Shown: positions 1 through 64,000 of the stretch, piece by piece
How positions within the stretch are numbered: the stretch's first letter is position 1
How the letters are laid out: each line of letters begins with the position of its first letter
NCBI GenBank assembly: GCA_963820525.1
Contig: CAWGAA010000001.1
Coordinates: 1,952,001 to 2,016,000, forward strand
DNA length: 64,000 nucleotides
From: an uncultured Spirochaetota bacterium
GTDB taxonomy: Bacteria > Spirochaetota > Spirochaetia > SZUA-6 > Fen-1364
Reading direction: 5' to 3'
The notes under the pieces: model-generated
Told to the model about the DNA's origin: nothing
What the model saw: the letters and a program-made list of their open reading frames with translations, nothing else
Databases searched by the model: none
Translations under genes and position numbers: made by a program

Positions 1-294
1 GGGCAGGTACATCCACATGTCGTCCCCGGACCGGATGAACGCTTCGCCCTTCTGGATGGGCGGATCGAGGAAGATTGCCACCATCTTGTCTTCTCTGCGG
101 TACACGTGAGTCCGGTTGCGCGTGGGGGCCTTGTCCGGCTTGAAGTTGGACATGATCATCCACGCCTCGTACTCCGCGGGGTACAGGAGGCGGTCCGTTT
201 CCGCGACGTATTTCAGCGCCTCGTCAGACGCCATCTCCTGGGCGCCGCACAGGGTGGCGACAAGCAGGGCCAGGGGAATCAGAAGTCGTTTCAT
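1..294 (-). CDS. Outer-membrane lipoprotein-sorting (LolA-like/TP0789-type) protein, 5' part; runs off window
   Basis: Manual translation from ATG at 294: MKRLLIPLALLVATLCGAQE...VAIFLDPPIQKGEAFIRSGDDMWMYLP; signal peptide and P..KG...L....DMWMYLP pattern. Confidence 0.7.
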   Translation of the reverse strand, partial: MKRLLIPLALLVATLCGAQEMASDEALKYVAETDRLLYPAEYEAWMIMSNFKPDKAPTRNRTHVYRREDKMVAIFLDPPIQKGEAFIRSGDDMWMYLP

Positions 295-565
295 TGCACT
301 CTCCAACGTTCCTATCGAACTACATATTCTGGATTTTCAAGGGCACGAGAACGTTATAAGTTAAACACCGTTGGCCTGGCTTTCCGATACCGGTAAGCCC
401 CTATCGGCAGATCAATTCTCCCTTGAATCAAATATGTGAATCCTAAATAGCATAAGAATCATTTTATGTCAATAGTTTTTTTATTTTTTTAAGTCTTGGT
501 TAATTAAATTAATAATAGCCTGGCGGGGGCTGCGGTCGAACCGGGCGGCCGGCTGGTCCGCCATT

Positions 566-994
566 TCAAGAAGTTGCAGTTTCTTCAATGGTAATCTTCT
601 TTTCTATGGGCGCGGCCTTGCGAAGCATGGCCATGACGGAGCAATACTTGGTCTCGCTCAACTCCACCGCCCGTTCCACGGCCGCGCGGTCTATCCGGGG
701 CCCTCTCACCACGTATTCCACCAGGATGCGCGTGAATACCTTGGGGTGCTCCTCGGAGCGGTCTCCATGCACCCGAACCTCGAATCCCGAGACCTCCTGC
801 CTCTTTTTCTGGAGTATCGAAATGACGTCCATCCCCGTGCAGCCGGCAAGCGAGATCAGTGCAAGCTCGGTCGGCCGAAGCCCATTCTCCCCTCCCGAAG
901 TATCCGCGCCGGACCCGAGAGGTATGGAAAGGCCGCTCGCGGACCCCGTTGCTGTGAAACTGAGACCGCTCTTCCAAACCGCCGTGGCATCCAT
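566..994 (-). CDS. OsmC/YhfA family protein
   Basis: RPTEL..SLAGCTGMDV and SETKYCSV motifs; start set at MDATAVW. Confidence 0.9.
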   Translation of the reverse strand: MDATAVWKSGLSFTATGSASGLSIPLGSGADTSGGENGLRPTELALISLAGCTGMDVISILQKKRQEVSGFEVRVHGDRSEEHPKVFTRILVEYVVRGPRIDRAAVERAVELSETKYCSVMAMLRKAAPIEKKITIEETATS

Positions 995-1100
995 AGGTGC
1001 ACCTCCGCGCACTATAAAAGGTACCTCACTATCATTTGACGATCCAGCGGAAAGCTCGGTATCTTCATGTTCAACGACTCGTGTAATGGAGAACGGCGGC

Positions 1101-1928
1101 ATGCAAATCGTAAGCGCATTGAAAGCAGTGGTGCTCGGCATTGTGGAAGGGGTGACCGAGTTTCTCCCCATCAGCAGCACAGGGCACCTCATCATCGTCG
1201 AACAGCTGGTCAAGCTCTCACAGGATGCGGCCTTCGTAACGGCCTTCGAGGTTGTCATCCAGCTCGGAGCGGTGCTGGCCATCGTGGTCCTGTTCTGGAA
1301 GGTGCTCTGGCCGTGGGCCTCCCCGAAAGAGACGCGCCCCCAGACGTGGCGGCTCTGGGGCCGGGTGATCATCGGCATCATCCCGGCGTTCATCTTCGGC
1401 TTTCTCCTGGACAAGGTGATCACGGAGAAGCTCTTCACGCCTATCGTTGTGGCCATCACCCTGGTGTTCTACGGCGTGGTTCTCATCGTGATCGAGCAGA
1501 TCCTCAAGCGGCGGTCCGGAGAGCGGATGGCGGACGTTCACACGATTCCGCTCCTCATCGCGCTGGGCATCGGCCTCTTCCAGGTGCTCGCCCTCATTCC
1601 CGGCACATCGCGCTCCGCGGCCACCATCATCGGCGGCATGCTCCTGGGCCTGGAACGGGCGGCAGCGGCGGAGTTCTCCTTCTTCCTGGCGGTGCCGGTC
1701 ATGGTGGGCGCGAGCGGCCTCACCCTCATGCGGCAGGGCATCCATTTCACCAAAAGCGAATGGGCCCTCATGGCGATCGGCTTTATCGTCTCCTTTGTGG
1801 TGGCGCTCTTCGTGGTGCGCGCCTTCATGAACTTCGTTCGAAAGAGGAACTTCACGCCGTTCGGCATCTACCGCATCGCCCTGGGCGCCGTGGTGATCAT
1901 CCTGTACTCGCTCAAAGTGCTGATGTAA
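1101..1928 (+). CDS. uppP: Undecaprenyl-diphosphate phosphatase
   Basis: EGVTEFLPISSTGH and PGTSRS motifs, multiple TM segments. Confidence 0.95.
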   Translation: MQIVSALKAVVLGIVEGVTEFLPISSTGHLIIVEQLVKLSQDAAFVTAFEVVIQLGAVLAIVVLFWKVLWPWASPKETRPQTWRLWGRVIIGIIPAFIFGFLLDKVITEKLFTPIVVAITLVFYGVVLIVIEQILKRRSGERMADVHTIPLLIALGIGLFQVLALIPGTSRSAATIIGGMLLGLERAAAAEFSFFLAVPVMVGASGLTLMRQGIHFTKSEWALMAIGFIVSFVVALFVVRAFMNFVRKRNFTPFGIYRIALGAVVIILYSLKVLM

Positions 1929-2215
1929 AAGAGCGCCTGGCCCAGAGACGCGGGCGAGGCACGATGTTTCTATGGACGCTGCCGGCCTTTCTGTCGCGCC
2001 AAGGGCCTCCTCTGCTTGCGAGGCGACCCTGTTGCCTCATCTAGAAATCTTCCCCAAAGGCGGCGTCTTGACGGCCTTACCCCCGTGCCTGATAATGGCC
2101 TCAAAATAAAGCTCAGGAGCATGTCCTGAAACGGGGGAGCCCGTTTCGGCGGCCTCTCGTTTAATAAAGTTGCACTCTCATGAGATTTCCGCAATGTGTG
2201 GACCAAGGAATCTCT

Positions 2216-3184
2216 CTACAAGCGGCCGTCAAGGGGACTCTTGATGGCGATGCCCGGCTTCTTCATGACATGGGTATAAATCATGGTGGTTGACACGTCG
2301 CTGTGGCCCAAGAGCTCCTGCACCGTGCGGATATCAGTGCCGGTTTCCAGCAAATGTGTCGCAAAACAATGGCGAAATGTGTGGCAGCCGATGGGCTTAA
2401 CGATACCGGCAAGTTTCCCCGCTCTCTTGACGGCGCGCTGAAGCACGGATTCATGGACATGATGTCTTCTGCGTGTTCCGGTTTGGGGGTCCGCAGATAG
2501 ACTCTTTGCGGGAAACACATATTGCCATGGCCACTCGGTTTCCGCCGAAGGGTGCTTTCTCGACAGAGCGTACGGAAGCTCGACACCCCCGAAACCTCGC
2601 TTGAGGAACTCCGTATGCAAGGCTTGCACCCTCACAAGATGCCTTTTCAGCTCCGCCACAAGTGCCACAGGAAGAACGGTAACGCGGTCCTTGAACCCCT
2701 TGCCCTCATGCACGGTGATCTGTTGCAGCTCAAAGTCGATATCTTTCACGCGCAGACTCAAACACTCCTTCAATCTCAGCCCGCTTCCGTAGAGAAGACC
2801 AGCCATGAGTCGAGTCTCTCCCGTCAGAACGGCCAACACTCTTTCAATCTCGTCGGCCGACAGCACCACGGGTATGCGTTTCGGGCGCCGGGCGCGGATG
2901 GCATCTATCGATCCGAGCTCTTTATGAATAACGTTCTTGTAGAAAAACACCAGAGCGTTGAGCGCCTGGTTCTGCGTCGAGGCGGAAACCCGTTCATTCA
3001 CGGCGAGATGATTGAGGAAGGCCTTGACTTCGACATCACCCATCGACTCAAGCGCACGTCTCTTGTGGAAATTGAAGAAGCGGCCAACCCAATTTACGTA
3101 GACTCGTTCTGTTTGAAGAGAGTAATGCCTCAGTCTCATTACATCTCTAAGATGATCTGAAAGCTGGTGCTTCTGTACGTCCAT
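2216..3184 (-). CDS. intI: Integron integrase IntI
   Basis: Tyrosine recombinase motifs [20 protein letters not shown]...TTMIYTH plus integron-specific insert [10 protein letters not shown]...WQYVFP...RRHH; AGGAGGA RBS. Confidence 0.97.
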
Positions 3185-3559
3185 CAACGATGTCCTCCTG
3201 GTTTGAAGTTCTGGACGGCAAATCCAAGTGATGGTCTAATAACCAGCGCTATATTCAGCAATGACGGCTGGATTATTCATTCTGATTGAAAAAGAGAGCG
3301 TTTTTGCATAGATAGAATGGTGATTTCGGGCGCGAGAATTGATTAAGAAGTCTATGGTAGGCAAATAGCGTGCATATCCAACTGCAATCGGCCTATTAAC
3401 GTACGGATAGATGTAATAAACTCTATAAGGGTTGCTTCCGAGCGATTCTGCGAATAGCAATACGCCAACGGAAGCAAGATGCACGGAAGCTATCGCGCGG
3501 AAAGGCTGTCATTCTAACGAATAAGCAGCGTTTCCCTGCGGAAAAGGTGGATATGAATG

Positions 3560-3598
3560 ACTGAATGTCTTATTTTGCTAGATACTCAGTAGTTATGT
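3560..3598 (+). other. attI site; crossover G^TTATGT at 3592/3593 (left boundary approximate)
   Basis: GTTATGTCTCTC (3592-3603) is the exact reverse complement of the end of cassette 1 (4599-4610); no attC hairpin upstream. Confidence 0.8.
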
Positions 3599-3710
3599 CT
3601 CTCTATTTTTGGATAACGGGCGCTGTAAGGTATACTCACTGGCAGCATCCCAGATTACCACTTGCAGAACATCAGTCGTGGTGGTAAGTTTATATTGAAA
3701 GGAGAGATCT

Positions 3711-4565
3711 GTGAGATTCAACATCGTTAGTCTATCAATCATTCTATCAATCTTTGCAACATCCACATGGGCACAGACCAACGTTGAGACTTATGGGGTC
3801 ACCTATAGGACAATAGATGGCAAAGAGCTTCAAATGGATATTCAGAGGCCTCAACCTGTGGGTGTTCCGAAACCAGTAATCGTATTTCTTTGCGGTAACG
3901 GCTGGGGATATGAGAGGACTATAAACCGCGAATCATTCTGGTATGCTCTGGACCTTGCTAATGAACATGGATATGTCGCAGTCACCGTAGACTACAGCTC
4001 ATCAGCGCAGAACTCCAACGGCAGGCCAATTGGAACTTTTCCGTCCCAAATCTATGACGTTAAAAGTGCTATACGCTTTCTGAAGGCAAATGCAAAGCAG
4101 TACGATATCGATCCAACTCGGATTGGAGTCATTGGCTTCTCATCAGGAGGAAACTTGGCGCTGCTACTCGCGCTTACGCTTCCGGCAGATGGACTCGAGG
4201 GGCATGACGACTATCTCCAGTATTCCAGCTCAGTGCAAGCCGTTGTCAATCTTTCGGGGGCAACAGATCTAGTTAGTTGGAATAAAGAGCCATTTGTCAG
4301 TGCATATTTGGGAGGCTCTCTTCAGGCAAAGCCAGAACAATACAAGAGAGCTAGTCCCATCAACTATGTGAAGCCAGGCATGGCGCCGGTCTTAACCATC
4401 CATGGGGAAAAGGATATGATTGTCTCCCCCGATCAGGCACGGATGCTTGACGCGCGAATGAAAGAAGTGGGCGCGTCTCACACTTTGATTATTAAAAGTG
4501 ACTTAGGTCATAATGATGAGATTGATCAGAATGTATGGGATTTCTTGGAGAAAGCTCTAAAATAA
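3711..4565 (+). CDS. Cassette 1: secreted alpha/beta hydrolase (esterase/lipase)
   Basis: Signal peptide, GFSSGG nucleophile elbow, HGEKD, GH. Confidence 0.9.
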   Translation: MRFNIVSLSIILSIFATSTWAQTNVETYGVTYRTIDGKELQMDIQRPQPVGVPKPVIVFLCGNGWGYERTINRESFWYALDLANEHGYVAVTVDYSSSAQNSNGRPIGTFPSQIYDVKSAIRFLKANAKQYDIDPTRIGVIGFSSGGNLALLLALTLPADGLEGHDDYLQYSSSVQAVVNLSGATDLVSWNKEPFVSAYLGGSLQAKPEQYKRASPINYVKPGMAPVLTIHGEKDMIVSPDQARMLDARMKEVGASHTLIIKSDLGHNDEIDQNVWDFLEKALK

Positions 4566-4603
4566 CTTATCGGCGTAAAAGGACGAAAATTCAGCCAGGA
4601 GAG

Positions 4604-4719
4604 ACATAACATGCTGTTGGAGCAGACCGCTTAGGCTACGCGTCGTTACTAATTCATACGTGTGCTAAAGTAATTGTACCTGTATGATGCTGCGCGGCTG
4701 CTCAACAGCGTCGTTAGGC
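4604..4719 (+). repeat. attC1 (116 bp)
   Basis: ACATAAC-ATGCT-GTTGGAGCAG...CTGCTCAAC-AGCGTC-GTTAGGC; L boxes pair with one extrahelical G. Confidence 0.95.
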
Positions 4720-4798
4720 GTCCATAAAAATGGCTGTAGCGGTTTGAAAGAGTCTTTCACTCCTACAAGATTCAAGAACCTTACCTGGAAAGACACCA

Positions 4799-5278
4799 TC
4801 ATTCACCGGTTGATTCTGGTGGCTGCCAACCATCTGTACCTAGAAAAGCATTGACATCCACTCCTAGCCCCCTAGATAGTGCACATACTGATTGCCATAG
4901 AGGCTTTGTCCTGGTTCCTTGCTCAAGTTGCCGGATGGTACCGACATCTAGACCTGAGTTACTGGCGAGGCTTTCCTGAGTTTGCCTTGCTTGTTCCCGA
5001 AGACGCTTCAACCTAGAGCCAAATGGCTCGTCGCGAACCCATCGATCATGAATCCACGAGCAAGAAATCACCTCCATTGTGACGTTTTCATGATGGCGTC
5101 GCGAGGGAACAGGGGAATCTTTGGCTAGTAGGCCGCTGTCAATCAGCTCTCGATGAAGCTTTTCGTAGAAGCTGACATTACTTATATCTCCATAGCTACG
5201 GTGTCCCCAAGCTCCTTTTATGAGCCAATCTCCTTTCTCACCCTTGATCTTTGTAGGCCTAAGAATTAATGATCCCAT
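4799..5278 (-). CDS. Cassette 2 (reverse orientation): protein with C-terminal XRE helix-turn-helix
   Basis: FGSRLKRLREQARQTQESLA...IRQLEQG..KP; AAGGAGG RBS. Confidence 0.8.
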   Translation of the reverse strand: MGSLILRPTKIKGEKGDWLIKGAWGHRSYGDISNVSFYEKLHRELIDSGLLAKDSPVPSRRHHENVTMEVISCSWIHDRWVRDEPFGSRLKRLREQARQTQESLASNSGLDVGTIRQLEQGTRTKPLWQSVCALSRGLGVDVNAFLGTDGWQPPESTGE

Positions 5279-5301
5279 GACAGCTCAATCCTCCTTGCAC
5301 A

Positions 5302-5331
5302 ACTATATCATATGTGGTAGAACTATGTCAA
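5302..5331 (-). promoter_or_regulatory. Sigma70-type promoter of the cassette 2 gene
   Basis: Minus strand TTGACA-N18-TATAGT with TGn extended -10. Confidence 0.7.
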
Positions 5332-5450
5332 CTGTAGTAGAAACTATTATAGGGCACTTCCGAAAAAGGAATAAATCGCTTGAACCAACAGCTTGTTACG
5401 GAGAAAATTGCCATAGCTAATAGTCGCCCAGATTGGCAATAAAGCTGGAC

Positions 5451-5567
5451 GCCTAACATGCTGTTGGAGTTGACCCCTTAGGTTGCATTTGGGAAGTGCG
5501 ACATCTCGTTGCTAAACCTCCGCTACCCTGCTTCGGGCGGCGGGGCAACTCAACAGCGTCGTTATCC
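5451..5567 (+). repeat. attC2 (117 bp)
   Basis: GCCTAAC-ATGCT-GTTGGAGTTG...CAACTCAAC-AGCGTC-GTTATCC. Confidence 0.95.
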
Positions 5568-5888
5568 CCCCTGAATACTAGCTTTGTGCAACAGACATTC
5601 TTTTCAAATCATTTGATGATAAAAGATCCTACATAAGCGAACGACTTATAGCGACCGTCATGTTTGATCGATCAGACCTACTATCGAAAAAGCAGGGCGA
5701 ATATCTCCGGAAGTTCGGCGCCCCCCCTAACATATCCTCATGGCATTTTACCTGACCACACCGGCAGTTACCATATCCTACCGAAATATAATGTGTTTAT
5801 GGCCACCCGTCGTATTTTATCTATCAGTAGCTTGGCAGCAGTATTCTCCGGGGGCTTATAAGGAAGTCAACGCTACGCGTCATAAGAC

Positions 5889-5917
5889 TTGCAAGACTTC
5901 ATAGATATATGGATAAT
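5889..5917 (+). promoter_or_regulatory. Putative internal promoter in cassette 3
   Basis: TTGCAA-N17-GATAAT about 80 bp upstream of the ORF. Confidence 0.45.
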
Positions 5918-5996
5918 GATTACCTTCACGCAAGAGATTGCATTGAACATTCTATTCGTGAAGTTTCGCAAAGCTGCGAACAGAAGGATTAATAGA

Positions 5997-6416
5997 ATGA
6001 CATCATGGGCATTCAACCCTCACTCTGGAGGAATAACGATATCCCCCACATTAAAAAGGGACATTGCCGAAAGGCTTGAAAAGCACGCGGCCTCGAATTA
6101 CAAAGGTCTGTATTTCCGGATAGACATCAGGTTCCGCGGGGTATTGTGCTATATAGACGCTTATAAAGAACCCAAACCGCCAGATAAGAAGCTTTTAGAG
6201 ATAAACCATGAGAGCATGCAAGCCTACACTGAGAGGATGCGGAACTTCCCAATACATATTGGCAGAATCCGGCATTTCGGAGATGACAGATGGAGCTATG
6301 CATTCTACACCTACAGCAATGAACGCTATGAACCTGCGACATTTGGAAATGGAGAATGGTTTGGTACCCCAGAAGAGGCGTTCGATATCGGTGCAAGGTA
6401 TCTCATGGATGAATAA
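5997..6416 (+). CDS. Cassette 3: hypothetical protein
   Basis: 139-aa ORF (MTSWAFNPHSGG...) ending just before attC3. Confidence 0.75.
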   Translation: MTSWAFNPHSGGITISPTLKRDIAERLEKHAASNYKGLYFRIDIRFRGVLCYIDAYKEPKPPDKKLLEINHESMQAYTERMRNFPIHIGRIRHFGDDRWSYAFYTYSNERYEPATFGNGEWFGTPEEAFDIGARYLMDE

Positions 6417-6424
6417 TTCAGGGG

Positions 6425-6541
6425 GGATAACAAATCGCTGGAGCAGACGCCTTGACCTACGCTTGAGAACTGGAAGCTACGCACGCTAAACTGAGGCCGC
6501 GGGGCGGTGGTCGGCGGCGCTGCTCAGCTCTATCGTTATGT
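6425..6541 (+). repeat. attC3 (117 bp, AAATCG subtype)
   Basis: GGATAAC-AAATC-GCTGGAGCAG...CTGCTCAGC-TCTATC-GTTATGT. Confidence 0.93.
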
Positions 6542-6611
6542 GGCCGAAACTAGAACTCAGCCGTCATTCTTGATCCCGGGCAATCTGCTGATCATACAGA
6601 ATGGAGAAGAC

Positions 6612-7205
6612 ATGAAGTTCCCGACAGAACTAATAGCCGCGCTTGTAGGCGGTCTCTTCACACTGCTCGTGGCGGTCATCGCCTCTTTGATACAAGGGAG
6701 ACAATCCACAAGAATCCTAAGACTTCAGCTTGAGCATCAGGACAGGAAGGAGGCTACCTCTCAGAGAAGAAAGTACATTGAAGAGCTCTTTATTGCAGTT
6801 AAGCACTGGTTCGACATGATATTCATTGACAACATGAATTACCGCAGAGTTATGGATGGCAAGTTGACCTATAACCAAGCCCTCGACCTCACAATAAAGA
6901 ACATGGGGGATCAAGATTACGACTTTAAAAGAATCGAAATGATTATTTCTCTGTATTTCCCTACTCTAGAGGAAGACCGAAACGCAATAATGGATACTCA
7001 AAGCAGAGCAAGAGATATCATAGATGAATTTAAAAGAACCTACGAAAACGGAACGTACACGAGTGCGGAATCCTCCCTCCAGCTTGGGGGGGTTATTGAT
7101 GAGCTTCTCAAAAAGTACCGGACGCTGGAGGACGCTATCTTGAAGTTGGCAAGAAGCGAATCCAGAAGTTACCCTTTTCTCTCGGAAGGCAGGTCGGTGG
7201 AATAA
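6612..7205 (+). CDS. Cassette 4: hypothetical protein with N-terminal TM helix
   Basis: LIAALVGGLFTLLVAVIASLI followed by a helical domain; GGAG RBS. Confidence 0.75.
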   Translation: MKFPTELIAALVGGLFTLLVAVIASLIQGRQSTRILRLQLEHQDRKEATSQRRKYIEELFIAVKHWFDMIFIDNMNYRRVMDGKLTYNQALDLTIKNMGDQDYDFKRIEMIISLYFPTLEEDRNAIMDTQSRARDIIDEFKRTYENGTYTSAESSLQLGGVIDELLKKYRTLEDAILKLARSESRSYPFLSEGRSVE

Positions 7206-7337
7206 TATTCCAATTGTCACAAAGGCTATTCCTATCGGAAAGTTCGGAAAGAATGATTGCCTATTGTTACGCTATTGCTCTTGCTCCAAGTATGATGATG
7301 ATTGTTCTATCCATTCATATTGCTGTACAAGGCGGCC

Positions 7338-7454
7338 ACATAACATGCTGTTGGAGTTGACCGCCTAGGCTACGCTTCGTTGCCAACAACTACGCGCGTT
7401 GGAGCTTTTGTTACTTGGATGATTCGGGGCGGCAACTCAACAGCGTCGTTAGGC
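7338..7454 (+). repeat. attC4 (117 bp)
   Basis: ACATAAC-ATGCT-GTTGGAGTTG...CAACTCAAC-AGCGTC-GTTAGGC. Confidence 0.95.
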
Positions 7455-7510
7455 GCAAATTGAGGATCATGAGTGGAAGTCCGACTGCTTGACACAAAAG
7501 GAGACTTGTC

Positions 7511-8428
7511 ATGAATGTTCTGGACTCTATCGGAAACACGCCACTGATTCAGCTGAGTCGAATCGTGCCAAGTGGCGCCGGCCATATTTTCGTCAAGCTC
7601 GAGATGTGTAATCCAACAGGCAGCATGAAAGACCGCATGGCGCGTGCTGTTATCGAAGCCGCCGAGCACGGGAATCGGCTGACTCCCGGTGGAACGGTTG
7701 TCGAATACACAGGCGGTACGACTGGGATCTCGCTCGCATTCGTCTGTGCTGCGAAGGGATACAGTATAGAGATCGTGTTTTCTGATGCCTTTAGCCCGGA
7801 AAAAGCCCAAATAATGAAGGCGCTGGGAGCTCACGTTACAGTTGTGCCAAGCGGAGGCAAGGGAATCACTCAGAGTGTCATCATGCGAATGATAGAGCAG
7901 GCAAGATCCATCAGCCAAAGGCCAGGCCACTGGTGGTCGGACCAGCTAAACAACAGGGACGCGGTTGGGGCCTATCACGCACTCGGGGAGGAAATCTGGG
8001 AACAAACAAAGGGCAGGGTGGATGCATTCGTTCAAGCCGTAGGTACGGCACATTCAATTCATGGGACAATGGAGGCACTGTCTGGGCATAAGCAGAACAT
8101 TCACGTGGTGGCGGTAGAGCCCGAGGAATCAGCGGTACTCTCTGGCCGCGCACCTGGATCGCACAGCATCGAAGGGTCGGGTATCGGATTTGTGCCCCCT
8201 TTGTGGGAACCAGATAAAGTACACGAGATAATGACGGTCTCCACTCAAGAGGCCGAGGCAATGGCACGGCGGTTGGCGCGAGAAGAGGGGATTTTCGCCG
8301 GCACTTCGTCAGGTGCGAATGTAGTTGCAGCACTTCGACTCGCTGAGCGACTGGGCCCCAAAGCAACCGTTACGACGCTAATGGTTGACTCAGGCCAACG
8401 CTACCTAAGCACTGGCGTGTTTCGGTAG
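7511..8428 (+). CDS. Cassette 5: cysteine synthase-family PLP enzyme
   Basis: IGNTPL, NPTGSMKDR (PLP lysine), GTSSGAN, DSGQRYLST. Confidence 0.9.
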   Translation: MNVLDSIGNTPLIQLSRIVPSGAGHIFVKLEMCNPTGSMKDRMARAVIEAAEHGNRLTPGGTVVEYTGGTTGISLAFVCAAKGYSIEIVFSDAFSPEKAQIMKALGAHVTVVPSGGKGITQSVIMRMIEQARSISQRPGHWWSDQLNNRDAVGAYHALGEEIWEQTKGRVDAFVQAVGTAHSIHGTMEALSGHKQNIHVVAVEPEESAVLSGRAPGSHSIEGSGIGFVPPLWEPDKVHEIMTVSTQEAEAMARRLAREEGIFAGTSSGANVVAALRLAERLGPKATVTTLMVDSGQRYLSTGVFR

Positions 8429-8489
8429 TTCCATATATCGAAGCAGTTGCCGGTTTGCGCCTAACATCTATAACAACGCGTCTGTCAAG

Positions 8490-8651
8490 AAGACGAAAGC
8501 TCCAAAACCTCCTTCGAACACTACTATGATATAGCCGGTCCTACCGGAAACATCTATACGCCCTCATCGGGGCATGATCACCTGCAGCAGGGATGTCACA
8601 ATCAAATCGCGTGCCTGTAGCGGCACATGTTAGGCACGTGCTCACCCCTGC
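8490..8651 (-). ncRNA. Predicted bridge/seek RNA of IS copy 1 (ends approximate)
   Basis: Target loop GCCUAACA-hairpin-GCGAUUUG matches attC; donor loop UAUAGAUG-hairpin-UAUCAU matches the circle junction. Confidence 0.8.
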
Positions 8652-9700
8652 CTCGGTGAGACCTTCAATGGCTCTCGATATGGCTCGTTTTTCTTGAGGA
8701 CCCAAAAGGTGGATTCCGATAGATGACGGGCGAGCGCTCCGATGGCCACAGAGGATCCTTTGCGACCGCGAATCCTCAGATACAGCCTGGAGACGTGGCG
8801 GCCTATCCAGCCGCGCTGTGCGTGGTGCGCTGAGATTGCATTTGCCGCCTCGATGAAGGCCCATTTGAGATATTGATTGCTCTCGGTCCTCATTTTCCCA
8901 TAGTGGCACTTGCCACCGCTGGAGCTCACCCGTGGAGTGGTGCCGCTATAACTGCTGAACTGTGAAGCGGTGCAAAACCGCTCGATGCAACCGACCTCTC
9001 GATCGATAACGATTACCAAAATGTCCCCGACGCCAGGAAGAGTCTTTAGCAGCTGCATGCTGGGGGTTAGCGAGACCTGGCTGCGGATGCGCTCCTCCAA
9101 AGAGGATATCTGAAGGCTGATGAAATCCAGAAGTTGGAGATGTTGTTCCAAGCAGCGAGCTGTCTCCGGGGGAAGCCGGGACACGGCAGAGCTCAACCAT
9201 GATCGTCCCCGCTGTGAGAATACCTGGCAACCATCCTCAGCAGACAAGGCGTACTTGGCAAGGATCGAGTGAATGCGGTTCTTCAAAGACGTTCGCATCC
9301 TGCACAGGACCATTCGTGTGCGAGGCAATTCGCGCTGATCACGTAGGCCAGATGGCGGCAGCCAAACGGTAGGAAGGCTGCCAAGCCTAAGGAGGGTAGC
9401 AAGACCACCGGCGTCCAGTTTATCGGTCTTGTTCACATTTCCCATCAACAGTTTGGCCTTGCCGGGATTTGTTAGCAAAGGAACACACCCTGAAGCTTCG
9501 ATTTCATCAGCAATCCAGTACCAATTGCCTACGCTCTCCAAAGCAACCGGGGTGCCAGAGGGGAGTCGTGAGAAAAAGCAGGAGATGGTTCCCGGAGCAT
9601 GATTGATACGGACTCGATTCAGAACCTTGCCCTTCGGGTCCTGGATCTCGAGCTGAGAGTAGTGCTTATGAGCATCACACCCAACACTCAACGACTGCAT
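8642..9700 (-). CDS. IS110-family DEDD recombinase/transposase
   Basis: GCDAHK, ALES, KTDKLDA, LPGVG, SSGGK; AGGAGG RBS. Confidence 0.95.
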   Translation of the reverse strand: MQSLSVGCDAHKHYSQLEIQDPKGKVLNRVRINHAPGTISCFFSRLPSGTPVALESVGNWYWIADEIEASGCVPLLTNPGKAKLLMGNVNKTDKLDAGGLATLLRLGSLPTVWLPPSGLRDQRELPRTRMVLCRMRTSLKNRIHSILAKYALSAEDGCQVFSQRGRSWLSSAVSRLPPETARCLEQHLQLLDFISLQISSLEERIRSQVSLTPSMQLLKTLPGVGDILVIVIDREVGCIERFCTASQFSSYSGTTPRVSSSGGKCHYGKMRTESNQYLKWAFIEAANAISAHHAQRGWIGRHVSRLYLRIRGRKGSSVAIGALARHLSESTFWVLKKNEPYREPLKVSPRQG

Positions 9701-9969
9701 TCTGCACCTCCTCATGGGCGACGTAGCCCTACGGAGCACAATAGTAGCAAGCGATGCAGCGCTGTTATATTATCAAATCGTTGCAGTTGTCCCCTAGAAA
9801 GCTGTGTCGAACAGCTGATTCAGCCTGGCAATTCCATTGGGTGCAGTGCTGATGCGGCGGGGCAACTGAACTCTATGTTATGAGGCGCAAGTTTTTTTAA
9901 GACGTTTTGCGTCGGCAGCTTGTGCGAATCTAGTCAGTATGATATATACCTTATTTTGGGGGTAATTCC

Positions 9970-11187
9970 ATGATTCACAAGCTATTGCTAAAGAACTTCA
10001 GAGCTATTGAACAACAGGAGATAGAACTTGGAAAAATTTCAATCTTTACTGGTCCCAATAATAGCGGGAAGTCTACTCTTATCTACGGACTTCTCACCCT
10101 CAAAAACATGATTCTCAACTCAAACCAAAGTCTTGATGGTTTTTTGAACCTGGGATTCCTTAGCCTAGGTGGTTTTAGCCAGACAGTTTATTTTAAGGAC
10201 GAGAATAGGCAGATCTCAATAGGTATTGGAAGCAAGACTGAAGAAATATCTTCAGAATATATGGCTACACTTGGAAAAAAAGCAAGTACACTTAATATAC
10301 ATGCACATGAACCATTAGAAATCAGCTTAGATCTCAATGTTACTTTCCCATACCCAGCTAATGCTAGCACAGGTGCAGAGCTACAGACAGACTACGGAAA
10401 GCTCAGCATTACGTGGAATGGTATAACGCCTACGCTAACGGCCGAGAGTGTTGAGGCTGATTTAGTTCCGAAGCAGAAGGAATTGCTCCGCAAAGTTTCG
10501 CTTTCTATAACGAATCCGCTAGAAGAACTAAGATCGGTTGATTTCATTCCTCTTCGACGTGGTTTTATAAAACCTACTTACTCATCTGTTCCCCTACAGG
10601 CGCAACTTCTAAGCGATGAAGAACTCGCAACGCTCCTTGCTACAGATCGTGACTTAGAAGGAAAGGTTGCCTTCTATCTTGAAAAAATCTTGGATCGGAC
10701 TTTTTCTGTCAGGTCAACAATTGGCACTGCAAATTTTGCCCTTCAATCAAGAGATAGAGTAACAGGATTTGTCAGCGACCTTGTTAATGAAGGATTTGGT
10801 ACTAACCAGCTTGTTACAATATTAACAAAGGCTCTACGGAAAGAAGTTTCAACTATCTGCATTGAGGAAATAGAGATCCATTTGCATCCTGAACTCATGA
10901 ACAAAGTAATATCAGTGCTGATCGATATCGCAAACGAAGAGAACAAACAATTTATTATTTCTACTCATAGTGAGCATATTGTTTCTTCAGCTCTAAACCA
11001 TATTTCAACAGGTAAACTTAATAGTAGTGACTTTAAACTTTACTATCTCCACAAGGAAAAGAAGCGTGCAATTGTTGAGCAGCAGATAGTAAATGAAAAA
11101 GGTCAAGTAGAAGGCGGACTTAAAAGTTTCTATGATACAGATCTGAAGAATATTAGAGACTTTTTTAACATCAAAAACGAAAAATAA
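9970..11187 (+). CDS. Cassette 6 gene A: ABC-type ATPase (AAA_15/AAA_21-like, DUF3696-like C-terminus)
   Basis: GPNNSGKS, EGFGTNQ, IEEIEIHLHP, STHS, NEKGQVEG..SFYD. Confidence 0.88.
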   Translation: MIHKLLLKNFRAIEQQEIELGKISIFTGPNNSGKSTLIYGLLTLKNMILNSNQSLDGFLNLGFLSLGGFSQTVYFKDENRQISIGIGSKTEEISSEYMATLGKKASTLNIHAHEPLEISLDLNVTFPYPANASTGAELQTDYGKLSITWNGITPTLTAESVEADLVPKQKELLRKVSLSITNPLEELRSVDFIPLRRGFIKPTYSSVPLQAQLLSDEELATLLATDRDLEGKVAFYLEKILDRTFSVRSTIGTANFALQSRDRVTGFVSDLVNEGFGTNQLVTILTKALRKEVSTICIEEIEIHLHPELMNKVISVLIDIANEENKQFIISTHSEHIVSSALNHISTGKLNSSDFKLYYLHKEKKRAIVEQQIVNEKGQVEGGLKSFYDTDLKNIRDFFNIKNEK

Positions 11188-11654
11188 TGAACCTCGTTGT
11201 CAATGAGTGGCTACTCGAGTTTTTTTTGCCAGGTACACTTCCAGAGAATTATGAAGAGCTTTTTAGGTTTTTTGACAGTGTTCAAGAATGCAAACGTAAA
11301 ATAATAATTGGACGGGAGACACAATTCACTATTAAATTCTACCGTTTCATGAAATTATATGGCAATAATCTATCATTCAAGCAGAATTACGTTAAACTCC
11401 ATCGACTTTTATTTATCGACACTACCCGTACAATTATAGTTGAAAGACATGAAATTAAAAATATTCCTGATAAAGATATGGAAGGTGTTCATAGTGATGA
11501 TCGCTATCTACTTGAGCTTGCAGCCTCAGTTCCTAACAGTATAATTATATCAACTGATAATCGGCTTATAGATGCATTAGCAAGAATGCCACAATACCCA
11601 ATTATTCATTTGAAGGATTATTTAAAAACTTTCAATGAAAAAGGATGTGAATGA
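11187..11654 (+). CDS. Cassette 6 gene B: PIN-like domain protein
   Basis: N-terminal LVVNE strand, DDRYLLELA, IIISTD; TAATG overlap with gene A. Confidence 0.6.
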   Translation: MNLVVNEWLLEFFLPGTLPENYEELFRFFDSVQECKRKIIIGRETQFTIKFYRFMKLYGNNLSFKQNYVKLHRLLFIDTTRTIIVERHEIKNIPDKDMEGVHSDDRYLLELAASVPNSIIISTDNRLIDALARMPQYPIIHLKDYLKTFNEKGCE

Positions 11655-11659
11655 GCGCC

Positions 11660-11777
11660 TCATAACATGCTGTTGGAGTTGACCCCTTAGATTACGTTTG
11701 GAAAGTCTTAGATTACGCTGCTAAACTGCCGCTTACCTGCTTCGTGCGGCGGGGGCAACTCAACAGCGTCGTTATGT
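11660..11777 (+). repeat. attC6 (118 bp)
   Basis: TCATAAC-ATGCT-GTTGGAGTTG...CAACTCAAC-AGCGTC-GTTATGT. Confidence 0.95.
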
Positions 11778-11966
11778 GGCGTTGGCGCCGAAGGCAAGGT
11801 GTCCATGCGCTCCAGCCGGTGAACATGCTGGCGGCGGAGATCTTACACTTTGCGGTGGCAGACGGGAATGATCTACTTCGCGGAAATTGGGCCGTCGCAT
11901 CGCATCGACCATCAGGCCGACGCGGAGGTCTGCGCTCTCATGCCGGATTTGTCGGGGAGGTGACAA

Positions 11967-12626
11967 GTGAGCGACCTATACAAGAAGCGATTCGCAGAGC
12001 TTCAGCTACAGATGGAGCAGCTTCTCGCCTCAAAGAAGTCGGCTTTCGACGAGTACCTACATAAGACTCGCGAGGAGATTGATGGCAATCTCCTACTCGA
12101 GTGGACGGTGAAAACAAGAAGCCTGATTGGCAAGGCGTGCGGAATGGAATCGGAACACTACAAGGAGTTCTCTGAGAACGATGCCACAGGCGCGTACAGT
12201 ACTTACCTAGCCACGCTCGAACGTCTTCGGGCAATCTTCCTTGCCGCAAAGGAAGATTACGAAGGCGGGTATCTGAGGACCACCAGATCACTCGTACAGG
12301 CGGACCTTTTCGACTCCGAACTGGAGCAGGCGACGTCACTGATTGACGCTGGCTACAGGCTACCTGCTGCTGTCGTGGCTGGAGTGGTCTTGGAGACGTC
12401 ACTCAGAGAGCTCTGTACACGGGAAGGGCTGCCGCACGGAAAACTTGATAAAATGAATTCGGATCTGGCCAAAGCTGGAAAGTACAACGTACTCCAGCAG
12501 AAGCGAATCACTGCGCTCGCAGATATCAGAAACGCAGCTGCTCACGGCAATCCTGAGAATTTCACTGATCAAGACGTGATAGACATGATTCGAGATGTCA
12601 AACGGTTTCTGGCTGAACACGCGTGA
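11967..12626 (+). CDS. Cassette 7: DUF4145/HEPN-like protein
   Basis: AAVVAGVVLE helix and Rx4H motif RNAAAH; GGAGG RBS with GTG start. Confidence 0.8.
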   Translation: MSDLYKKRFAELQLQMEQLLASKKSAFDEYLHKTREEIDGNLLLEWTVKTRSLIGKACGMESEHYKEFSENDATGAYSTYLATLERLRAIFLAAKEDYEGGYLRTTRSLVQADLFDSELEQATSLIDAGYRLPAAVVAGVVLETSLRELCTREGLPHGKLDKMNSDLAKAGKYNVLQQKRITALADIRNAAAHGNPENFTDQDVIDMIRDVKRFLAEHA

Positions 12627-12728
12627 TGCGGACGCGTGATTCGTTGAGCAGCAAATGGGTCATTCAGCGAAGAAGCGACTTTTGCAGCCCAAGCGCCACA
12701 TAACATCTATAACAACGCGTCTGTCAAG

Positions 12729-12890
12729 AAGACGAAAGCTCCAAAACCTCCTTCGAACACTACTATGATATAGCCGGTCCTACCGGAAACATCTATACGC
12801 CCTCATCGGGGCATGATCACCTGCAGCAGGGATGTCACAATCAAATCGCGTGCCTGTAGCGGCACATGTTATGCACGTGCTCACCCCTGC
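12729..12890 (-). ncRNA. Predicted bridge/seek RNA of IS copy 2 (ends approximate)
   Basis: Same as copy 1 except target guide GCAUAACA (T at 12872 vs G at 8633). Confidence 0.78.
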
Positions 12891-13798
12891 CTCGGTGAGA
12901 CCTTCAATGGCTCTCGATATGGCTCGTTTTTCTTGAGGACCCAAAAGGTGGATTCCGATAGATGACGGGCGAGCGCTCCGATGGCCACAGAGGATCCTTT
13001 GCGACCGCGAATCCTCAGATACAGCCTGGAGACGTGGCGGCCTATCCAGCCGCGCTGTGCGTGGTGCGCTGAGATTGCATTTGCCGCCTCGATGAAGGCC
13101 CATTTGAGATACTGATTGCTCTCGGTCCTCATTTTCCCATAGTGGCACTTGCCACCGCTGGAGCTCACCCGTGGAGTGGTGCCGCTATAACTGCTGAACT
13201 GTGAAGCGGTGCAAAACCGCTCGATGCAACCGACCTCTCGATCGATAACGATTGCCAAAATGTCCCCGACGCCAGGAAGAGTCTTTAGTAGCTGCATGCT
13301 GGGGGTTAGCGAGACCTGGCTGCGGATGCGCTCCTCCAAAGAGGATATCTGAAGGCTGATGAAATCCAGAAGTTGGAGATGTTGTTCCAAGCAGCGAGCT
13401 GTCTCCGGGGGAAGCCGGGACACGGCAGAGCTCAACCATGATCGTCCCCGCTGTGAGAATACCTGGCAACCATCCTCAGCAGACAAGGCGTACTTGGCAA
13501 GGATCGAGTGAATGCGGTTCTTCAAAGACGTTCGCATCCTGCACAGGACCATTCGTGTGCGAGGCAATTCGCGCTGATCACGTAGGCCAGCTGGAGGCAG
13601 CCAAACGGTAGGAAGGCTGCCAAGCCTAAGGAGGGTAGCAAGACCACCGGCGTCCAGTTTATCGGTCTTGTTCACATTTCCCATCAACAGTTTGGCCTTG
13701 CCGGGATTTGTTAGCAAAGGAACACACCCTGAAGCTGGACCTACCCCGATTTCATAGACACATGGTTAAGCAGTATTTTAGAGGGGTAAGGAAAGGCA

Positions 13799-14089
13799 AT
13801 GGCAGACACGAGGAAGAAATACACCAAAGAGTTCAAGCTCGATGCCATCCGGCTCCTGGAGTCAGGGACAAAGCCGGGACATGAGATTGAACGGGATCTG
13901 GGAATCGGCAGCGGACAGATCTACCGCTGGAGGAAGCAATTCAGTGAGGACGGGACACGAGCTTTCCCAGGCAACGGCAGGTCCCGTGACGAGGAATTGG
14001 CCGCCTTGCGCAAAGAGAACAAGGAGTTGCGTGAGGAACGGGACATTTTAAGAAAAGCAACAGCCATCTTCTCCAGACCCCCGAGATGA
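13799..14089 (+). CDS. IS3 transposase OrfA
   Basis: RKKYTKEFKLDA HTH, leucine-zipper tail ERDILRKA. Confidence 0.93.
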   Translation: MADTRKKYTKEFKLDAIRLLESGTKPGHEIERDLGIGSGQIYRWRKQFSEDGTRAFPGNGRSRDEELAALRKENKELREERDILRKATAIFSRPPR

Positions 14090-14955
14090 AGTACCAGATC
14101 ATGAGTAAACAGCGGGGAACCCACGGCGTGGAGAAGATGGCGGAAGTATTGGGAGTAGCGCGCAGTGGGTACTATGCCTGGCTCGACGGTAAAGAGAGTG
14201 CACGAGCACTCGAGGAGAAGGAGCTGATCGAGCAGATCCGGAAGATCCAGGGCGAGGTGCGTCACAGCTACGGAAGCCCGCGCATGCGGGAAGAACTGCT
14301 GAGGCGTGGGCGGCATGTGGGGAAGAACCGAGTTGCCCGAATCATGAGAGAGAATGCCCTTGGGCCGCAGCCGAAGAGGCGGTTTGTAGTGACCACGCAC
14401 TCGAAAGACGGCCAGGAAGTGGCCGAAAACATAGTGAACAGGAACTTCGAAGCCTCCGCGGCGAATCGCGTGTGGGTGTCCGACATAACCTACGTTGCGA
14501 CAGCCGAAGGGTGGATGTATTTATGCATCGTACTGGATCTGTACTCACGTCGAGTGGCGGGCTGGTCGCTGAGCTGCGAGCTGAGTGCCGAGCTGGTGCT
14601 GACGGCGGTAGTCATGGCCGCGATTCGTCGCCGCCCGCCGCGGGGACTGTTGTTTCATTCCGATCGCGGTGTGCAGTATACCAGCGGTCAGTTTGAAAAG
14701 TTTGCCAAAGGGCACGGATTCATTCAAAGCATGAGCCGTAAGGGCGACTGTTGGGACAACGCGTGCGCGGAGACGTTTTTCAAGACCTTGAGAGCAGAGT
14801 TGATTCGGGACAAGATCTACCGAAGCAGAGAGGAGGCCAGGAGAGCAATATTCGAATACGTGGAGATCTTCTATAATCGCAAGCGGCTTCACTCGTACCT
14901 CGGCTACCTCACACCGACCGAATATGAGGAGCTCGAGGAGCGGAAGACGGCATGA
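14086..14955 (+). CDS. IS3 transposase OrfB (DDE)
   Basis: [26 protein letters not shown] overlap with orfA. Confidence 0.95.
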
Positions 14956-15618
14956 TTGACGATCCAAGCCAGAGTGAGGAAAAAGCCTTGCGCGTAGAGG
15001 GCCGTGGTTGCGTTTTCGGAAGGCAGGTGGTGTTTGGATACCCCCCCGAAACCGAGACGCAGGTGCAATTCAGGGTGTCCACGAAATCGGGGGAACTCCA
15101 AGCTTCGATTTCATCAGCAATCCAGTACCAATTGCCTACGCTCTCCAAAGCAACCGGGGTGCCAGGGGGGAGTCGTGAGAAAAAGCAGGAGATGGTTCCC
15201 GGAGCATGATACGGACTCGATTCAGAACCTTGCCCTTCGGGTCCTGGATCTCGAGCTGAGAGTAGTGCTTATGAGCATCACACCCAACACTCAACGACTG
15301 CATTCTGCACCTCCTCATGGGCGACGTAGCCCTACGGAGCACAATAGTAGCAAGCGATGCAGCGCTATTATATTATCAAATCGTTGGAGCAGTCGCCTTG
15401 GACGCCCGTCGGAACTGTTGGTTCAGACCCGTAAGGAAGACCGATCTGTGGTTGTAGTCGGCGGCGCTGCTCAACTCTATGTTATCTGGACTTGCTGGCG
15501 TTCCCCTGACCGCCGGTGAACCTCGGCGCCGTCTTCGACTGACCTCACGCTCCCCTTCTGGGTACCATATCGAAAGGTTGGCGAAACGTTCGTTTGACAA
15601 GTGAAAAGGAGGATGTGC

Positions 15619-17274
15619 ATGAAACCCGAGAGAGTCTTTGCTGTTCTTGCCTTTGCGATCCTGCTGGTAGCTTCGGCCGGCGCAGCCGCGTCCGACCCCC
15701 TCGACACGTGGAGCACAAACTTTGGCGCAACCACGGACGTTGCCGCGGCGGGGATAACCACGTGGATATCGGGGACACGCGTGTCAATCGACATGACAAA
15801 CGTCAATTCGGGTGGCAAGTCCGTCAGGACCTCCGGACCGGTAGGCGACTCGCATATACTGCAGCCGGTCTTCGCGTTCGGTGGCTTGACGGGCAGTGAC
15901 AAGATCGATCTTTCGGACAAGACCCTGGACGTAGAGATGTTCGTGCCAGGCGACTCGCCGCTGTCCTGGCTGGCCATCGAGGTGACGGCCGGGGATAGCT
16001 ACATCATTGTCAAAGGCAGCATAACCCCGCAAAAGGGCCGTTGGTGCAGCTACGAGGTGAATATTGCTATGGTTCTCGCGCTGGGTAGCTGGCAAACGTA
16101 CGACTGGATGCATTCTCCCAGCATTTCTTCCCATGGGGACGCCGTCAATCTGCTCAAATCCGCGCAGGCCATCAAGATAGACGCACAGGCCGATCCGGTG
16201 GTCAATAAGGCGATCGATGCCTATTTTCTGATTGACAGTGTGGGCTGGAAACCTTCCGATGCCATTGCCACGCCAGAGTTCTCTGCCTCCACGAGCGCCG
16301 AGCGCCCGGATGGCTTTCCCCGCCGGTTCCATGTGGAGGGGAACGCCTTTGTCGATCAGGCCGGTCAACGGAAGGTGTTCCGAGGCGTATCGATGCCCGC
16401 GGTTCGCCTGGCCATGATGCCGGACCCAGCCCAGCCGGAATGGAACGAGCACTATTTCCAGGTCATGGCGAATTGGGGCGCCGACGTCGTTCGGGTGCCC
16501 GTTGATCCCTTCAGTCTGCACCACGTTCCATGGGATTCCCTGACTACCGCCCTGGATCAGACCATCGCGTGGGCGGGCAAGAACAGGATGTACGTCATCA
16601 TCGACTTCCACTCCGGCGGCTCGATCGCGGAAAACTGGTACAACGGCTACAAGGAAGATCCCTATCTTACGACAAGTCTGAAGGAGTTCCTGGATTTCTG
16701 GGGCAAGATTTCCCTTCGCTATGCCAACAACGACATTGTTGCCTTCTATGAATTGTTCAACGAGCCGGCCAACCCGGCAAGTCCCCCGACAAAAGCCATG
16801 TGGGTGACATGGAAAGGGATTGCGGAGCAGGCCATCGCCGTCGTCCGCGCCAACGCTCCGGAGAAAACCATCCTGGTGGGCGGGTTGGCCTGGGGATACG
16901 ATCTGTCATTTGCCGCGGATGCGCCGGTTGCAGACGGCAATGTTGGCTATGTGACCCATCCCTATCCAAAATCGGCAATCTGGATCAGCAAGGATTGGGA
17001 TGACGCGTTCGGGAGACTGAGCGAGCGCTGCCCGGTCTTTGCGACGGAGATCGGCTATCAGAACGACATGAAGGATTTCGTAGACATCACGGTGAATGGC
17101 ACGCGCTACAGCAAGGCAATCGTTGATTACCTCGAGAAGCACCTCATCAGTTGGACCGCGTGGTGCTTCGATAACGTCTGGTTCACCTGTCTTCTGGCGG
17201 ACAGGAATTTCACGCCGACGCAGTCCGGAGCGTATTTCCGAGATCGATTGCTGGCCGCGAAACGGTCCCCGTGA
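15619..17274 (+). CDS. Secreted glycoside hydrolase family 5 with N-terminal accessory domain
   Basis: Signal peptide; IIDFH, ELFNEP (acid/base), HPY, ATEIG (nucleophile). Confidence 0.88.
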   Translation: MKPERVFAVLAFAILLVASAGAAASDPLDTWSTNFGATTDVAAAGITTWISGTRVSIDMTNVNSGGKSVRTSGPVGDSHILQPVFAFGGLTGSDKIDLSDKTLDVEMFVPGDSPLSWLAIEVTAGDSYIIVKGSITPQKGRWCSYEVNIAMVLALGSWQTYDWMHSPSISSHGDAVNLLKSAQAIKIDAQADPVVNKAIDAYFLIDSVGWKPSDAIATPEFSASTSAERPDGFPRRFHVEGNAFVDQAGQRKVFRGVSMPAVRLAMMPDPAQPEWNEHYFQVMANWGADVVRVPVDPFSLHHVPWDSLTTALDQTIAWAGKNRMYVIIDFHSGGSIAENWYNGYKEDPYLTTSLKEFLDFWGKISLRYANNDIVAFYELFNEPANPASPPTKAMWVTWKGIAEQAIAVVRANAPEKTILVGGLAWGYDLSFAADAPVADGNVGYVTHPYPKSAIWISKDWDDAFGRLSERCPVFATEIGYQNDMKDFVDITVNGTRYSKAIVDYLEKHLISWTAWCFDNVWFTCLLADRNFTPTQSGAYFRDRLLAAKRSP

Positions 17275-17310
17275 AGATGCCGAGAGGGATATTTGCCCCG
17301 TGAAGCGTTC

Positions 17311-17375
17311 GGGGACATAGGTAACAAAGAATTCCAGGGACATAGGTAACACTTATTCTGGGGACATGGGTAACA
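17311..17375 (+). repeat. Three 16-bp direct repeats (RGGGACATRGGTAACA) at the IS481 left end
   Basis: Copies at 17311-26, 17336-51 and 17360-75, directly upstream of the tnp RBS. Confidence 0.85.
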
Positions 17376-17399
17376 CTTTCCTCGAGGAGGTGGCCTCCC

Positions 17400-18300
17400 A
17401 TGCCGTGGAAAGGGGTTACCGTGAGCGAGCAGAGAGAGAATTTTCTCCGCGACTACCATCTTCGGTACTACAGCCTTTCGGATCTGGCCGAACGCTATAG
17501 CATCTCAAGGAAAACAGCCTACAAATGGATTGATCGCTACGAGCAGCACGGAAAGGACGGACTCTAGGATCAGTCGCGCCGACCTTACAGCTGCCCGTGG
17601 CAGACTGAATCGTACATCGCGGAAGCTTTGATTGAGCTGAGGTTGGCTCATCTGAGCTGGGGTCCGCGGAAGCTGCTAGATGTTCTTGAACGTCGACATC
17701 GGCGTTGGGATCTGCCAGCTGCTTCCACGGTGGCTCAAATACTCAGCAACCATGGACTGATACGTCATAGAGTTCGTCACCGACGGGCTCATCCCGGGTG
17801 CCCCCAAAGTGTCGCGCAAGGACCCAACGACATCTGGGGGGCCGACTATAAGGGCCAGTTCCGGTTGGGAAATGGTGAGTACTGCTTCCCGCAGACGGTC
17901 AGCGATCTTGATGCGCGCTACCTGCTGGGGTGCGACGGGCACCAGTAGGTCAGCAAGGATATGACAAAGGCCCATTTTACAGGGCTTTTTCACACCTACG
18001 GTTTACCCCGGCGGATTCGCACCGACAACGGGGCCCCCTTTGCCTCCAACGCCTTGGGAAGGCTCTCGGGGTTGTCGGTGTGGTTCATAATGCTGGGGAT
18101 CTACCCTGAGCTCATTGAACCAGGACAACCTCAACAGAATGGGATCCATGAGCGGATGCATCGCACCTTGAAACAGGAGACCACGCACCCGCCGGCTCGC
18201 AATATGCAGCTGCAGCAGAAGAAGTTTGATGAGTTCCGAAAAGAGTTCAACGAGCAGCGGCCCCATGAGGCCCTGGGAATGAAGCGGCCGGCAGAGGTTT
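17400..18300 (+). pseudogene. IS481-family transposase, two in-frame TAG stops, 3' truncated
   Basis: MPWK start, WGADYKG, RTDNGAPF, QQNGIHERMHRTLK; TAG at 17565 and 17946. Confidence 0.9.
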
Positions 18301-18472
18301 CACCGCGCTGCATGAGGCGGTTCATAGCGGCAATGTCGAGTTCGTCCGCCTTTTGATACGAAGTGGAGCGGATCGCTTCGCCCGGGCAGAGACTGGGCAA
18401 ACACCTCAGGAAATGGCAAATCATCAGCCTCATGCCGAGATCCGCGAATTGCTCATGGAGAGCCTGGGCTGA
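18296..18472 (+). pseudogene. C-terminal fragment of an ankyrin-repeat protein
   Basis: Manual translation GFTALHEAVHSGNVEFVRLLIRSGADRFARAETGQTP...*; no start codon. Confidence 0.8.
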
Positions 18473-18678
18473 CTCTGAAGGCTGCGGGGGAGATTGGCAG
18501 CACGGGGCAATACAAAAGGATTTGGTGCGGCTCACGGGGCAAAACGCGCCGGATCGCTATTCCTCGCTTTCGTGGCGCTTGTCGTGTATCAAGGGGTATT
18601 CCTGATCTTCAACAGGGAGCCCCGCTGGAGCCGTCGTGTGGAGGCGCGACGGCTCATTCCAACAGCGGGGTCTGCCAT

Positions 18679-19122
18679 TCACCACAGCTGGGGAAGCGGC
18701 TGCCCAACCTCCAGCAGGGATTTCAGGCTCGAGAGCACCTTCGGCCATCCATCCGTGATGCCCTTCAGCATCTCGGAGCCGGGTTCGAGGCGATCGTGCG
18801 TCACAGTCAGGCGAACGACGCCGCGAAACGGCTCTATGTCGAACGTGACCCTCGTGTGCTTGTCCTCGCGTTTCTCATCGTCGGGGAAAGCCCATGATAA
18901 AACAAGTCTCCGAGGCGGGGAGTTTTCGATTACCCTTCCTACCATTTGGAGAGCTCCTTTCTTATCCGCGCTGCGATGTTCCCACCTCGAGCCGGTTTTC
19001 CAATCGGACAGATTCACATGCTGCCAATACTTCGTTGTTATCTCGGTGTCGAGAAGCGCGCTCCAGAGCTTCTCGGGCGTTGTCGAGATGTACGTGACAT
19101 ACACAAACTGAGGCTTATCCAT
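18679..19122 (-). CDS. SRPBCC/AHSA1 family protein
   Basis: YVTYISTTPEKLWSAL, GWPKVLSSLKSLLE; overlaps upstream ArsR gene. Confidence 0.88.
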   Translation of the reverse strand: MDKPQFVYVTYISTTPEKLWSALLDTEITTKYWQHVNLSDWKTGSRWEHRSADKKGALQMVGRVIENSPPRRLVLSWAFPDDEKREDKHTRVTFDIEPFRGVVRLTVTHDRLEPGSEMLKGITDGWPKVLSSLKSLLEVGQPLPQLW

Positions 19123-19438
19123 GCTTGTCTCCTTCCGCTCTGTTCTTGAGCTCGTGCAATATGTCCTGGTGACGCCGTTCATATTTTTCAATCCAACGCT
19201 CGTACATCTCGTGAATGGGTACGGGGTTGAGATAGTGCAGTTTTTCACGCCCCCGGCGGATTGTCGCAACGAGATTGGCGTCCTCCAGCCGCCGCAGATG
19301 CTGCGTCACCGCCTGTCGGGTCATGGTGAGGCGCTTGCACAGGCTCCCGAGCGTCTGTCCATTGTCGGCTCGAAGGCTGTCCAAGAGACGCCTTCGTGTC
19401 GGATCGGCGAGCGCCTTGAATACCCTATCCACGTCCAC
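19115..19438 (-). CDS. ArsR/SmtB family regulator
   Basis: VFKALADPTRRRLL...QHLRRLE...GREKLH. Confidence 0.92.
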   Translation of the reverse strand: MDVDRVFKALADPTRRRLLDSLRADNGQTLGSLCKRLTMTRQAVTQHLRRLEDANLVATIRRGREKLHYLNPVPIHEMYERWIEKYERRHQDILHELKNRAEGDKHG

Positions 19439-19444
19439 AGTCCC

Positions 19445-19474
19445 AATATATGCAAGAAAATGCTTGCATGTCAA
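19445..19474 (-). promoter_or_regulatory. Promoter with overlapping palindromic operator for arsR-like operon
   Basis: TTGACA-N18-TATATT; inverted repeat ATGCAAG-N6-CTTGCAT (19450-19469). Confidence 0.75.
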
Positions 19475-19562
19475 ATTCTGGCACGACCGAAAGCACGACG
19501 GATCTGCAACCCTTTGACGCCGAAGGCTCGTTCATTGTAGACTGTTACCGGAGCCCCAATCG

Positions 19563-20198
19563 ATGTTTTCCCCATCGACGTTGTCCGTATTCGTTCTTGC
19601 GGCGCTTGGCTTGTTGGTAATACCGGGTCCGGCAGTCTTGTACATTGTTACCAGAAGCGCGGCGCAAGGCCGCCGCGCAGGGCTCGCTTCAGTCCTCGGG
19701 ATAGAACTCGGAAGCCTCGTCCATTCAATTGCGGCCGCCATAGGCCTTTCAGCCATCCTTATGACATCAGCCCTCGCCTTCACCATAGTCAAATACGTCG
19801 GCTCGGCTTATCTTGTATACCTTGGCATTCGAACGCTCTTGACAAAGACAGATGCTGCCCAGCAGCTCAGCGCTCCTTCGCGCACCTATATGCAGCTCTT
19901 CGGGAAAGGATTTCTGGTAAACTTGCTGAACCCGAAGACGGCCCTTTTCTTTTATGCTTTCCTTCCTCAATTCGTGGATCCATCCCGTGGCACAGCGGTA
20001 CAGCAGATTCTCTTCCTGGGAGCATTGTTCGTGATTCTGGCAACATGCACCGACAGCACATACGCACTCATTGGATCGAGCGTAGGCAAGTTCGTTACGC
20101 GATGGCCAAACTATGGAAAATTCCAGCGTTATATTACGGGGGGAATCTATATAGCACTCGGAGTCGCGGCAGCCACATCGGGACATGGCAAGGATTGA
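19563..20198 (+). CDS. LysE/RhtB family exporter
   Basis: PGPAVL, NLLNPK..LFF.AFLPQF. Confidence 0.92.
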   Translation: MFSPSTLSVFVLAALGLLVIPGPAVLYIVTRSAAQGRRAGLASVLGIELGSLVHSIAAAIGLSAILMTSALAFTIVKYVGSAYLVYLGIRTLLTKTDAAQQLSAPSRTYMQLFGKGFLVNLLNPKTALFFYAFLPQFVDPSRGTAVQQILFLGALFVILATCTDSTYALIGSSVGKFVTRWPNYGKFQRYITGGIYIALGVAAATSGHGKD

Positions 20199-20229
20199 CG
20201 TGTAAGCCTCATCAGAATGGAGGGAGAGT

Positions 20230-20661
20230 ATGAAGGAAAAGAGAACGGGAGAACTGGTTGCCGGGATCATCGGGAACATCCTCGCAATCGTCATCATCAA
20301 CACCGCCCTTCTCTGGAGACAATGGACGCACGGCGTTGTCCTGGAAAGCTGGGTAGACATCCTCTGGGCGGCCAATCTCTCCCTCTTGGTACAGATTGCC
20401 GGCAACCTGATTCTCGTATTCTATCGTCCGCCAAGGGCGTATTGGCTTTTTCAGGCACTGTTCGCCGCTGTCGGCTTGGTTTCGCTCATCGTATTCTATA
20501 TCGTATTTCCTCTCGACTTCTCACAGCTGGTCGGTATCTGGCTCAATACGCTTCTCAAGATAATCATGATCATCGGGATGATCGGGACGCTTATCGGATT
20601 CGTCGTCCATCTGGTTCGGCTTGTTTTGGGAAAGCCTTATGCAGAGACTGCGAATAAATAG
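20230..20661 (+). CDS. Hypothetical membrane protein
   Basis: About four hydrophobic segments; GGAG RBS. Confidence 0.7.
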   Translation: MKEKRTGELVAGIIGNILAIVIINTALLWRQWTHGVVLESWVDILWAANLSLLVQIAGNLILVFYRPPRAYWLFQALFAAVGLVSLIVFYIVFPLDFSQLVGIWLNTLLKIIMIIGMIGTLIGFVVHLVRLVLGKPYAETANK

Positions 20662-20679
20662 GCTTCGATCGCGTACTTT

Positions 20680-21054
20680 CTAATTCCGCGATGGAAAGAT
20701 GAGTCCCCTGAGCCAGCCAAGGAGAACGATCAGGAGACCGAGAAGGATCATCCACCAGAAATTGAACCAGGCACCCGCGGCCATAACCAGGAATCCGAGA
20801 AATCGAACGCCCTGCATCGCGGCGGACATGTACCGCTTTATATATCGACCGAAGGAAGTGTCGCGGTATCTGTCGAGGGCAGCAAACCTGATGAGAACCA
20901 GTGAAGCAAGTATCGATGGTACCAGAGAGACCGCTATCGCAGCGGCCCACAAGTAATGCCAGAAAAGATACAGTGAGAAGGGCGTGGTTCCCCAGTCGAT
21001 CAAAAGTTTCGCGGGATGGATTTGATGATAAAGCTGTTTCTCTTGCCTCGTCAT
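20680..21054 (-). CDS. Hypothetical membrane protein
   Basis: LYHQIHPAKL then hydrophobic helices; start uncertain. Confidence 0.65.
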   Translation of the reverse strand: MTRQEKQLYHQIHPAKLLIDWGTTPFSLYLFWHYLWAAAIAVSLVPSILASLVLIRFAALDRYRDTSFGRYIKRYMSAAMQGVRFLGFLVMAAGAWFNFWWMILLGLLIVLLGWLRGLIFPSRN

Positions 21055-21248
21055 TCTTCTGCTCAAAGATAGGCAAAGCAGACGTGAAAGAGAAGCTGCC
21101 GGCTCGCACCCCCGCAGTCGAAGGCACCGAGCTTTCCCAGGTTGCGTTCACTGGTACGGCGATGTAAGATATGAAGGGTTAATTCAGAGAAAGAAGCATA
21201 CGGCGCCTCTGATAAACGATAGACTGCACCGTACGGCGGTGCCCTCAG

Positions 21249-21893
21249 ATGGACAACGTATTCATCAAATACATCCAGGATGGGAAGATCCACACCCTCG
21301 GAGAGTTGAAAAGAGTCTACCGGAGAGCTGTCATGAAGACTCATCCGGACAGCGTCGGCTCGGAACGGCTTGTCGGCAAATTCATCGAATTCGGCGGCCA
21401 GTACGAGGAAGCGAAGCGATTCCTGGGGAGGCTTGCGCCTGCCGAAATCGAAAAAACTCAAGAGCACAATTTCCGTTTGTCGTTCTTCCAGGAATTGAAG
21501 AAGCTTCATGCTCTTGAGTTGTCATTCACCGTGGGAAGGCGATCCAATGAGGAGAGAATGGGGCTGGCGCGAGATGAGGCCCTCAGCTGCTTTTTGAAAT
21601 GGAAGGGTGACTGCTCTGATCTCTATCTGGCAGCAGCCCGCGAATACGAGCAGGTAAGAAAGGAAAAACCGGCGGGCCCGTACAGGAAACATGAATTGTA
21701 TTTCAACCTTCGGCCGGTTTTCCATAATATCATCTTCTACCATCTCACTGCGGTCGAGTTCTATCGCAGGCAAATGAGACAGAACTTATCCGCCATCATG
21801 CAGCGCCTGGAGGAAAGAAATCTTCTGGCTCTGCGGGACTTCCTTCGACTGCTGATCGACGATGTCGAAAATGGACCGGCGCTCCTTGGGTAG
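21249..21893 (+). CDS. J-domain-like protein
   Basis: LKRVYRRAVMKTHPD. Confidence 0.6.
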   Translation: MDNVFIKYIQDGKIHTLGELKRVYRRAVMKTHPDSVGSERLVGKFIEFGGQYEEAKRFLGRLAPAEIEKTQEHNFRLSFFQELKKLHALELSFTVGRRSNEERMGLARDEALSCFLKWKGDCSDLYLAAAREYEQVRKEKPAGPYRKHELYFNLRPVFHNIIFYHLTAVEFYRRQMRQNLSAIMQRLEERNLLALRDFLRLLIDDVENGPALLG

Positions 21894-21965
21894 CCGGGCG
21901 CTTTTGGAGGCAACCGCGCATGGACATCAGCCCGGACGCTGCCCGGGCCATGTAGGAGGGCGACC

Positions 21966-22445
21966 ATGAAAGCGTTGGTCATTTACGATTCCATCTATGG
22001 AAACACCCAGAGCATTGCCCGCTCAATCGGCAAAGCTCTGGGTCCTCGGGAAGACGTCGAAACGGTCAAAGTCAGCGACGTGAAAGAGCAGCAGATAGCC
22101 GAAACGGATCTGCTGGTAGTCGGCTCCCCAACGAGGGCGTTCAGGCCTACAAGACCGGTGAGCGATTTTCTGAAGAAGCTTCCGGCAAACGCCATCAGGG
22201 GTCTCAAAGTGGCCGCTTTTGACACACGAATATCGCTCACCGATATCACGTCTCCCGTTCTCCGCAGATTCCTGGGTCTCTTCGGCTATGCTTCTCAGCC
22301 CATTGCAAATGGGCTGCGGAAAAAAGGCGGAGAGCTCATCATGCCTCCAGAAGGTTTCTTTGTAGAAGCGTCGGAAGGTCCGCTCAAAGACGGAGAGCTC
22401 CTGAGAGCCGAGCAATGGGCACGGCAGATCGCAAATAGGCTCTAG
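21966..22445 (+). CDS. Flavodoxin family protein
   Basis: YDSIYGNT, VGSPT, AAFDTR. Confidence 0.9.
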   Translation: MKALVIYDSIYGNTQSIARSIGKALGPREDVETVKVSDVKEQQIAETDLLVVGSPTRAFRPTRPVSDFLKKLPANAIRGLKVAAFDTRISLTDITSPVLRRFLGLFGYASQPIANGLRKKGGELIMPPEGFFVEASEGPLKDGELLRAEQWARQIANRL

Positions 22446-22531
22446 ATCACAAGGCCCTCGGCCCGAGCGAGAATTGCCCGCCTTCTCCGCCCCGGCTGTT
22501 CCACCATGCGATACCTGCATATATTTGTCCC

Positions 22532-22960
22532 ATGAAGACGACACACATCGCTCAGGCCAGCATCGCCATTCAAGCGAATGCGGAGAGAGTATGGGATGCC
22601 CTGACCAATCCCGAGCTCATCAAGCAATACCTCTTCGGTACCGACGCGCGCTCGGATTGGAAGGTCGGCAGCTCCATTACCTACAAAGGCGTCTGGAAGG
22701 GCAAGCCGTATGAAGACAAGGGCAAAATCCTGGAACTTGTACCGAACAGATTGCTGAAATCCACGTTCTGGAGCCAGTTATCCGGGCTGGCCGACAAGCC
22801 GGAAAACTACAATACGATCACGTGGGAGCTTGCGGAAACCAACGGCGAAACCACGCTCACCATCACTCAGGACAACAATCCGACCAAAGAATCCGTAAGC
22901 CATTCGGAAGGCAATTGGGCTTCGGTTCTCAAGGCCATGAAGGATCTCCTGGAAAAGTAG
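22532..22960 (+). CDS. SRPBCC domain protein
   Basis: VWDALTNPELIKQY, SDWKVGS. Confidence 0.88.
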   Translation: MKTTHIAQASIAIQANAERVWDALTNPELIKQYLFGTDARSDWKVGSSITYKGVWKGKPYEDKGKILELVPNRLLKSTFWSQLSGLADKPENYNTITWELAETNGETTLTITQDNNPTKESVSHSEGNWASVLKAMKDLLEK

Positions 22961-22986
22961 CAGCGGCACCCTTCTCTGGGCTCGGC

Positions 22987-23181
22987 TTACTCCTCCGGTA
23001 TCACGAGCCAGAGGATCAGATAGACCAGGATTCCGGGAAATGCAGCCGAGACCACGGAGATGATGACATAGAGAAGCCGCGCGAGGGTGGGATCGATGCC
23101 GATGTACTCGGCGATCCCTCCGACGACGCCTCCAAACATCCGGTTTGTCCCGGATCTCCGCAGGGGTTTCTTGACATCCAT
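22987..23181 (-). CDS. PspC domain protein
   Basis: RMFGGVVGGIAEY...YLILWLVIPE. Confidence 0.9.
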   Translation of the reverse strand: MDVKKPLRRSGTNRMFGGVVGGIAEYIGIDPTLARLLYVIISVVSAAFPGILVYLILWLVIPEE

Positions 23182-23246
23182 TCAGTGCCCTCCTTTCGTC
23201 ACATCATTGAACACGGGACCAGGCGCCCGTCGACACCCACGGGTCA

Positions 23247-23429
23247 ATGGTCCTTACGAGAGCAATTCATGATCACCACCAACGCATCGATAAGCGGCCA
23301 TTTCATCTTCACCACGAGGCCAGGATCTCATCCCCGCGGGATTTCGACGGCGATCTCCTGGATTGGCTGAAGAAGGCGTATAGGATCAGCGGCAGATCCT
23401 GCCGCATCACCTCGAGGCGAACCGCATGA
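23247..23429 (+). pseudogene. Possible DUF5655-like C-terminal remnant
   Basis: HHEARISSPRDFDGDLLDWLKKAY pattern; N-terminus absent. Confidence 0.4.
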
Positions 23430-23495
23430 ACAAGTGCGCCGCCGCCGAGCACCGGCGACGACGCACCCAAGCATCCACTCCCTTGATCCGCCAGC

Positions 23496-25244
23496 TCACC
23501 TCAGGGCAAACTGTATGGCCTGCCCTGCAACGATATACCAGGTGACGAAAAGCCCATTGATGAAGGCGCCCGCATAGACACGGCCCGTTTTCTCGTAGAA
23601 CCAGGTCGAGATGATCGAGGCGACAATCATGAGAGGCAGGAACTGGATGGCCACGATCGTGTTCAGCGGCTGATCCGGGCTCAGGAGCATTCCATTGGCG
23701 AAGAGCGGAATATATTCCAGAAGCAGAAACACGAGAAACCCGCCCGCCATGATTCCCATGTTGGCCAGATAGCGCACCCCAGCCTTCGCCTTTGGCAGAC
23801 GGAACTCGGCATGCAGCGTGATCGAGGAGATCAGAAAGAACGCGGCGAAGGGCAGGAGATATCGCAGGAAGATGCCGAACTGCAGGGGGCTCATGGGCTT
23901 GAGGGCGAGCACCCAGAAGCGGAAATCGATCTTGAAGAAATAGCCGGCAAGGGAAATGAGCACGCAGCCTGCAAAGACGATAGCGACCGCAAATAGGGCA
24001 TCAAGCCAGATGAATCCCCATTCACCCTTGTCCCCTCCCGCCAGCCCATAGGTGGCGGAAGTGGCGCCCTGCTTCCTGTTGGAAAACGCGTGCCAGAGAA
24101 CGAAGAGGATCAGGAAAATCGCGCCATTCATGAGAGCCCAGACCATGATCTGGCTGGTTATCGTCTGGGGGAAGAGCCACGACGCCTTCACGTTCGCGCC
24201 AAGAGTCATGAAGGTGTAGAAGGAGACGACCGGGATGGCGGCCGCGAAGGCGGCGGAGACCCACCAGGCGAAGCCGTTGATCGGTTTCGCCTCCGGAACA
24301 GGCCGGGCGAGCCGGGCGAAAGTCCTGGTTCCAAGCAGGGAGCGCCCCATTCCGAGAAGGAAGAAAACCAGACCGATGAAGCCGACCAGGGTTGCAAGCT
24401 CTTTCCAGATCCACACCTGGTTTCCGGTGGCCAGGGTTTGCCCGCCTGTGAGCGTCTGGGAAAACCAGCCGAGCGCGTAGCCGATTGCGACGTTGGACAG
24501 ATGATCTCCGGGATGGGTCGTCACCGGCACGTAGAGGACTCGCGCCGATCCGTCCACGATCGATCCGTAGAGCTTTCCCGGCTCGATATCGGTTGCGACC
24601 CCGAAGACTTTCTTCAGTTTTTCGCTTTTCACCGCGTCGGCGGCCTTCGGGATGCTCCACATGAGCTGGGAGAACTCGTCGTACTTGCTGTACACAACGG
24701 CAAGATTCCTCGGCCAGGCGGGGCTGCCCTCAGCAGCGAACGGAGCGCCGGTGGAGGAGCCTTCCAGCACGACTGATTTGTATTCCTTCTGCATGACCGC
24801 GGCGGCGGCGAGGATCGTCCACCCCCCCATGGAGTGTCCTTCCATGCCGATGTTATCCTTGTCCACAATGTCCAGCGACCGGAGAAACTTTAGCCCATCG
24901 GGCCCGCCGAACCCGTTGGCGAAGGCCGGCGGATCCGAGTAGCCGTGGCCCGTCTGGTCCAGGGCGAGAACAACGTAGCCGCGCCGGGCAAGCTCGATGG
25001 CAAAGCCGGACTGCGTCTCCCGCGAGTTGATGTAGCCATGGACCGCGAGGATGGCAGGCGCCGGAGTCTTGGGCGTTGCGGTCTTGGGCACGTAGAGCAG
25101 GCCGCTCATGAGCGTCCCGTTCGCCCCCATGAAGCGGACATCGCGGATCGCAACGCTCCCCCCGTTCGTCTGGATGATCCACCCCACGACGCCGGCGACG
25201 ATCACCAGCGCTACTCCGAGGATAAGAAAGAGGTTCCGTTTCAT
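23496..25244 (-). CDS. Membrane-anchored alpha/beta hydrolase with C-terminal multi-TM domain
   Basis: VHGY, GHSMGG; many C-terminal hydrophobic helices. Confidence 0.85.
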   Translation of the reverse strand: MKRNLFLILGVALVIVAGVVGWIIQTNGGSVAIRDVRFMGANGTLMSGLLYVPKTATPKTPAPAILAVHGYINSRETQSGFAIELARRGYVVLALDQTGHGYSDPPAFANGFGGPDGLKFLRSLDIVDKDNIGMEGHSMGGWTILAAAAVMQKEYKSVVLEGSSTGAPFAAEGSPAWPRNLAVVYSKYDEFSQLMWSIPKAADAVKSEKLKKVFGVATDIEPGKLYGSIVDGSARVLYVPVTTHPGDHLSNVAIGYALGWFSQTLTGGQTLATGNQVWIWKELATLVGFIGLVFFLLGMGRSLLGTRTFARLARPVPEAKPINGFAWWVSAAFAAAIPVVSFYTFMTLGANVKASWLFPQTITSQIMVWALMNGAIFLILFVLWHAFSNRKQGATSATYGLAGGDKGEWGFIWLDALFAVAIVFAGCVLISLAGYFFKIDFRFWVLALKPMSPLQFGIFLRYLLPFAAFFLISSITLHAEFRLPKAKAGVRYLANMGIMAGGFLVFLLLEYIPLFANGMLLSPDQPLNTIVAIQFLPLMIVASIISTWFYEKTGRVYAGAFINGLFVTWYIVAGQAIQFALR

Positions 25245-25340
25245 CGAAATCCTCCTTATAATTGTGGATTGCTTATTCTATACCCTGGATTGCACGCTGT
25301 CCATGATTATTGCAGGATCATAGCGAGGAGGATCCCCCTC

Positions 25341-26039
25341 ATGCCCGACTATGCCGACATCTTCACCAACCATGCGGCCAAATATGACCTGCTGGTATCA
25401 CGGGAAGACTATCAGAACAACCTTTTCACAACGATCAACAGCCTGTACCTGCTGCAGAAGAGCTACGACGCGGCCGACCTTGGAGCTGGCACGGGGAGGG
25501 TCTCGTTCGTTCTGGCTCCCCACGTGAGGCATATCTATGGAATCGAAGTGTCGAAGGGCATGATCGGCCAGGCAAGAACCAGGCAGGCGCGGCAGGGAGT
25601 GGATAACATAGAGTTCAGGGAAGGAAGCCACCTCTCGATCCCATTGCCCGATCACTGCGTGGATCTCGTCGTCGAAGGATGGAGCTTCGGCTATCTCGCC
25701 GTTCAAAGCAAGGAAGAGTGGCGGCCGAACATCGAAAGGGTTTTCGCGGAGGTGGAAAGAATCGTCAGATCCAATGGAATCATCATTGTCATCGAGACTT
25801 TGGGAACGATGAGGGAGCAGCCGCAGCCGCCCGCAAACCTTCGGCCTTTCTACGATCACCTCGAACAGCGATTGGGGTTCGCCAAGAAGCAGATCCGAAC
25901 CGATTACAGGTTCCAGTCGATCGAGGAGGCTGTGGACCTCATATCGTTCTTCTTTGGAGAAGAGATGGGGCGGGAAACAAAGGCCAGAAACAGCGTTATC
26001 GTTCCGGAATGCACGGGAGTCTGGTACAAATACACGTGA
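25341..26039 (+). CDS. Class I SAM-dependent methyltransferase
   Basis: DLGAGTG; GAGGAGG RBS. Confidence 0.88.
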   Translation: MPDYADIFTNHAAKYDLLVSREDYQNNLFTTINSLYLLQKSYDAADLGAGTGRVSFVLAPHVRHIYGIEVSKGMIGQARTRQARQGVDNIEFREGSHLSIPLPDHCVDLVVEGWSFGYLAVQSKEEWRPNIERVFAEVERIVRSNGIIIVIETLGTMREQPQPPANLRPFYDHLEQRLGFAKKQIRTDYRFQSIEEAVDLISFFFGEEMGRETKARNSVIVPECTGVWYKYT

Positions 26040-26186
26040 GATTGCCGGCCCGCTTGGCGATCATCGAACCGAAGCGCGTCGGGGAAGATGCCTCCTTCAT
26101 CGCGTCGGAAATAGCCTCCCGTCGAATCTGACCTCTTGATGCATTGCGGACTTTCGTGATTACTATTTCATCACAAAAGGTTTGCC

Positions 26187-26816
26187 ATGAAGAACAGCGC
26201 CATCACGATCTTGACCAAGCCGTTCGATTCACGTTCGAGGAGGACTGATATGGTGCGAGCTTTGAGGCATAGAGGGAAATCAAGACGCGCGCTCTTGTGC
26301 ATCTTGATATTCATCTCTACCGCGGAAATCTCGTTTGCAGGCGATTTCACAGCGGGACTGTCCCTCCCCTACCTCGGGCAAGGGCTCTACCAGGGAAATG
26401 CCGTTACGCTCCTGAACCTCTCCCCCTTTTCCCTTGAATACTCGGCTCTTCCCTTGCTGGGCATCCGCATCGCTGCGATAACGCTTTTCTCGCTGCCGGC
26501 TCCGGCAATCATCAAGGAGTTCTGGTTCGTCCTGGAGCTTCCCCTGTATCCTTTCGCATCCGACAACCTCCCGGATGAGGGCTTCTACATCGGTCCGGTT
26601 GCATTCTCCCAGCTCAACGATCAGGACTTTGGAAACTACTATTGGGGAATCGGGCTCTCCGCCGGATACAAGGTGATCCTCGGGCCTTTCACAATTCGAT
26701 CGGGGCTGTGGGCAGGATATCATCAGCTCTTCGACATGTCCCTCGCCGTCCCTGAAGGCAGCAAGGCCGGCATAGCGATCGGGTTGACGCTCCTCGAGGC
26801 CGGGCTCGCTTTCTAG
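26187..26816 (+). CDS. Hypothetical exported protein, possibly a small beta-barrel
   Basis: Signal-like segment, amphipathic strands, C-terminal Phe; start uncertain. Confidence 0.5.
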   Translation: MKNSAITILTKPFDSRSRRTDMVRALRHRGKSRRALLCILIFISTAEISFAGDFTAGLSLPYLGQGLYQGNAVTLLNLSPFSLEYSALPLLGIRIAAITLFSLPAPAIIKEFWFVLELPLYPFASDNLPDEGFYIGPVAFSQLNDQDFGNYYWGIGLSAGYKVILGPFTIRSGLWAGYHQLFDMSLAVPEGSKAGIAIGLTLLEAGLAF

Positions 26817-27068
26817 TTCTGCCCGGGAAACCCGCGCAGCGCGCGAGCGTTTGACGGCGCCGAGGCCGCGCTTGACATCGGACAAAGAATATGTACTCTC
26901 GATCCTGACAACCACAGACGGAGGTATGGATGAAAGCTCTTGTTCGCACATGCTTCGAAAGGGTCCGCAAAACACGGGCTCACGGAGGTGATCGAGGCTT
27001 CCCTCGCTGAAGCGCTCGACCGGTTCCTCCGTGGGCGTGCTCTTTCTCTCTTGTGGAGGAATCAACAC

Positions 27069-27437
27069 GTGTCTCGCTTCCCAACACTCGAACAAAACGG
27101 GGAACCTTTCAGTTGCATCCACTGTAAGAATCTGATAGATGATCGGGCTCCCGGCACGGACCAGCGAAACCACTGTCCCCGATGCCTGTGGAGCAAACAC
27201 GTCGACTTTCGATGCGGTGACAGGAGGTCCGCTTGCCAGGCGGCCATGGAGCCGATCGCCGTTTGGGTCAAACCGAACGGCGAGTGGTCGATCATCCACA
27301 TGTGCGGGGCGTGCGGCGCGATCCGGGCGAACAGGATAGCGGGCGACGATAACGAGCTCGTTTTGCTGTCGCTTGCCATCAAGCCCCTGGCCCGGCCTGC
27401 ATTCCCCCTGGACAAGCTGGATGTGCCCGGCTATTAA
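27069..27437 (+). CDS. RNHCP domain protein
   Basis: RNHCPRCLWSKHVD and further Cys/His pairs; GGAGG RBS with GTG start. Confidence 0.9.
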   Translation: MSRFPTLEQNGEPFSCIHCKNLIDDRAPGTDQRNHCPRCLWSKHVDFRCGDRRSACQAAMEPIAVWVKPNGEWSIIHMCGACGAIRANRIAGDDNELVLLSLAIKPLARPAFPLDKLDVPGY

Positions 27438-28425
27438 AAACCCATGCCCCCTCCCACGGGGGCATGGTAATCTTGACGCCATCACCGAAGCTCGCAAAAG
27501 CGATCTCCACAATCACTCCCTGCTGGGGACTCGACTGGAGAACATCGAATCATGGGCCGGCGCCGCACTGCGGCCCGCGCCGCAGCGCATGGGCTCTCTG
27601 GACGAGATGCGCGAATACATGCACGATGCGCTCTACCCGCACATCCTGTGCCGGGGCGGCTTCGAGTTCACCGCGGAATCCGCGATACGCGACGCGCTTG
27701 CCGATGCGGTGGTTCTTCTGGAGATGAGCCTCGACGTGCGCTGCGCCCGGTTCTATCAGAGCGGCCTCGATGGCTTCTTTCACTTCATTGTCGGGCTGAA
27801 AAAGAAATACAGTGACCGCATCAGTTTCCGTCCCGAGATCGGCGTTTCCAAAAACCGCGATCCGGAGGCCGAAATCACCATTGCAATGGAGTGCGTATCT
27901 TCCGGGGTTTTCGACTCGATCGATCTCTACGGCAATGAGGATGCCCAGCCGCCCGAGGTGTACCGGAGCCTCTACCGGCAGGCGAGGAAGCGGGGCCTGA
28001 AGCTCAAGGCTCACGTCGGGGAGTTCGGCAGCGCCGAGCTCGTCCTTCGCACCGTCGCTGCCCTCGATCTGGATGAGGTGCAGCACGGGATCGCGGCGGC
28101 AGCTTCCCGGCCCGCAATGAAGATGCTGCGCAGCCGCGGCATACGATTGAACGTCTGCCCCACCAGCAACGTGCGCCTGGGCGTCGTCGAGGACATTTCA
28201 CGCCACCCCATCCGCGCGCTCGTTGACAGCGGGCTTCGGGTCACGATCAATTCGGACGATCTTGCGATATTCGGCCAGTCGGTTTCCCAGGAATACCTCA
28301 ATCTCTATCGAGCCCGCGTTCTCACCGCGGAAGAGCTCGAGGAGATCCGGCAGGAGGGCCTGCGGGGCATCGGCAGCCCGACGGAGGAACAGCGTTCGGG
28401 AATGGATCCAGGAGGCGAGCGGTGA
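27421..28425 (+). CDS. Adenosine deaminase family protein (start uncertain)
   Basis: KSDLHNH, HVGE, QHG, CPTSN, NSDD. Confidence 0.85.
   Translation: MCPAIKNPCPLPRGHGNLDAITEARKSDLHNHSLLGTRLENIESWAGAALRPAPQRMGSLDEMREYMHDALYPHILCRGGFEFTAESAIRDALADAVVLLEMSLDVRCARFYQSGLDGFFHFIVGLKKKYSDRISFRPEIGVSKNRDPEAEITIAMECVSSGVFDSIDLYGNEDAQPPEVYRSLYRQARKRGLKLKAHVGEFGSAELVLRTVAALDLDEVQHGIAAAASRPAMKMLRSRGIRLNVCPTSNVRLGVVEDISRHPIRALVDSGLRVTINSDDLAIFGQSVSQEYLNLYRARVLTAEELEEIRQEGLRGIGSPTEEQRSGMDPGGER
27442..27467. terminator. Perfect 10-bp hairpin after the RNHCP gene
   Basis: CCATGCCCCC-TCCCAC-GGGGGCATGG preceded by an A-tract. Confidence 0.5.
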
Positions 28426-28988
28426 TAATGAGCTTTCTCAGAGACCTGGCCAGGGTCTTCAGCAGGCCTCGCTCTCTGTACAGCGGCATCTCGCAAGGCC
28501 GCGCCGCGCCGAGCTGGATGTGCGTCCTTCTCTATTGTCTCGCCTATGAGGTGGGGGTGCTCTGGCTCTATTTCAGCGGCTTCACCCCCTTCGCGGAGCC
28601 CTGGCTGAGATTGAGGGAGGACACCTACTACCTGGCGGAGGCCTTCTACATCCTCCCCCTCGTCTTCCTCATGTGGATCTTGGGGGCCGGCGTACTTCAC
28701 CTCATCAGCATGCATGTTTTCGGAGGCAGGGGCCGCTTCGAGACCGTGTTCACCATGACCGGTTATTCGCTGTGGGCGCCCTGGTACCCGCTCATCGTGG
28801 TCGACTGCATCCACGCCACGCCGCAGTGGCTCTACAACATCGTCCTGGGAGCCAGCATGCTCTTCATGCTTTTCCAGACCGCGCTGGCGGCGCGCACCGA
28901 GGAGAAAATCGGATGGGCGTCCGCCGTGCTGGCTTCGCTCGTGTCGGTCGGCTCGATCGGTGTTATCCTTTACACGTACATCCGCTAG
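28422..28988 (+). CDS. Yip1-like membrane protein
   Basis: Five TM segments, FGGRGRF. Confidence 0.6.
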   Translation: MIMSFLRDLARVFSRPRSLYSGISQGRAAPSWMCVLLYCLAYEVGVLWLYFSGFTPFAEPWLRLREDTYYLAEAFYILPLVFLMWILGAGVLHLISMHVFGGRGRFETVFTMTGYSLWAPWYPLIVVDCIHATPQWLYNIVLGASMLFMLFQTALAARTEEKIGWASAVLASLVSVGSIGVILYTYIR

Positions 28989-29004
28989 AATGGAGGAAAG
29001 CCCG

Positions 29005-29196
29005 ATGGAGGCGAGCGTACGCAAAAACATCAAGCCGGGAATCAAGGTCCTCATCGTGCAGAAAAAGGATCAGCCCACCGGGGCCACCACCGAAGGGATC
29101 GTCAAAGACATTCTCACCAGCTCTCCCACCCACCCCCACGGCATCAAGGTCCGTCTGGAAAGCGGTGAGGTGGGAAGAGTGAAGCAGATCCTCTAG
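29005..29196 (+). CDS. YwbE family protein
   Basis: KKDQPTG...HPHGIKVRL..GEVGRV. Confidence 0.9.
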   Translation: MEASVRKNIKPGIKVLIVQKKDQPTGATTEGIVKDILTSSPTHPHGIKVRLESGEVGRVKQIL

Positions 29197-29224
29197 AGAA
29201 AGCCCGCCGCAGCGGCGACCCCCC

Positions 29225-29707
29225 CTACCCTCCCTCTCCTTCCCCCACCTCGAAACAGAAATCCCCGACAACCCCGCCCGTCGCGCTCACGAGGGACTCG
29301 AAGCTCATCGGAACGCCCGAGGCATCCGTGCCCGCCGCAGGATACACCGTTGCGTGACGCGACAGGCCGGCGTCGATGTAGATCGCGATGGCCCCGTCCA
29401 GGCCGAACGGGCAGACCCCGCCGGGAGGAAAACCCGTGGCGGAGAGGGCCTCTTCCGCGCTCGCCATGCGGGATTTCACGCCGGTGGCGGCCTTAAGCTT
29501 GGACGACGATACCCTCCTGTCTCCGGGACAGACGACCAGGAAAAATCTCCCATCCTTTCCGATAAAAAGCAGGGACTTGGCGATCTGCCCCACCGCGACG
29601 CCGAAGCGCTGTGCGGCCAGAGGCGAGGTGGCGCAGCTTCCGGCCTCGAACTCGGTTGCGGCAAGGCCGTGCCCGGTGAGAGCCGCGCGGACTTTTTCGG
29701 GAATCAT
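29225..29707 (-). CDS. YbaK/EbsC aminoacyl-tRNA deacylase
   Basis: QIAKSL, TGFPPGGVCPFG, YPAAG. Confidence 0.9.
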   Translation of the reverse strand: MIPEKVRAALTGHGLAATEFEAGSCATSPLAAQRFGVAVGQIAKSLLFIGKDGRFFLVVCPGDRRVSSSKLKAATGVKSRMASAEEALSATGFPPGGVCPFGLDGAIAIYIDAGLSRHATVYPAAGTDASGVPMSFESLVSATGGVVGDFCFEVGEGEGG

Positions 29708-30747
29708 GCCGGGTCTCTGTAGGAGTCGCAGACCTCCAGGATGCTCTGGCGCTCCGAGAGAAAATGCGAGGCCATGCGGGGGTCGAACTGCGCGCCCTTC
29801 TGCGAGTCGATGTACGCGAACGCCCGCTCCGTGGTCCACGGCTCCTTGTAGGGCCGGCGGGAGATGAGGGCGTCGAAAACGTCCGCGATCGCGCTGATGC
29901 GCCCGAAAAGGGGGATCTCCTCGCCCCGGATCCCCTTGGGGTAGCCGCTGCCGTCGAAGCGCTCGTGGTGTGTGAGCGCAATGGTGGAGCCGGTCTGGAT
30001 GTAGGGGCTTGCGGAATCGCGCATGATCTGGTAGCCGATCGTCGTGTGCTCCTTGATGGTCGCGAACTCCTCGGGGGTGAGCGGGCCCCTCTTCTTGGTG
30101 AGGGCTTCGGGGACGCTGAGCATTCCCACGTCGTGGAGGGCGGAGCTCATGAAGAGGAGGTCCTGCTGGAACCCCTTCTCCCCCGCCGCCCGGGCGATGA
30201 TCTTCGCGAAGTTGGCGACGCGCGAAATATGATTCACGACTCCCGGATCCCCGTGCTCGGCGAGCTTTCCGATAGCCACAATGGCCTCGATCTCCCTCTC
30301 CACCGTCTTGCGCGTGGCCTTCTCTATCTCCTTCTGCAGAAGCTGAGCCCACTCCTTGTAGAAGAGCTGGCCTTTTCGAAGCTGGATGAGGCACTTCACG
30401 CGGGCGGAGAACTCCGAGAGGCAGAGGGGCTTGCTGAGAAACTCCGTGACCCCGGCCTCCAGGGCCTTGATCCGCATATCCTCCAGGTCCGTGACCCCCG
30501 TGACGATCACGATGGGCAGGTCGGCATGTCGGGCCCGCACGTTCCTGATGAACCGGATCCCATCTATTTCCGCGATCGTGGAATCGACGAAAACCAGGTC
30601 CACCGGATTGGTCTGCAGAAACCCGAGGGCTTCGAGTGGCTCGGTAAAGCTCACCACGGGAAGCCCGATCTCGCGTCCCATCCGCTCGATCAACAGGAGG
30701 CTGGCCTTGTCGTCATCCACCGAGATCGCTCTCAGTTCTTGTTCCAT
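29704..30747 (-). CDS. Response regulator with HD-GYP phosphodiesterase domain
   Basis: REC domain; LHDVG, HHERFDGSGYP, RPYK. Confidence 0.92.
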   Translation of the reverse strand: MEQELRAISVDDDKASLLLIERMGREIGLPVVSFTEPLEALGFLQTNPVDLVFVDSTIAEIDGIRFIRNVRARHADLPIVIVTGVTDLEDMRIKALEAGVTEFLSKPLCLSEFSARVKCLIQLRKGQLFYKEWAQLLQKEIEKATRKTVEREIEAIVAIGKLAEHGDPGVVNHISRVANFAKIIARAAGEKGFQQDLLFMSSALHDVGMLSVPEALTKKRGPLTPEEFATIKEHTTIGYQIMRDSASPYIQTGSTIALTHHERFDGSGYPKGIRGEEIPLFGRISAIADVFDALISRRPYKEPWTTERAFAYIDSQKGAQFDPRMASHFLSERQSILEVCDSYRDPA

Positions 30748-30864
30748 CACGCAAATTCTATGAAAGAAGAGGCTCCGCGTCAATGGAAACAGAATTTGAC
30801 CCAGGGGGAGGCAAGTGCTACCTTATCACGCGGGACCAGACTCGACCGGAAAGGATGTTTTTCA

Positions 30865-31587
30865 ATGGCGAACTTGATTGATACGAGCTGTGAAAAGACG
30901 GTCTCAAAAGAAGATCTTCTGAAAAAAATGAAAGGCACGCCCGACTTCATCCTCGAGCAATACTACTGCAAGGGTGTGGGCGCCTATTGCATGGACAAGG
31001 AGCTGTGCGTGCAGCTCGTGGCCAAGGCGAAGTTTCCGACTCGTTACGGCACGTTCACCATCTACGGCTTCTTCGACAGCCGCGAGGAAAAGGAGCACAC
31101 GGCGATCGTGCGGGGAGACGTGGCGGGCAAGAAGAAAGTGCCCCTCCGCGTGCACTCCGAGTGCCATACCGGTGACGTGTGGGGGAGCCTGCGCTGCGAC
31201 TGCAGGGACCAGCTCGAAGCGGCCATCGCGTATATCGGCAAGCAGCCGTTCGGCGCCATCATCTACCTCAAGCAGGAGGGGCGCGGCATCGGGCTTCTCA
31301 ACAAGATCAAGGCCTACCAGCTGCAGGACCTGGGTCTCGATACCATCGAGGCCAACCAATACCTGGACCTCCCCGTGGACGCACGGGACTACAAGGTGGC
31401 CTCGCGGATAATCCAGCTTCTGAAAATAGACTCAGTCTCCCTCTTGACCAACAACCCGGACAAGATCGAAAAGCTGCGCGAGGACGGCATCGACGTCGTG
31501 GAGAGGATTCCCGTTGTGATCGAACCCAACGCGTACAGCAGGAGCTACCTCGACGTGAAGAGGGATAAGATGGGGCACCTGCTCTAG
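30865..31587 (+). CDS. ribA: GTP cyclohydrolase II
   Basis: RVHSECHTGD...RCDC, QEGRGIG, TNNPDK. Confidence 0.95.
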   Translation: MANLIDTSCEKTVSKEDLLKKMKGTPDFILEQYYCKGVGAYCMDKELCVQLVAKAKFPTRYGTFTIYGFFDSREEKEHTAIVRGDVAGKKKVPLRVHSECHTGDVWGSLRCDCRDQLEAAIAYIGKQPFGAIIYLKQEGRGIGLLNKIKAYQLQDLGLDTIEANQYLDLPVDARDYKVASRIIQLLKIDSVSLLTNNPDKIEKLREDGIDVVERIPVVIEPNAYSRSYLDVKRDKMGHLL

Positions 31588-32834
31588 CCGGGAATCCGGG
31601 CTGCGAAGAGCCTCTCCGACGCGCCGGAGATCCGCTCCAACGCCTCGGCCACCTTTTCCCTCCTGTTGAAGGCGTTCATCCTCACGTAGCCTTCCCCGCA
31701 TCTGCCGAAGCCGATGCCGGGAGTGCAGACGATGCCGGCGCATTCCAGGAGCTCGTCGAAGAAGCGCCAGGAATCGCTCTCCGTCTTGACCCAGATGTAC
31801 GGCGAGTTGTCCCCGCCCGCGCAGGCGAACCCCAGGGAGACGAGCCTCTCCCTGAGGATCTTCGCATTGCCCAGATAGTAGTCGACGCTCGCCGCGGCTT
31901 CCTTTCTGCCCTGGGGAGTGTACAAGGCCGCGGCGGCCCTCTGAACGGGATAGGAGACGCCGTTGAATTTCGTGCTTACCCTCCGCATCCACAGGGAGCG
32001 CAGGGAATGGGTCCCGCCGTCCTCGTCGTGGGCCATGCAGCTTTTCGGGATGACGGCGAAGGCGCAGCGCGTGCCGGTGAACCCGGCGGTCTTGGAGAAG
32101 CTTCGAAACTCGACGGCCACGTCCCGCGCCCCGGGGATCTCGAAGATGGAGTGGGGCAGCGACTCGTCCCTGATGAAGGCCTCGTAGGCGGCATCGTAGA
32201 GGATGAGGGCCTTCGCGCTTCGAGCGTAGTCCACCCAGGCCGCCAGGCGATCGCGCGTGATGGCGACGCCGGTGGGGTTGTTGGGGAAGCAGAGGTACAC
32301 GAGATCCACCCGGGTGCGCGGCGGGTCCGGGATGTAGCCGTTGTCCTCGGTCGAATCGAGGTAGATGAGCCCGCCGTACCTCCCGTCCCGGAATGGCCCC
32401 GTTCGGCCCGCCATGACGTTTGTATCCACGTACACGGGGTAGACGGGATCCGGGATCGCGATGCGCAGGTTCCCGCTGAACAGCTCCTGGATGTTCGCCG
32501 TATCGCTCTTGGCCCCATCGCTGATGAATATCTCGTCGGCATCGATTTCGGCGCCGCGGGCCCGGAAGTCCGTCTCGGCGATGGGCGCGCGGAGGAACTC
32601 GTATCCCGGATCCGGCCCGTAGCCCCGGAAGGTCTCCTCCCGGGACATCTCGTCCACCGCTTCGTGGAAGGCCCTCACGCACGCTTGCGGCAGGGCACGG
32701 GTGACATCGCCGATGCCGAGCTTGATGACCTCCACGTCGGGACGCCTCTTTGTGAACTCCTCCACCCTCGCCTCCACTTCCTTGAAAAGGTATGAGGAGG
32801 CGAGCTTGCGGTAGTTCTCATTGATGCGGATCAT
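31584..32834 (-). CDS. dapL: LL-diaminopimelate aminotransferase
   Basis: SYLF, LGIGD, SDGAKSD, PNNPTG, SFSKTAGFTGTR. Confidence 0.95.
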   Translation of the reverse strand: MIRINENYRKLASSYLFKEVEARVEEFTKRRPDVEVIKLGIGDVTRALPQACVRAFHEAVDEMSREETFRGYGPDPGYEFLRAPIAETDFRARGAEIDADEIFISDGAKSDTANIQELFSGNLRIAIPDPVYPVYVDTNVMAGRTGPFRDGRYGGLIYLDSTEDNGYIPDPPRTRVDLVYLCFPNNPTGVAITRDRLAAWVDYARSAKALILYDAAYEAFIRDESLPHSIFEIPGARDVAVEFRSFSKTAGFTGTRCAFAVIPKSCMAHDEDGGTHSLRSLWMRRVSTKFNGVSYPVQRAAAALYTPQGRKEAAASVDYYLGNAKILRERLVSLGFACAGGDNSPYIWVKTESDSWRFFDELLECAGIVCTPGIGFGRCGEGYVRMNAFNRREKVAEALERISGASERLFAARIPG

Positions 32835-32913
32835 GGCCCCTTATACCCGGGGGAACGGCCCCTGTCAACGAGCGGGCCTGTGCAGCACACGCGGATTTCG
32901 CTACACTATCATC

Positions 32914-33441
32914 ATGGAAGAATTACAATATCCGATCGGCCGTTTCTCCGCTGAAAAGGAGCTTGCCCCGACTAAAAGACAGAACCTGATCCGCGAAATC
33001 GCCGGCCTGCCCGCGCGGCTTCGAAAGAGCGTGGAAGGGCTTTCGGCCGCGCAGCTCGATACGCCGTACCGCAACGGGGGCTGGACCCCTCGTCAGATCG
33101 TTCACCACGTCGCGGACTCCCACATGAACGCCTTCATCCGCTTCAAGCTCGCCCTGACCGAGGACAACCCGCAGATCAAGCCCTTCGAGCAGGACGGCTG
33201 GGCTGCGATGGTGGACAGCACCAGGGCGGATCCCGCCCTGTCGCTCGCCATCGTGGACGGCCTTCACGCGAGGTTCTCCGCGCTGCTCTCCTCTCTTTCG
33301 CCGGAGGATTTCGCCCGCACCTTCCAGCACCCGGAGCGGGGCGCCATATCCCTTGACTACAATCTTCAGCTCTACGCCTGGCACGGGAATCACCATACTG
33401 CCCATATCGAAGGACTTCGCGCGCGCAAGGGCTGGAAGTAA
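32914..33441 (+). CDS. YfiT/BstA-like DinB-superfamily thiol transferase
   Basis: LQYPIG, DTPYRNGGW, HHVADSH, WHGNHH. Confidence 0.9.
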   Translation: MEELQYPIGRFSAEKELAPTKRQNLIREIAGLPARLRKSVEGLSAAQLDTPYRNGGWTPRQIVHHVADSHMNAFIRFKLALTEDNPQIKPFEQDGWAAMVDSTRADPALSLAIVDGLHARFSALLSSLSPEDFARTFQHPERGAISLDYNLQLYAWHGNHHTAHIEGLRARKGWK

Positions 33442-33450
33442 TAACGACGA

Positions 33451-34251
33451 ATGAAATCTCCAAAACAGGTCGGCCTTGAAAGCGCCATTCTCAAAGGTCT
33501 TTCCGGCCCCGCTAGAAAGGTTGCGGAAGCCCTCCTCGAAGACGCCGAGGTCCGGGCCCTCCAGGAATACGCGAACACGGTCTCCATCAAGAGGCTGGGG
33601 TACAACGACCACGGTCCCGTGCATATGCGCAAAGTTGTGCTGAACGCCCTTCGTATGGCGGAAATCCTCCATTCGGCGGAGATCAAGCTCAGCCTCGAGG
33701 AGGACGAGGCGGGCGACTACGAAGACAGCCTCATCTCCCTGGTCATGGCGGGAATGCTCCACGACGTCGGGATGAGCGTGGGCAGGCACGACCACGAGCA
33801 CGCCAGCATCATGCTCACCCTGCCCATCATCGACAGAACGCTCCGCTGGGTCTACGCCGATGACGTGGCAAAGCGGGTGGTCGTGCGGTCTCTCGTCGTG
33901 GAGTGCATCGCGGGGCACATGGCCACCCAGCGGATATACTCCCGGGAAGCGGGCATCATCCTCGTGGCGGACGGCTGCGACATGGAGAAGGGCAGGGCCC
34001 GCATCCCCATGATGATCGCCACCGAGTCCCGCGTGGGGGACATCCACAAGTACTCCGCCTCCGCCGTGGAGCAGGTGAAGATCGAGAAGGGGGAAAAACG
34101 CCCGATCCGGATCACGGTGGAGATGCGAGCCACCGTCGGGTTCTTCCAGGTGGAAGAGGTCCTGATCGGAAAAATCAACTCCAGTCCCGTGAAGCCATTC
34201 ATCGAGCTGTACGCGGGAGTGATCGGCAGGAAGATGAAGTGCTACCTCTGA
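33451..34251 (+). CDS. HD-domain phosphohydrolase
   Basis: YNDHGPVH, LHDVG, ADGCD. Confidence 0.88.
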   Translation: MKSPKQVGLESAILKGLSGPARKVAEALLEDAEVRALQEYANTVSIKRLGYNDHGPVHMRKVVLNALRMAEILHSAEIKLSLEEDEAGDYEDSLISLVMAGMLHDVGMSVGRHDHEHASIMLTLPIIDRTLRWVYADDVAKRVVVRSLVVECIAGHMATQRIYSREAGIILVADGCDMEKGRARIPMMIATESRVGDIHKYSASAVEQVKIEKGEKRPIRITVEMRATVGFFQVEEVLIGKINSSPVKPFIELYAGVIGRKMKCYL

Positions 34252-34316
34252 GGCTTTTTCGCCGGAGAGGCGGGCCGCGGCGGGGCGGCTGACAGGCGCG
34301 AAATGACGAGGCCGCC

Positions 34317-34505
34317 GTGAGCATGGAAGACAGGCTCGCCTACATCAAGAAGAAGCTGAAGGACCGCAGGATCTACTACAGCTCGTACAACCCGCGCTCC
34401 TCGTACCTCTACGATATCGAGGACGCGGAGGACGACCTGTTGTGGCTCATCTCCGAGGTGGAGCGCCTGCGAGAGCAGAGCGAAGGCGAGGGACGCGCCC
34501 CGTGA
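34317..34505 (+). CDS. Small hypothetical protein
   Basis: Codon usage like neighbours; stop overlaps next start (GTGA). Confidence 0.6.
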   Translation: MSMEDRLAYIKKKLKDRRIYYSSYNPRSSYLYDIEDAEDDLLWLISEVERLREQSEGEGRAP

Positions 34506-35353
34506 AGGCACGAGGGCTCGCCGCGCTCGTGGCGTGCGCCCTGTTGTGGAGCACGGGCGGGCTTTTCATAAAGCTGGTTCCCTGGAACCCGATCGCCATT
34601 GCCGGAAGCCGAAGCCTCATCGGGGGGCTGCTCATCCTCGCGTTCCTGCGAAGGCCCCGCTTCACGTTGTCGCTCACGCAGATCCTCTGCGGCCTCTCGT
34701 ACGCCGGCTGCATGATTCTCTTCGTTTCCGCCACCAAGCTGACCACGGCGGCCAATACGATACTCCTTCAATACACGGCGCCCCTGTATGCCGCCTTCCT
34801 TGCGGCGCCGCTCCTGGGCGAGCGGACAAAGCCGCTGGACTGGATCACTATCGCGATCGTTCTGGGCGGCATGGCCCTCTTCTTCCTGGACAAGCTGTCG
34901 CCCGGAAGCACATTGGGAAATCTCCTCGCCATGGCAAGCGGAGTTTTCTTCGCCCTCACGATCGTGCTCCTCAGAAAACAGAAGGAAGGCTCGCCGCTTG
35001 AGTCCCTCCTCATCAGTCACCTCGTCACGTTCGCGATATCCATCCCCTTCCTCCTGGCCGCTCCGCCGGCATTCAGCCTGTCAAGCGCGGGGGGCATCGC
35101 CTTTCTCGGCCTCTTCCAGGTCGGCCTCCCCTCCATCCTCCTGTCCTTCGGGGTGCGGCACGTGACGGCGGTGCAATCGCTTCTCACCTCCTTCCTCGAG
35201 CCGATCCTCAATCCCCTGTGGGTGTTCCTGGCCCTGGGAGAGGCGCCGGGAGCCTTCGCTCTTGCGGGAGGAGCAGTCATCCTGCTTACCGTCACGGCCC
35301 GCTCCCTCATCACGGTGTTCAGCGAGTCGAAGCCGGCGGGGGCCGCCTCGTAG
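34502..35353 (+). CDS. DMT/EamA family transporter
   Basis: About ten TM segments, LQYTAP, LEPILNP. Confidence 0.88.
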   Translation: MKARGLAALVACALLWSTGGLFIKLVPWNPIAIAGSRSLIGGLLILAFLRRPRFTLSLTQILCGLSYAGCMILFVSATKLTTAANTILLQYTAPLYAAFLAAPLLGERTKPLDWITIAIVLGGMALFFLDKLSPGSTLGNLLAMASGVFFALTIVLLRKQKEGSPLESLLISHLVTFAISIPFLLAAPPAFSLSSAGGIAFLGLFQVGLPSILLSFGVRHVTAVQSLLTSFLEPILNPLWVFLALGEAPGAFALAGGAVILLTVTARSLITVFSESKPAGAAS

Positions 35354-35370
35354 CGCCTGGACGGCACGCG

Positions 35371-36303
35371 TCAGGAGGCGGGCGGCGAGACTGCGTCCTT
35401 GAGCGAGCGCGCGTTCACCATCAACACCCCGGCGATGATCACGATTCCGCCCAGGATCTGGATGAGGGAGATGCTCTCACCCAGCAGAACCACCCCGCCG
35501 ATCACCCCCACTACGGGAATGAGATTCACGTAGGGGCTGACGACGATGGGGCCCAGCCTCGAGAGGCCGTACATGTAGAGGAAGTTCCCCACGGCGGAGC
35601 TGAGAACCGCGAGGTAGAGAAGATTCAAGATCACGACAAGGGTTATCGGCACCCACGCGCCGAATTCCAGGAAGGCCAGCGGGACGAGGAACGCGGTCCC
35701 GAACAGCGACTGGTAGGCCGTGATTGCGAGATCCGAAAGCCTTTTATGCAGGTTCCTGCTCGCCATCATGTAGGCAACCCAGGAGATGCAGGCGCCGAAC
35801 ATGAAGAGGTCTCCCGTGAGGGAGCCGGAGAGAAGCGATGCGCCGGGAATGCGGACAACGAAATATACGCCCACAACGGAGAGCAGGATTCCCGCGATGC
35901 CCAGGATCCTGATGCGGGAGCGGAACAGGATGAGCTCCGCGATCACCGTGAAGACGGGGATGGCCGCGATGATGAGGGACGCGTGGGACGCGGAGGTGAG
36001 CTTGATGCCGCGCGACTCGAAGAAGAAGTAGATTGTCACGCCGAAGAGCCCGCTCACCATGAGGGGAAGCACGTTGCGCTTCGCGAGCCGCGTGGCGGGC
36101 TCCACTTTCCTGAGGAGCAGGTTGAGGATGAGGGTTGTGAGCAGGAAGCGCATGCAGACCATGGTCATGGGCGGGACGCCCGCATTGAGGATGGTCTTGG
36201 AGCTTACAAACGACAGTCCCCACAGCAGGACGGTGCCCCACACCGCCAGGAAGGGGAGCACCCTCGCGGGCAGAATCGTTTTTTCTTGCATAGCGGCTTT
36301 CAC
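35371..36303 (-). CDS. DMT/EamA family transporter
   Basis: WGLSFVSSK, NLIPVV, LLGE. Confidence 0.9.
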   Translation of the reverse strand: MKAAMQEKTILPARVLPFLAVWGTVLLWGLSFVSSKTILNAGVPPMTMVCMRFLLTTLILNLLLRKVEPATRLAKRNVLPLMVSGLFGVTIYFFFESRGIKLTSASHASLIIAAIPVFTVIAELILFRSRIRILGIAGILLSVVGVYFVVRIPGASLLSGSLTGDLFMFGACISWVAYMMASRNLHKRLSDLAITAYQSLFGTAFLVPLAFLEFGAWVPITLVVILNLLYLAVLSSAVGNFLYMYGLSRLGPIVVSPYVNLIPVVGVIGGVVLLGESISLIQILGGIVIIAGVLMVNARSLKDAVSPPAS

Positions 36304-36310
36304 AATCGGC

Positions 36311-36820
36311 CTATTCCAGGCCCATCTTTTTCAGTTTCGGCGCAATGACCAGGCGGCAGTACCCCGCGCTCTTGTTGCTGTCGTAGTAATCCTTGTGGTA
36401 GCCTTCGGCGGGATAGAACGCTTCAAGCAGCTTGCACTCGGTGACGATTCTGGGGCGGAAAGAAGCCTGCGCCTTGCGCAGGGACTCCGCCGCCGCCCGC
36501 TTTTGCTCCTCATCGGCGTAGAGGATTATCGAGCGGTACTGCGTGCCGACATCCGCCCCCTGCCTGTTCGGGGTGGTCGGGTCGTGAGCCTTCCAGAAGA
36601 TGTCGAGGATCCCGGCAAGGGCAATCTTTTGCGGATCGAAGGAGATCCTGACCACTTCGGCATGGCCCGTCGTATCCGTGCATACGTCCTGGTACGTGGG
36701 GTTGGCGACGGTGCCGCCCGCATACCCCGAGGAGACCGAGAGCACCCCATCGATCCTCTTGAAGATCGCCTCCAGGCACCAGAAGCAGCCGCCTCCCAAA
36801 ACGATGGTGGATTCCCTCAC
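36311..36820 (-). CDS. msrA: Peptide methionine sulfoxide reductase A
   Basis: GGGCFWC, HDPT..RQG.DVGTQYRS. Confidence 0.96.
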   Translation of the reverse strand: MRESTIVLGGGCFWCLEAIFKRIDGVLSVSSGYAGGTVANPTYQDVCTDTTGHAEVVRISFDPQKIALAGILDIFWKAHDPTTPNRQGADVGTQYRSIILYADEEQKRAAAESLRKAQASFRPRIVTECKLLEAFYPAEGYHKDYYDSNKSAGYCRLVIAPKLKKMGLE

Positions 36821-37803
36821 GCCGGGACCGCTTCCTTTCTCACGATTCGACGCGAGAGCTCGTCGATTCTCGCGAGCTCCTTGTCCAAGAGCCGAAAGCT
36901 CATGGCACCGGCGCTCTCCTCGGCCTGCCTCGGCTTGGACGCCCCCGGTATGGCCACGACCGTCTCTCCATGAAAATTGACCAACCAGTTCAGGGCAACC
37001 TGGGAAGCGGACACGCCGTACCCGCGGCCGATCTCGCGCATCTCGTGGACCAGGGGTGCCGTGCGCACGAGACCCTGGGGGCTGAAGGCGCCGATGAGCT
37101 TGCGGGCCCCCGACACTTTGGCCACCAGCGAGGGATCGTCGTGGAACTTCCCCGTGAGGACGCCCTGGGCGAGCGGCGAGTAGGCGATCACGGTGACGCC
37201 GAGCCGCTTCGCCGTCTGGAGAACTCCGTTTCGCTCGATCCTCCTGTCCAGGAGGTTGTAGCGGACCTGGTTGGATGCCAGGGGGATGCCCTCGGCGGCA
37301 AGCGCCGCGTGGGCCTCCTCCATCTGGCGGGCGGAGAAGTTGCTGACCCCCACGCTCGCGATTCTGCCCGAGCGCACGAGCGCCGCCATCTCCTTCATCT
37401 GGGCTCGGATGGAGGAAAAGCTCAGCGGCTGGTGGATCTGGTAGAGGTCTATGGGATATGCGCCGAGGCAGGCGAGCCTTTCACCGATGGTGCGGGCAAT
37501 GGAGGATGCCGTGCGGAAGAGGGGGAACCACTTTGTGGCGATCACGACGCTTCCGGGAGCGACCTTGCGCGCGGAGAGGGAAGCGGAGAGCACCTGCTCG
37601 GACCTTCCCTTGCCATACGCCTCGGCGGTGTCGAACCACCCGATTCCCTTGTCGAGGCTCGCGCCGACGATGCCCTCGATCGTGGCATCGTCGAGGACGG
37701 CCCAGAACCTGCCCATCATTCCCTGCCCCTGGGAGAACTGCCAGCAGCCCAGCCCGATGGGGGTGATCTGGATATCGGTCCGCCCCAGCCTGCGTTTTTC
37801 CAT
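36817..37803 (-). CDS. Aldo/keto reductase
   Basis: FDTAEAYG, IDLYQIH, GVSNFS, AYSPLAQG. Confidence 0.93.
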   Translation of the reverse strand: MEKRRLGRTDIQITPIGLGCWQFSQGQGMMGRFWAVLDDATIEGIVGASLDKGIGWFDTAEAYGKGRSEQVLSASLSARKVAPGSVVIATKWFPLFRTASSIARTIGERLACLGAYPIDLYQIHQPLSFSSIRAQMKEMAALVRSGRIASVGVSNFSARQMEEAHAALAAEGIPLASNQVRYNLLDRRIERNGVLQTAKRLGVTVIAYSPLAQGVLTGKFHDDPSLVAKVSGARKLIGAFSPQGLVRTAPLVHEMREIGRGYGVSASQVALNWLVNFHGETVVAIPGASKPRQAEESAGAMSFRLLDKELARIDELSRRIVRKEAVPA

Positions 37804-37904
37804 GGAGACCCTCCTGCCTTTGACATGCGCGCTGCCGCGAAGGAAGCCGCAATCGATTACGGGAATAATTTCCCAAAGAGTGTGACGAAAGGCAAGGGGC
37901 GGGC

Positions 37905-39409
37905 TCAGGAGCGGGAGCCCGCGAACATGAAGCGTTTCACTTTTCGCGTCGAGGTCTTGGGGAGCTCTTCCCCGGAAACTTCGAATCCCCGGGGGACCTT
38001 GTATCCCGCCGCCCCGGCCATGCATTTCCTGATCTCCCCGTGCACGACCTCGTTCACCTGGGCTTCCGTCAGGGGCGCTCCGCGCTCGGCGCCCAGAGCC
38101 TGAAGCGCGTCGGGGTCGGGATACACGATGGCATACGGGTACTCCCCTCCCTCCTCGTCGAGCTTCCCGATGATGACGACCTCGGAGATGAGCGGGCTTG
38201 CCAGCAGGAGGTTTTCTATCTCCTCGGGGTAGATGTTCTTGCCGCCCTTGGTCACGATGATGTTCTTCAGGCGGCCCGTGATGGAGAGGTAGCCGTCGGA
38301 GTCCAGCTTGCCGATGTCTCCCGTGTGAAGCCACCCCTCGGGATCGATCACCTCCCGCGTCTTCTCCGGCATGTCGAGGTAGCCGAGCATCACATTGGAT
38401 CCCCGGGCCAGGATCTCGCCGTTTCCGTTCGCGTCCTTGCCCTCGATGCGCACCTCCACGTTTGAGAGGGGCAGCCCCACGGATCCGGGACGGTTGCGCG
38501 CCGGGCAGGTGCTGGAGATGACGGGCGACGTCTCGGTGAGCCCGTAGCCTTGATAGGTGGTGAGGCCGAGGGCCTCCATCCCGTCGATGACCTCCTTGGC
38601 TATCGGCCCGCCCCCGGAGACGAAGAAACGCAGCTTCTCAAGCCCCAGCTCCCGGGCCACGGACCGGAACAGCAGCTTGCCGATCCGCAGGTGGAGCACC
38701 TTGAATGAGAACCCGCTCAGGGCAAAGAGGAGGCGGAAGACGGCCTGCACGGCCGGGGGCCTTTCCTTCACCTTGGCCAGGATTCCCTTATAGATCTTCT
38801 CGATGAGGAGGGGCATCGCCGGGATGCACGTGGCCCCCGTCTCCTTCATGGTCTGGATGAGCACGTGGGTCTTCATCGAGGGGACCGTCGTGATCCGGGC
38901 GAAGGTGAGCAGGGGGACGAATATCCCCATGTTGGTGGGATACGTATGGTGGAAGGGGAGCACGATGATCCAGTTGTCCCCCGGGCCCAGGAGCGTGGTC
39001 TGCTGGACGCCGTCGCCGTTCTCCACCAGGTTCCTGTGGGAGAGCATCACCCCCTTGGGCACGCCCGTGGTTCCCGAAGTGAAGATGAGGGCGGCCAGGT
39101 CGTCGGGAGAAACGGGATAGGCGAAGGGGTCGATCCCGCGGCCCTGCAGGATCCGGCCCGCCGCGAGCAGGGAGAAGAATGGGATGACGGCGGATGCCGG
39201 CAGGGAGCCGTCGGGAAGGACGGGAAAATCGGGTGAAACGTCGGGGGCCGGGTCGAAGAGCACGACGTGCTTGTCGGAACCTCCCGCCTTCATCACCTTC
39301 TCCCTGTACTCGGCGGAGGTGAAGATGAACCGCGCTCGGCCCTGAAGGACTCCACCATCTGGCGGATGGTGTGCAGATCTCGAGACGGGACGACGCGATT
39401 GACGGGCAT
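37905..39409 (-). pseudogene. Long-chain acyl-CoA synthetase with apparent N-terminal internal deletion and frameshift
   Basis: FTSGTTGVPKG, GYGLTE, TGDIG; start MPVNR at 39409 goes out of frame near 39335. Confidence 0.75.
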
Positions 39410-39430
39410 GCTGCCTCTGGGCATCCCGCG

Positions 39431-39964
39431 CTACTGCTCGATGCGCAACCTTCCGAATACCGCCGCTGCCTTGATGTGCACCGCGTCGGCTCCCTCTCGG
39501 TATGATGCGGTGGTGTACGAGCTGTCTCCGAAGGCCACGGAGTTCCCGTTGGGCGCCTCCACGGCGCCGAAGGCCGCCGTCATGTCCACGCGCACGGGAG
39601 CCGCGGGGTTGATCCTCAGGATGCCGCTTCCAAACACGACATTGACTTCCTTGCGAACGCTTCCGCCCGAGGGGGCGAGCGTCGAGAGGTCCACGATGCC
39701 GCGGCTGAAGATGATGTTGTAGTCATTGGAGCCCTTGTTGCCGACGTATTCCATGCGCGAATCCGAGAACACGATGGTGTTCCGGTCCTTGATCTCGGGA
39801 CCCCGAATGAGGATCCGCACTCCGAGGTAGACGAAAAACAGGGCGAGGATGACCCGCACGAGCGGGATTTGAACGGGAACATAGCGGCGCACCATGATCC
39901 AGACGCCGACGATCACCAGGAGGAGCCCCCAGAAAATCCCGTCAAACAGAGAGATCATTCGCAT
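39431..39964 (-). CDS. LiaF-like membrane protein
   Basis: Two N-terminal TM helices and beta-rich C-terminus (VVFGSG, AAFG, AVFG). Confidence 0.6.
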   Translation of the reverse strand: MRMISLFDGIFWGLLLVIVGVWIMVRRYVPVQIPLVRVILALFFVYLGVRILIRGPEIKDRNTIVFSDSRMEYVGNKGSNDYNIIFSRGIVDLSTLAPSGGSVRKEVNVVFGSGILRINPAAPVRVDMTAAFGAVEAPNGNSVAFGDSSYTTASYREGADAVHIKAAAVFGRLRIEQ

Positions 39965-40084
39965 TCCTTCTCCTTTCCCTGAGGATGGACCGCCGGCAGC
40001 CCGCTGTCAAGGCGGACCTCGCGCCGGCGCCCTGCGCGCCTGGAAGGGAGGCGGCCGAACGGCCGTCGGTTGCCCGCCCGCGTG

Positions 40085-41458
40085 TCATGTCGGGCGCCCG
40101 AAGCGCGCCAGAGCGCCGTTCAGCGCCGAGGCGAGCCACTGCCTCTCCCTCTCCGAGATATAAACCCCGAAACGGAGGCTTCGCGTCCCCGCTTCTATCC
40201 GCAGTGACCGCTGCCGGGCGCCCTGCTGCTCCAAGCCCTGCCGGGCAAAGGTCTCATCCACTGCGCACTCCCCCACTTCCGACAGGGGAACGGCGAGGCG
40301 GCGCTTCAGGAAGAGGAGCCTGCGGGTGAAGGAAAAGCCCTGCCGGTCTATGGAGATCTCCACTTTTCCAAAAACTCCCGAGAGGATCCGGGAAACGAGG
40401 AACAGGCCCACGCCCCAGAACGGGATTGAAAACAGGGGAAAGAACAAAGGGGCGCCCATGGAGATTGTTGCGGCGGTCCACGCCCCGACGCCGCAGAGCC
40501 AGAAGAAGCTGAATCCTCCGAGCGCCGCCAGGCCCCCGGCCCTGCCGCGCTCCGGCACCAGAAGCTCGAGGCGAAGGGGACTCTCCTTCACCCGGATCCG
40601 CGAGCCCAGGGGAGGATCCGCGATCCGGAGGGGCGGCGCGAAAGGCGCGCCCACGGGCTTCTTCCCTTCCAGGAGGTCGATCGCCTGTTCCTCGGGAAGG
40701 ATCCGCTTCGATTCATCGGGATCGAGGTATTCGTCCAGAATGCCTGCCAGAGCCGCGGAAGACAGCTCGATGACGGCGGGCACATCGATCTTCATCTCCC
40801 GCGCGGGCAGGTCCGCCGGGCTCTTGTGGGTGAGGAGGAAAAGGAGGGTTGCCGCGAAGGCATAGAGGTCGGAGCGGACCGTCGCCCGCCCGACAAACTG
40901 CTCCAGCGGCGTGTATCCCGGGGTTCCCACGAAAGTGGCTCCGGCGAGCGCCGAGGACCGAACGGCGTCCTGCACCCCGCCGAAATCAACGAGGAAGATT
41001 TCCCCGTCGTCGCTTTTGATCACGTTCTTGGGATTGATGTCGCGGTGGATTATCGGCGGCCGCAGCGCGTGGATGGAATGCACGATTCTGAGGAGCCGGG
41101 CGCCGATTCTCCGGATCTCCTCCTCGCTCCCCCTCCACCCCCGATCAACTGCCTCCTGGAGGCTCTGTCCGGGGATGTACTGGCGCACCAGGACAAAGGA
41201 GATCCCTCCCTCCCCTTCGGTAGTGAAGAAATCGATATACGCCGGGACCCCGGGAACGCTCAAGGCCCCCAGCACCTTCGCTTCCCTCTCGAAGAGCTCG
41301 ACGGTTTTCCAGTCCGTGACCTTGCCGAAGGTGAGGAGCTTTACGGCAACGCTTCCGCCGGTCTGCCTGTCGCGGGCAAGGAACGTGGAAGCCGTCGCCC
41401 CGGCTCCCAGCTGGCGGAGCGCCTCATAGCGGCCGGCGATGACATCACCCTCGCGCAT
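40085..41458 (-). CDS. Ser/Thr protein kinase with C-terminal TM segments
   Basis: LGAG, VAVK, HRDINPKN, DFG, GTPGY. Confidence 0.93.
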   Translation of the reverse strand: MREGDVIAGRYEALRQLGAGATASTFLARDRQTGGSVAVKLLTFGKVTDWKTVELFEREAKVLGALSVPGVPAYIDFFTTEGEGGISFVLVRQYIPGQSLQEAVDRGWRGSEEEIRRIGARLLRIVHSIHALRPPIIHRDINPKNVIKSDDGEIFLVDFGGVQDAVRSSALAGATFVGTPGYTPLEQFVGRATVRSDLYAFAATLLFLLTHKSPADLPAREMKIDVPAVIELSSAALAGILDEYLDPDESKRILPEEQAIDLLEGKKPVGAPFAPPLRIADPPLGSRIRVKESPLRLELLVPERGRAGGLAALGGFSFFWLCGVGAWTAATISMGAPLFFPLFSIPFWGVGLFLVSRILSGVFGKVEISIDRQGFSFTRRLLFLKRRLAVPLSEVGECAVDETFARQGLEQQGARQRSLRIEAGTRSLRFGVYISERERQWLASALNGALARFGRPT

Positions 41459-41532
41459 ACCTCAGCCACACTACCAGATTCGAGGAGCGGCGTCAAAGTT
41501 CACACATTCACTGCCGATAGTATCATTGGGGT

Positions 41533-41826
41533 ATGAAAGAGAAAGCCGTCGAAACCGAACCCCCGGCTGATGGACCGACGGCAGCGCAAGAACGACGAGA
41601 AAGGATCGGCCGTATGGGCAAGAAGAAAATGAGGCTCGCCACTTACCTGATCGCCAAGAAGCTGCTCACCGTGGAGCAGGCTCAGCTCGTCTTGGCGGAA
41701 CAGGAAAAGCAGGGCAGCCGAATGCATGACAGATTTGGCCGGATAGCGGTAAAGAAGGGCTACATCAAGGAAGCCGATCTGAACAAAGCCATACTGGCCA
41801 AGGAACGGGAGGAGGCGGGTTTCTAG
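41533..41826 (+). CDS. Small stand-alone MshEN-like protein
   Basis: Tandem motifs RLATYLIAKKLL...LAEQ and RFGRIAVKKGYI. Confidence 0.55.
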   Translation: MKEKAVETEPPADGPTAAQERRERIGRMGKKKMRLATYLIAKKLLTVEQAQLVLAEQEKQGSRMHDRFGRIAVKKGYIKEADLNKAILAKEREEAGF

Positions 41827-42497
41827 CCCCGCATCCCCTCCTCCGGCTCCTTACGAATCCTCCCCTTCACCCAGGGGTAGGCCTCCTGAAGCGAATCGAA
41901 GCTCACATCCGATCTCTCGCTCAAGTCCATGCGGGCGAACTCGCGCACAAACGCCACGGGGGCCCCGGCGGCCCGCGCTGCCTCGATCCCGGTGGGGGAA
42001 TCCTCGAACACGAGCGCGTGCGCCGCGGATACCCCCAGGAGGGCGAAGGCGCGGAGGAAACCCTCGGGGTCGGGCTTGTACTTCAGACAATCGTCCGCGG
42101 AAATCACGGCGGCAAAGGCATCTTTGCGGATTCCTGCATTCTCCAGCATTGCATCGATCTCCACCCGCGCGCTCCCGCTCACGATCGCCCGAGGCACGGG
42201 GAGGGAAAGCACCAGGTCCGCTCCGCGAGCTGCCTTGAGCCTGTGCTCCTTGAGGGAGCGAAGCTTGAAAGCGAGGAATCGCTCCTGGATCCCTTCAGCC
42301 GTTTCATGGATGCCGTATCTCGGGGCAAGGGTGGAAAAGGCCTCCTTCCACGCGTAGCCGAAGATCTCGGCAATGTCCCGCTCCGTGAGGGTGACGTCGA
42401 ACTGCCTCTTCAAGAACCTCCCCAGGAGCAGGTCATTGAGCCTTTCGCTTTGCACGAGCGTGTCGTCGAAGTCGAATACGAGGGCCCGGATCTCCAT
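41823..42497 (-). CDS. HAD family phosphatase
   Basis: FDFDDTL, KPDPE, FEDSPTG. Confidence 0.92.
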   Translation of the reverse strand: MEIRALVFDFDDTLVQSERLNDLLLGRFLKRQFDVTLTERDIAEIFGYAWKEAFSTLAPRYGIHETAEGIQERFLAFKLRSLKEHRLKAARGADLVLSLPVPRAIVSGSARVEIDAMLENAGIRKDAFAAVISADDCLKYKPDPEGFLRAFALLGVSAAHALVFEDSPTGIEAARAAGAPVAFVREFARMDLSERSDVSFDSLQEAYPWVKGRIRKEPEEGMRG

Positions 42498-42657
42498 GGT
42501 ATCTGCGAAGGTACCAGAAGCTGCCCGCAAGCGGCAAGGCAGACAAATCCCCGCTTCCCCCATGCCGAAAAAAAATCTGTTTGCGCTCTGAAACTGTGAT
42601 ACATTGGAGATAAAAGAGCCCTTTTGGCCGCTGGCCGAGAGGCGGGAAGAAATCTCC

Positions 42658-43365
42658 ATGCGGTTGAAAAACTATAATGAAGACCTGGTGCTGGACACCG
42701 TCAAGATCGTTCTCAAGGACCGAGCGGACCTCAAGCCGAGCCGTTCGTTCATCCTCGACGTTGCGGCCTATACCCTGAACCGCATTCCGCCAAAGTACAT
42801 CACGAGCGAGCGGGGCTTCACCCGCGAGCTCATCCAGGCTTCGGTGGAAAAGGACGGGCAGGGGCTGATCGACGTGATCGAGCTCATCACCCTCATCAAC
42901 CGCGCCATCGACGTGGTTGTCGGGCGCCGCAAGGGGCCCGCCGGGACGCGGAAGAGAGTCCCGGCCCCCGTGAATGCGGTTCTTGCCGACGGGGAGATCA
43001 CCTACTACTACAACCTGCCGCACATCTTCGGCAGGGTGGTGGATTCTCGAGACGAAAGCCCCGTCATAGCCGCCGACGTGACCCTCTTTGTGAACAACCA
43101 GCTTTCCGTCCCGGCGGAGCCGGGATGGCAGAACCCCTACCGGACCAACGAACAGACCAAAGGCTACTTCAGCTTCTGGCCTCAGCCTGAAGCGGGGCCC
43201 CGGGACACTTTCCGCGTCGAGCTTTCCATCGGGTTCGAGCACGACGGGTACAGGCCCTTCACGTACAGGAAGAACCTGAAGGTGCCCGGCGAGTACTTCG
43301 TCCACGACTACATCCGCTCAGACAAGCTCCTGGACCTGGGCACGCTGACCCTCGACAAAACCTGA
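42658..43365 (+). CDS. ComFB family protein with C-terminal domain
   Basis: KNYNEDLV...DVAAYTLNRIPPKY. Confidence 0.8.
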   Translation: MRLKNYNEDLVLDTVKIVLKDRADLKPSRSFILDVAAYTLNRIPPKYITSERGFTRELIQASVEKDGQGLIDVIELITLINRAIDVVVGRRKGPAGTRKRVPAPVNAVLADGEITYYYNLPHIFGRVVDSRDESPVIAADVTLFVNNQLSVPAEPGWQNPYRTNEQTKGYFSFWPQPEAGPRDTFRVELSIGFEHDGYRPFTYRKNLKVPGEYFVHDYIRSDKLLDLGTLTLDKT

Positions 43366-43492
43366 AGCCCGCCCTCGGCGACGTTCGGCGGATAGGAGGT
43401 CCCCGCCGCACACGCGTATGGCCATTCTTGCCTTTTGCCCACCCCGTCTGTATTATCAATGGAGAGAGGTCTGGAGCTCAGGGAGGGTATCG

Positions 43493-43774
43493 ATGAACCC
43501 GAGAAAGATCACCGCGGATGCCCTGAAGAAGGTCTTCGGCGAGCTGAAGGCCGGCAGGGAGCAATCCACCGGCACCTACCTTTTCAAAGGATACCGCGTA
43601 CAGATAAGCAGATATCAGTCCTCCGGTACGGAGCGTTCGGCGCAGCTGTACAGAAAGCGCCGGGAGCTCGGCATGTGCGTTCGCTGCGGGAAAAAGGTCA
43701 CCAAGCGCAACCCCATCACCGGAAAGCTCTATCGGCTCTGCGACGAGCACAGGAGAGAAATAGATAGAAAGTAG
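43493..43774 (+). CDS. Small basic protein with putative zinc finger
   Basis: CVRC...CDEH; GGAGG RBS. Confidence 0.65.
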   Translation: MNPRKITADALKKVFGELKAGREQSTGTYLFKGYRVQISRYQSSGTERSAQLYRKRRELGMCVRCGKKVTKRNPITGKLYRLCDEHRREIDRK

Positions 43775-43786
43775 CGTGAGCTGCTC

Positions 43787-44542
43787 TCAGGGCCGAATCC
43801 GGTATTGAACCAGCCCGAGATACTCGTGTACCGCCTGGAAGCTCTCCGCCAGCGTCTGGAAAGAGGGGAGGAAGCTTCGAAGGTCGTAGCGCGCCCTTCC
43901 CGTCTTGTAGTCGGTAGGCGCCGGTACGACGGAGATTCCCGCCTTGCTGAAGGCGAGCACGCTCCGGGGCATATGGTAAGCGGATGTCACCAGCGCCGCA
44001 TGGCTGACCCCCGCTGCATGGAGCAGGGGGGCAAGGTTTCCGGCGTTCTCCCACGTCGTTCGGCTCTTGTCCTCGATTCGAATCATTGCGGAGGGAAATC
44101 CGAGCTCGGCGGCGGTCCTTTGCGCCGCTTCAGCCTCTGATTCCACGTTCCGCGCCCAGACCCTGCCTCCGGAGACGAACAGCGGCGTATCGCCCCGCCG
44201 TGCCAGCATGATCCCATAGGCCAGCCGTTTCAGCGATTCCGGGAAGAGGCTCGCGTGGCCGCCGAGCTCGGCCGAGCGGTCAATGGTCCCCCCGCCGAGC
44301 ACGATGACGGCGTCGTAGCGGGCAGTACGCTCGAGGGCCGGATAGCGGTTTTCCAGGGGCAGGAGCAGCGCGTCATGGACCGGCTCGATGGAAGCGAGCA
44401 GGAGAACGAGCGCCGCCGCCCCCATCGCTGCACGGCCCGCCCTCTTTCGGCCGCGCGCGGCCAGGAGCGCTCCTACCGCAATGACGAGGATGAACAAGAG
44501 AGGCGAGAGAAAAAGCGTTGTGATGACGGCGGAGAGGATCAC
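43787..44542 (-). CDS. YdcF/ElyC (DUF218) family protein
   Basis: IVLGGG, SGG, SRTTWENA, VTSAYHMPRS. Confidence 0.9.
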   Translation of the reverse strand: MILSAVITTLFLSPLLFILVIAVGALLAARGRKRAGRAAMGAAALVLLLASIEPVHDALLLPLENRYPALERTARYDAVIVLGGGTIDRSAELGGHASLFPESLKRLAYGIMLARRGDTPLFVSGGRVWARNVESEAEAAQRTAAELGFPSAMIRIEDKSRTTWENAGNLAPLLHAAGVSHAALVTSAYHMPRSVLAFSKAGISVVPAPTDYKTGRARYDLRSFLPSFQTLAESFQAVHEYLGLVQYRIRP

Positions 44543-44608
44543 GGCGGGGAAGAGTATATCCCTTGCTCCAATGGGAGAAAAGGCCGATATTGGGAAAAGG
44601 AGGAGGCG

Positions 44609-45466
44609 GTGGTCGAGGAATATCTCGATAAGATCAAGGATCTCCCCGTGATGCCGGAGGTGGCGCAGAGGGTCGTGAACCTCACCGAAGGCAGGATGGA
44701 GATCTCCTTCAAGGAGCTGGAATCCATCATCAAGGAGGATCCGGGCCTGACAGCGAAGATCCTCAAGATCGCCAACTCGGCGCTCTACGCCCGGCAGAAG
44801 GAGATCAAGAGCCTCCAGATGGCCATTTCCCTTCTCGGCTTCAAGAACATCAAGAGCCTCGTCCTCCTCATCATGGCCTCGCGGCTCTTTCCGAAGATGA
44901 AGAACACCTCGTTCCACCGCACCTACTGGCGGCATTCCACGCTGAGCGCTTTCCTCTCCAAGAGCCTGTCCCTGCGGTGCAGCAGGAGCGATTTCGCGGA
45001 AGAGGCGTTCATCGCCGGCCTCCTCCACGAGATCGGCCAGGCGGCGATGCTCAGCGTCTCGGCAGAGGAGTACAGCAAAGCCCTGGAAGCCGCGGAGCTG
45101 AAAGCCATGAGCCTCGAGACAATCGAAGAGCAGATGTTCGCCACCAACCACAGGGAGGTGGGCGGCGCGCTCCTAAAAAAGTGGAATTTCCCGGATATCT
45201 ACGTCGACGTGGCGCGGGAGCATGAGACTCTCAACATCACGTCCCCCCACAAGCCCCTCATTATCATCGTCTCCACGGCATGCATCATCGCGGATGGGAT
45301 CGAGTCAGCCGAGCTCACCCGGGAGAAGCAGGAGCTTTTCACGCAGCTCCTCCCCTATACCTGCCTGCCTCCGGGAGACATCGCCTCGTACGTTCAAACC
45401 TACACGGCGGAGCTCACGCAGCTGCGGCTGTTCCACGAGTACCAGAACCTCCTCGAGATCTCGTGA
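44609..45466 (+). CDS. HDOD domain protein
   Basis: LPVMP, DPGLTAKILKIANSA, GLLHEIG. Confidence 0.92.
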   Translation: MVEEYLDKIKDLPVMPEVAQRVVNLTEGRMEISFKELESIIKEDPGLTAKILKIANSALYARQKEIKSLQMAISLLGFKNIKSLVLLIMASRLFPKMKNTSFHRTYWRHSTLSAFLSKSLSLRCSRSDFAEEAFIAGLLHEIGQAAMLSVSAEEYSKALEAAELKAMSLETIEEQMFATNHREVGGALLKKWNFPDIYVDVAREHETLNITSPHKPLIIIVSTACIIADGIESAELTREKQELFTQLLPYTCLPPGDIASYVQTYTAELTQLRLFHEYQNLLEIS

Positions 45467-45503
45467 GCGCGGTGGGGCGGCGCAAGTACGCGCCGCCCCG
45501 TCC

Positions 45504-48500
45504 TCACGGCGCCAGGATCTCGGGAAGCTTCATTGAATAGCCCAGCCGCACCACGAGCGACCAGTACGTGGCGGGGCCGGCAACCGTGGGAACGGCGATG
45601 TCGTAGACGGCATCCAGGGTGTATGCCGACGTCCCCTGGGTGAGGCTCGCCGTCGCCTCCCCCTCGAACTTCAGGAACGAGATGGGCGATGGGCTTGTGA
45701 GCTGCTGCTGATAGGTGCCCGCAAATCCGCGAAGGCTGGCGCCGAGCACCGCGCCGCCCCCGATTCCGATCCACGTCGAGCCCATGAGACTTCCTCCCGC
45801 GGTCAGCTCGGATACGGGAGAGTAGTAGAGGTAGGGCTCATTGCGGGCGCAATCCTGGTAGGTGACATTGGCGATGAGGGCGAGAAGCGAATACGGGCTT
45901 CCCCCCTTCACCAATGTCACCGTTATCTCTTCCGCCGCCGTGGCGATGGCGTTGTTGAAGCCGAAGCTTCCGTCAACCAGGTAATCCACCTTGCCGTACG
46001 TCCGAAGAGTCGTATCGCGAAGCAGGAACGCATCGATGAACGAGAGGGGAAGCGAAAGATTGAGCTCGGCAGATGCGTCATTGATCGGCGTGCGCAGGGG
46101 GTCAAAGGTCTCGGGATAGCGTCCCCACCTGACACTGGAGGTCAGGAACAGCACGTTCGGCACTCCCAGGCTGAGGTCGGCCTGCGCGTAGAGGCTTGCC
46201 GAGTAGGCCTCGAAGAGGTCTCCGGGATTCTGAGGCGCACCGAGGGTATCCGCCCGATAGAAGAGCCCGTTTCCCGTGAGATAGCCCCCCAGCCACGGGG
46301 TGAGCTTGAGGTTGAGGAAGTACAGGTCCATCGGCGCGCCGATCCCCACGTCCTGGACCGAGTACGCCGAGTGGTCGACGAGGCTGTTCGCCACCCTGTT
46401 GACCCGCCAGTCGTCGGCGCGGTATGCGACGGTAAGGCCCCAGACGCTGTCGAAGAGGCGGGTATAGGAGGCTTCCGCGTGAAGCTGGGACCGGGTCGTG
46501 TCCGCGAAATAGGATCCCGTCGATGCCAGGGTATCGGCGTGATCCCGCGAGACCTGGTTGAACAGGGCGGCCACGTTCTCGAAGTAGGGGTCGACGGCGT
46601 AGACGCCGCGGTAGGCATCAAGGGCGCTGTGCCAGTCCCTGCTCCACTGGTAGATCTTGCCCAGGCGGAATTGGGCGCTCACGTTCCCCGGGTCGATCGC
46701 CAGGACCCTGCGGAACTGCGCGATGGCGGGCGCCAGCTGCTCTTCTCCGACATAGTAGTCGCCGAGCTCGTTTCGAAGGCCGTAGGTATCCTCGTCGAGT
46801 GAGTAGAAGGCGCGCATGACCGCGCCGGAGTACATGCCGGAGAGAACGGCAAGCTCCTTCTGCAACGCGGTCCTGGTCTCGGATGCGACCTTCTCCAGAC
46901 CCGCAAGCTCCACCGCCAGCGCCTGTCCTTCGGCGGCGGGGTCAGCCGCGCCCTCTCCCCCTTCGGTGGGAGAGCTCGGGGCTGAAGCGGGAGCCGAGAG
47001 GTGTAGAGCGAGGCGGGCAAAGTCGGGGAAATAGGCAGGGACAGCGGCACCGGGAACCGCCGCCAGGCTCGCGATGATCGGCAGCGCCTCCTGCGCCCTG
47101 CCGCCCCACAGCAAGCATTGGGCCTTTGCATAGTCCAGGCCGATGCCAGCCGCGGATTCCCCCGACGCCGCTGCGAGCAGCGCCTGGGCGCCGGCCCACT
47201 GCCTGTCCGCGAGATAGATCTTGGCCAGGACGAGCCGCGCCAGAACATCCGCGGAGAGGCCGGCGCGAAGCTCCGCCGTCTCCCCCTGCCTGTCCCACGT
47301 CCACTTGTTGCTGCGGGTGAGATCCGCGAAGACCTGCCGATCCTTGTCGTCGCTCGCCTGGAGGGCCGCGATCCTGTCCTTGTGCGCCGCGGCGAGGTCC
47401 ACGACGAGCTGGAGGCCGCCGATCAGCGCGCGAGCCTCCTCGATGCGCTGATTGAGCGAAGCCGCTTCCCCCTCCATGCCGGCCTGATCCCCCGCCGCCA
47501 TGACCGTCTTGGAGCGGGAAAGCTGGGCTGTCAGCGCCGCCCTCGCCTTCTCGGCATCCGCCGGCAGGCGGCCGAGGAAGCTCACGGCGAGGGAGCTCTC
47601 ATCCATGGCCTGGAGAAGACCCGCCGAACGAACCTCCATGTCCTTGAGCGCGAGATGGGCATGAATGACCAGGATGCGCCGGTACTCCTCGATGGCCTCC
47701 TTCTTTTTTCCATTCCAGAAATAGGTCTGGGCGAGGAGCTGGCGCAAGGCGAGGTTGTCGGGGTGATCGGCGAGCTTGGCCCGATAATCCGCGATCACCC
47801 GGTCCTTCATCCCTTCCTGCGCCTTGAAGGAGTCGAGGTAGGCGGAAAGGGTGGGAGAGGGAAAGAAGGTATCCGAGATCTGCGCCTCCACCTTCTCTGA
47901 GTCCGCGGTCCGGCCAAGAAACAGGTACGCGTCGATGAGAAGCAGGTACGCTTCCAGGTCCTGGGGTGAGACGCGAATGGCGAGGGCGAAGTCCGCGGCC
48001 GCGCGGTCGGGATACCCGTTGACGCGATACACCCTTCCCAGCTGCTTGAGCAGGCCGCTGTCGGTGCCGGCGATGTTCTGCGCTTCCCGAAGCTCGCTCT
48101 CCGCCTCAGAGCCCCTGCCCGCCCACAGGTACGTGAGGCCGAGGTTCACGGTAAGGTCCAGGTCCCTGGGGAACGCGGCAAGCCCTTCCCTGAAAAAGGA
48201 CACCGAATCGTCGTAGCGGCCGGTCCAGGCGGCGACCTTGCCCGCCTCCATCCACAGGTCGTGCCGATTCGGATCTTTCGAGAGAAGCTCGCGATACTTG
48301 GCAAGGCCCTCCGTCACGTCTCCCTTCCAGATCCTGTTCTTCGCGGTCAGGAGGAGCACCTCGGGGTTGCCGGGCTGGATGGGCGCGGCGCGATTGAGGT
48401 ACTTCAGCGCATTGAGGTAGTCTCCCAGCATGGTGTAGATCTGCGAGATGTAGACATAGGGCTGGATGCTCCCCGGGTTGTCGCGGATGCGGATGAGGTA

Positions 48501-49211
48501 GTCGTCTATTGAGAGGAACGGCGCGTTGATGGATTTGTCGTCAAGGTCCTTCGGGAAAACCGCGGGCAGGGGGGGAGTGAGGACCCGCTTCCCGTTGTCC
48601 TTGCGGACGAGGAAGAAGCAGTCGAGGTAGAAGAAATAGCGGCCGTCGATGCGCCTCTTGTCCGAGATCCCGAAGCGCAGGCTGTGCGCCTTGGCGTCCA
48701 GGGTGAGATCTCCCACGAGGTTCCAGTAGTACGCGGGAGCATAGTTCCCGGCCACCGTCACCGTCTCGCGGTATACGGGGATAGGCCTGCCCGAATCCAG
48801 CGTGATCTGAAAGGGAGAGGAGTAGGAGGGATACAGATCCTCTCGCGGCCCTGGAGGCGTCCCGCCATACCACAGCTCGTACACCCCCGCGGAGGGAACG
48901 GTGAACGCATAATCGGCGTAGAACGTCCCCACCCCGGCAAGCCCCGCGGCGCTGTTCAGCTGCAGCGTGCGCGAGCCTGAGCAGGAGTAGCTGAGGACCG
49001 GCTCGCGGGAGAAATTGGTGGAAACAGCGTCTTCCCCTTCGACGAAAACGAGGGTATCGTTTTTCTGGGGAAACACGGGCTCCAGCCGGCCTTTGCCCGG
49101 CGCGGGCTGGGCGGAGGGCTCGGCGGAAGAGGCCTGGGCGAAGAGCTTTCCGCCCGCCAGGGCCGCGATTGCGGAGGCGAAGAGAAGAACAGCTGTCAGT
49201 TTCCTGCACAT
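45504..49211 (-). CDS. Large exported TPR protein, PelB-like, with probable C-terminal beta-barrel
   Basis: Signal peptide, many TPR-like repeats, aromatic amphipathic strands at C-terminus; divergent from pel genes. Confidence 0.65.
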   Translation of the reverse strand: MCRKLTAVLLFASAIAALAGGKLFAQASSAEPSAQPAPGKGRLEPVFPQKNDTLVFVEGEDAVSTNFSREPVLSYSCSGSRTLQLNSAAGLAGVGTFYADYAFTVPSAGVYELWYGGTPPGPREDLYPSYSSPFQITLDSGRPIPVYRETVTVAGNYAPAYYWNLVGDLTLDAKAHSLRFGISDKRRIDGRYFFYLDCFFLVRKDNGKRVLTPPLPAVFPKDLDDKSINAPFLSIDDYLIRIRDNPGSIQPYVYISQIYTMLGDYLNALKYLNRAAPIQPGNPEVLLLTAKNRIWKGDVTEGLAKYRELLSKDPNRHDLWMEAGKVAAWTGRYDDSVSFFREGLAAFPRDLDLTVNLGLTYLWAGRGSEAESELREAQNIAGTDSGLLKQLGRVYRVNGYPDRAAADFALAIRVSPQDLEAYLLLIDAYLFLGRTADSEKVEAQISDTFFPSPTLSAYLDSFKAQEGMKDRVIADYRAKLADHPDNLALRQLLAQTYFWNGKKKEAIEEYRRILVIHAHLALKDMEVRSAGLLQAMDESSLAVSFLGRLPADAEKARAALTAQLSRSKTVMAAGDQAGMEGEAASLNQRIEEARALIGGLQLVVDLAAAHKDRIAALQASDDKDRQVFADLTRSNKWTWDRQGETAELRAGLSADVLARLVLAKIYLADRQWAGAQALLAAASGESAAGIGLDYAKAQCLLWGGRAQEALPIIASLAAVPGAAVPAYFPDFARLALHLSAPASAPSSPTEGGEGAADPAAEGQALAVELAGLEKVASETRTALQKELAVLSGMYSGAVMRAFYSLDEDTYGLRNELGDYYVGEEQLAPAIAQFRRVLAIDPGNVSAQFRLGKIYQWSRDWHSALDAYRGVYAVDPYFENVAALFNQVSRDHADTLASTGSYFADTTRSQLHAEASYTRLFDSVWGLTVAYRADDWRVNRVANSLVDHSAYSVQDVGIGAPMDLYFLNLKLTPWLGGYLTGNGLFYRADTLGAPQNPGDLFEAYSASLYAQADLSLGVPNVLFLTSSVRWGRYPETFDPLRTPINDASAELNLSLPLSFIDAFLLRDTTLRTYGKVDYLVDGSFGFNNAIATAAEEITVTLVKGGSPYSLLALIANVTYQDCARNEPYLYYSPVSELTAGGSLMGSTWIGIGGGAVLGASLRGFAGTYQQQLTSPSPISFLKFEGEATASLTQGTSAYTLDAVYDIAVPTVAGPATYWSLVVRLGYSMKLPEILAP

Positions 49212-49245
49212 GACGAGATCTCCGTTGGTATGCTACACTGATTCC

Positions 49246-50673
49246 GTGAAGAAGGATAGCACCACACTGACTCTCGCGGAGATCGCCGCTTTTTCAGCCG
49301 TCATTGGAGCGGCCAACGCCTTCTTCCCCTCCAACCCGGGGTTTTTGCAGGGTGTCTTCAACCCCTACCTCGTCGTCGCACTGTTCTGCGCCGTCGTCTA
49401 CGGCAAATACCAGGGATTCGCAAGCCTCCTGTTCTCTGCCGTCATCGTCTGTTTGCCCTTCCCGCTGGCCGTCGGGTACCTCGCCCTGGGCAGGCCCCCC
49501 GATTTCATCGCCTCCTGGGCATCGCTGTGGGTCCGCGCCCCGGTGCCCCTGGCAATCACCCTCATCGAGGTATATTTCCTGGGACTCATCCGCGATTCCC
49601 TGGTCGCGCGGGAAATGAAGAGCAAGAAGAGAATCAGCACCATCGCGCGGGAGAAGGGCCTGGTGATGCGCCAGATGAGGGTGCTCCAGACCGCCAACAT
49701 CGAGCTGGAGGAGAGGATTTCGCGCCAGGAGGACAGCATCACCTCCCTCTATGAGCAGATCGAGGTGCTTCGCTCCCTGAACCTCTCCAAGGCGCTGCAG
49801 GCGATGCTCGGCATGGTGCGCCGGTTCGTCGGCGCGACCCGATGCTCGATCTGGGAGCATAAGCCGGAGTCGAAGAGGCTGGAGCTTGCGGCCGGCATGG
49901 GCAGGGAGGAGGATGCGGAGACCTCGCTTGCAGACGAGAGCACGATCGAAGGCTGGGTGGTGCGCAACAACATGATGTTCTCCGTCAAGATGCTCCTCGA
50001 GCACGACAGCCTGGCAAAGCTCGACACGGGGCGGAGCATCATGACCCTCCCCATCTCGGCCGGGAGGCGGATCTGGGGCGCGCTCACCATAGAGGAGATG
50101 CCCTTCGCCAAGTACAACCTCTACACGGAACGGCTCCTCCTTCTCATCATGGCGCTCGCGGCGCCCGCCCTGGAGAGGGCGATCGAGTACGAGTCCATGA
50201 TCAGGCAGGAGGAGATCGACGCCGTGACGGGCCTCCCCACATTCTCCCAGTTCTATTCCCTGTTCGAGAAGGAAATCACCCGGTCCGCCCAGGAGAAGGG
50301 GACCTTCGCCGTCGTGATATTCGAGCTGTTGAACTACCCCACCCTCGTGGAGCGCTTCGGAAGGGAGGAAGTCCTGCGCCTCCTCGGGGAAATAGCCGTC
50401 ATGGCGCAGGCCCTCGCCGGGCCGCACGCGCGGTTCTTCCATTATAAAGGGGAGGGACAGCTGGCCGTTCTCTGCCCCAACCTGGACAGAGACGGCGCTT
50501 CCCTGTTCTGCCTGAACGTCCTGGGCAAGGTCAACTCCGACGTCTGGCAGGCGCGCGGCGAGAGGGCATACCTCGAGTTGATCCTGGGGTTCTCCGCGCA
50601 GGCCGGGACCGTGAAGTCTCCCGACGAGCTGTTGAAGGCGGCGGAGAACCTTCTGGACATGCAGAAGGTATAG
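49246..50673 (+). CDS. PelD-like protein (TM + GAF + degenerate GGDEF)
   Basis: NPY...YG TM region, coiled coil, GAF-like EEMPF, DAVTGL; position before pelF/pelG. Confidence 0.7.
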   Translation: MKKDSTTLTLAEIAAFSAVIGAANAFFPSNPGFLQGVFNPYLVVALFCAVVYGKYQGFASLLFSAVIVCLPFPLAVGYLALGRPPDFIASWASLWVRAPVPLAITLIEVYFLGLIRDSLVAREMKSKKRISTIAREKGLVMRQMRVLQTANIELEERISRQEDSITSLYEQIEVLRSLNLSKALQAMLGMVRRFVGATRCSIWEHKPESKRLELAAGMGREEDAETSLADESTIEGWVVRNNMMFSVKMLLEHDSLAKLDTGRSIMTLPISAGRRIWGALTIEEMPFAKYNLYTERLLLLIMALAAPALERAIEYESMIRQEEIDAVTGLPTFSQFYSLFEKEITRSAQEKGTFAVVIFELLNYPTLVERFGREEVLRLLGEIAVMAQALAGPHARFFHYKGEGQLAVLCPNLDRDGASLFCLNVLGKVNSDVWQARGERAYLELILGFSAQAGTVKSPDELLKAAENLLDMQKV

Positions 50674-50676
50674 GCG

Positions 50677-51417
50677 ATGCCGGGATTCGATTTCTTTCGC
50701 AGGAGAACCAGGGGCTACGTGCCCAAGACCCCCGGCGCCGCCCTGCGGGCCGTGGGCTCGGGGGCCGCGTCCCCCGAGCACTTCATCTGGGAGAGCTGCT
50801 CATCCAAGCCCTTGGACGAGGAGCCGTTCGATCTCGATGCCATCGAGCGGACACTCTCCCGCCCTGACCTCGGCGTAGAGACCGCCAGGCTGCTCAAGGA
50901 GATCTTCGAGAAGATGATAGGCAGCAAGGAGCCCGAGACTGCCCTCTTCGGCGCCGAGGGGATCAACACGCTGGAGGGACGATGCGTCTCCAGCATCGAG
51001 GCGCTGAAAAGGAAGCTGTCGCTCCAGGAGAACGCGGCGCTCTGGCGCGCTCTGGCGCTCGCGTACTTCGCGCTGGCGGAGCTCCACGTGAAGGCCCGGC
51101 TGATCAGGGCCTTCTACCTGAAGGAAGCGCACGCGGCGCTTACGAAGTCCATCGCCATGCAGGGGGCCCTCGATAACGAATCCCTCGCCCTGGCGGTCGA
51201 CATCCTCGTCGGGCTCGGCCTTCACGATCAGGCCGCCCGAATGCTGGAGGGCGCCTCAGGGAAGGCGGATCCGTTCGTGACACTCCTTTCGGCGCGGGTG
51301 GCCTTCCATCGCGGGGAGTACGGGAAGGTGATCGGCCTGTGCCGCGCCCTGGCGCCGCACAGCAAAGAGCTTCGCGACGCGGACAGGCGCGTCATCGATT
51401 TCTGGACGGGGCGCTGA
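50677..51417 (+). CDS. PelE-like TPR protein
   Basis: ETALFGAEGINTLE, helical repeats, C-terminal FW; operon position. Confidence 0.55.
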   Translation: MPGFDFFRRRTRGYVPKTPGAALRAVGSGAASPEHFIWESCSSKPLDEEPFDLDAIERTLSRPDLGVETARLLKEIFEKMIGSKEPETALFGAEGINTLEGRCVSSIEALKRKLSLQENAALWRALALAYFALAELHVKARLIRAFYLKEAHAALTKSIAMQGALDNESLALAVDILVGLGLHDQAARMLEGASGKADPFVTLLSARVAFHRGEYGKVIGLCRALAPHSKELRDADRRVIDFWTGR

Positions 51418-51418
51418 C

Positions 51419-52840
51419 ATGAAGCGCATCACCGTCTGCCTCATCCTGGAGGGCTCCTACCCCTACATCACCGGCGGGGTCTCGGCGTGGGTGCAGGAGC
51501 TGATCGGCGCTCTCCCCCAGATCGATTTCACCCTCTATACCTTCTCTCCCAAGAGCGGCCAGGAGATCCGCTACGCTTTCCCTCCCAACGTGATCGGACA
51601 CAGAGATATCGTGATCGGACAGCGGAGGAGATCCCGCGGGAGGGCGCGGGGAAAGAGGGAGCTTCTGGCTGAAATCCAGGCCCTGCACTCCGCCCTCGCC
51701 TCCGGCTCCGCCCCCGCCTTGAACGAGATCCTCGCCCGCGCGCCCGAAGGCTATTTCCTCTATAACGAGGCCGTCGCGAGCGAGGAGGGCTGGGAGATGA
51801 TCGTGACCGCCAACCAGGAGCACAATCCCATCTACCCCTTCTCCGATTACTTCTGGTCATGGAAGTCGGCCCACGACCTGGTTTTCACCGTGCTGGGCGA
51901 TTCCCCTCCCCCCGCAGACATCTACCACGCCGTCTCGACGGGGTACGCGGGCCTCGCCGCCATGGCGGCCAAGGGCCGGACGGGAAGGCCCTTCCTCCTC
52001 ACCGAGCATGGGCTGTACCACAAGGAGCGCGAGATGGAGATAAAGCGGGCGGCATTCGTTCGCGGCTACCAGCGCGATCTGTGGATCGGGATGTTCAACG
52101 GGCTCTCCCGGATGTGCTACCGCTCGGCGGACCTCGTCATTTCACTCTTCGAGTACAACCGCCGGCGTCAGATGGACCTGGGGGCCGAAGCGGACAAGGC
52201 CATCGTGGTGCCCAACGGCATCGACATCGCGCGCTTCAGCTCCGTGATACGAAAAAAGAGGGGGGGCTTCCACGTCGGGTTCGTGGGGAGGGTGGTGCCG
52301 ATCAAGGACGTGAAGACTTTCATCCTCATGGCCAAGATCGTTTCAGAGGCGCTTCCCGAGGCGCGCTTCTGGTGCATCGGCCCCACCGACGAGGACCCCG
52401 CCTACTACGAGGACTGCCGGGCCCTCGTGGAGACCCTCCGCTTGGGCGGGCAATTCAGCTTCACGGGGAAGCAGGACGTGCGCTCGTACTACGAGTTTCT
52501 CGACGTGCTGGTGCTCTCCAGCATCCGCGAGGCGCAGCCCCTGGTCATCCTGGAGGCGTTCACGGCGGGGCTTCCCGTGGTCTCCACCACGGTGGGAAAC
52601 GTCGCCGAGCTCCTGGACTACGACGAGCGGTTCCTCGCCCCCTCGAAGGACGCGGAGAAGCTGGCGCGGGCGGTGCGCTTCGTGCACGGCCACCCCGACG
52701 AGATGGAAAGGATCGCGGCGGCGAACAAGGAGAAGGCGGGGCGCTTCTACGACAAGGCCGACGTCTTTCGACGCTACGGGGAGATCTACGGGAAGCTCGT
52801 GGAAAGCGACAGGGCATGGCGGGAATCGGCTTCGAGCTGA
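51419..52840 (+). CDS. pelF: GT4 glycosyltransferase PelF
   Basis: EGSYPYITGGVSAW, STGYAG, TEHG..KER, GRVVPIKD, EAQPL. Confidence 0.92.
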   Translation: MKRITVCLILEGSYPYITGGVSAWVQELIGALPQIDFTLYTFSPKSGQEIRYAFPPNVIGHRDIVIGQRRRSRGRARGKRELLAEIQALHSALASGSAPALNEILARAPEGYFLYNEAVASEEGWEMIVTANQEHNPIYPFSDYFWSWKSAHDLVFTVLGDSPPPADIYHAVSTGYAGLAAMAAKGRTGRPFLLTEHGLYHKEREMEIKRAAFVRGYQRDLWIGMFNGLSRMCYRSADLVISLFEYNRRRQMDLGAEADKAIVVPNGIDIARFSSVIRKKRGGFHVGFVGRVVPIKDVKTFILMAKIVSEALPEARFWCIGPTDEDPAYYEDCRALVETLRLGGQFSFTGKQDVRSYYEFLDVLVLSSIREAQPLVILEAFTAGLPVVSTTVGNVAELLDYDERFLAPSKDAEKLARAVRFVHGHPDEMERIAAANKEKAGRFYDKADVFRRYGEIYGKLVESDRAWRESASS

Positions 52841-54309
52841 AGAAGGCCCTCCAGCGCGGAGGGATCGGGCGGTTCGTCACGGTGAGCCTGGCCGGCACCG
52901 CGATCGTCGCGGGGCCGTGGCTCCTCTCCGTGCTGGGGATATTCCTCATCCAGCGCTTCGCCTCCGCCCTTCTGGCGCAGGCAGCCGCCCTGTTCATGGC
53001 CGTCATCATCTACTCCTACGCTTTCTCCCTCATCGCCTCCAGCGGCTTCGCCTACGTGTTCACCCGCTGGGTCTCGGACCTCATCTACGAGGAGAAGAGG
53101 CGTGAAGCGGGGGGAGCGCTCCTGGCCTATCTGATCCTCGTGGTTGCCGGCGCCGCGGCCCTCGGCCTGGCGGGGGCCCTGCCGCTTTCCCTGGCGGGGG
53201 TCGTGGCGCACCCCCGGCTCTTTGCCGCTTCCGCGGTCCTGCTTTTCGTCGCCATCAATGCGAGCTGGGTCCTCATCTCCTTCGTCTCGCTTTTGCGGCG
53301 GTACCTGGGGATCCTCCTGGTGTACATCGGCGGCTCCCTCGGCTCCTTCATCGGCGTCGTGCTCCTGGGCCGCGCCTTCGCGGCCGCCGGCGCCCTGCTG
53401 GGCTACGCCCTCGGCCAGTGCCTCACGGCCGCTGCGCTCTACGCAATGACCCTGGGACGCTTTCGCCCCATGAGCCTCCCCTTTTCCGGCATCGCAGCGT
53501 ACCTCCGCCGGTACCGCTTCCTGTTCTTCTCCGGCATGCTCTATGCCTGGGCAACCTGGGTGGACAAGGTCGTTTTCTGGCTTGCCTTCGGCACCAGGGT
53601 CCCCGGGGGGTGGCTCTCCATATTCGACCCCTATGACGCGCCTGTATTCTTCGCCGTGCTCACCCTGATCCCCGCTCTCATCTACTTCACCATAGAGGCG
53701 GAGACGACCTTCTACCCGCGCCTCCGCGACTTCCTCAAAAACCTCACCACCGGGCCGTACAAGAAGATCCAGGAGAAGAAGTACGCGATGATCCGCTCGA
53801 TGAACAGCGGCCTGAGGGAGCAGGCTCTCCTCCAGGGGATCTCCACCGCCGTCGGGCTTCTGCTGGCGCCCATCATCGCCGCACGGGTGCTCGGCGGGCA
53901 GGCATCCGTGCCGATCCTCCGCCTCACCCTGGGCGCCGTCTTCTTCCACTCCCTCTTTCTCACACTCATGATCTTTCTCTTCTACCTGGAGCTGTACGCG
54001 CGGGCCTTTGCGGCGACCCTCGCCTTCTTCGCGGTGAATCTGCTGGCCAGCCTGCTTCTTGCGCTCACGGGGGCAAGCGGACTCGCCGGCGCGAGCTACC
54101 TGGCGGGGGGCATCGCCGGCTGTATCGTCGCGGGCATCCTGTTGTCGCGCTCCGCGTCACGGATAGACCGGACGCTCTTCTCCCGGGCCGCGAGGAGCGG
54201 TGGGGTTGTCAAGGTGGAGACGGTCAGCGAGAGACGGGGCCGGGATACGGCGCGGCGACGTCCGGAACGGAAGGCCCAAGGGGCACGGGGTCGGGGAACC
54301 TCCCCATGA
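52816..54309 (+). CDS. pelG: Pel exopolysaccharide transporter PelG
   Basis: MAGIGFELKK, AGPW, WVDK..FW, YD.P.F, ET.FY. Confidence 0.93.
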   Translation: MAGIGFELKKALQRGGIGRFVTVSLAGTAIVAGPWLLSVLGIFLIQRFASALLAQAAALFMAVIIYSYAFSLIASSGFAYVFTRWVSDLIYEEKRREAGGALLAYLILVVAGAAALGLAGALPLSLAGVVAHPRLFAASAVLLFVAINASWVLISFVSLLRRYLGILLVYIGGSLGSFIGVVLLGRAFAAAGALLGYALGQCLTAAALYAMTLGRFRPMSLPFSGIAAYLRRYRFLFFSGMLYAWATWVDKVVFWLAFGTRVPGGWLSIFDPYDAPVFFAVLTLIPALIYFTIEAETTFYPRLRDFLKNLTTGPYKKIQEKKYAMIRSMNSGLREQALLQGISTAVGLLLAPIIAARVLGGQASVPILRLTLGAVFFHSLFLTLMIFLFYLELYARAFAATLAFFAVNLLASLLLALTGASGLAGASYLAGGIAGCIVAGILLSRSASRIDRTLFSRAARSGGVVKVETVSERRGRDTARRRPERKAQGARGRGTSP

Positions 54310-55060
54310 GGTACCGATACCGCTCGCTCATCTGGTGGCTTCGCTGGAATGTGCTCACGTTGTAGCGCAGGGGATTGGGAAGAATCGTGACCAGCCGGCG
54401 CTGCTCGTCGAGGGAAAGACCCGACGGCTTGGACTTGTAGTAGTAGGAAGAGGCCGCACCGATCCCGTACACGCCCCGGCCCCACTCGATATAGTTGAGA
54501 TACAGCTCCAGGAGCCTCTCCTTTTTCAAGAGCAGGTCCATCTCCACGGCGATGAGGGCTTCGACGTACTTGCGAAGATATGTCTTTCTGGGCGTGAGGA
54601 AGAGGGTGCGGGCGAGCTGCTGCGGGATGGTGCTCCCGCCGTACAGGGTGTAGCCGATCGACCTGTTCACGTTATAGGCGTCCCTGATCGCCGCGAAGTC
54701 GATCCCCGCGTGCGAGTAGAACCTCATATCCTCCACCCTGATGAACATCTCCCGGGCGGAACGCGGCACCTGGCGCAAAGGAACGAAAGCCAGAGGCTTC
54801 GCCTTCTGGTGCGATATGACGCTGCGATAGATCATGAGGGAAGTGACGGGGGGATTGCGGTGGGCAAGCACAAGGCAGGCGGCGAAAACGGCCAGAAAGA
54901 GCGCGACATGACCCGCCACGAGCGCGCCGAGGAGGAACCTGCCGAGCCGGGAGACGGCCAGCAGGAGAAAATCGCCGAGCCGGGAGGCGGAGCCTGTCCC
55001 GAAGCGGCGCAGGACGGCGGCGGCATGGTGGCGGATACTGTCCGGGATGCTTGAGATCAT
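54224..55060 (-). CDS. mtgA: Monofunctional peptidoglycan transglycosylase
   Basis: EDMRFYSHAG, GGSTIPQQLA, RKYVE, YLNYIEWG; start uncertain. Confidence 0.85.
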   Translation of the reverse strand: MISSIPDSIRHHAAAVLRRFGTGSASRLGDFLLLAVSRLGRFLLGALVAGHVALFLAVFAACLVLAHRNPPVTSLMIYRSVISHQKAKPLAFVPLRQVPRSAREMFIRVEDMRFYSHAGIDFAAIRDAYNVNRSIGYTLYGGSTIPQQLARTLFLTPRKTYLRKYVEALIAVEMDLLLKKERLLELYLNYIEWGRGVYGIGAASSYYYKSKPSGLSLDEQRRLVTILPNPLRYNVSTFQRSHQMSERYRYLMGRFPDPVPLGPSVPDVAAPYPGPVSR

Positions 55061-55187
55061 GGTGCGGATTCCGGGGGCACACGGTACGGAGTGCCGCCGG
55101 GAAAGTCAATACGTGCGCGGCAGGGCGCGAGACGGAGCGCTCTCCTTGAGTCTTGCGCGCCGGGCAGCGGACGGCTAGGATGGGTTG

Positions 55188-56165
55188 ATGCCCGCGGGAA
55201 AGACTTCATCCATCGGGGAAGTGAGGAGGCGGCTTCCCCGCGAGTTCATAGCCCGGCTCTCCGCGGAGCTTCCGCCCAACCTGGCGGACCGGATCCTGCA
55301 CGGCATGGGGGCAGACCGCCCCACCACCCTGAGGGTGAACTCGCTCTCCTGGGATGCCCGCTCCCTCATGCGCTTTTTCAAGGAGAACGCCGTAAAGCAC
55401 CGCCGCGTCTCCTGGTACCCGGACGCCTTCCTCCTGACGGATGCGCGCGAGAGGGACGTGGAGGCATGGGAGCCCTACCGCCAGGGGCGCATCTACATGC
55501 AAAGCCTCTCCAGCTTGATCCCCGCTCTAGCCCTGGAGCCGCGCCCGGGGGAGAGAGTCCTGGACCTGGCGGCGGCGCCGGGGAGCAAGACCACCCAGAT
55601 GGCTGCGCTCATGGCCGGCCGCGGGCTTATCCTGGCCAATGAGGTGAACCCGGTGCGCGCCGAGCGGCTCGCATACAACGTTCGCCTCCAGGGATGCGCG
55701 GCCGTGGAGGTGCGCGTGGGGCGGGGAGAAAAGATCGGGGCCGAGATGCCATGCCGCTTCGACCGCGTTCTCCTGGACGCGCCGTGCAGCGGGGAAGGTC
55801 GGTTCATCGCGGGCCGGCCCGCAACGTCCCGCTTCTGGTCTCCCCGGATCGTGGCCGAAAGCGCGCGTCTCCAGCGGAGGCTCATGGCGAGCGCCGTTGC
55901 AGCCCTGAAGCCCGGCGGGACTCTCCTCTACTCCACCTGCACGCTCAACCGCGAGGAGAACGAGAGAATCATTTCCTGGGCGCTGGAGAGCTTCCCCCTG
56001 GAGACCGAGCGTATCCCCGTGAGCATCCCCGGCGCGCTGGCGGGCCTGGCCGACGGCCTGGATCCCGCGGTGGCCAGGGCACTTCGGATCCTGCCCGACC
56101 GCGAGTTCGAAGGATTCTTCATCTGCCGGATGAAAAAAAGGGTCGATACGGCGGGGGGGCGATGA
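55188..56165 (+). CDS. RsmB/RsmF (NOL1/NOP2) RNA m5C methyltransferase
   Basis: DLAAAPGSKT, DAPCSG, YSTCT. Confidence 0.93.
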   Translation: MPAGKTSSIGEVRRRLPREFIARLSAELPPNLADRILHGMGADRPTTLRVNSLSWDARSLMRFFKENAVKHRRVSWYPDAFLLTDARERDVEAWEPYRQGRIYMQSLSSLIPALALEPRPGERVLDLAAAPGSKTTQMAALMAGRGLILANEVNPVRAERLAYNVRLQGCAAVEVRVGRGEKIGAEMPCRFDRVLLDAPCSGEGRFIAGRPATSRFWSPRIVAESARLQRRLMASAVAALKPGGTLLYSTCTLNREENERIISWALESFPLETERIPVSIPGALAGLADGLDPAVARALRILPDREFEGFFICRMKKRVDTAGGR

Positions 56166-56284
56166 GAACAGCTGCTGGTTTTACATTTATCATTATGGTA
56201 AAATGTCTTGCTTTGAACATCGGCTCGTCAAATCGACGGCACTGCTTGTGCGAAATCGGGTCAACGTAGTAGGATTATTCGGTC

Positions 56285-57475
56285 ATGAAAAGCAACATTT
56301 CGATTCTTCCGGTCGTCATGCGCTCAACTCCGAGGTACGTCATGCCGCTCGCCAAAGCTTTCCTGAGAAAGCTCATGGCAGAAAAGTTCGATTATTACCT
56401 TGGAACGGGACGCAGCAGCAGGCTCGCCCTCGTGACCTTCAAAATCACACCGATCTGCAACCTCTCCTGCAAGATGTGCGGCCAGCGCGGGAAAACAGGC
56501 GTGCTCAAGGGCCAGCGCGCTCTGGAGGAGGCGAAAAAGATCGTCCCCATCGAGCGTTACAGGGCTCTGGTCGAGGAGCTGGCGCCCATGAACCCGATCC
56601 TGTATATCTGGGGCGGAGAGCCCTTCCTGTACCCGGACTTCATGGACCTGGCTGCCTACATGGCCAAGAAGTGCCGTGCCTTCACCGTGAATACAAACGG
56701 CACCTACCTGGCGGACAACGCCGAGCGGATCGTGCGCGATCGGTGGGGAGGCGTCTACGTCTCCCTCGACGGGACGGAGGAGGTCAATGACCCAATCCGC
56801 GGGAGAGGCACCTACAGGCGGGTGGTCGAGGGATTCAAGGCGCTGAACAGGGAAAAGGAGAAGCAGGGAAGCAAGCTGCCCTACCTGGGGCTGGTCACGT
56901 GCGTGAGCAACATGAACTACATGCACCTGGAAGAGCTCATGGAGGAGGCGCGCCAGTTCAAGCTTTCCTGGCAGGTGATCAACCTCGGCACCTATTCCAA
57001 CACCGCCGTTGTGGTCAAGCAGCGCGCGTTCATGCAGGAGACCTTCGGAATCCGCGCCAACTGCCTCGAGGGGTTCACCAACGGCTACAACGAGGGAATC
57101 GACGCGAAGCTCTTCGAGGGGATCCTTACCCGGATCCAGAAGCTCGACTACGGCTACCCCATCCTCTGCGAGCCCGCGCTCAACGCGGACAAGATCGAAA
57201 AGTACTACAGCGATTTCGACGCCGCCCCCCGCAACCGCTGCATCTGCCCCTGGGTGCATGCCGACATCGACTACAACGGGGACGTGCATTTCTGCGTGGA
57301 TTTTCCCGAGTATGTGCTGGGCAACATCAAGGAGGAGAGCTTCCTCACCATCTTCAACAACGACAAGGCCGCCCGCTTCAGGAAAACGCTCCGCGCGGAT
57401 CCCGACGGAATCTTTCCCGGCTGCAGCCGCTGCTATCAGCTCATGCTCCTGGGGCGCAGGAACAGGAGCTTTTAA
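56285..57475 (+). CDS. Radical SAM protein with SPASM/twitch-like C-terminus
   Basis: CNLSCKMC, GGEP, CICPW...C...CSRC. Confidence 0.9.
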   Translation: MKSNISILPVVMRSTPRYVMPLAKAFLRKLMAEKFDYYLGTGRSSRLALVTFKITPICNLSCKMCGQRGKTGVLKGQRALEEAKKIVPIERYRALVEELAPMNPILYIWGGEPFLYPDFMDLAAYMAKKCRAFTVNTNGTYLADNAERIVRDRWGGVYVSLDGTEEVNDPIRGRGTYRRVVEGFKALNREKEKQGSKLPYLGLVTCVSNMNYMHLEELMEEARQFKLSWQVINLGTYSNTAVVVKQRAFMQETFGIRANCLEGFTNGYNEGIDAKLFEGILTRIQKLDYGYPILCEPALNADKIEKYYSDFDAAPRNRCICPWVHADIDYNGDVHFCVDFPEYVLGNIKEESFLTIFNNDKAARFRKTLRADPDGIFPGCSRCYQLMLLGRRNRSF

Positions 57476-57511
57476 GGGCCGCGCATTATTCGGCCGTCCG
57501 GCGGAGCGTTT

Positions 57512-58720
57512 TCAGGAAATCTTTTTCAGCTCGGACAACCGCTCATCTATCGCCCTCTCGTACACGGCGAGGAGCATCTCCGTGGTCTTTTCCAGCGTCC
57601 ACCGCCGCGAAACGGCTCGGGCCCGCTCCCCGGCGGCCTTCCTTGCATGCTCGTCACGAAGGTAGTAAAGCACCCTGTCCGTAAAGGCCGCGATGTCCTC
57701 TTCGACGAGCGAGCCCCCCTCTCCATCGGTCAACACTTCCTCGGTGGCGGTGGCCCGCAGGGCCACCACGGGGGTGCCGCAGGTCATCGCTTCCACCAGG
57801 ACGAGGCCCTGGGTCTCGGTCTTCGAGGAGAAGACAAAGAGGTCTGATGCCCCATAGATGTAGGCGAGCTTCTTCCTGTCGAGGTAGCCGGGGAACAGGA
57901 CATTGCCGCCAAGCCCCTGCGCCGCGGCTTTCCGTTCGAGGCCGGCCCGATACGGGCCGTCCCCGGCCATGAGGAGCAGCGCCTTGGGGACGGTGCGGAT
58001 AACGCGGCCCAGGCACTCCAGAAGGAAATCGATGTTCTTCTCGTGGGCTATGCGCCCCACGTACAGGAGAAGCCGTCTGCCGGCCAGTTGCGGCATGACT
58101 CTCCTGAAATAGGCGGCCTGCTCGGCGCGCTCGGCGGGGCTCATGGTGAACTCTTCGGGATCCACGCCGTTGGGGATCACCTCGATCGGCGTCTCCACGC
58201 CATAGGTGAGGAGATGGCGCTTGAGAAACTGCGAAGGAACCGTGAGGCGGTCCACCAGCCTGTAATCGCTTCGCGACCACGTTCTGGCGATGAGCTTCGC
58301 GGCCGCCGGCAGGAGGAAGGGGAAGTAGGCCTGGATGTAGTGCTCCCAATACGTATGGCATGTCATGACATGGGGCACCCCGGACCGCCTGCAATAGCTC
58401 TTCCCCCCGAAGCCGATGGTGAACTCCGAGTGGGCGTGAACGACATCCGGCTTCAAATCTTCCAGCAGGCGGGTGATCCTCCACCGGGCCGCGGGATATC
58501 CCAATCGATCCTCCGGGGAGAAGGGCAGGCTGAACGCGGGGAAGCGGATGATCCTTTCGTCGTCCGGCGGGGAGGCGTCGCCCTCGGGTCGCGGATACAG
58601 CGGCGCGAGGACGATGACCTCATGGCCCAGTTTCGTGAGGGCTCGCCGGAAGCCCTCGACAGCAACGGTCACCCCGTTGATCCGGGGCCAGTATGTGTCG
58701 GTGGTCATCACGATTCTCAT
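57512..58720 (-). CDS. GT4 glycosyltransferase (diacylglycerol glucosyltransferase-like)
   Basis: TDTYWPRINGV, GRIAHEKN, ETQGLVLVEA. Confidence 0.9.
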   Translation of the reverse strand: MRIVMTTDTYWPRINGVTVAVEGFRRALTKLGHEVIVLAPLYPRPEGDASPPDDERIIRFPAFSLPFSPEDRLGYPAARWRITRLLEDLKPDVVHAHSEFTIGFGGKSYCRRSGVPHVMTCHTYWEHYIQAYFPFLLPAAAKLIARTWSRSDYRLVDRLTVPSQFLKRHLLTYGVETPIEVIPNGVDPEEFTMSPAERAEQAAYFRRVMPQLAGRRLLLYVGRIAHEKNIDFLLECLGRVIRTVPKALLLMAGDGPYRAGLERKAAAQGLGGNVLFPGYLDRKKLAYIYGASDLFVFSSKTETQGLVLVEAMTCGTPVVALRATATEEVLTDGEGGSLVEEDIAAFTDRVLYYLRDEHARKAAGERARAVSRRWTLEKTTEMLLAVYERAIDERLSELKKIS

Positions 58721-58825
58721 GCGAACCCCAGCTCCTCCCGTCGACGATACCCCTTTTCCCGACGGAACGGCAACGCCTCTCCCCCTACCCCGAAACCCTT
58801 CAATTTGATATATAATGCACCGATT

Positions 58826-61800
58826 ATGTCCAGCAAACCCGAGACAACACGGCCGGCCGTCGGCATCTGTTTGGGCGCTTCCACTCTCTCCATTGTCCGC
58901 GTCGAATCGGAGCGCGGAGAATCTCGAGTGGTTTCGGTCGTGCAGGCCCAGCACGACGGGGATCCGAAGGCCGTATTGGCCGGCGCCCTCGACGAATACG
59001 ATCTGTCAGGCTCCTTCATCGGCGCCACGGGAAGGAAGTTCCGGCGGATCCTGGCCATCCCGTCCATAACGGAGCCGGAAGCCACGGAGCATGCCCTGGC
59101 GTACGTGAACGGGGAGGGAGCGCATTACGACGCCGTCGTGTCGGCCGGCGCGGAGAGCTTCATCGTCTACCAGATGGACCGCAAGGGCAAGGTCTCCCGC
59201 ATCAGCTCGGGCAACAAGTGCGCCTCCGGCACAGGGGAGTTCTTCCTCCAGCAGATCCGGCGGATGAACGTCTCGGTGGGCGAGGCGGTGCGCCTCGCCC
59301 GCACATCCCAGCACCCCCACCAGCTCTCGGGCAGGTGCTCCGTGTTCTGCAAGTCGGACTGCACGCACGCCCTGAACAAGGGCGAGCCGATCGCCGACGT
59401 GGCCGCGGGCCTTGCCCGCATGATTGCCAAGAAGATCGAGGAGCTGCTGGTCAAGGTCAACGCGCGCTCGGTCCTCCTGGTCGGGGGAACCACGCGAAAC
59501 GACGTTGTGGTGGGATACCTGAAGGAACGCTTCCCGAGGGTGGACGTTCCCCGAGAAGCGCCCTACTTCGAAGCCCTCGGCGCGGCTCTCTGGGCGCTTT
59601 CCACGGGGCAGGAGAAAATCCCGGCCAGGGGCGAATACTACAGGGACGCGGGCTCATCCTTCGAGTTCCACGAGCCCATCTCCTCCTACAGCTCCCTGGT
59701 GGATTTCAAGGAGATGCCCTTCGAGGAGCCCCGCCAGGACGACGAGTGCATCCTGGGCATCGACGTGGGCTCCACAACAACCAAGGCGGTTCTGGTGAGG
59801 CTGGCCGACGAGAAGATCCTGAAATCGGTGTACCTGCGCACGAACGGCAACCCCATAAAGGCCTCCCGCGAGTGCTACGGCTCCATAGCCGCGGCGCTCG
59901 GTGAAACGCGGGTGCGCGTGATCGGGCTGGCCGTGACGGGGAGCGGGCGCTACATCGCGGGGCTGCACGCCGGAACCGAGGGGATCATCAACGAGATCAT
60001 CGCCCACGCCCGCGCCGCGGCCCACTTCGATCCCGAGGTGGACACGATCTACGAGATCGGCGGCCAGGACGCCAAATATACGTACCTCACCAACTCCGTG
60101 GCCTCCGATTACGCGATGAACGAGGCATGCTCCGCGGGCACGGGAAGCTTCCTGGAGGAGTCCGCCCAGGAGACGCTGGGCATCCGCATGGAGGAGATCG
60201 CCGACATCGCCCTGCGCGCCAAACGCCCGCCCAACTTCTCGGACCAGTGCGCCGCGTTCATCTCATCGGACATAACCACGGCCTTCCAGGAAGGCATCGG
60301 CAAGGAAGACATCATCGCGGGCCTCGTGTACTCCATCTGCATCAACTATGCAAACCGCGTGCGCGGATCCCGGCATACGGGCGCCAAGGTCTTCATGCAG
60401 GGCGGGGTGTGCTACAACAGGGCGGTTCCCATCGCTATGGCGGGGCTCATCGGCCGGAAGATCGTGGTGCCTCCCCATCCCGGCCTCATGGGCGCCTACG
60501 GCGTGGCCCTCGAAGCGAAGAACATGCTCTCCCTCGGCCTGCTGGAGAGGAAGAGCTTCGACCTCGCCGCCCTTGCCTCACGCGAAGTCTCCTACGGAAA
60601 AAGCTTCGTCTGCCATGGAAAACCCGAGAACTGCGACAGGAAGTGCGAGGTGGCGATGATCGAGGTGGAGGGGAAGAAGTTCCCCTTCGGCGGGGCGTGC
60701 AACAAGTACTACAACAAGGTGAGGCACGTCCACTACGAGGTGGCGGAGCACAACCACGTGGAGACGCGCTTCCAGATGCTCTTCGACAGGTTCGCGGCGC
60801 CGCGCGCCGACCTCCCCGCCGATGCGCCGACCGTCGGGATCAACCGCTCCTTCCACACCCACACGCTGTATCCCCTGTATCATACATTCTTCACGGAGCT
60901 GGGTTTCCGTGTCGTGCTCCCCGACACCCCGCGGCAGAGCGGCATCGACAAGGGGATGACCAGCTACTGCCTCTCCGGCCAGATCGCTCTCGGCATGTTC
61001 GAGGACCTCCTCTCCAAGAAGCCGGACTACCTCTTCGTCCCCCAGATCAAGGAGATGCACGTCTCGGACCAGGACGAGTACAGGATCGAATACCAGACAA
61101 CCTGCATGTTCGTGCAGGGGGAGCCGTGGTACCAGAAGGCCACGTTCCTGCGGGAGCTTCCCGGAGGGCCGAAGCTGATCGCGCCGGTCCTCAACTTCAT
61201 GACAGGCTTTCACGCAGAGGAGCGGCAGTTCATCCAGATCGCGCGCGGGATGGGCGTCGGGACGGCGGAGGCCCGCCGCGCCCACAGCCTGGCGGTGGAG
61301 AGGCAGCACGAGTTCTTCGCCGCAATGAAGGCCGAAGGGCGGAGGATCCTCGCCGAGCTGGAGAAGGACCCTTCCCGCATCGCCGTCGTTCTCTTCGGCA
61401 GGCCGTACAACGCCTTCACCGACGACGCCAACAAGGGTGTGCCGTTCAAGTTCGCCTCCCGCGGGGTGGAGATCATCCCCTACGATTTTCTCAAGCTCGA
61501 GGAGGAGGAGAACTTCCGCGACACCTACTGGGAAATGGGCCAGAAGATCATCAAGGCGGCCCGGATCGTCAAGCGCCATCCCCAGCTCTTCGGCTGCTAC
61601 CTCACCAACTTCCTCTGCGCCCTGGATTCCATGATGGTGCCCCACTTCCGCGACCTGATGCGGACCAAGCCGTCGCTCACCCTGGAGGTGGATTCCCACA
61701 CGGCGGACGCGGGGGTCAACACGCGCATCGAGGCTTTCCTCGACGTGATGCGAAACTACATAAAGATCCGCGACAGCGTGCGGGATCCCGACGAGCCCTT

Positions 61801-63288
61801 CGTCCCGGCGCACACCGAGGTGGACCAGACGGGAAAGGTGCTCTTCGTCGGCTCCGACGGGACGCGCCTCTCCGTCAGGGACCCCCGGGTGCGGGTGATC
61901 GTCCCCTCCATGGGAGACTTGTTCTCCTGCGGAATGGCGGCGGTGCTCCGCGGCCTGGGCTGGCATGCCGAAGCCCTGCCGGTCTGCGACCGGGAGGCCC
62001 TGGACCTGGGCAGGTCCGTGACCACGAGCAAGGAATGCCTTCCCATCATCAACATCCTGGGAGAGATCCTCAAGTACCTGAAGCACAGGAAGGACCCTCG
62101 GAGAGACTCATCATAGGAATGGTTGATGCGGGGGGATGCTGCAGGGTGGGCCAGTACGAGATCCTCATCCGGGCGCTGATCGAGAAGAAAAGGCTCACCG
62201 ACGTCGCCCTGCTCCTCGTTTCCAACGACGACGGCTATGCGGGCCTCGGAATCAGGTTCCGCCTCCAGGCCGTCAAGGCCCTCTACCTCACGGACGTCAT
62301 GGATGACGTTCGCTCGGTGATAAAGGCGCTCGCGGTGGACAGAAAAGCCGGCATGGAGATTTACGAGGAGGAGGTGAAGAAGCTCCTGGGCACCCTCGAC
62401 GGCTCCACCGGCCGCTCCACGTACGGGCAGCTTCGCTCCAGCGTGAAGCTGCTTTCCCGGATCCGGCTTCGGCTGCCCCTGTCCAAGGCGAAGTACATCG
62501 GCGTGGTGGGAGAGATCTTCGTGCGCCGGGACCACTTCTGCCTCATGGGGATTCCCGAGAGGCTGGCCGAGCAGGGATTCGTGATGCTCGACGCTCCCGT
62601 TTCCGAATGGGTCCGCTACACGGATTTCCTCCGGGACATCGGGATGTACACGGCCAAGCACAGCTTCATCGGCTCCATCGAAGCCTTCCTCTCGGACTGG
62701 GTCCAGGCCTACCACGAGCGAAAAGTGAAGAGGCTCCTGGCAAAAACCGGGCTCTACGAGTACGAGCTCATCGACATCAAGGGATACCTGGCCCATTCCA
62801 CGCACTACTTCCCCCTGGAGCTCACCGGGGAGCCGGGGCTTTCCTCGGGCTCGGCCCTGTATCACTTCGTGGACAAGTACTGCGGCACCATCAGCGTCGG
62901 GCCCTTCGGCTGCATGAACTCGCGCATGACGGAGGCCGTTGCCACCGTGGAAATGACCACGGCGGGAAAAGAGAAGGCGGCGGCGAATGCGGGCCGGCGC
63001 GTGGACCTCGGCGAGATACGAACCAACGTCGATATGCTTCCGTTCCTCAACGTCGAGCTCGACGGCAATGTGTTCACCCAGATCGAGGAAGCGCGCTTCG
63101 AGACCTTCCTCCTCCAGGCACGGAGGCTCGGCGAGGAGATGGAGAGGCATCGAAGCGGAAATGGCTCCAACGGCAATAACGGATCGGGGAACAACGGAAA
63201 CGGCGCCGCGCGCTCCGGCAACGGAAATCACGGCCGCCTCGAAAAGGCTCAGCCGTCGTCCCTCCGGGGCAGCGGTCCGAAGAATTGA
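58826..63288 (+). CDS. Acyl-CoA dehydratase activase-type multidomain protein; one frameshift near 62096
   Basis: Two ASKHA ATPase modules (KCASGTG; DVGSTTTK, EIGGQD, CSAGTG), GRPY, TRIEAF; C-terminus (CRVGQY, GEIFVR, PFGC) continues in another frame. Confidence 0.85.
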
Positions 63289-64000
63289 TGGAAATAGCAG
63301 CGGATATTCCCGTTGTACAGCTTCCTGTTCTTGGTAGCGCGCGCCCCGAGCAGTTTTTCGAATCCGGGATGCGGCGTAAGGGCGAAGAGCGACCAGGTGG
63401 GCAGGGCCGCGAAGAGCCGGCCAAGGCTGCGGTACAGCTCCTCCACCTCCTTGCTTTCCCCCAGACGCTCCGCGTACGGGGGATTGGTGACGATGCAGCC
63501 GTACTGCCCGTCAAGGTGGAGGCCTTCCAGCCGTGCGCGGCGAATCGCTACGGCGCTCTCCACCCCGGCCCGCTTCGCGTTCCTGCCCGCAGCCGCCAAC
63601 ACGCCCTCATCGCGGTCCGAGGCGAGGATCTCCAGCTCCGCACCCGGCAGCCGCATTGACCGTGCCTGCTCGCGGGCGCGCTGCCAGACCTCCTTCGGGA
63701 TATGGGGCCACTGCTCGGCCGCGAAGCTTCTGCCCAGTCCCGGTGCGATATTCAGCCCGATCATCGCCGCCTCGATCGGGATGGTTCCCGATCCGCAGAG
63801 GGGGTCCGAGAACGGCCGCGGTGGTTTCCAGCGGCTCAGGATCACCATTCCCGCGGCCAGGGTCTCCCGAAGCGGCGCCTCTCCCGCCTCGGTCCTGTAT
63901 CCCCGCTTGTGCAGTCCTGAACCGGATGTGTCCAGGGTCACCGAGGCGTTTCCCGCCGCCATTGCAATCTCCACGGGATACAGCGGGCCCGTCTCCTCGA
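63249..64000 (-). CDS. THUMP/RlmL-type RNA methyltransferase, 3' part
   Basis: LHKRGYR, APLRETLAA, DPLCGSGT, NPPY, KLYNG. Confidence 0.92.
   Translation of the reverse strand, partial: EETGPLYPVEIAMAAGNASVTLDTSGSGLHKRGYRTEAGEAPLRETLAAGMVILSRWKPPRPFSDPLCGSGTIPIEAAMIGLNIAPGLGRSFAAEQWPHIPKEVWQRAREQARSMRLPGAELEILASDRDEGVLAAAGRNAKRAGVESAVAIRRARLEGLHLDGQYGCIVTNPPYAERLGESKEVEELYRSLGRLFAALPTWSLFALTPHPGFEKLLGARATKNRKLYNGNIRCYFHQFFGPLPRRDDG

Follow-up and report, generated by a model that had tools for sequence, protein, structure and literature searches.

Do two nearly identical insertion sequences, which differ by one letter in a putative RNA guide and each sit in an integron attC site that suits that letter, record an RNA-guided element changing its target? 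The question arises in the window, the whole 64,000-nucleotide stretch of DNA analysed here, and the readings behind it hold. The minus strand of 8628-8635 in copy 1 (plus strand tgttaggc) reads GCCTAACA, as does the insertion site of this copy at 8459-8466, giving a match of 8/8. The corresponding segment of copy 2 (12867-12874, plus strand tgttatgc) reads GCATAACA on the minus strand and matches 7/8 letters of its site, ACATAACA (12698-12705), which the copy 1 guide would match at only 6/8. The lone mismatch of the copy 2 guide, at the seventh of the eight positions, is a wobble pair between G in the RNA and T in the DNA.

When compared at a fixed offset of 4239 over the shared part of the element (8462-9497), the copies differed at six places (8633, 8873, 9015, 9050, 9352 and 9356); as five of these fall outside 8467-8641, G8633/T12872 is indeed the only difference between the two 175-nt non-coding ends. 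The other end of the element holds two further substitutions and a 4-base gap, overall identity is 99.4%, and blastn revealed no copies in the 5.05-Mb genome beyond these two. The original prediction had named the strand a left guide, which is right for the plus strand of the window; in the orientation of the element it is the right-flank, 5' guide, the arrangement given for IS1111 seekRNAs in the passages of PMC11187229 used here.

Two IS1111-type copies in integron attC sites

Both copies are IS1111-type elements, with a DEDD transposase and a long non-coding end 3' of the gene, and the predicted attC-targeting, RNA-guided IS1111 identity is supported by Pfam domains, end layout and the attC sites (Table 1). 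The copy 1 transposase gene looks intact, and its product (P0001) matched the Pfam families PF01548 DEDD_Tnp_IS110 (E 8e-13; 48.8 bits, cutoff 29) and PF02371 Transposase_20 (E 4e-17; 62.8 bits, cutoff 21.3). The longer non-coding side is the downstream one, which spans 175 nt between stop codon and right end (8467-8641), compared with approximately 73 nt between left end and start codon (9701-9773). Sub-terminal inverted repeats of approximately 7-11 bases are present at both ends, set back from the tips (left TATAACAGCGC and right GCGTTGTTATA in the window element; TATGAAAGCGCTGC / GCAGCGCTTTCATA in relatives). The hexamer TTGACA stands 17 bases from a GATAAT that would arise only upon joining of the two ends in a circle; TTGAC is kept at the same spot in nearly all of the relatives listed, and the pair may act as a promoter across the circle junction. 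Hosts of the relatives include Spirochaetota, Chloroflexota, Actinomycetota and others known only from metagenome bins.

The second copy is dead, owing to the insertion of an IS3-family element and a 4-base deletion, and its guide change could therefore postdate inactivation. Its transposase residues 69-352 retain 99.3% identity to P0001, its guide A occupies 12867-12875 with T12872 (A in the RNA), and its left boundary consists of the core CA (15377-15378) followed by AATC and L'' GTTGGAG. The interrupting element carries the Pfam domains HTH_Tnp_1 (13799-14089) and rve (14086-14955), and its exact ends are placed provisionally by the TG...CA convention.

Table 1. Coordinates of the two IS copies, the guides of copy 1 and the surrounding attC sites in the window.
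Feature	Position	Strand	Description
R'' box GCCTAAC, attC of copy 1	8459..8465	+	read from the sequence; compared with unoccupied attC of the same subtype
IS copy 1	8467..9775	-	1309 bp including one core copy (CA, 9774-9775); repeat with copy 2; ends placed by comparison with unoccupied attC
-35-like hexamer TTGACA	8483..8488	-	near right end; by reading the sequence
Structured non-coding RNA region, seekRNA/bridge-RNA type	8534..8653	-	begins within the final codons of the transposase gene
Guide C UAUAGAUGUU, second loop	8549..8558	-	same sense as right end TATAGA, core TG and first two flank bases
Guide B CGAUUUGAU, loop 1 3' strand	8601..8609	-	same sense as left flank CGATT, core TG and first two bases of the element
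Guide A UGCCUAACA, loop 1 5' strand	8628..8636	-	complementary to core and right flank TGTTAGGC (element orientation)
Transposase gene, 352 aa (P0001), DEDD type	8642..9700	-	translation and Pfam
Remaining attC of copy 1	9776..9883	+	spacer remainder AATC, L'' GTTGCAG (9780-9786) to R' GTTATGA (9877-9883)
R'' box ACATAAC, attC of copy 2	12698..12704	+	core CA 12704-12705; from the sequence
Copy 2, right part	12706..13735	-	non-coding end and 3' four fifths of the transposase gene
IS3-family element within copy 2 transposase gene	13736..15100	+	TG...CA ends, 3-base duplication AGC
Copy 2, left part	15101..15378	-	5' end of the transposase gene with 4-base deletion, plus left end

The two copies were inserted at the identical point of two attC sites that belong to a cassette array. 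In copy 1 the 2-base crossover core is formed by the last R'' base C and A8466 (CA; TG in element orientation), and the attC layout around the element matches that of unoccupied attC sites. One such site, which shares the subtype and lies in this genome (G000:C3:855605), reads GCATAACAAATCGTTGCAG, which points to simple insertion with core CA. Occupied sites run ...AACA up to the IS and ...CAAATCG beyond it, against GCATAACAAATCG in the unoccupied site, so that the core CA stands on both sides of the element; insertion is conservative, without classical target duplication, and with a short core flanking both ends. The sites of both copies have the spacer class AAATCG, which occurs just once among 174 unoccupied attC sites. 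Immediately beyond the right end, both window copies and 27 of the 46 unique relatives in which guide and flank were both readable show an R'' box in reverse complement (GTTRRRY). In this genome 24 R'' boxes pair fully with the A allele of the guide (ACATAAC, 16; GCATAAC, 8) and nine with the C allele (GCCTAAC, 8; ACCTAAC, 1).

The two-loop RNA and its guide strands

The RNA encoded in the non-coding end consists of two internal-loop modules followed by a hairpin. RNAalifold on 32 relatives gave 26 pairs, 19 of them showing compensatory changes, the single-sequence fold reproduced the first module of this consensus, and both folds leave position 8633 unpaired, within the 5' strand of loop 1. 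A search of the whole window against Rfam 15 gave no family at gathering score, and just 0.08-0.12 of the sampled words were present in three RNA runs; the RNA would be made and bound by the transposase.

Guide A, in which the variable base is 8633 (C in the copy 1 RNA), matched the right flank of its own element at 339/460 positions across the 46 relatives, compared with 242.8 by permutation (0/5000 permutations reached this value), and at 135/190 positions in the 19 elements with non-attC targets (83.9 expected). Because it is complementary to flanks in 46 relatives, we regard the strand as a genuine target guide, of the seekRNA/bridge-RNA type. The original prediction that GCCUAACA is a true target guide is thereby sustained by its internal-loop location, the compensatory changes and flank complementarity across relatives with differing targets. 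The six bases of guide B that precede the core matched the left flank at 84/138 positions (36.4 by permutation; 0/5000 reached this), while guide C resembles a donor guide, as in most relatives its 7-base word is repeated at the right end of the same element and changes together with it (ATAGATG, ATACATG, AGAGACG, ATGGATG, AGATATG).

It is very improbable that the segment is no guide, being instead an attC-like fragment in the non-coding end or a plain structural stem (CGUGCCU/AGGCACG). The copy 1 guide could form 7 pairs with the downstream AGGCACG, but this stem is lost in relatives (L012, for example, has GAGCCU), the hairpin that is conserved through compensatory changes is GUGCC/GGCAC, and in non-attC relatives the strand tracks very different flanks (GAAAATCC, ATGTAAATT, CATGCGAGG, ATGATATTC, CATGGGGAAA). 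Both the conserved structure and the flank complementarity across relatives contradict a non-guide reading.

Guide letter and flanking base among relatives

Relatives carry either GCCTAAC or GCATAAC, and T at 8633 was seen in all four metagenome runs (four studies), in which both letters coexist (T depth over total depth 2.8/12.5, 70.2/120.7, 18.2/26.3 and 105.3/162.3) and no other letter of 8628-8635 varied. In a tree computed after masking of the guide, the base at 8633 changes at least 6 times. Guide and flank base at this position matched in 20/27 attC-targeting elements against 16.9 expected (p 0.10; Fisher 0.11). In the 25 that remain when the two window copies are set aside, the association across further copies that the original prediction had named as its test was not significant (18/25 against 16.2 expected, p 0.25; Fisher p 0.27), a comparison of low power. 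Guide positions 4-7 pooled gave 83/108 matches against 78.0 (p 0.056); position 4 was associated with its flank (22/27 against 18.5 expected, p 0.02), and position 7 showed no guide-flank association in the attC-targeting elements. Among 4 independent pairs on well-supported branches, the flank differed in the same way as the guide in approximately 1.5, in the opposite way in 1.1 and not at all in 1.4 (sign test p 1). The claim that the pair captures guide retargeting is thus not borne out by the other elements or by the tree pairs; as power is low, these comparisons do not refute it either.

Individual elements point both ways. In the close clade, guide and flank base agree in 6/6 copies whose transposase gene is at least half preserved (the two window copies, L002, L003, L004 and L005). 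L012 and L007, both truncated remnants, combine the C guide with T sites, and L072 and L076, with full-length transposase genes, combine the A guide with G sites. Within its own genome, L072 is set apart from L073 and L074 by the base equivalent to 8633, with no flank change to match, and guide position 7 of L035 differs from that of L037/L034 in the sense opposite to the flanks. At least one true (non-pairing) mismatch between the 7-base guide and its flank was present in 15/27 attC-targeting elements (one in 12 elements, two or more in 3).

A rival reading is coincidence, in which a far-position mismatch hardly matters, the C/A letter drifts or flips freely and the concordance is fortuitous; we place its chances somewhat below even. 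The non-significant associations in the 25 other elements and the tree pairs, the true mismatches retained and the recurrent polymorphism of the letter all favour it, as does the supply of targets, since the genome offers just three sites of the needed spacer class, one GCCTAAC and two xCATAAC. By arithmetic, a random C copy and A copy placed among these would both be concordant in 1/3 of cases, and the family-wide rates of 17/21 and 3/6 give a product of approximately 0.4, so that for one C copy and one A copy double concordance is expected in approximately 0.3-0.4 of cases. A random-placement null (8 substitutions in 1309 bases) put a flank-matching change at either differing guide position at approximately 0.004, but this null is too generous because 8633 is a common polymorphism. 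However, the six less-decayed close-clade copies are all concordant, position 4 does associate with its flank, and the sole base of the 8-base guide that varies in the metagenome runs is the one facing the variable R'' base; in addition, the IS621 screens in the sections of PMC11208160 used here tolerate single mismatches in the target-binding loop poorly. The concordance of the two copies is consistent with guide-directed site choice, and, given this polymorphism, chance also gives it in about a third of cases.

Target-templated rewriting, the more speculative route offered by the original prediction, in which guide-coding DNA is corrected to the new flank during or after insertion, is scarcely credible. 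The concordance of the two window copies is all that speaks for it, to which may be added the speculation that guide DNA and flank, an inverted repeat of 8-9 bases approximately 165 bases apart, could pair when single-stranded. It is contradicted by the non-pairing mismatches that 15/27 attC-targeting elements keep with their own flanks; copy 2 itself still has a G facing T at its far position, where the flank calls for A, and position 7 in L035 and L037/L034 differs against the flanks. The parts of PMC11208160 and PMC11187229 drawn on here describe no IS110-family recombination step that alters guide-coding DNA.

Our preferred explanation, an attC-targeting RNA-guided IS1111 with an ordinary C/A point change and a soft site preference, has in our judgement an even chance of being correct. 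The element would recognise the integron attC via an RNA from its own 3' non-coding end, in which the 5' strand of loop 1 (GCCUAACA) would pair with the top strand over the core TG and the right flank, that is, the reverse complement of the R'' box, while the 3' strand (CGAUUUG), having the sense of left flank and core, would hence pair with the bottom strand; the second loop matches the element's own right end. Conservative insertion takes place at the CA joining R'' to the spacer and leaves the core on both sides. Position 8633 represents a C/A polymorphism at the guide position facing the third R'' base, with both letters common in relatives and environmental populations, and the most likely history would be an ordinary point change in the guide, after which variants tend to land in pairing sites, the C guide in GCCTAAC and the A guide in ACATAAC (where the far-end pair is a G-T wobble). 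The preference would be soft because guides often tolerate a single mismatch in their far half, and the guide letter may have influenced which of the two sites was taken. Against this explanation, the unoccupied attC at C3:855605, a perfect A-guide target in this genome, is empty, and the guide change in the dead copy 2 may be younger than its inactivation. It is conceivable, but doubtful, that the letter is a maintained two-allele state, not drift, tracking the R'' classes xCCTAAC and xCATAAC, with switching recurring in sub-lineages; equally tentative is the suggestion that the far-end G accommodates G as well as A at the first base of R'' through wobble, and that the alleles persist together in natural populations.

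Significance and relation to known systems

RNA-guided IS110/IS1111 recombinases are under development as programmable genome-insertion tools, for which natural guide tolerance and base-by-base guide evolution are of practical interest. The locus provides a worked natural example of attC targeting, with an RNA of two loops, TG as the core, a target of 13 bases that combines R'' with the spacer, and wobble pairing at the far end. Its lineage is remote from the clinical elements of Proteobacteria, and natural insertions often bear a single mismatch within the guide's far half. The mechanism (attC-targeting IS1111, seekRNA) is already published; the locus adds detail and no new principle.

The IS1111-attC group (ISPst6, ISKpn4 and ISPa21, also ISPa25) was reportedly described by Tetu and Holmes in 2008 and by Post and Hall in 2009. 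According to the passages of Siddiquee et al. 2024 (PMC11187229) used here, its members ISKpn4, ISPst6 and ISPa25 use a seekRNA in which the top-strand match lies 5' of the bottom-strand match, and the group shares with the present element the DEDD transposase, the long downstream non-coding end, the sub-terminal inverted repeats and the targeting of one attC end in a single orientation. The hosts of that group are Proteobacteria, whereas here they are Spirochaetota, Chloroflexota, Actinomycetota and others. As the best tblastn identity of the transposase among 72,556 plasmid records was 33.6%, close sequence kinship with ISPst6, ISKpn4 and ISPa21 appears unlikely.

The RNA also resembles the IS621 bridge RNA, as presented in the sections of Durrant et al. 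2024 (PMC11208160) used here, in having two internal loops, one with strands that match the target on the left and on the right of a 2-base core and the other matching the element's own ends. In IS621, by contrast, the RNA comes from the left end, 5' of the gene, the guide order is reversed and the core is CT, compared with TG here. A further parallel is the natural redirection between ISEc11 and ISXne4 described in PMC11187229, where guides differ between related elements and targets differ accordingly. In that case whole target-matching stretches have been replaced, leaving only 3/13 target bases in common, and the two transposases are 72% identical, whereas here a single base differs between 99.4% identical copies.

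The two element copies and their attC sites

A small integron cassette array lies inside the window and includes two attC sites that are each interrupted by a copy of the same IS1111-type insertion sequence, in addition to the unoccupied attC sites listed in the table. Copy 2 is dead, because its transposase gene carries both an IS3-family insertion (ends TG...CA, with an apparent 3-base duplication AGC) and a 4-base deletion. No third copy was found by blastn of the whole 5.05-Mb genome. The cassette between the copies (9970–11654) encodes a 405-aa AAA_15/AAA_21 ATPase (family name 'AbiEii-like') and an overlapping 155-aa ORF without a Pfam match, and looks like a two-gene defence-type cassette; the 219-aa product of another cassette ORF (11967–12626) gave a weak HEPN (RiboL-PSP) match of 24.7 bits, below the curated cutoff of 28.4.

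Coordinates of the attC sites, element copies and guide segments in the window
Feature	Position	Strand	Description
Unoccupied attC sites (n=4 in window)	4604, 5451, 7338, 11660		RYYTAAC-ATGCT-GTTGGAG
Copy 1	8467–9775		
Copy 1 transposase gene	8642–9700	minus	352 aa (protein P0001); Pfam DEDD_Tnp_IS110 and Transposase_20
Guide A, 5' strand of loop 1	8628–8636		UGCCUAACA; contains 8633
Guide B, 3' strand of loop 1	8601–8609		CGAUUUGAU; same sense as left flank and core
Guide C, second-loop strand	8549–8558		UAUAGAUGUU; repeats the element's own right end and core
Copy 2	12706–13735 and 15101–15378		two pieces, IS3-family element between
IS3-family element, inside copy 2 transposase gene	13736–15100		~1365 bp; HTH_Tnp_1 ORF 13799–14089, rve ORF 14086–14955

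The bases quoted in the original prediction were all as stated. The flank of copy 1 reads GCCTAACA, as does the minus strand of 8628–8635, while copy 2 has the flank ACATAACA and the guide GCATAACA, and the one guide-flank mismatch left there sets G of the RNA against T of the DNA, a wobble pair. Compared at a fixed offset over the shared part (8462–9497), the copies differ only at 8633, 8873, 9015, 9050, 9352 and 9356, confirming that 8633 (T12872 in copy 2; C and A, respectively, in the RNA) alone distinguishes them within the 175-nt non-coding end; at the opposite element end there are two further substitutions and a 4-base gap. TTGACA (8483–8488) near the right end and GATAAT (9769–9774) at the left end would come to a 17-base spacing only if the element ends were joined in a circle, and TTGAC is conserved in nearly all relatives. 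In this the pair is like the junction promoters that have been reported for this IS family.

Our own pattern search identified 174 unoccupied attC sites with a 5-base spacer across the genome. Nearly all of them lie within one ~140-kb stretch of contig C1, where a very large cassette array occupies ~683.7–824.3 kb (683,764–824,261), outside the window; a few attC subtypes recur, smaller arrays occur elsewhere, and other attC locations are at C3 ~828,871–860,699 and C2 ~54,093. At C3:855605 an unoccupied site, GCATAACAAATCGTTGCAG, shares its subtype with both occupied sites, and comparison with it reveals a simple insertion that falls at the CA junction of R'' and spacer and has CA on each side. 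The target is a 13-base word consisting of R'', A and AATCG. A right boundary at 9795 and a GAT or GA core were ruled out by unoccupied attC of the same spacer class, giving 9775 and a TG core. The spacer word AAATCG is present in just one of the 174 unoccupied sites and both copies occupy such sites, which fits the left guide. The 13-base word at C3:855605 (locus L208, 206–224), GCATAACAAATCG, is a perfect match to the copy 2 guide pair, yet carries no insertion.

RNA structure and guide segments among relatives

Related elements were drawn from 60 related genomes (matches in 9), from a scan of species-representative genomes (59 loci, mostly in metagenome bins of Spirochaetota, Chloroflexota, Actinomycetota, Acidobacteriota and Aminicenantes) and from iterated nhmmer with the non-coding end over all collected loci (67 hits); guides and ends were extracted via the nhmmer alignment, with ends located from the guide C of the element concerned. 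A family-level genome search (25 genomes, match in 9) gave no new copies, and a 16-base pattern around guide B was found in at least 120 metagenome stretches, where among the matches listed none resembles the non-coding end beyond the pattern itself.

The RNA alignment comprised 32 of 46 distinct near-full-length hits, those with long inserts or long gaps being left out. Of the 26 pairs predicted by RNAalifold, 19 show compensatory changes. The predicted structure combines a base stem, which starts within the last codons of the transposase gene, with a short second stem, an internal loop, a capping hairpin and a second module. Single-sequence folds of both window copies gave the same first module with modest z-scores (-1.5 and -2.0), and Rfam gave no match at gathering thresholds. 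An alternative stem, CGUGCCU/AGGCACG, was ruled out as it is not conserved among relatives. Eight loci (L027, L035, L050, L066, L072–L074 and L076) carry, immediately ahead of guide C, an extra GC-rich hairpin of 20–45 bases in the second loop. Right-end remnants of related elements at attC-like flanks in genomes G002 and G007 (L009, L018, L021 and L022) are solo non-coding ends: their loci have no detectable transposase gene, and guide A too is missing from L009 and L021.

Among the 46 unique elements with guide and right flank both readable, guide A and the right flank of the same element are complementary at 339 of 460 positions. Permuting the flanks lowers this to 242.8, with 0 of 5000 permutations attaining the real score. 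The match is kept in the 19 elements with non-attC targets (135/190 versus 83.9), where the guide A strand is very different in sequence. Guide B matches the 6 bases before the core at 84 of 138 positions, against 36.4 by permutation (0/5000 reaching this value), in 23 unique rows that include three without a located left end, scored 0. Guide C changes along with the element's own right end. The element and its guide are what the original prediction took them to be, except for the label 'left' that it gave to the guide.

The variable guide base among relatives and in populations

The association between guide letter and flank was assessed in 27 unique attC-targeting elements. At the guide position facing the third R'' base, 20 of the 27 match, with 16.9 expected (p 0.10; 2x2 table 17/3/3/3, Fisher p 0.11). 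The original prediction had proposed comparing guide base with R'' base in more copies; with the window copies removed, the association was not significant (18/25 versus 16.2, p 0.25, Fisher 0.27). Guide position 4 does show an association (22 versus 18.5, p 0.02), position 7 shows none, and positions 4–7 pooled give 83/108 versus 78.0 (p 0.056). Full pairing, with wobble allowed, was observed in 12 elements, one true mismatch in 12 and two or more in 3. One sub-lineage from Chloroflexia and Actinomycetota bins (L026–L030, L050) has all four bases at position 4 (CCTAAC, CCCAAC, CCGAAC, CCAAAC), of which the states of L026/L029/L030 and of the second L028 element match their flanks and those of L027 and L050 do not.

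On a guide-masked tree the letter at the 8633 position changed at least six times, and in four independent pairs on well-supported branches the flank follows in ~1.5, opposes in 1.1 and is the same in both members in 1.4. Discordant elements include L012 and L007, with a C guide at T sites and only the C-terminal end of the gene, and L072 and L076, whose genes are full length and whose A guides face G sites; between L072 and the elements L073 and L074 of the same genome this very letter differs, without a matching change in the flank. Close-clade copies with at least half of the gene are concordant in 6 of 6 cases, which counts in favour of a real guide-flank link.

A population view came from four metagenome runs, each of a different study, whose contigs were placed on 8380–8760; these short contigs break inside the element, showing the polymorphism but carrying the guide letter without linkage to the flank. 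Within 8628–8635 position 8633 alone varies, with T at 2.8/12.5, 70.2/120.7, 18.2/26.3 and 105.3/162.3 of total depth. Because G and T are both present in all four runs, the letters are a common standing polymorphism of the element family and no private change of copy 2. One contig of run X2 (record 1, 8456–8760) shows no variant letters, hence G at 8633, and departs from the window before 8456 with GCCTAAC kept. It is read as one more concordant C-guide insertion, although it stems from the very study to which the source sample probably belongs. Across the 174 genomic sites the third R'' base is most often A (118), followed by G (31), C (24) and T (1), and the first is A or G in 166. A maintained two-allele guide is plausible, since the far-end RNA G pairs by wobble with the A-or-G first-base R'' classes, and full pairing is available to the A allele at 24 R'' boxes and to the C allele at 9.

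Origin of the copy pair and relation to known systems

The copy pair is compatible with a point change in the guide that would then have directed the choice of site. The rival explanation is that both copies are concordant by chance. If the difference is modelled as one among 8 substitutions falling at random, a flank-matching hit has a probability of ~0.004. As the letter is a frequent polymorphism, however, the relevant question is how often a C copy and an A copy would both be concordant, and by our own arithmetic this is about one case in three, whether taken from the three sites with the right spacer or from family-wide rates. With joint concordance this readily expected, we put guide-directed site choice at about an even chance of accounting for the pair, and consider coincidence a serious possibility at somewhat below even. 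Target-templated rewriting of the guide, the more speculative part of the original prediction, is contradicted by the many mismatches that elements have kept and by the far-end G of copy 2 itself.

That IS1111 elements target attC by means of an RNA guide is already published (PMC11187229), as is covariation of guide and target in nature, with zero to two mismatches (PMC11208160). Single-base guide polymorphism at attC sites is seemingly undescribed in the literature searched; the R'' words were not found in the readable supplements of PMC11187229. With a transposase at most 33.6% identical to those of plasmid-borne relatives, the window element's lineage is, on this sequence measure, distant from them. 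As far as the accessible text of both papers describes, the layout is the same as in IS1111 seekRNAs, where a top-strand match lies 5' of a bottom-strand match and the two overlap at the insertion point (PMC11187229), and as in bridge RNAs, where one loop for the target and one for the donor are arranged around a 2-base core (PMC11208160).

Follow-up and report, generated by a model that had tools for sequence, protein, structure and literature searches.

The minus strand of positions 8465-9775 very probably represents an intact insertion sequence (IS) of the IS1111 family that carries its own guide RNA and lies in an integron attC site. Positions are those of the window, that is, the whole stretch of 64,000 nucleotides from an uncultured Spirochaetota bacterium that was analysed. 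The system is a good example of a known mechanism; new are the divergent environmental clade to which it belongs and its shifted crossover point. The genome contains two IS copies in total, which are 99% identical.

8465..9775, minus strand: IS copy 1, intact, both TG cores included (9775-9774 and 8466-8465), junctions read directly
8642..9700, minus strand: transposase gene (tnp), 353 aa from an ATG that sits behind GAGGAGG
9759..9769, minus strand: left subterminal inverted repeat TATAACAGCGC, whose counterpart is 8469-8479 (1 mismatch)
8469..8479, minus strand: right subterminal inverted repeat GCGTTGTTATA, 11 bp, partner of TATAACAGCGC
12704..15378, minus strand: IS copy 2, dead, interrupted by an IS3-family element at about 13737-15099 and with a 4-nt deletion

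The left junction of copy 1 is CGATT[TG]ATAATA (core at 9775-9774) and the right junction is TATAGA[TG]TTAGGC (core at 8466-8465), from which we infer the target GCCTAA[CA]AATCG and the circle junction TATAGA[TG]ATA. The same ends are present in copy 2 and in related elements. In both window copies, and likewise in the relatives, the junctions share the 2-nt core alone and a target duplication is absent. According to the available sections of the family literature, IS1111 elements possess subterminal inverted repeats of about 11-13 bp, with extensions of 7 or 6 bp on the left and 3 bp on the right, and such repeats together with a long 3' non-coding end set them apart from IS110 elements. The extensions found here measure 6-7 bp on the left (core counted) and 2-3 bp on the right. 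An equivalent of the left repeat is present in 26 related loci, and the repeats are perfect in many relatives. The non-coding ends of copy 1 comprise 175 nt downstream of tnp (8641-8467) versus 73 nt upstream (9773-9701).

Read from a GTG at 9739, the transposase reading frame (8642-9739) comprises 365 aa. Two Pfam families were matched above their cut-offs, DEDD_Tnp_IS110 (PF01548, residues 19-163, E 9.2e-13) and Transposase_20 (PF02371, residues 229-306, E 4.2e-17). Full-length relatives of the transposase are 79-80% identical; the best protein identity in PLSDB was 33.6%, and blastn with the whole IS against the PLSDB plasmids gave no DNA match. Thus, a DEDD transposase, subterminal repeats, a long 3' non-coding end and site-specific insertion without duplication place the element in the IS1111 family. 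The sequence-only reading of this DNA had described a compact 353-aa programmable recombinase. Its length was given correctly, but is ordinary for the family (about 300-456 aa), and the label of a programmable recombinase would apply by analogy with studied relatives.

Copy 1 interrupts an attC site of an integron whose integrase gene also lies in the window.

2216..3187, minus strand: integron integrase gene intI (TIGR02249, 448.6 bits against a cut-off of 265)
9776..9882, plus strand: rest of the interrupted attC, L'' to R', with the R'' half GCCTAA at 8459-8464

Pfam identified Phage_integrase and SAM_4 on intI. The cassette array is located downstream of intI on the plus strand, and the integron is chromosomal. 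A motif search revealed 9 attC-like repeats versus 0.98 expected; it was used instead of a crude RYYYAAC...GTTRRRY palindrome finder, whose threshold was too strict and which returned no attC. Cassette-like reading frames on the plus strand encode a BD-FAE hydrolase, a PLP enzyme, an AAA_15/AAA_21 ATPase and a protein with a weak HEPN match. Copy 1 occupies the R''/L'' end of its attC in an orientation opposite to the cassettes. Both copies have the same orientation, and the attC sites that they occupy, each at its R''/L'' end, are of a single subtype (..TAACAAATCG..). Taking intI, the attC repeats and both copies together, we found insertion into attC in a single orientation, as in IS1111-attC elements.

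Immediately downstream of tnp, the element contains a conserved RNA scaffold.

8651-8643, minus strand: 5' strand of the outer stem P1, GCAGGGGUG, overlapping the stop codon TGA (8644-8642)
8595-8587, minus strand: 3' strand of P1, CAUCCCUGC, pairing with 8651-8643
8587..8651, minus strand: target-binding module, in which P1 (8651-8643/8595-8587) and P2 (8640-8637/8600-8597) close an internal loop
8610..8627, minus strand: P3 hairpin GUGCC/GGCAC inside the target loop, compensatory changes in 4 of 6 pairs
8560..8573, minus strand: P4 hairpin between the loops, compensatory changes in 2 of 4 pairs, 96% of cells paired
8535..8547, minus strand: P5 hairpin CCGGU/ACCGG, conserved, 0 compensatory changes, 79.6% of cells paired in alignment A1

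All strings quoted in the sequence-only reading were recovered on the minus strand exactly where it had placed them, to the base. The MFE fold gives the outer stem and both hairpins (z = -2.36), and 3 of 200 shuffled sequences folded equally well. Given an alignment of 25 sequences, in which those with large insertions were left out, RNAalifold found P1-P4 unaided, with compensatory changes in 16 of the 22 predicted pairs. RNAalifold and pair counts revealed such changes in 8 of 8 pairs of P1 and in 2 of 4 pairs of P2. Within the alignment, 95.0% of cells were paired versus 78.9% after shuffling, and the covariation score was 0.451 versus 0.138. None of 500 shuffles reached the observed value, whichever measure was used, and slid controls of the alignment were 29-41% paired. 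Building a covariance model from homologous IS ends had been suggested as a check of the RNA; the outcome was positive, with a helix-closed internal loop that is conserved by covariation, as is typical of seekRNAs and bridge RNAs. A search of Rfam over 7500-10500 with E up to 1 gave no match. Contig depth in the metagenome runs was higher over 8530-8680, which carries no weight as evidence.

The relatives used here originate from a protein-seeded scan that yielded 59 loci, of which 11 with truncated matches were dropped to leave 48. The scaffold adjoins the stop codon in 44 of the 48 and is absent from L006, L017, L041 and L051. These relatives belong to Spirochaetota (74-80% identity), Chloroflexota, Actinomycetota, Acidobacteriota, Aminicenantes and other phyla. 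Of 24 genomes from the same bacterial family, 9 were matched by the covariance model; of 16 from other families of the order, none was. The model also exposed a further lineage (L074 and L077) with new guides that agree with its own flanks and a donor arm that agrees with its right end. This IS1111-type lineage, found through the RNA model alone, has the ends AGATATG and the target ..ACTCTG / ATATTC... Right ends were located in 33 of 46 sequences and left ends in 27. Finding the right end through the donor-arm repeat failed in 13 of the 46 (L024, L027, L036-L040, L042-L046 and L057), and the left ends of L005 and L033 were not found, these copies appearing 5'-truncated. Chloroflexota relatives (L008, L016, L031, L047 and L053-L057) have kept the guides and contain extra GC-rich hairpins, inserted before the donor arm or within the 5' target arm. 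Long non-coding ends are found in an Acidobacteriota group of relatives.

The first loop of the scaffold holds two arms that match the DNA on either side of the insertion.

8628..8635, minus strand: 5' target guide GCCUAACA, complementary at 8 of 8 positions to the sense core and right flank TG TTAGGC (8466-8459)
8601..8609, minus strand: 3' target guide CGAUUUG (same sequence as left flank and core, hence complementary to the antisense strand), followed by AU
8610-8603, minus strand: GCGAUUUG, the 3' string of the first loop as quoted in the sequence-only reading
12874-12867, minus strand: guide of copy 2, GCAUAACA, with the right flank TTATGT

That this loop reads both sides of the attC target had been proposed from the window, and the relatives agree: in at least 7 guide classes, both arms vary with the DNA that flanks the element, and they match opposite strands. 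Of 33 loci, 25 have a longest match of at least 6 nt between the 5' arm and the right flank, and in 21 of them it extends to at least 7 nt. Among these 33 loci, the match was 5 nt in L022, L031, L053 and L054 and 2-3 nt in L008, L035, L047 and L052, and a same-strand control for the arm never exceeded 5 nt. With one representative for each of 7 guide classes, the true pairing alone reached the sum for the 5' arm (1 of 5040 permutations). For the 3' arm, which equals the left flank, again the true pairing alone reached the observed score (1 of 40320 permutations). In 26 of 27 loci, the AU that follows the 3' arm is identical to bases 1 and 2 of the IS left end, bases that never vary.

We also compared random oligomers from the window with the 168-nt non-coding end in 20000 draws. 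The observed match length occurred by chance in 228 draws for the 8-nt complement of the right junction, in 1043 for the 7-nt left junction and in 123 for the 10-nt RE junction; 18 draws matched both target arms at once. The earlier description of target and donor as read on opposite strands, with core CA and core TG, respectively, is correct, but this is the published IS1111 arrangement, in which the complement of the top strand comes first.

The two near-identical copies in one genome represent a natural test of the guide rule, in which a single guide difference mirrors the targets. Between the two IS sequences there are 8 substitutions and the 4-nt deletion of copy 2, which corresponds to 9604-9607 of copy 1. 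The IS3-family insert of copy 2, with HTH_Tnp_1 and rve reading frames on the plus strand, interrupts the transposase gene. Guide base 8633 is C in copy 1 (GCCUAACA) and A in copy 2 (GCAUAACA), and the paired target base changes from G to T: the right flanks, TTAGGC for copy 1 versus TTATGT for copy 2, differ at the guide-paired base (attC-type target strings for comparing C or A are GCCTAACAAATCG and GCATAACAAATCG). By our own arithmetic, a complementary change at one of the 6 flank-reading bases would be expected among 8 substitutions with a probability of about 1%. The same guide polymorphism was present in contigs of 3 of 4 metagenome runs (X1, X2, X4 and X8). In L070, a C guide lies next to a TTATGT flank, which it mismatches. 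One contig of run X4 ends at 8463 and joins the right IS end to another flank, sense TG TTGGGTTTTCC; since this flank differs, the contig points to another insertion site, and it stops short of the guide.

The second loop is related to the right end of the IS.

8549..8558, minus strand: 5' arm of the donor loop, UAUAGAUGUU, comprising right end UAUAGA, core UG and the first right-flank bases UU
8558-8551, minus strand: the 8-nt donor arm of the sequence-only reading, UAUAGAUG, right IS end plus core
8526..8531, minus strand: UAUCAU, proposed as 3' donor guide and not supported as such

Both sides of the circle junction had been thought to be read by this loop. The 5' arm holds up as a match to the right IS end, and the 3' arm UAUCAU does not, judging from 19 loci. 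The 5' arm is a 10-nt repeat of 8473-8464 and equals the right end in 34 of 34 loci, a count that is partly built in because right ends were located through this very repeat. The weight of the donor-arm reading comes from five arm variants (ATAGATG, ATAGGTG, ATACATG, ATGGATG and AGATATG), each of which equals its own right end, from the flanking inverted repeats and from the left-end partners. Directly after the core, the arm has the base of the target flank in 32 of 34 loci; counted by distinct combinations, the agreement is 10 of 12. This base is T, C, G or A in different classes and equals the left-end base A in just 1 of 34 loci, which is the behaviour of a handshake base in an IS621-type bridge RNA.

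In an IS621-type donor loop, two arms read both sides of the junction; here, the 5' arm did and the 3' arm did not. As a 3' donor guide, UAUCAU had a 6-nt match in the two window copies alone, which base composition could account for (shuffle p about 0.07); in 19 further loci the best match spans 2-3 nt, and L004, the closest full relative, lacks a counterpart. When the stretch from donor arm to right end was searched in 26 loci, the window copies included, there was no match of at least 6 nt to the complement of core plus left end, and the matches that this search returned represent the right subterminal repeat itself. A helix closing loop two, formed by the segment between P1 and P4 with the stretch after P5, likewise found no support: 354 of 5000 permutations reached the observed value, with an own-pair mean of 4.52 versus a cross-pair mean of 4.23.

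Viewed together with studied relatives, these relationships suggest how the element may move. Its 3' non-coding end would encode a seekRNA or bridge RNA that starts at the transposase stop codon. The first module (8651-8587) would form an internal loop closed by two helices, in which the target is bound by base pairing, on its sense strand (core TG and right flank) by the 5' arm GCCUAACA and on its antisense strand (left flank and core) by the 3' arm CGAUUUG. The AU after this 3' arm would match the left end of the incoming IS. In the second module, which follows a short hairpin, the 5' arm UAUAGAUG is predicted to pair with the antisense strand of the right end plus core, and the base after it would match the right flank of the target, like the handshake guides of IS621. 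The element would excise as a circle, and its joined ends would form a promoter (TTGACA-17 nt-GATAAT) that places transposase and RNA on one transcript. A complex of RNA and protein would then bring the circle junction and a matching attC together for strand exchange at the TG core. The sequences themselves show the RNA scaffold, the three guide relationships and the integron context. That the guide is an RNA, that the transposase binds it, the circle with its promoter and the chemistry of the exchange are all presumed by analogy. A guide that acts at the DNA level would be compatible with the same sequences.

The putative promoter comprises one element within the right end.

8483..8488, minus strand: TTGACA, putative -35-like element, found by eye, with a function suggested by analogy with ISEc11

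Also by eye, TTGACA and GATAAT would be spaced by 17 nt if the ends were joined, with GATAAT spanning the junction. TTGAC is kept at the same place in the right ends of relatives. No sigma-70-like promoter was found in the linear element, which leaves expression in place without explanation. Neither a circle junction nor an empty-site joint was reported in the metagenome contigs of X1, X2, X4 and X8.

Tentatively, the RNA may contain three reading arms alone, two for the target and one for the right end, the latter with a handshake of one base; this is a possibility that we rate below even chances. As part of it, protein and the subterminal inverted repeat may suffice for recognition of the left end, with no RNA involved. 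If true, this would be a simpler, asymmetric variant of bridge recombination, and it would also account for short seekRNAs sufficing in IS1111 elements.

An RNA that reads even less of the donor has to be considered as well, although we regard it as improbable. Here, the first module alone would guide, as a short seekRNA like that of ISEc11, and the second loop would have no part in donor reading: where it resembles the right end, this would be a protein-binding repeat or reflect a shared sequence preference of the transposase, and protein would recognise the ends through the subterminal inverted repeats. The available sections on ISEc11 describe a short 82-nt seekRNA that sufficed for transposition and outperformed the long form, and the matches reported there are all to the target, so that the second loop may be dispensable. 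The same view gains from the 3' donor arm, matchless in 19 loci, from P5, which lacks compensatory changes, and from the closing helix of loop two, unsupported at 354 of 5000 permutations. It conflicts with the five arm variants that each equal their own right end. Moreover, a protein-binding repeat would not explain why the base after the core follows the target flank (32 of 34) and not the left end (A in 1 of 34). Judged by eye, the published non-coding ends of ISKpn4, ISPst6, ISPa11 and ISEc11 likewise contain an internal ATAT(A/G) in agreement with the last bases of the respective element.

Very unlikely, in our judgement, is that the scaffold does not guide at all and acts as a terminator, a stability element of the transposase mRNA or a fold of single-stranded DNA, the flank matches being due to chance or left over from the target. 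A terminator scan does flag the P3 hairpin, which is followed by a T-rich run. But both arms change with the flanks over at least 7 target classes and between two copies that are 99% identical, and they lie unpaired within a helix-closed loop. In addition, homologous RNAs were bound to their transposase in the experiments described in the available sections of the published work.

The favoured reading, a seekRNA or bridge RNA from the 3' non-coding end, can be compared with published systems as far as the available parts of these papers describe them. Siddiquee et al. 2024 (PMC11187229) reported seekRNAs downstream of tnp in ISEc11, ISPa11 and the attC-targeting ISKpn4 and ISPst6; those of ISKpn4 and ISPst6 co-purify with the transposase, and the complement of the top strand comes first. 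Durrant et al. 2024 (PMC11208160) predicted a bridge RNA in the right end of 93% of IS1111 elements. The element described here resembles the IS1111-attC group (ISKpn4, ISPst6 and ISPa25) in having a DEDD transposase and, after it, a 3' non-coding end as the source of the guide RNA, and in the top-strand complement located 5' of the bottom-strand match. Attachment site end and orientation are also the same (published top strands CGAATTGTTAG and CGCATTGTTAG versus CGATTTGTTAG here), and natural guide retargeting has been reported for that group too. However, the insertion points differ. Table 1 of a 2026 review (PMC13604230) lists the targets of ISKpn4 and ISPst6 as ..TTGAA*CGAATTGTTAG; these elements insert at AA*CG upstream of CGAATTG, whereas the TG used here lies just before TTAGG. 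The crossover is thus about 5-7 bp closer to R'' than in ISKpn4 and ISPst6. A further difference concerns the hosts, which here are environmental Spirochaetota, Chloroflexota, Actinomycetota and others, and the integron, which is chromosomal.

With the bridge RNA of IS621, as presented in the accessible portions of two reports (Durrant et al. 2024, PMC11208160; Hiraizumi et al. 2024, PMC11208158), the element shares a single RNA with a target loop and a donor loop, every arm being dedicated to a single strand on one side of the 2-nt core. Also common to both are handshake bases, additional positions that agree with the partner DNA once strands have been exchanged; here, these would be the AU of the 3' target arm and the U of the 5' donor arm. 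In contrast to IS621, whose RNA is located in the left end, the RNA lies in the right end downstream of tnp, the order of the arms in the target loop is reversed, the subterminal inverted repeats are long, the second donor arm has no readable match and the core is TG instead of CT. ISEc11, in the sections available on it, is similar with respect to subterminal repeats, a junction promoter formed by circularisation and a long seekRNA co-transcribed with tnp, but its target is linear and not an attC.

With these results, the range of IS1111 elements that are RNA-guided and target attC comes to include environmental phyla and chromosomal integrons; the understanding of RNA-guided IS1111 systems is left unchanged. 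The relatives represent a table of guide, flank and handshake rules that can be used for choosing or programming orthologues.

Several side observations concern the integron and its genome. The cassettes between the IS copies (9970-11654 and 11967-12626) look defence-like: one contains the AAA_15/AAA_21 ATPase with an overlapping 155-aa reading frame of no known family, the other the weak HEPN (RiboL-PSP) match, which is under the Pfam cut-off. An attC-like R' motif, GAACTCTATGTTATC, is present at 25602-25616 on the minus strand, opposite to the cassettes and about 10 kb past the last clear one. A second integron-integrase match in the same genome (G000:C1:682092-683030) scores 410.7 bits, above the cut-off, and has neither an IS copy nor a match to the RNA model beside it. 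Finally, an empty attC of the occupied subtype is located at about 6422-6545 (GGATAACAAATCGCTG ... GTTATGT). It differs by one distal base from the ideal target of the copy 2 guide, and this near-match makes it a potential next landing site.
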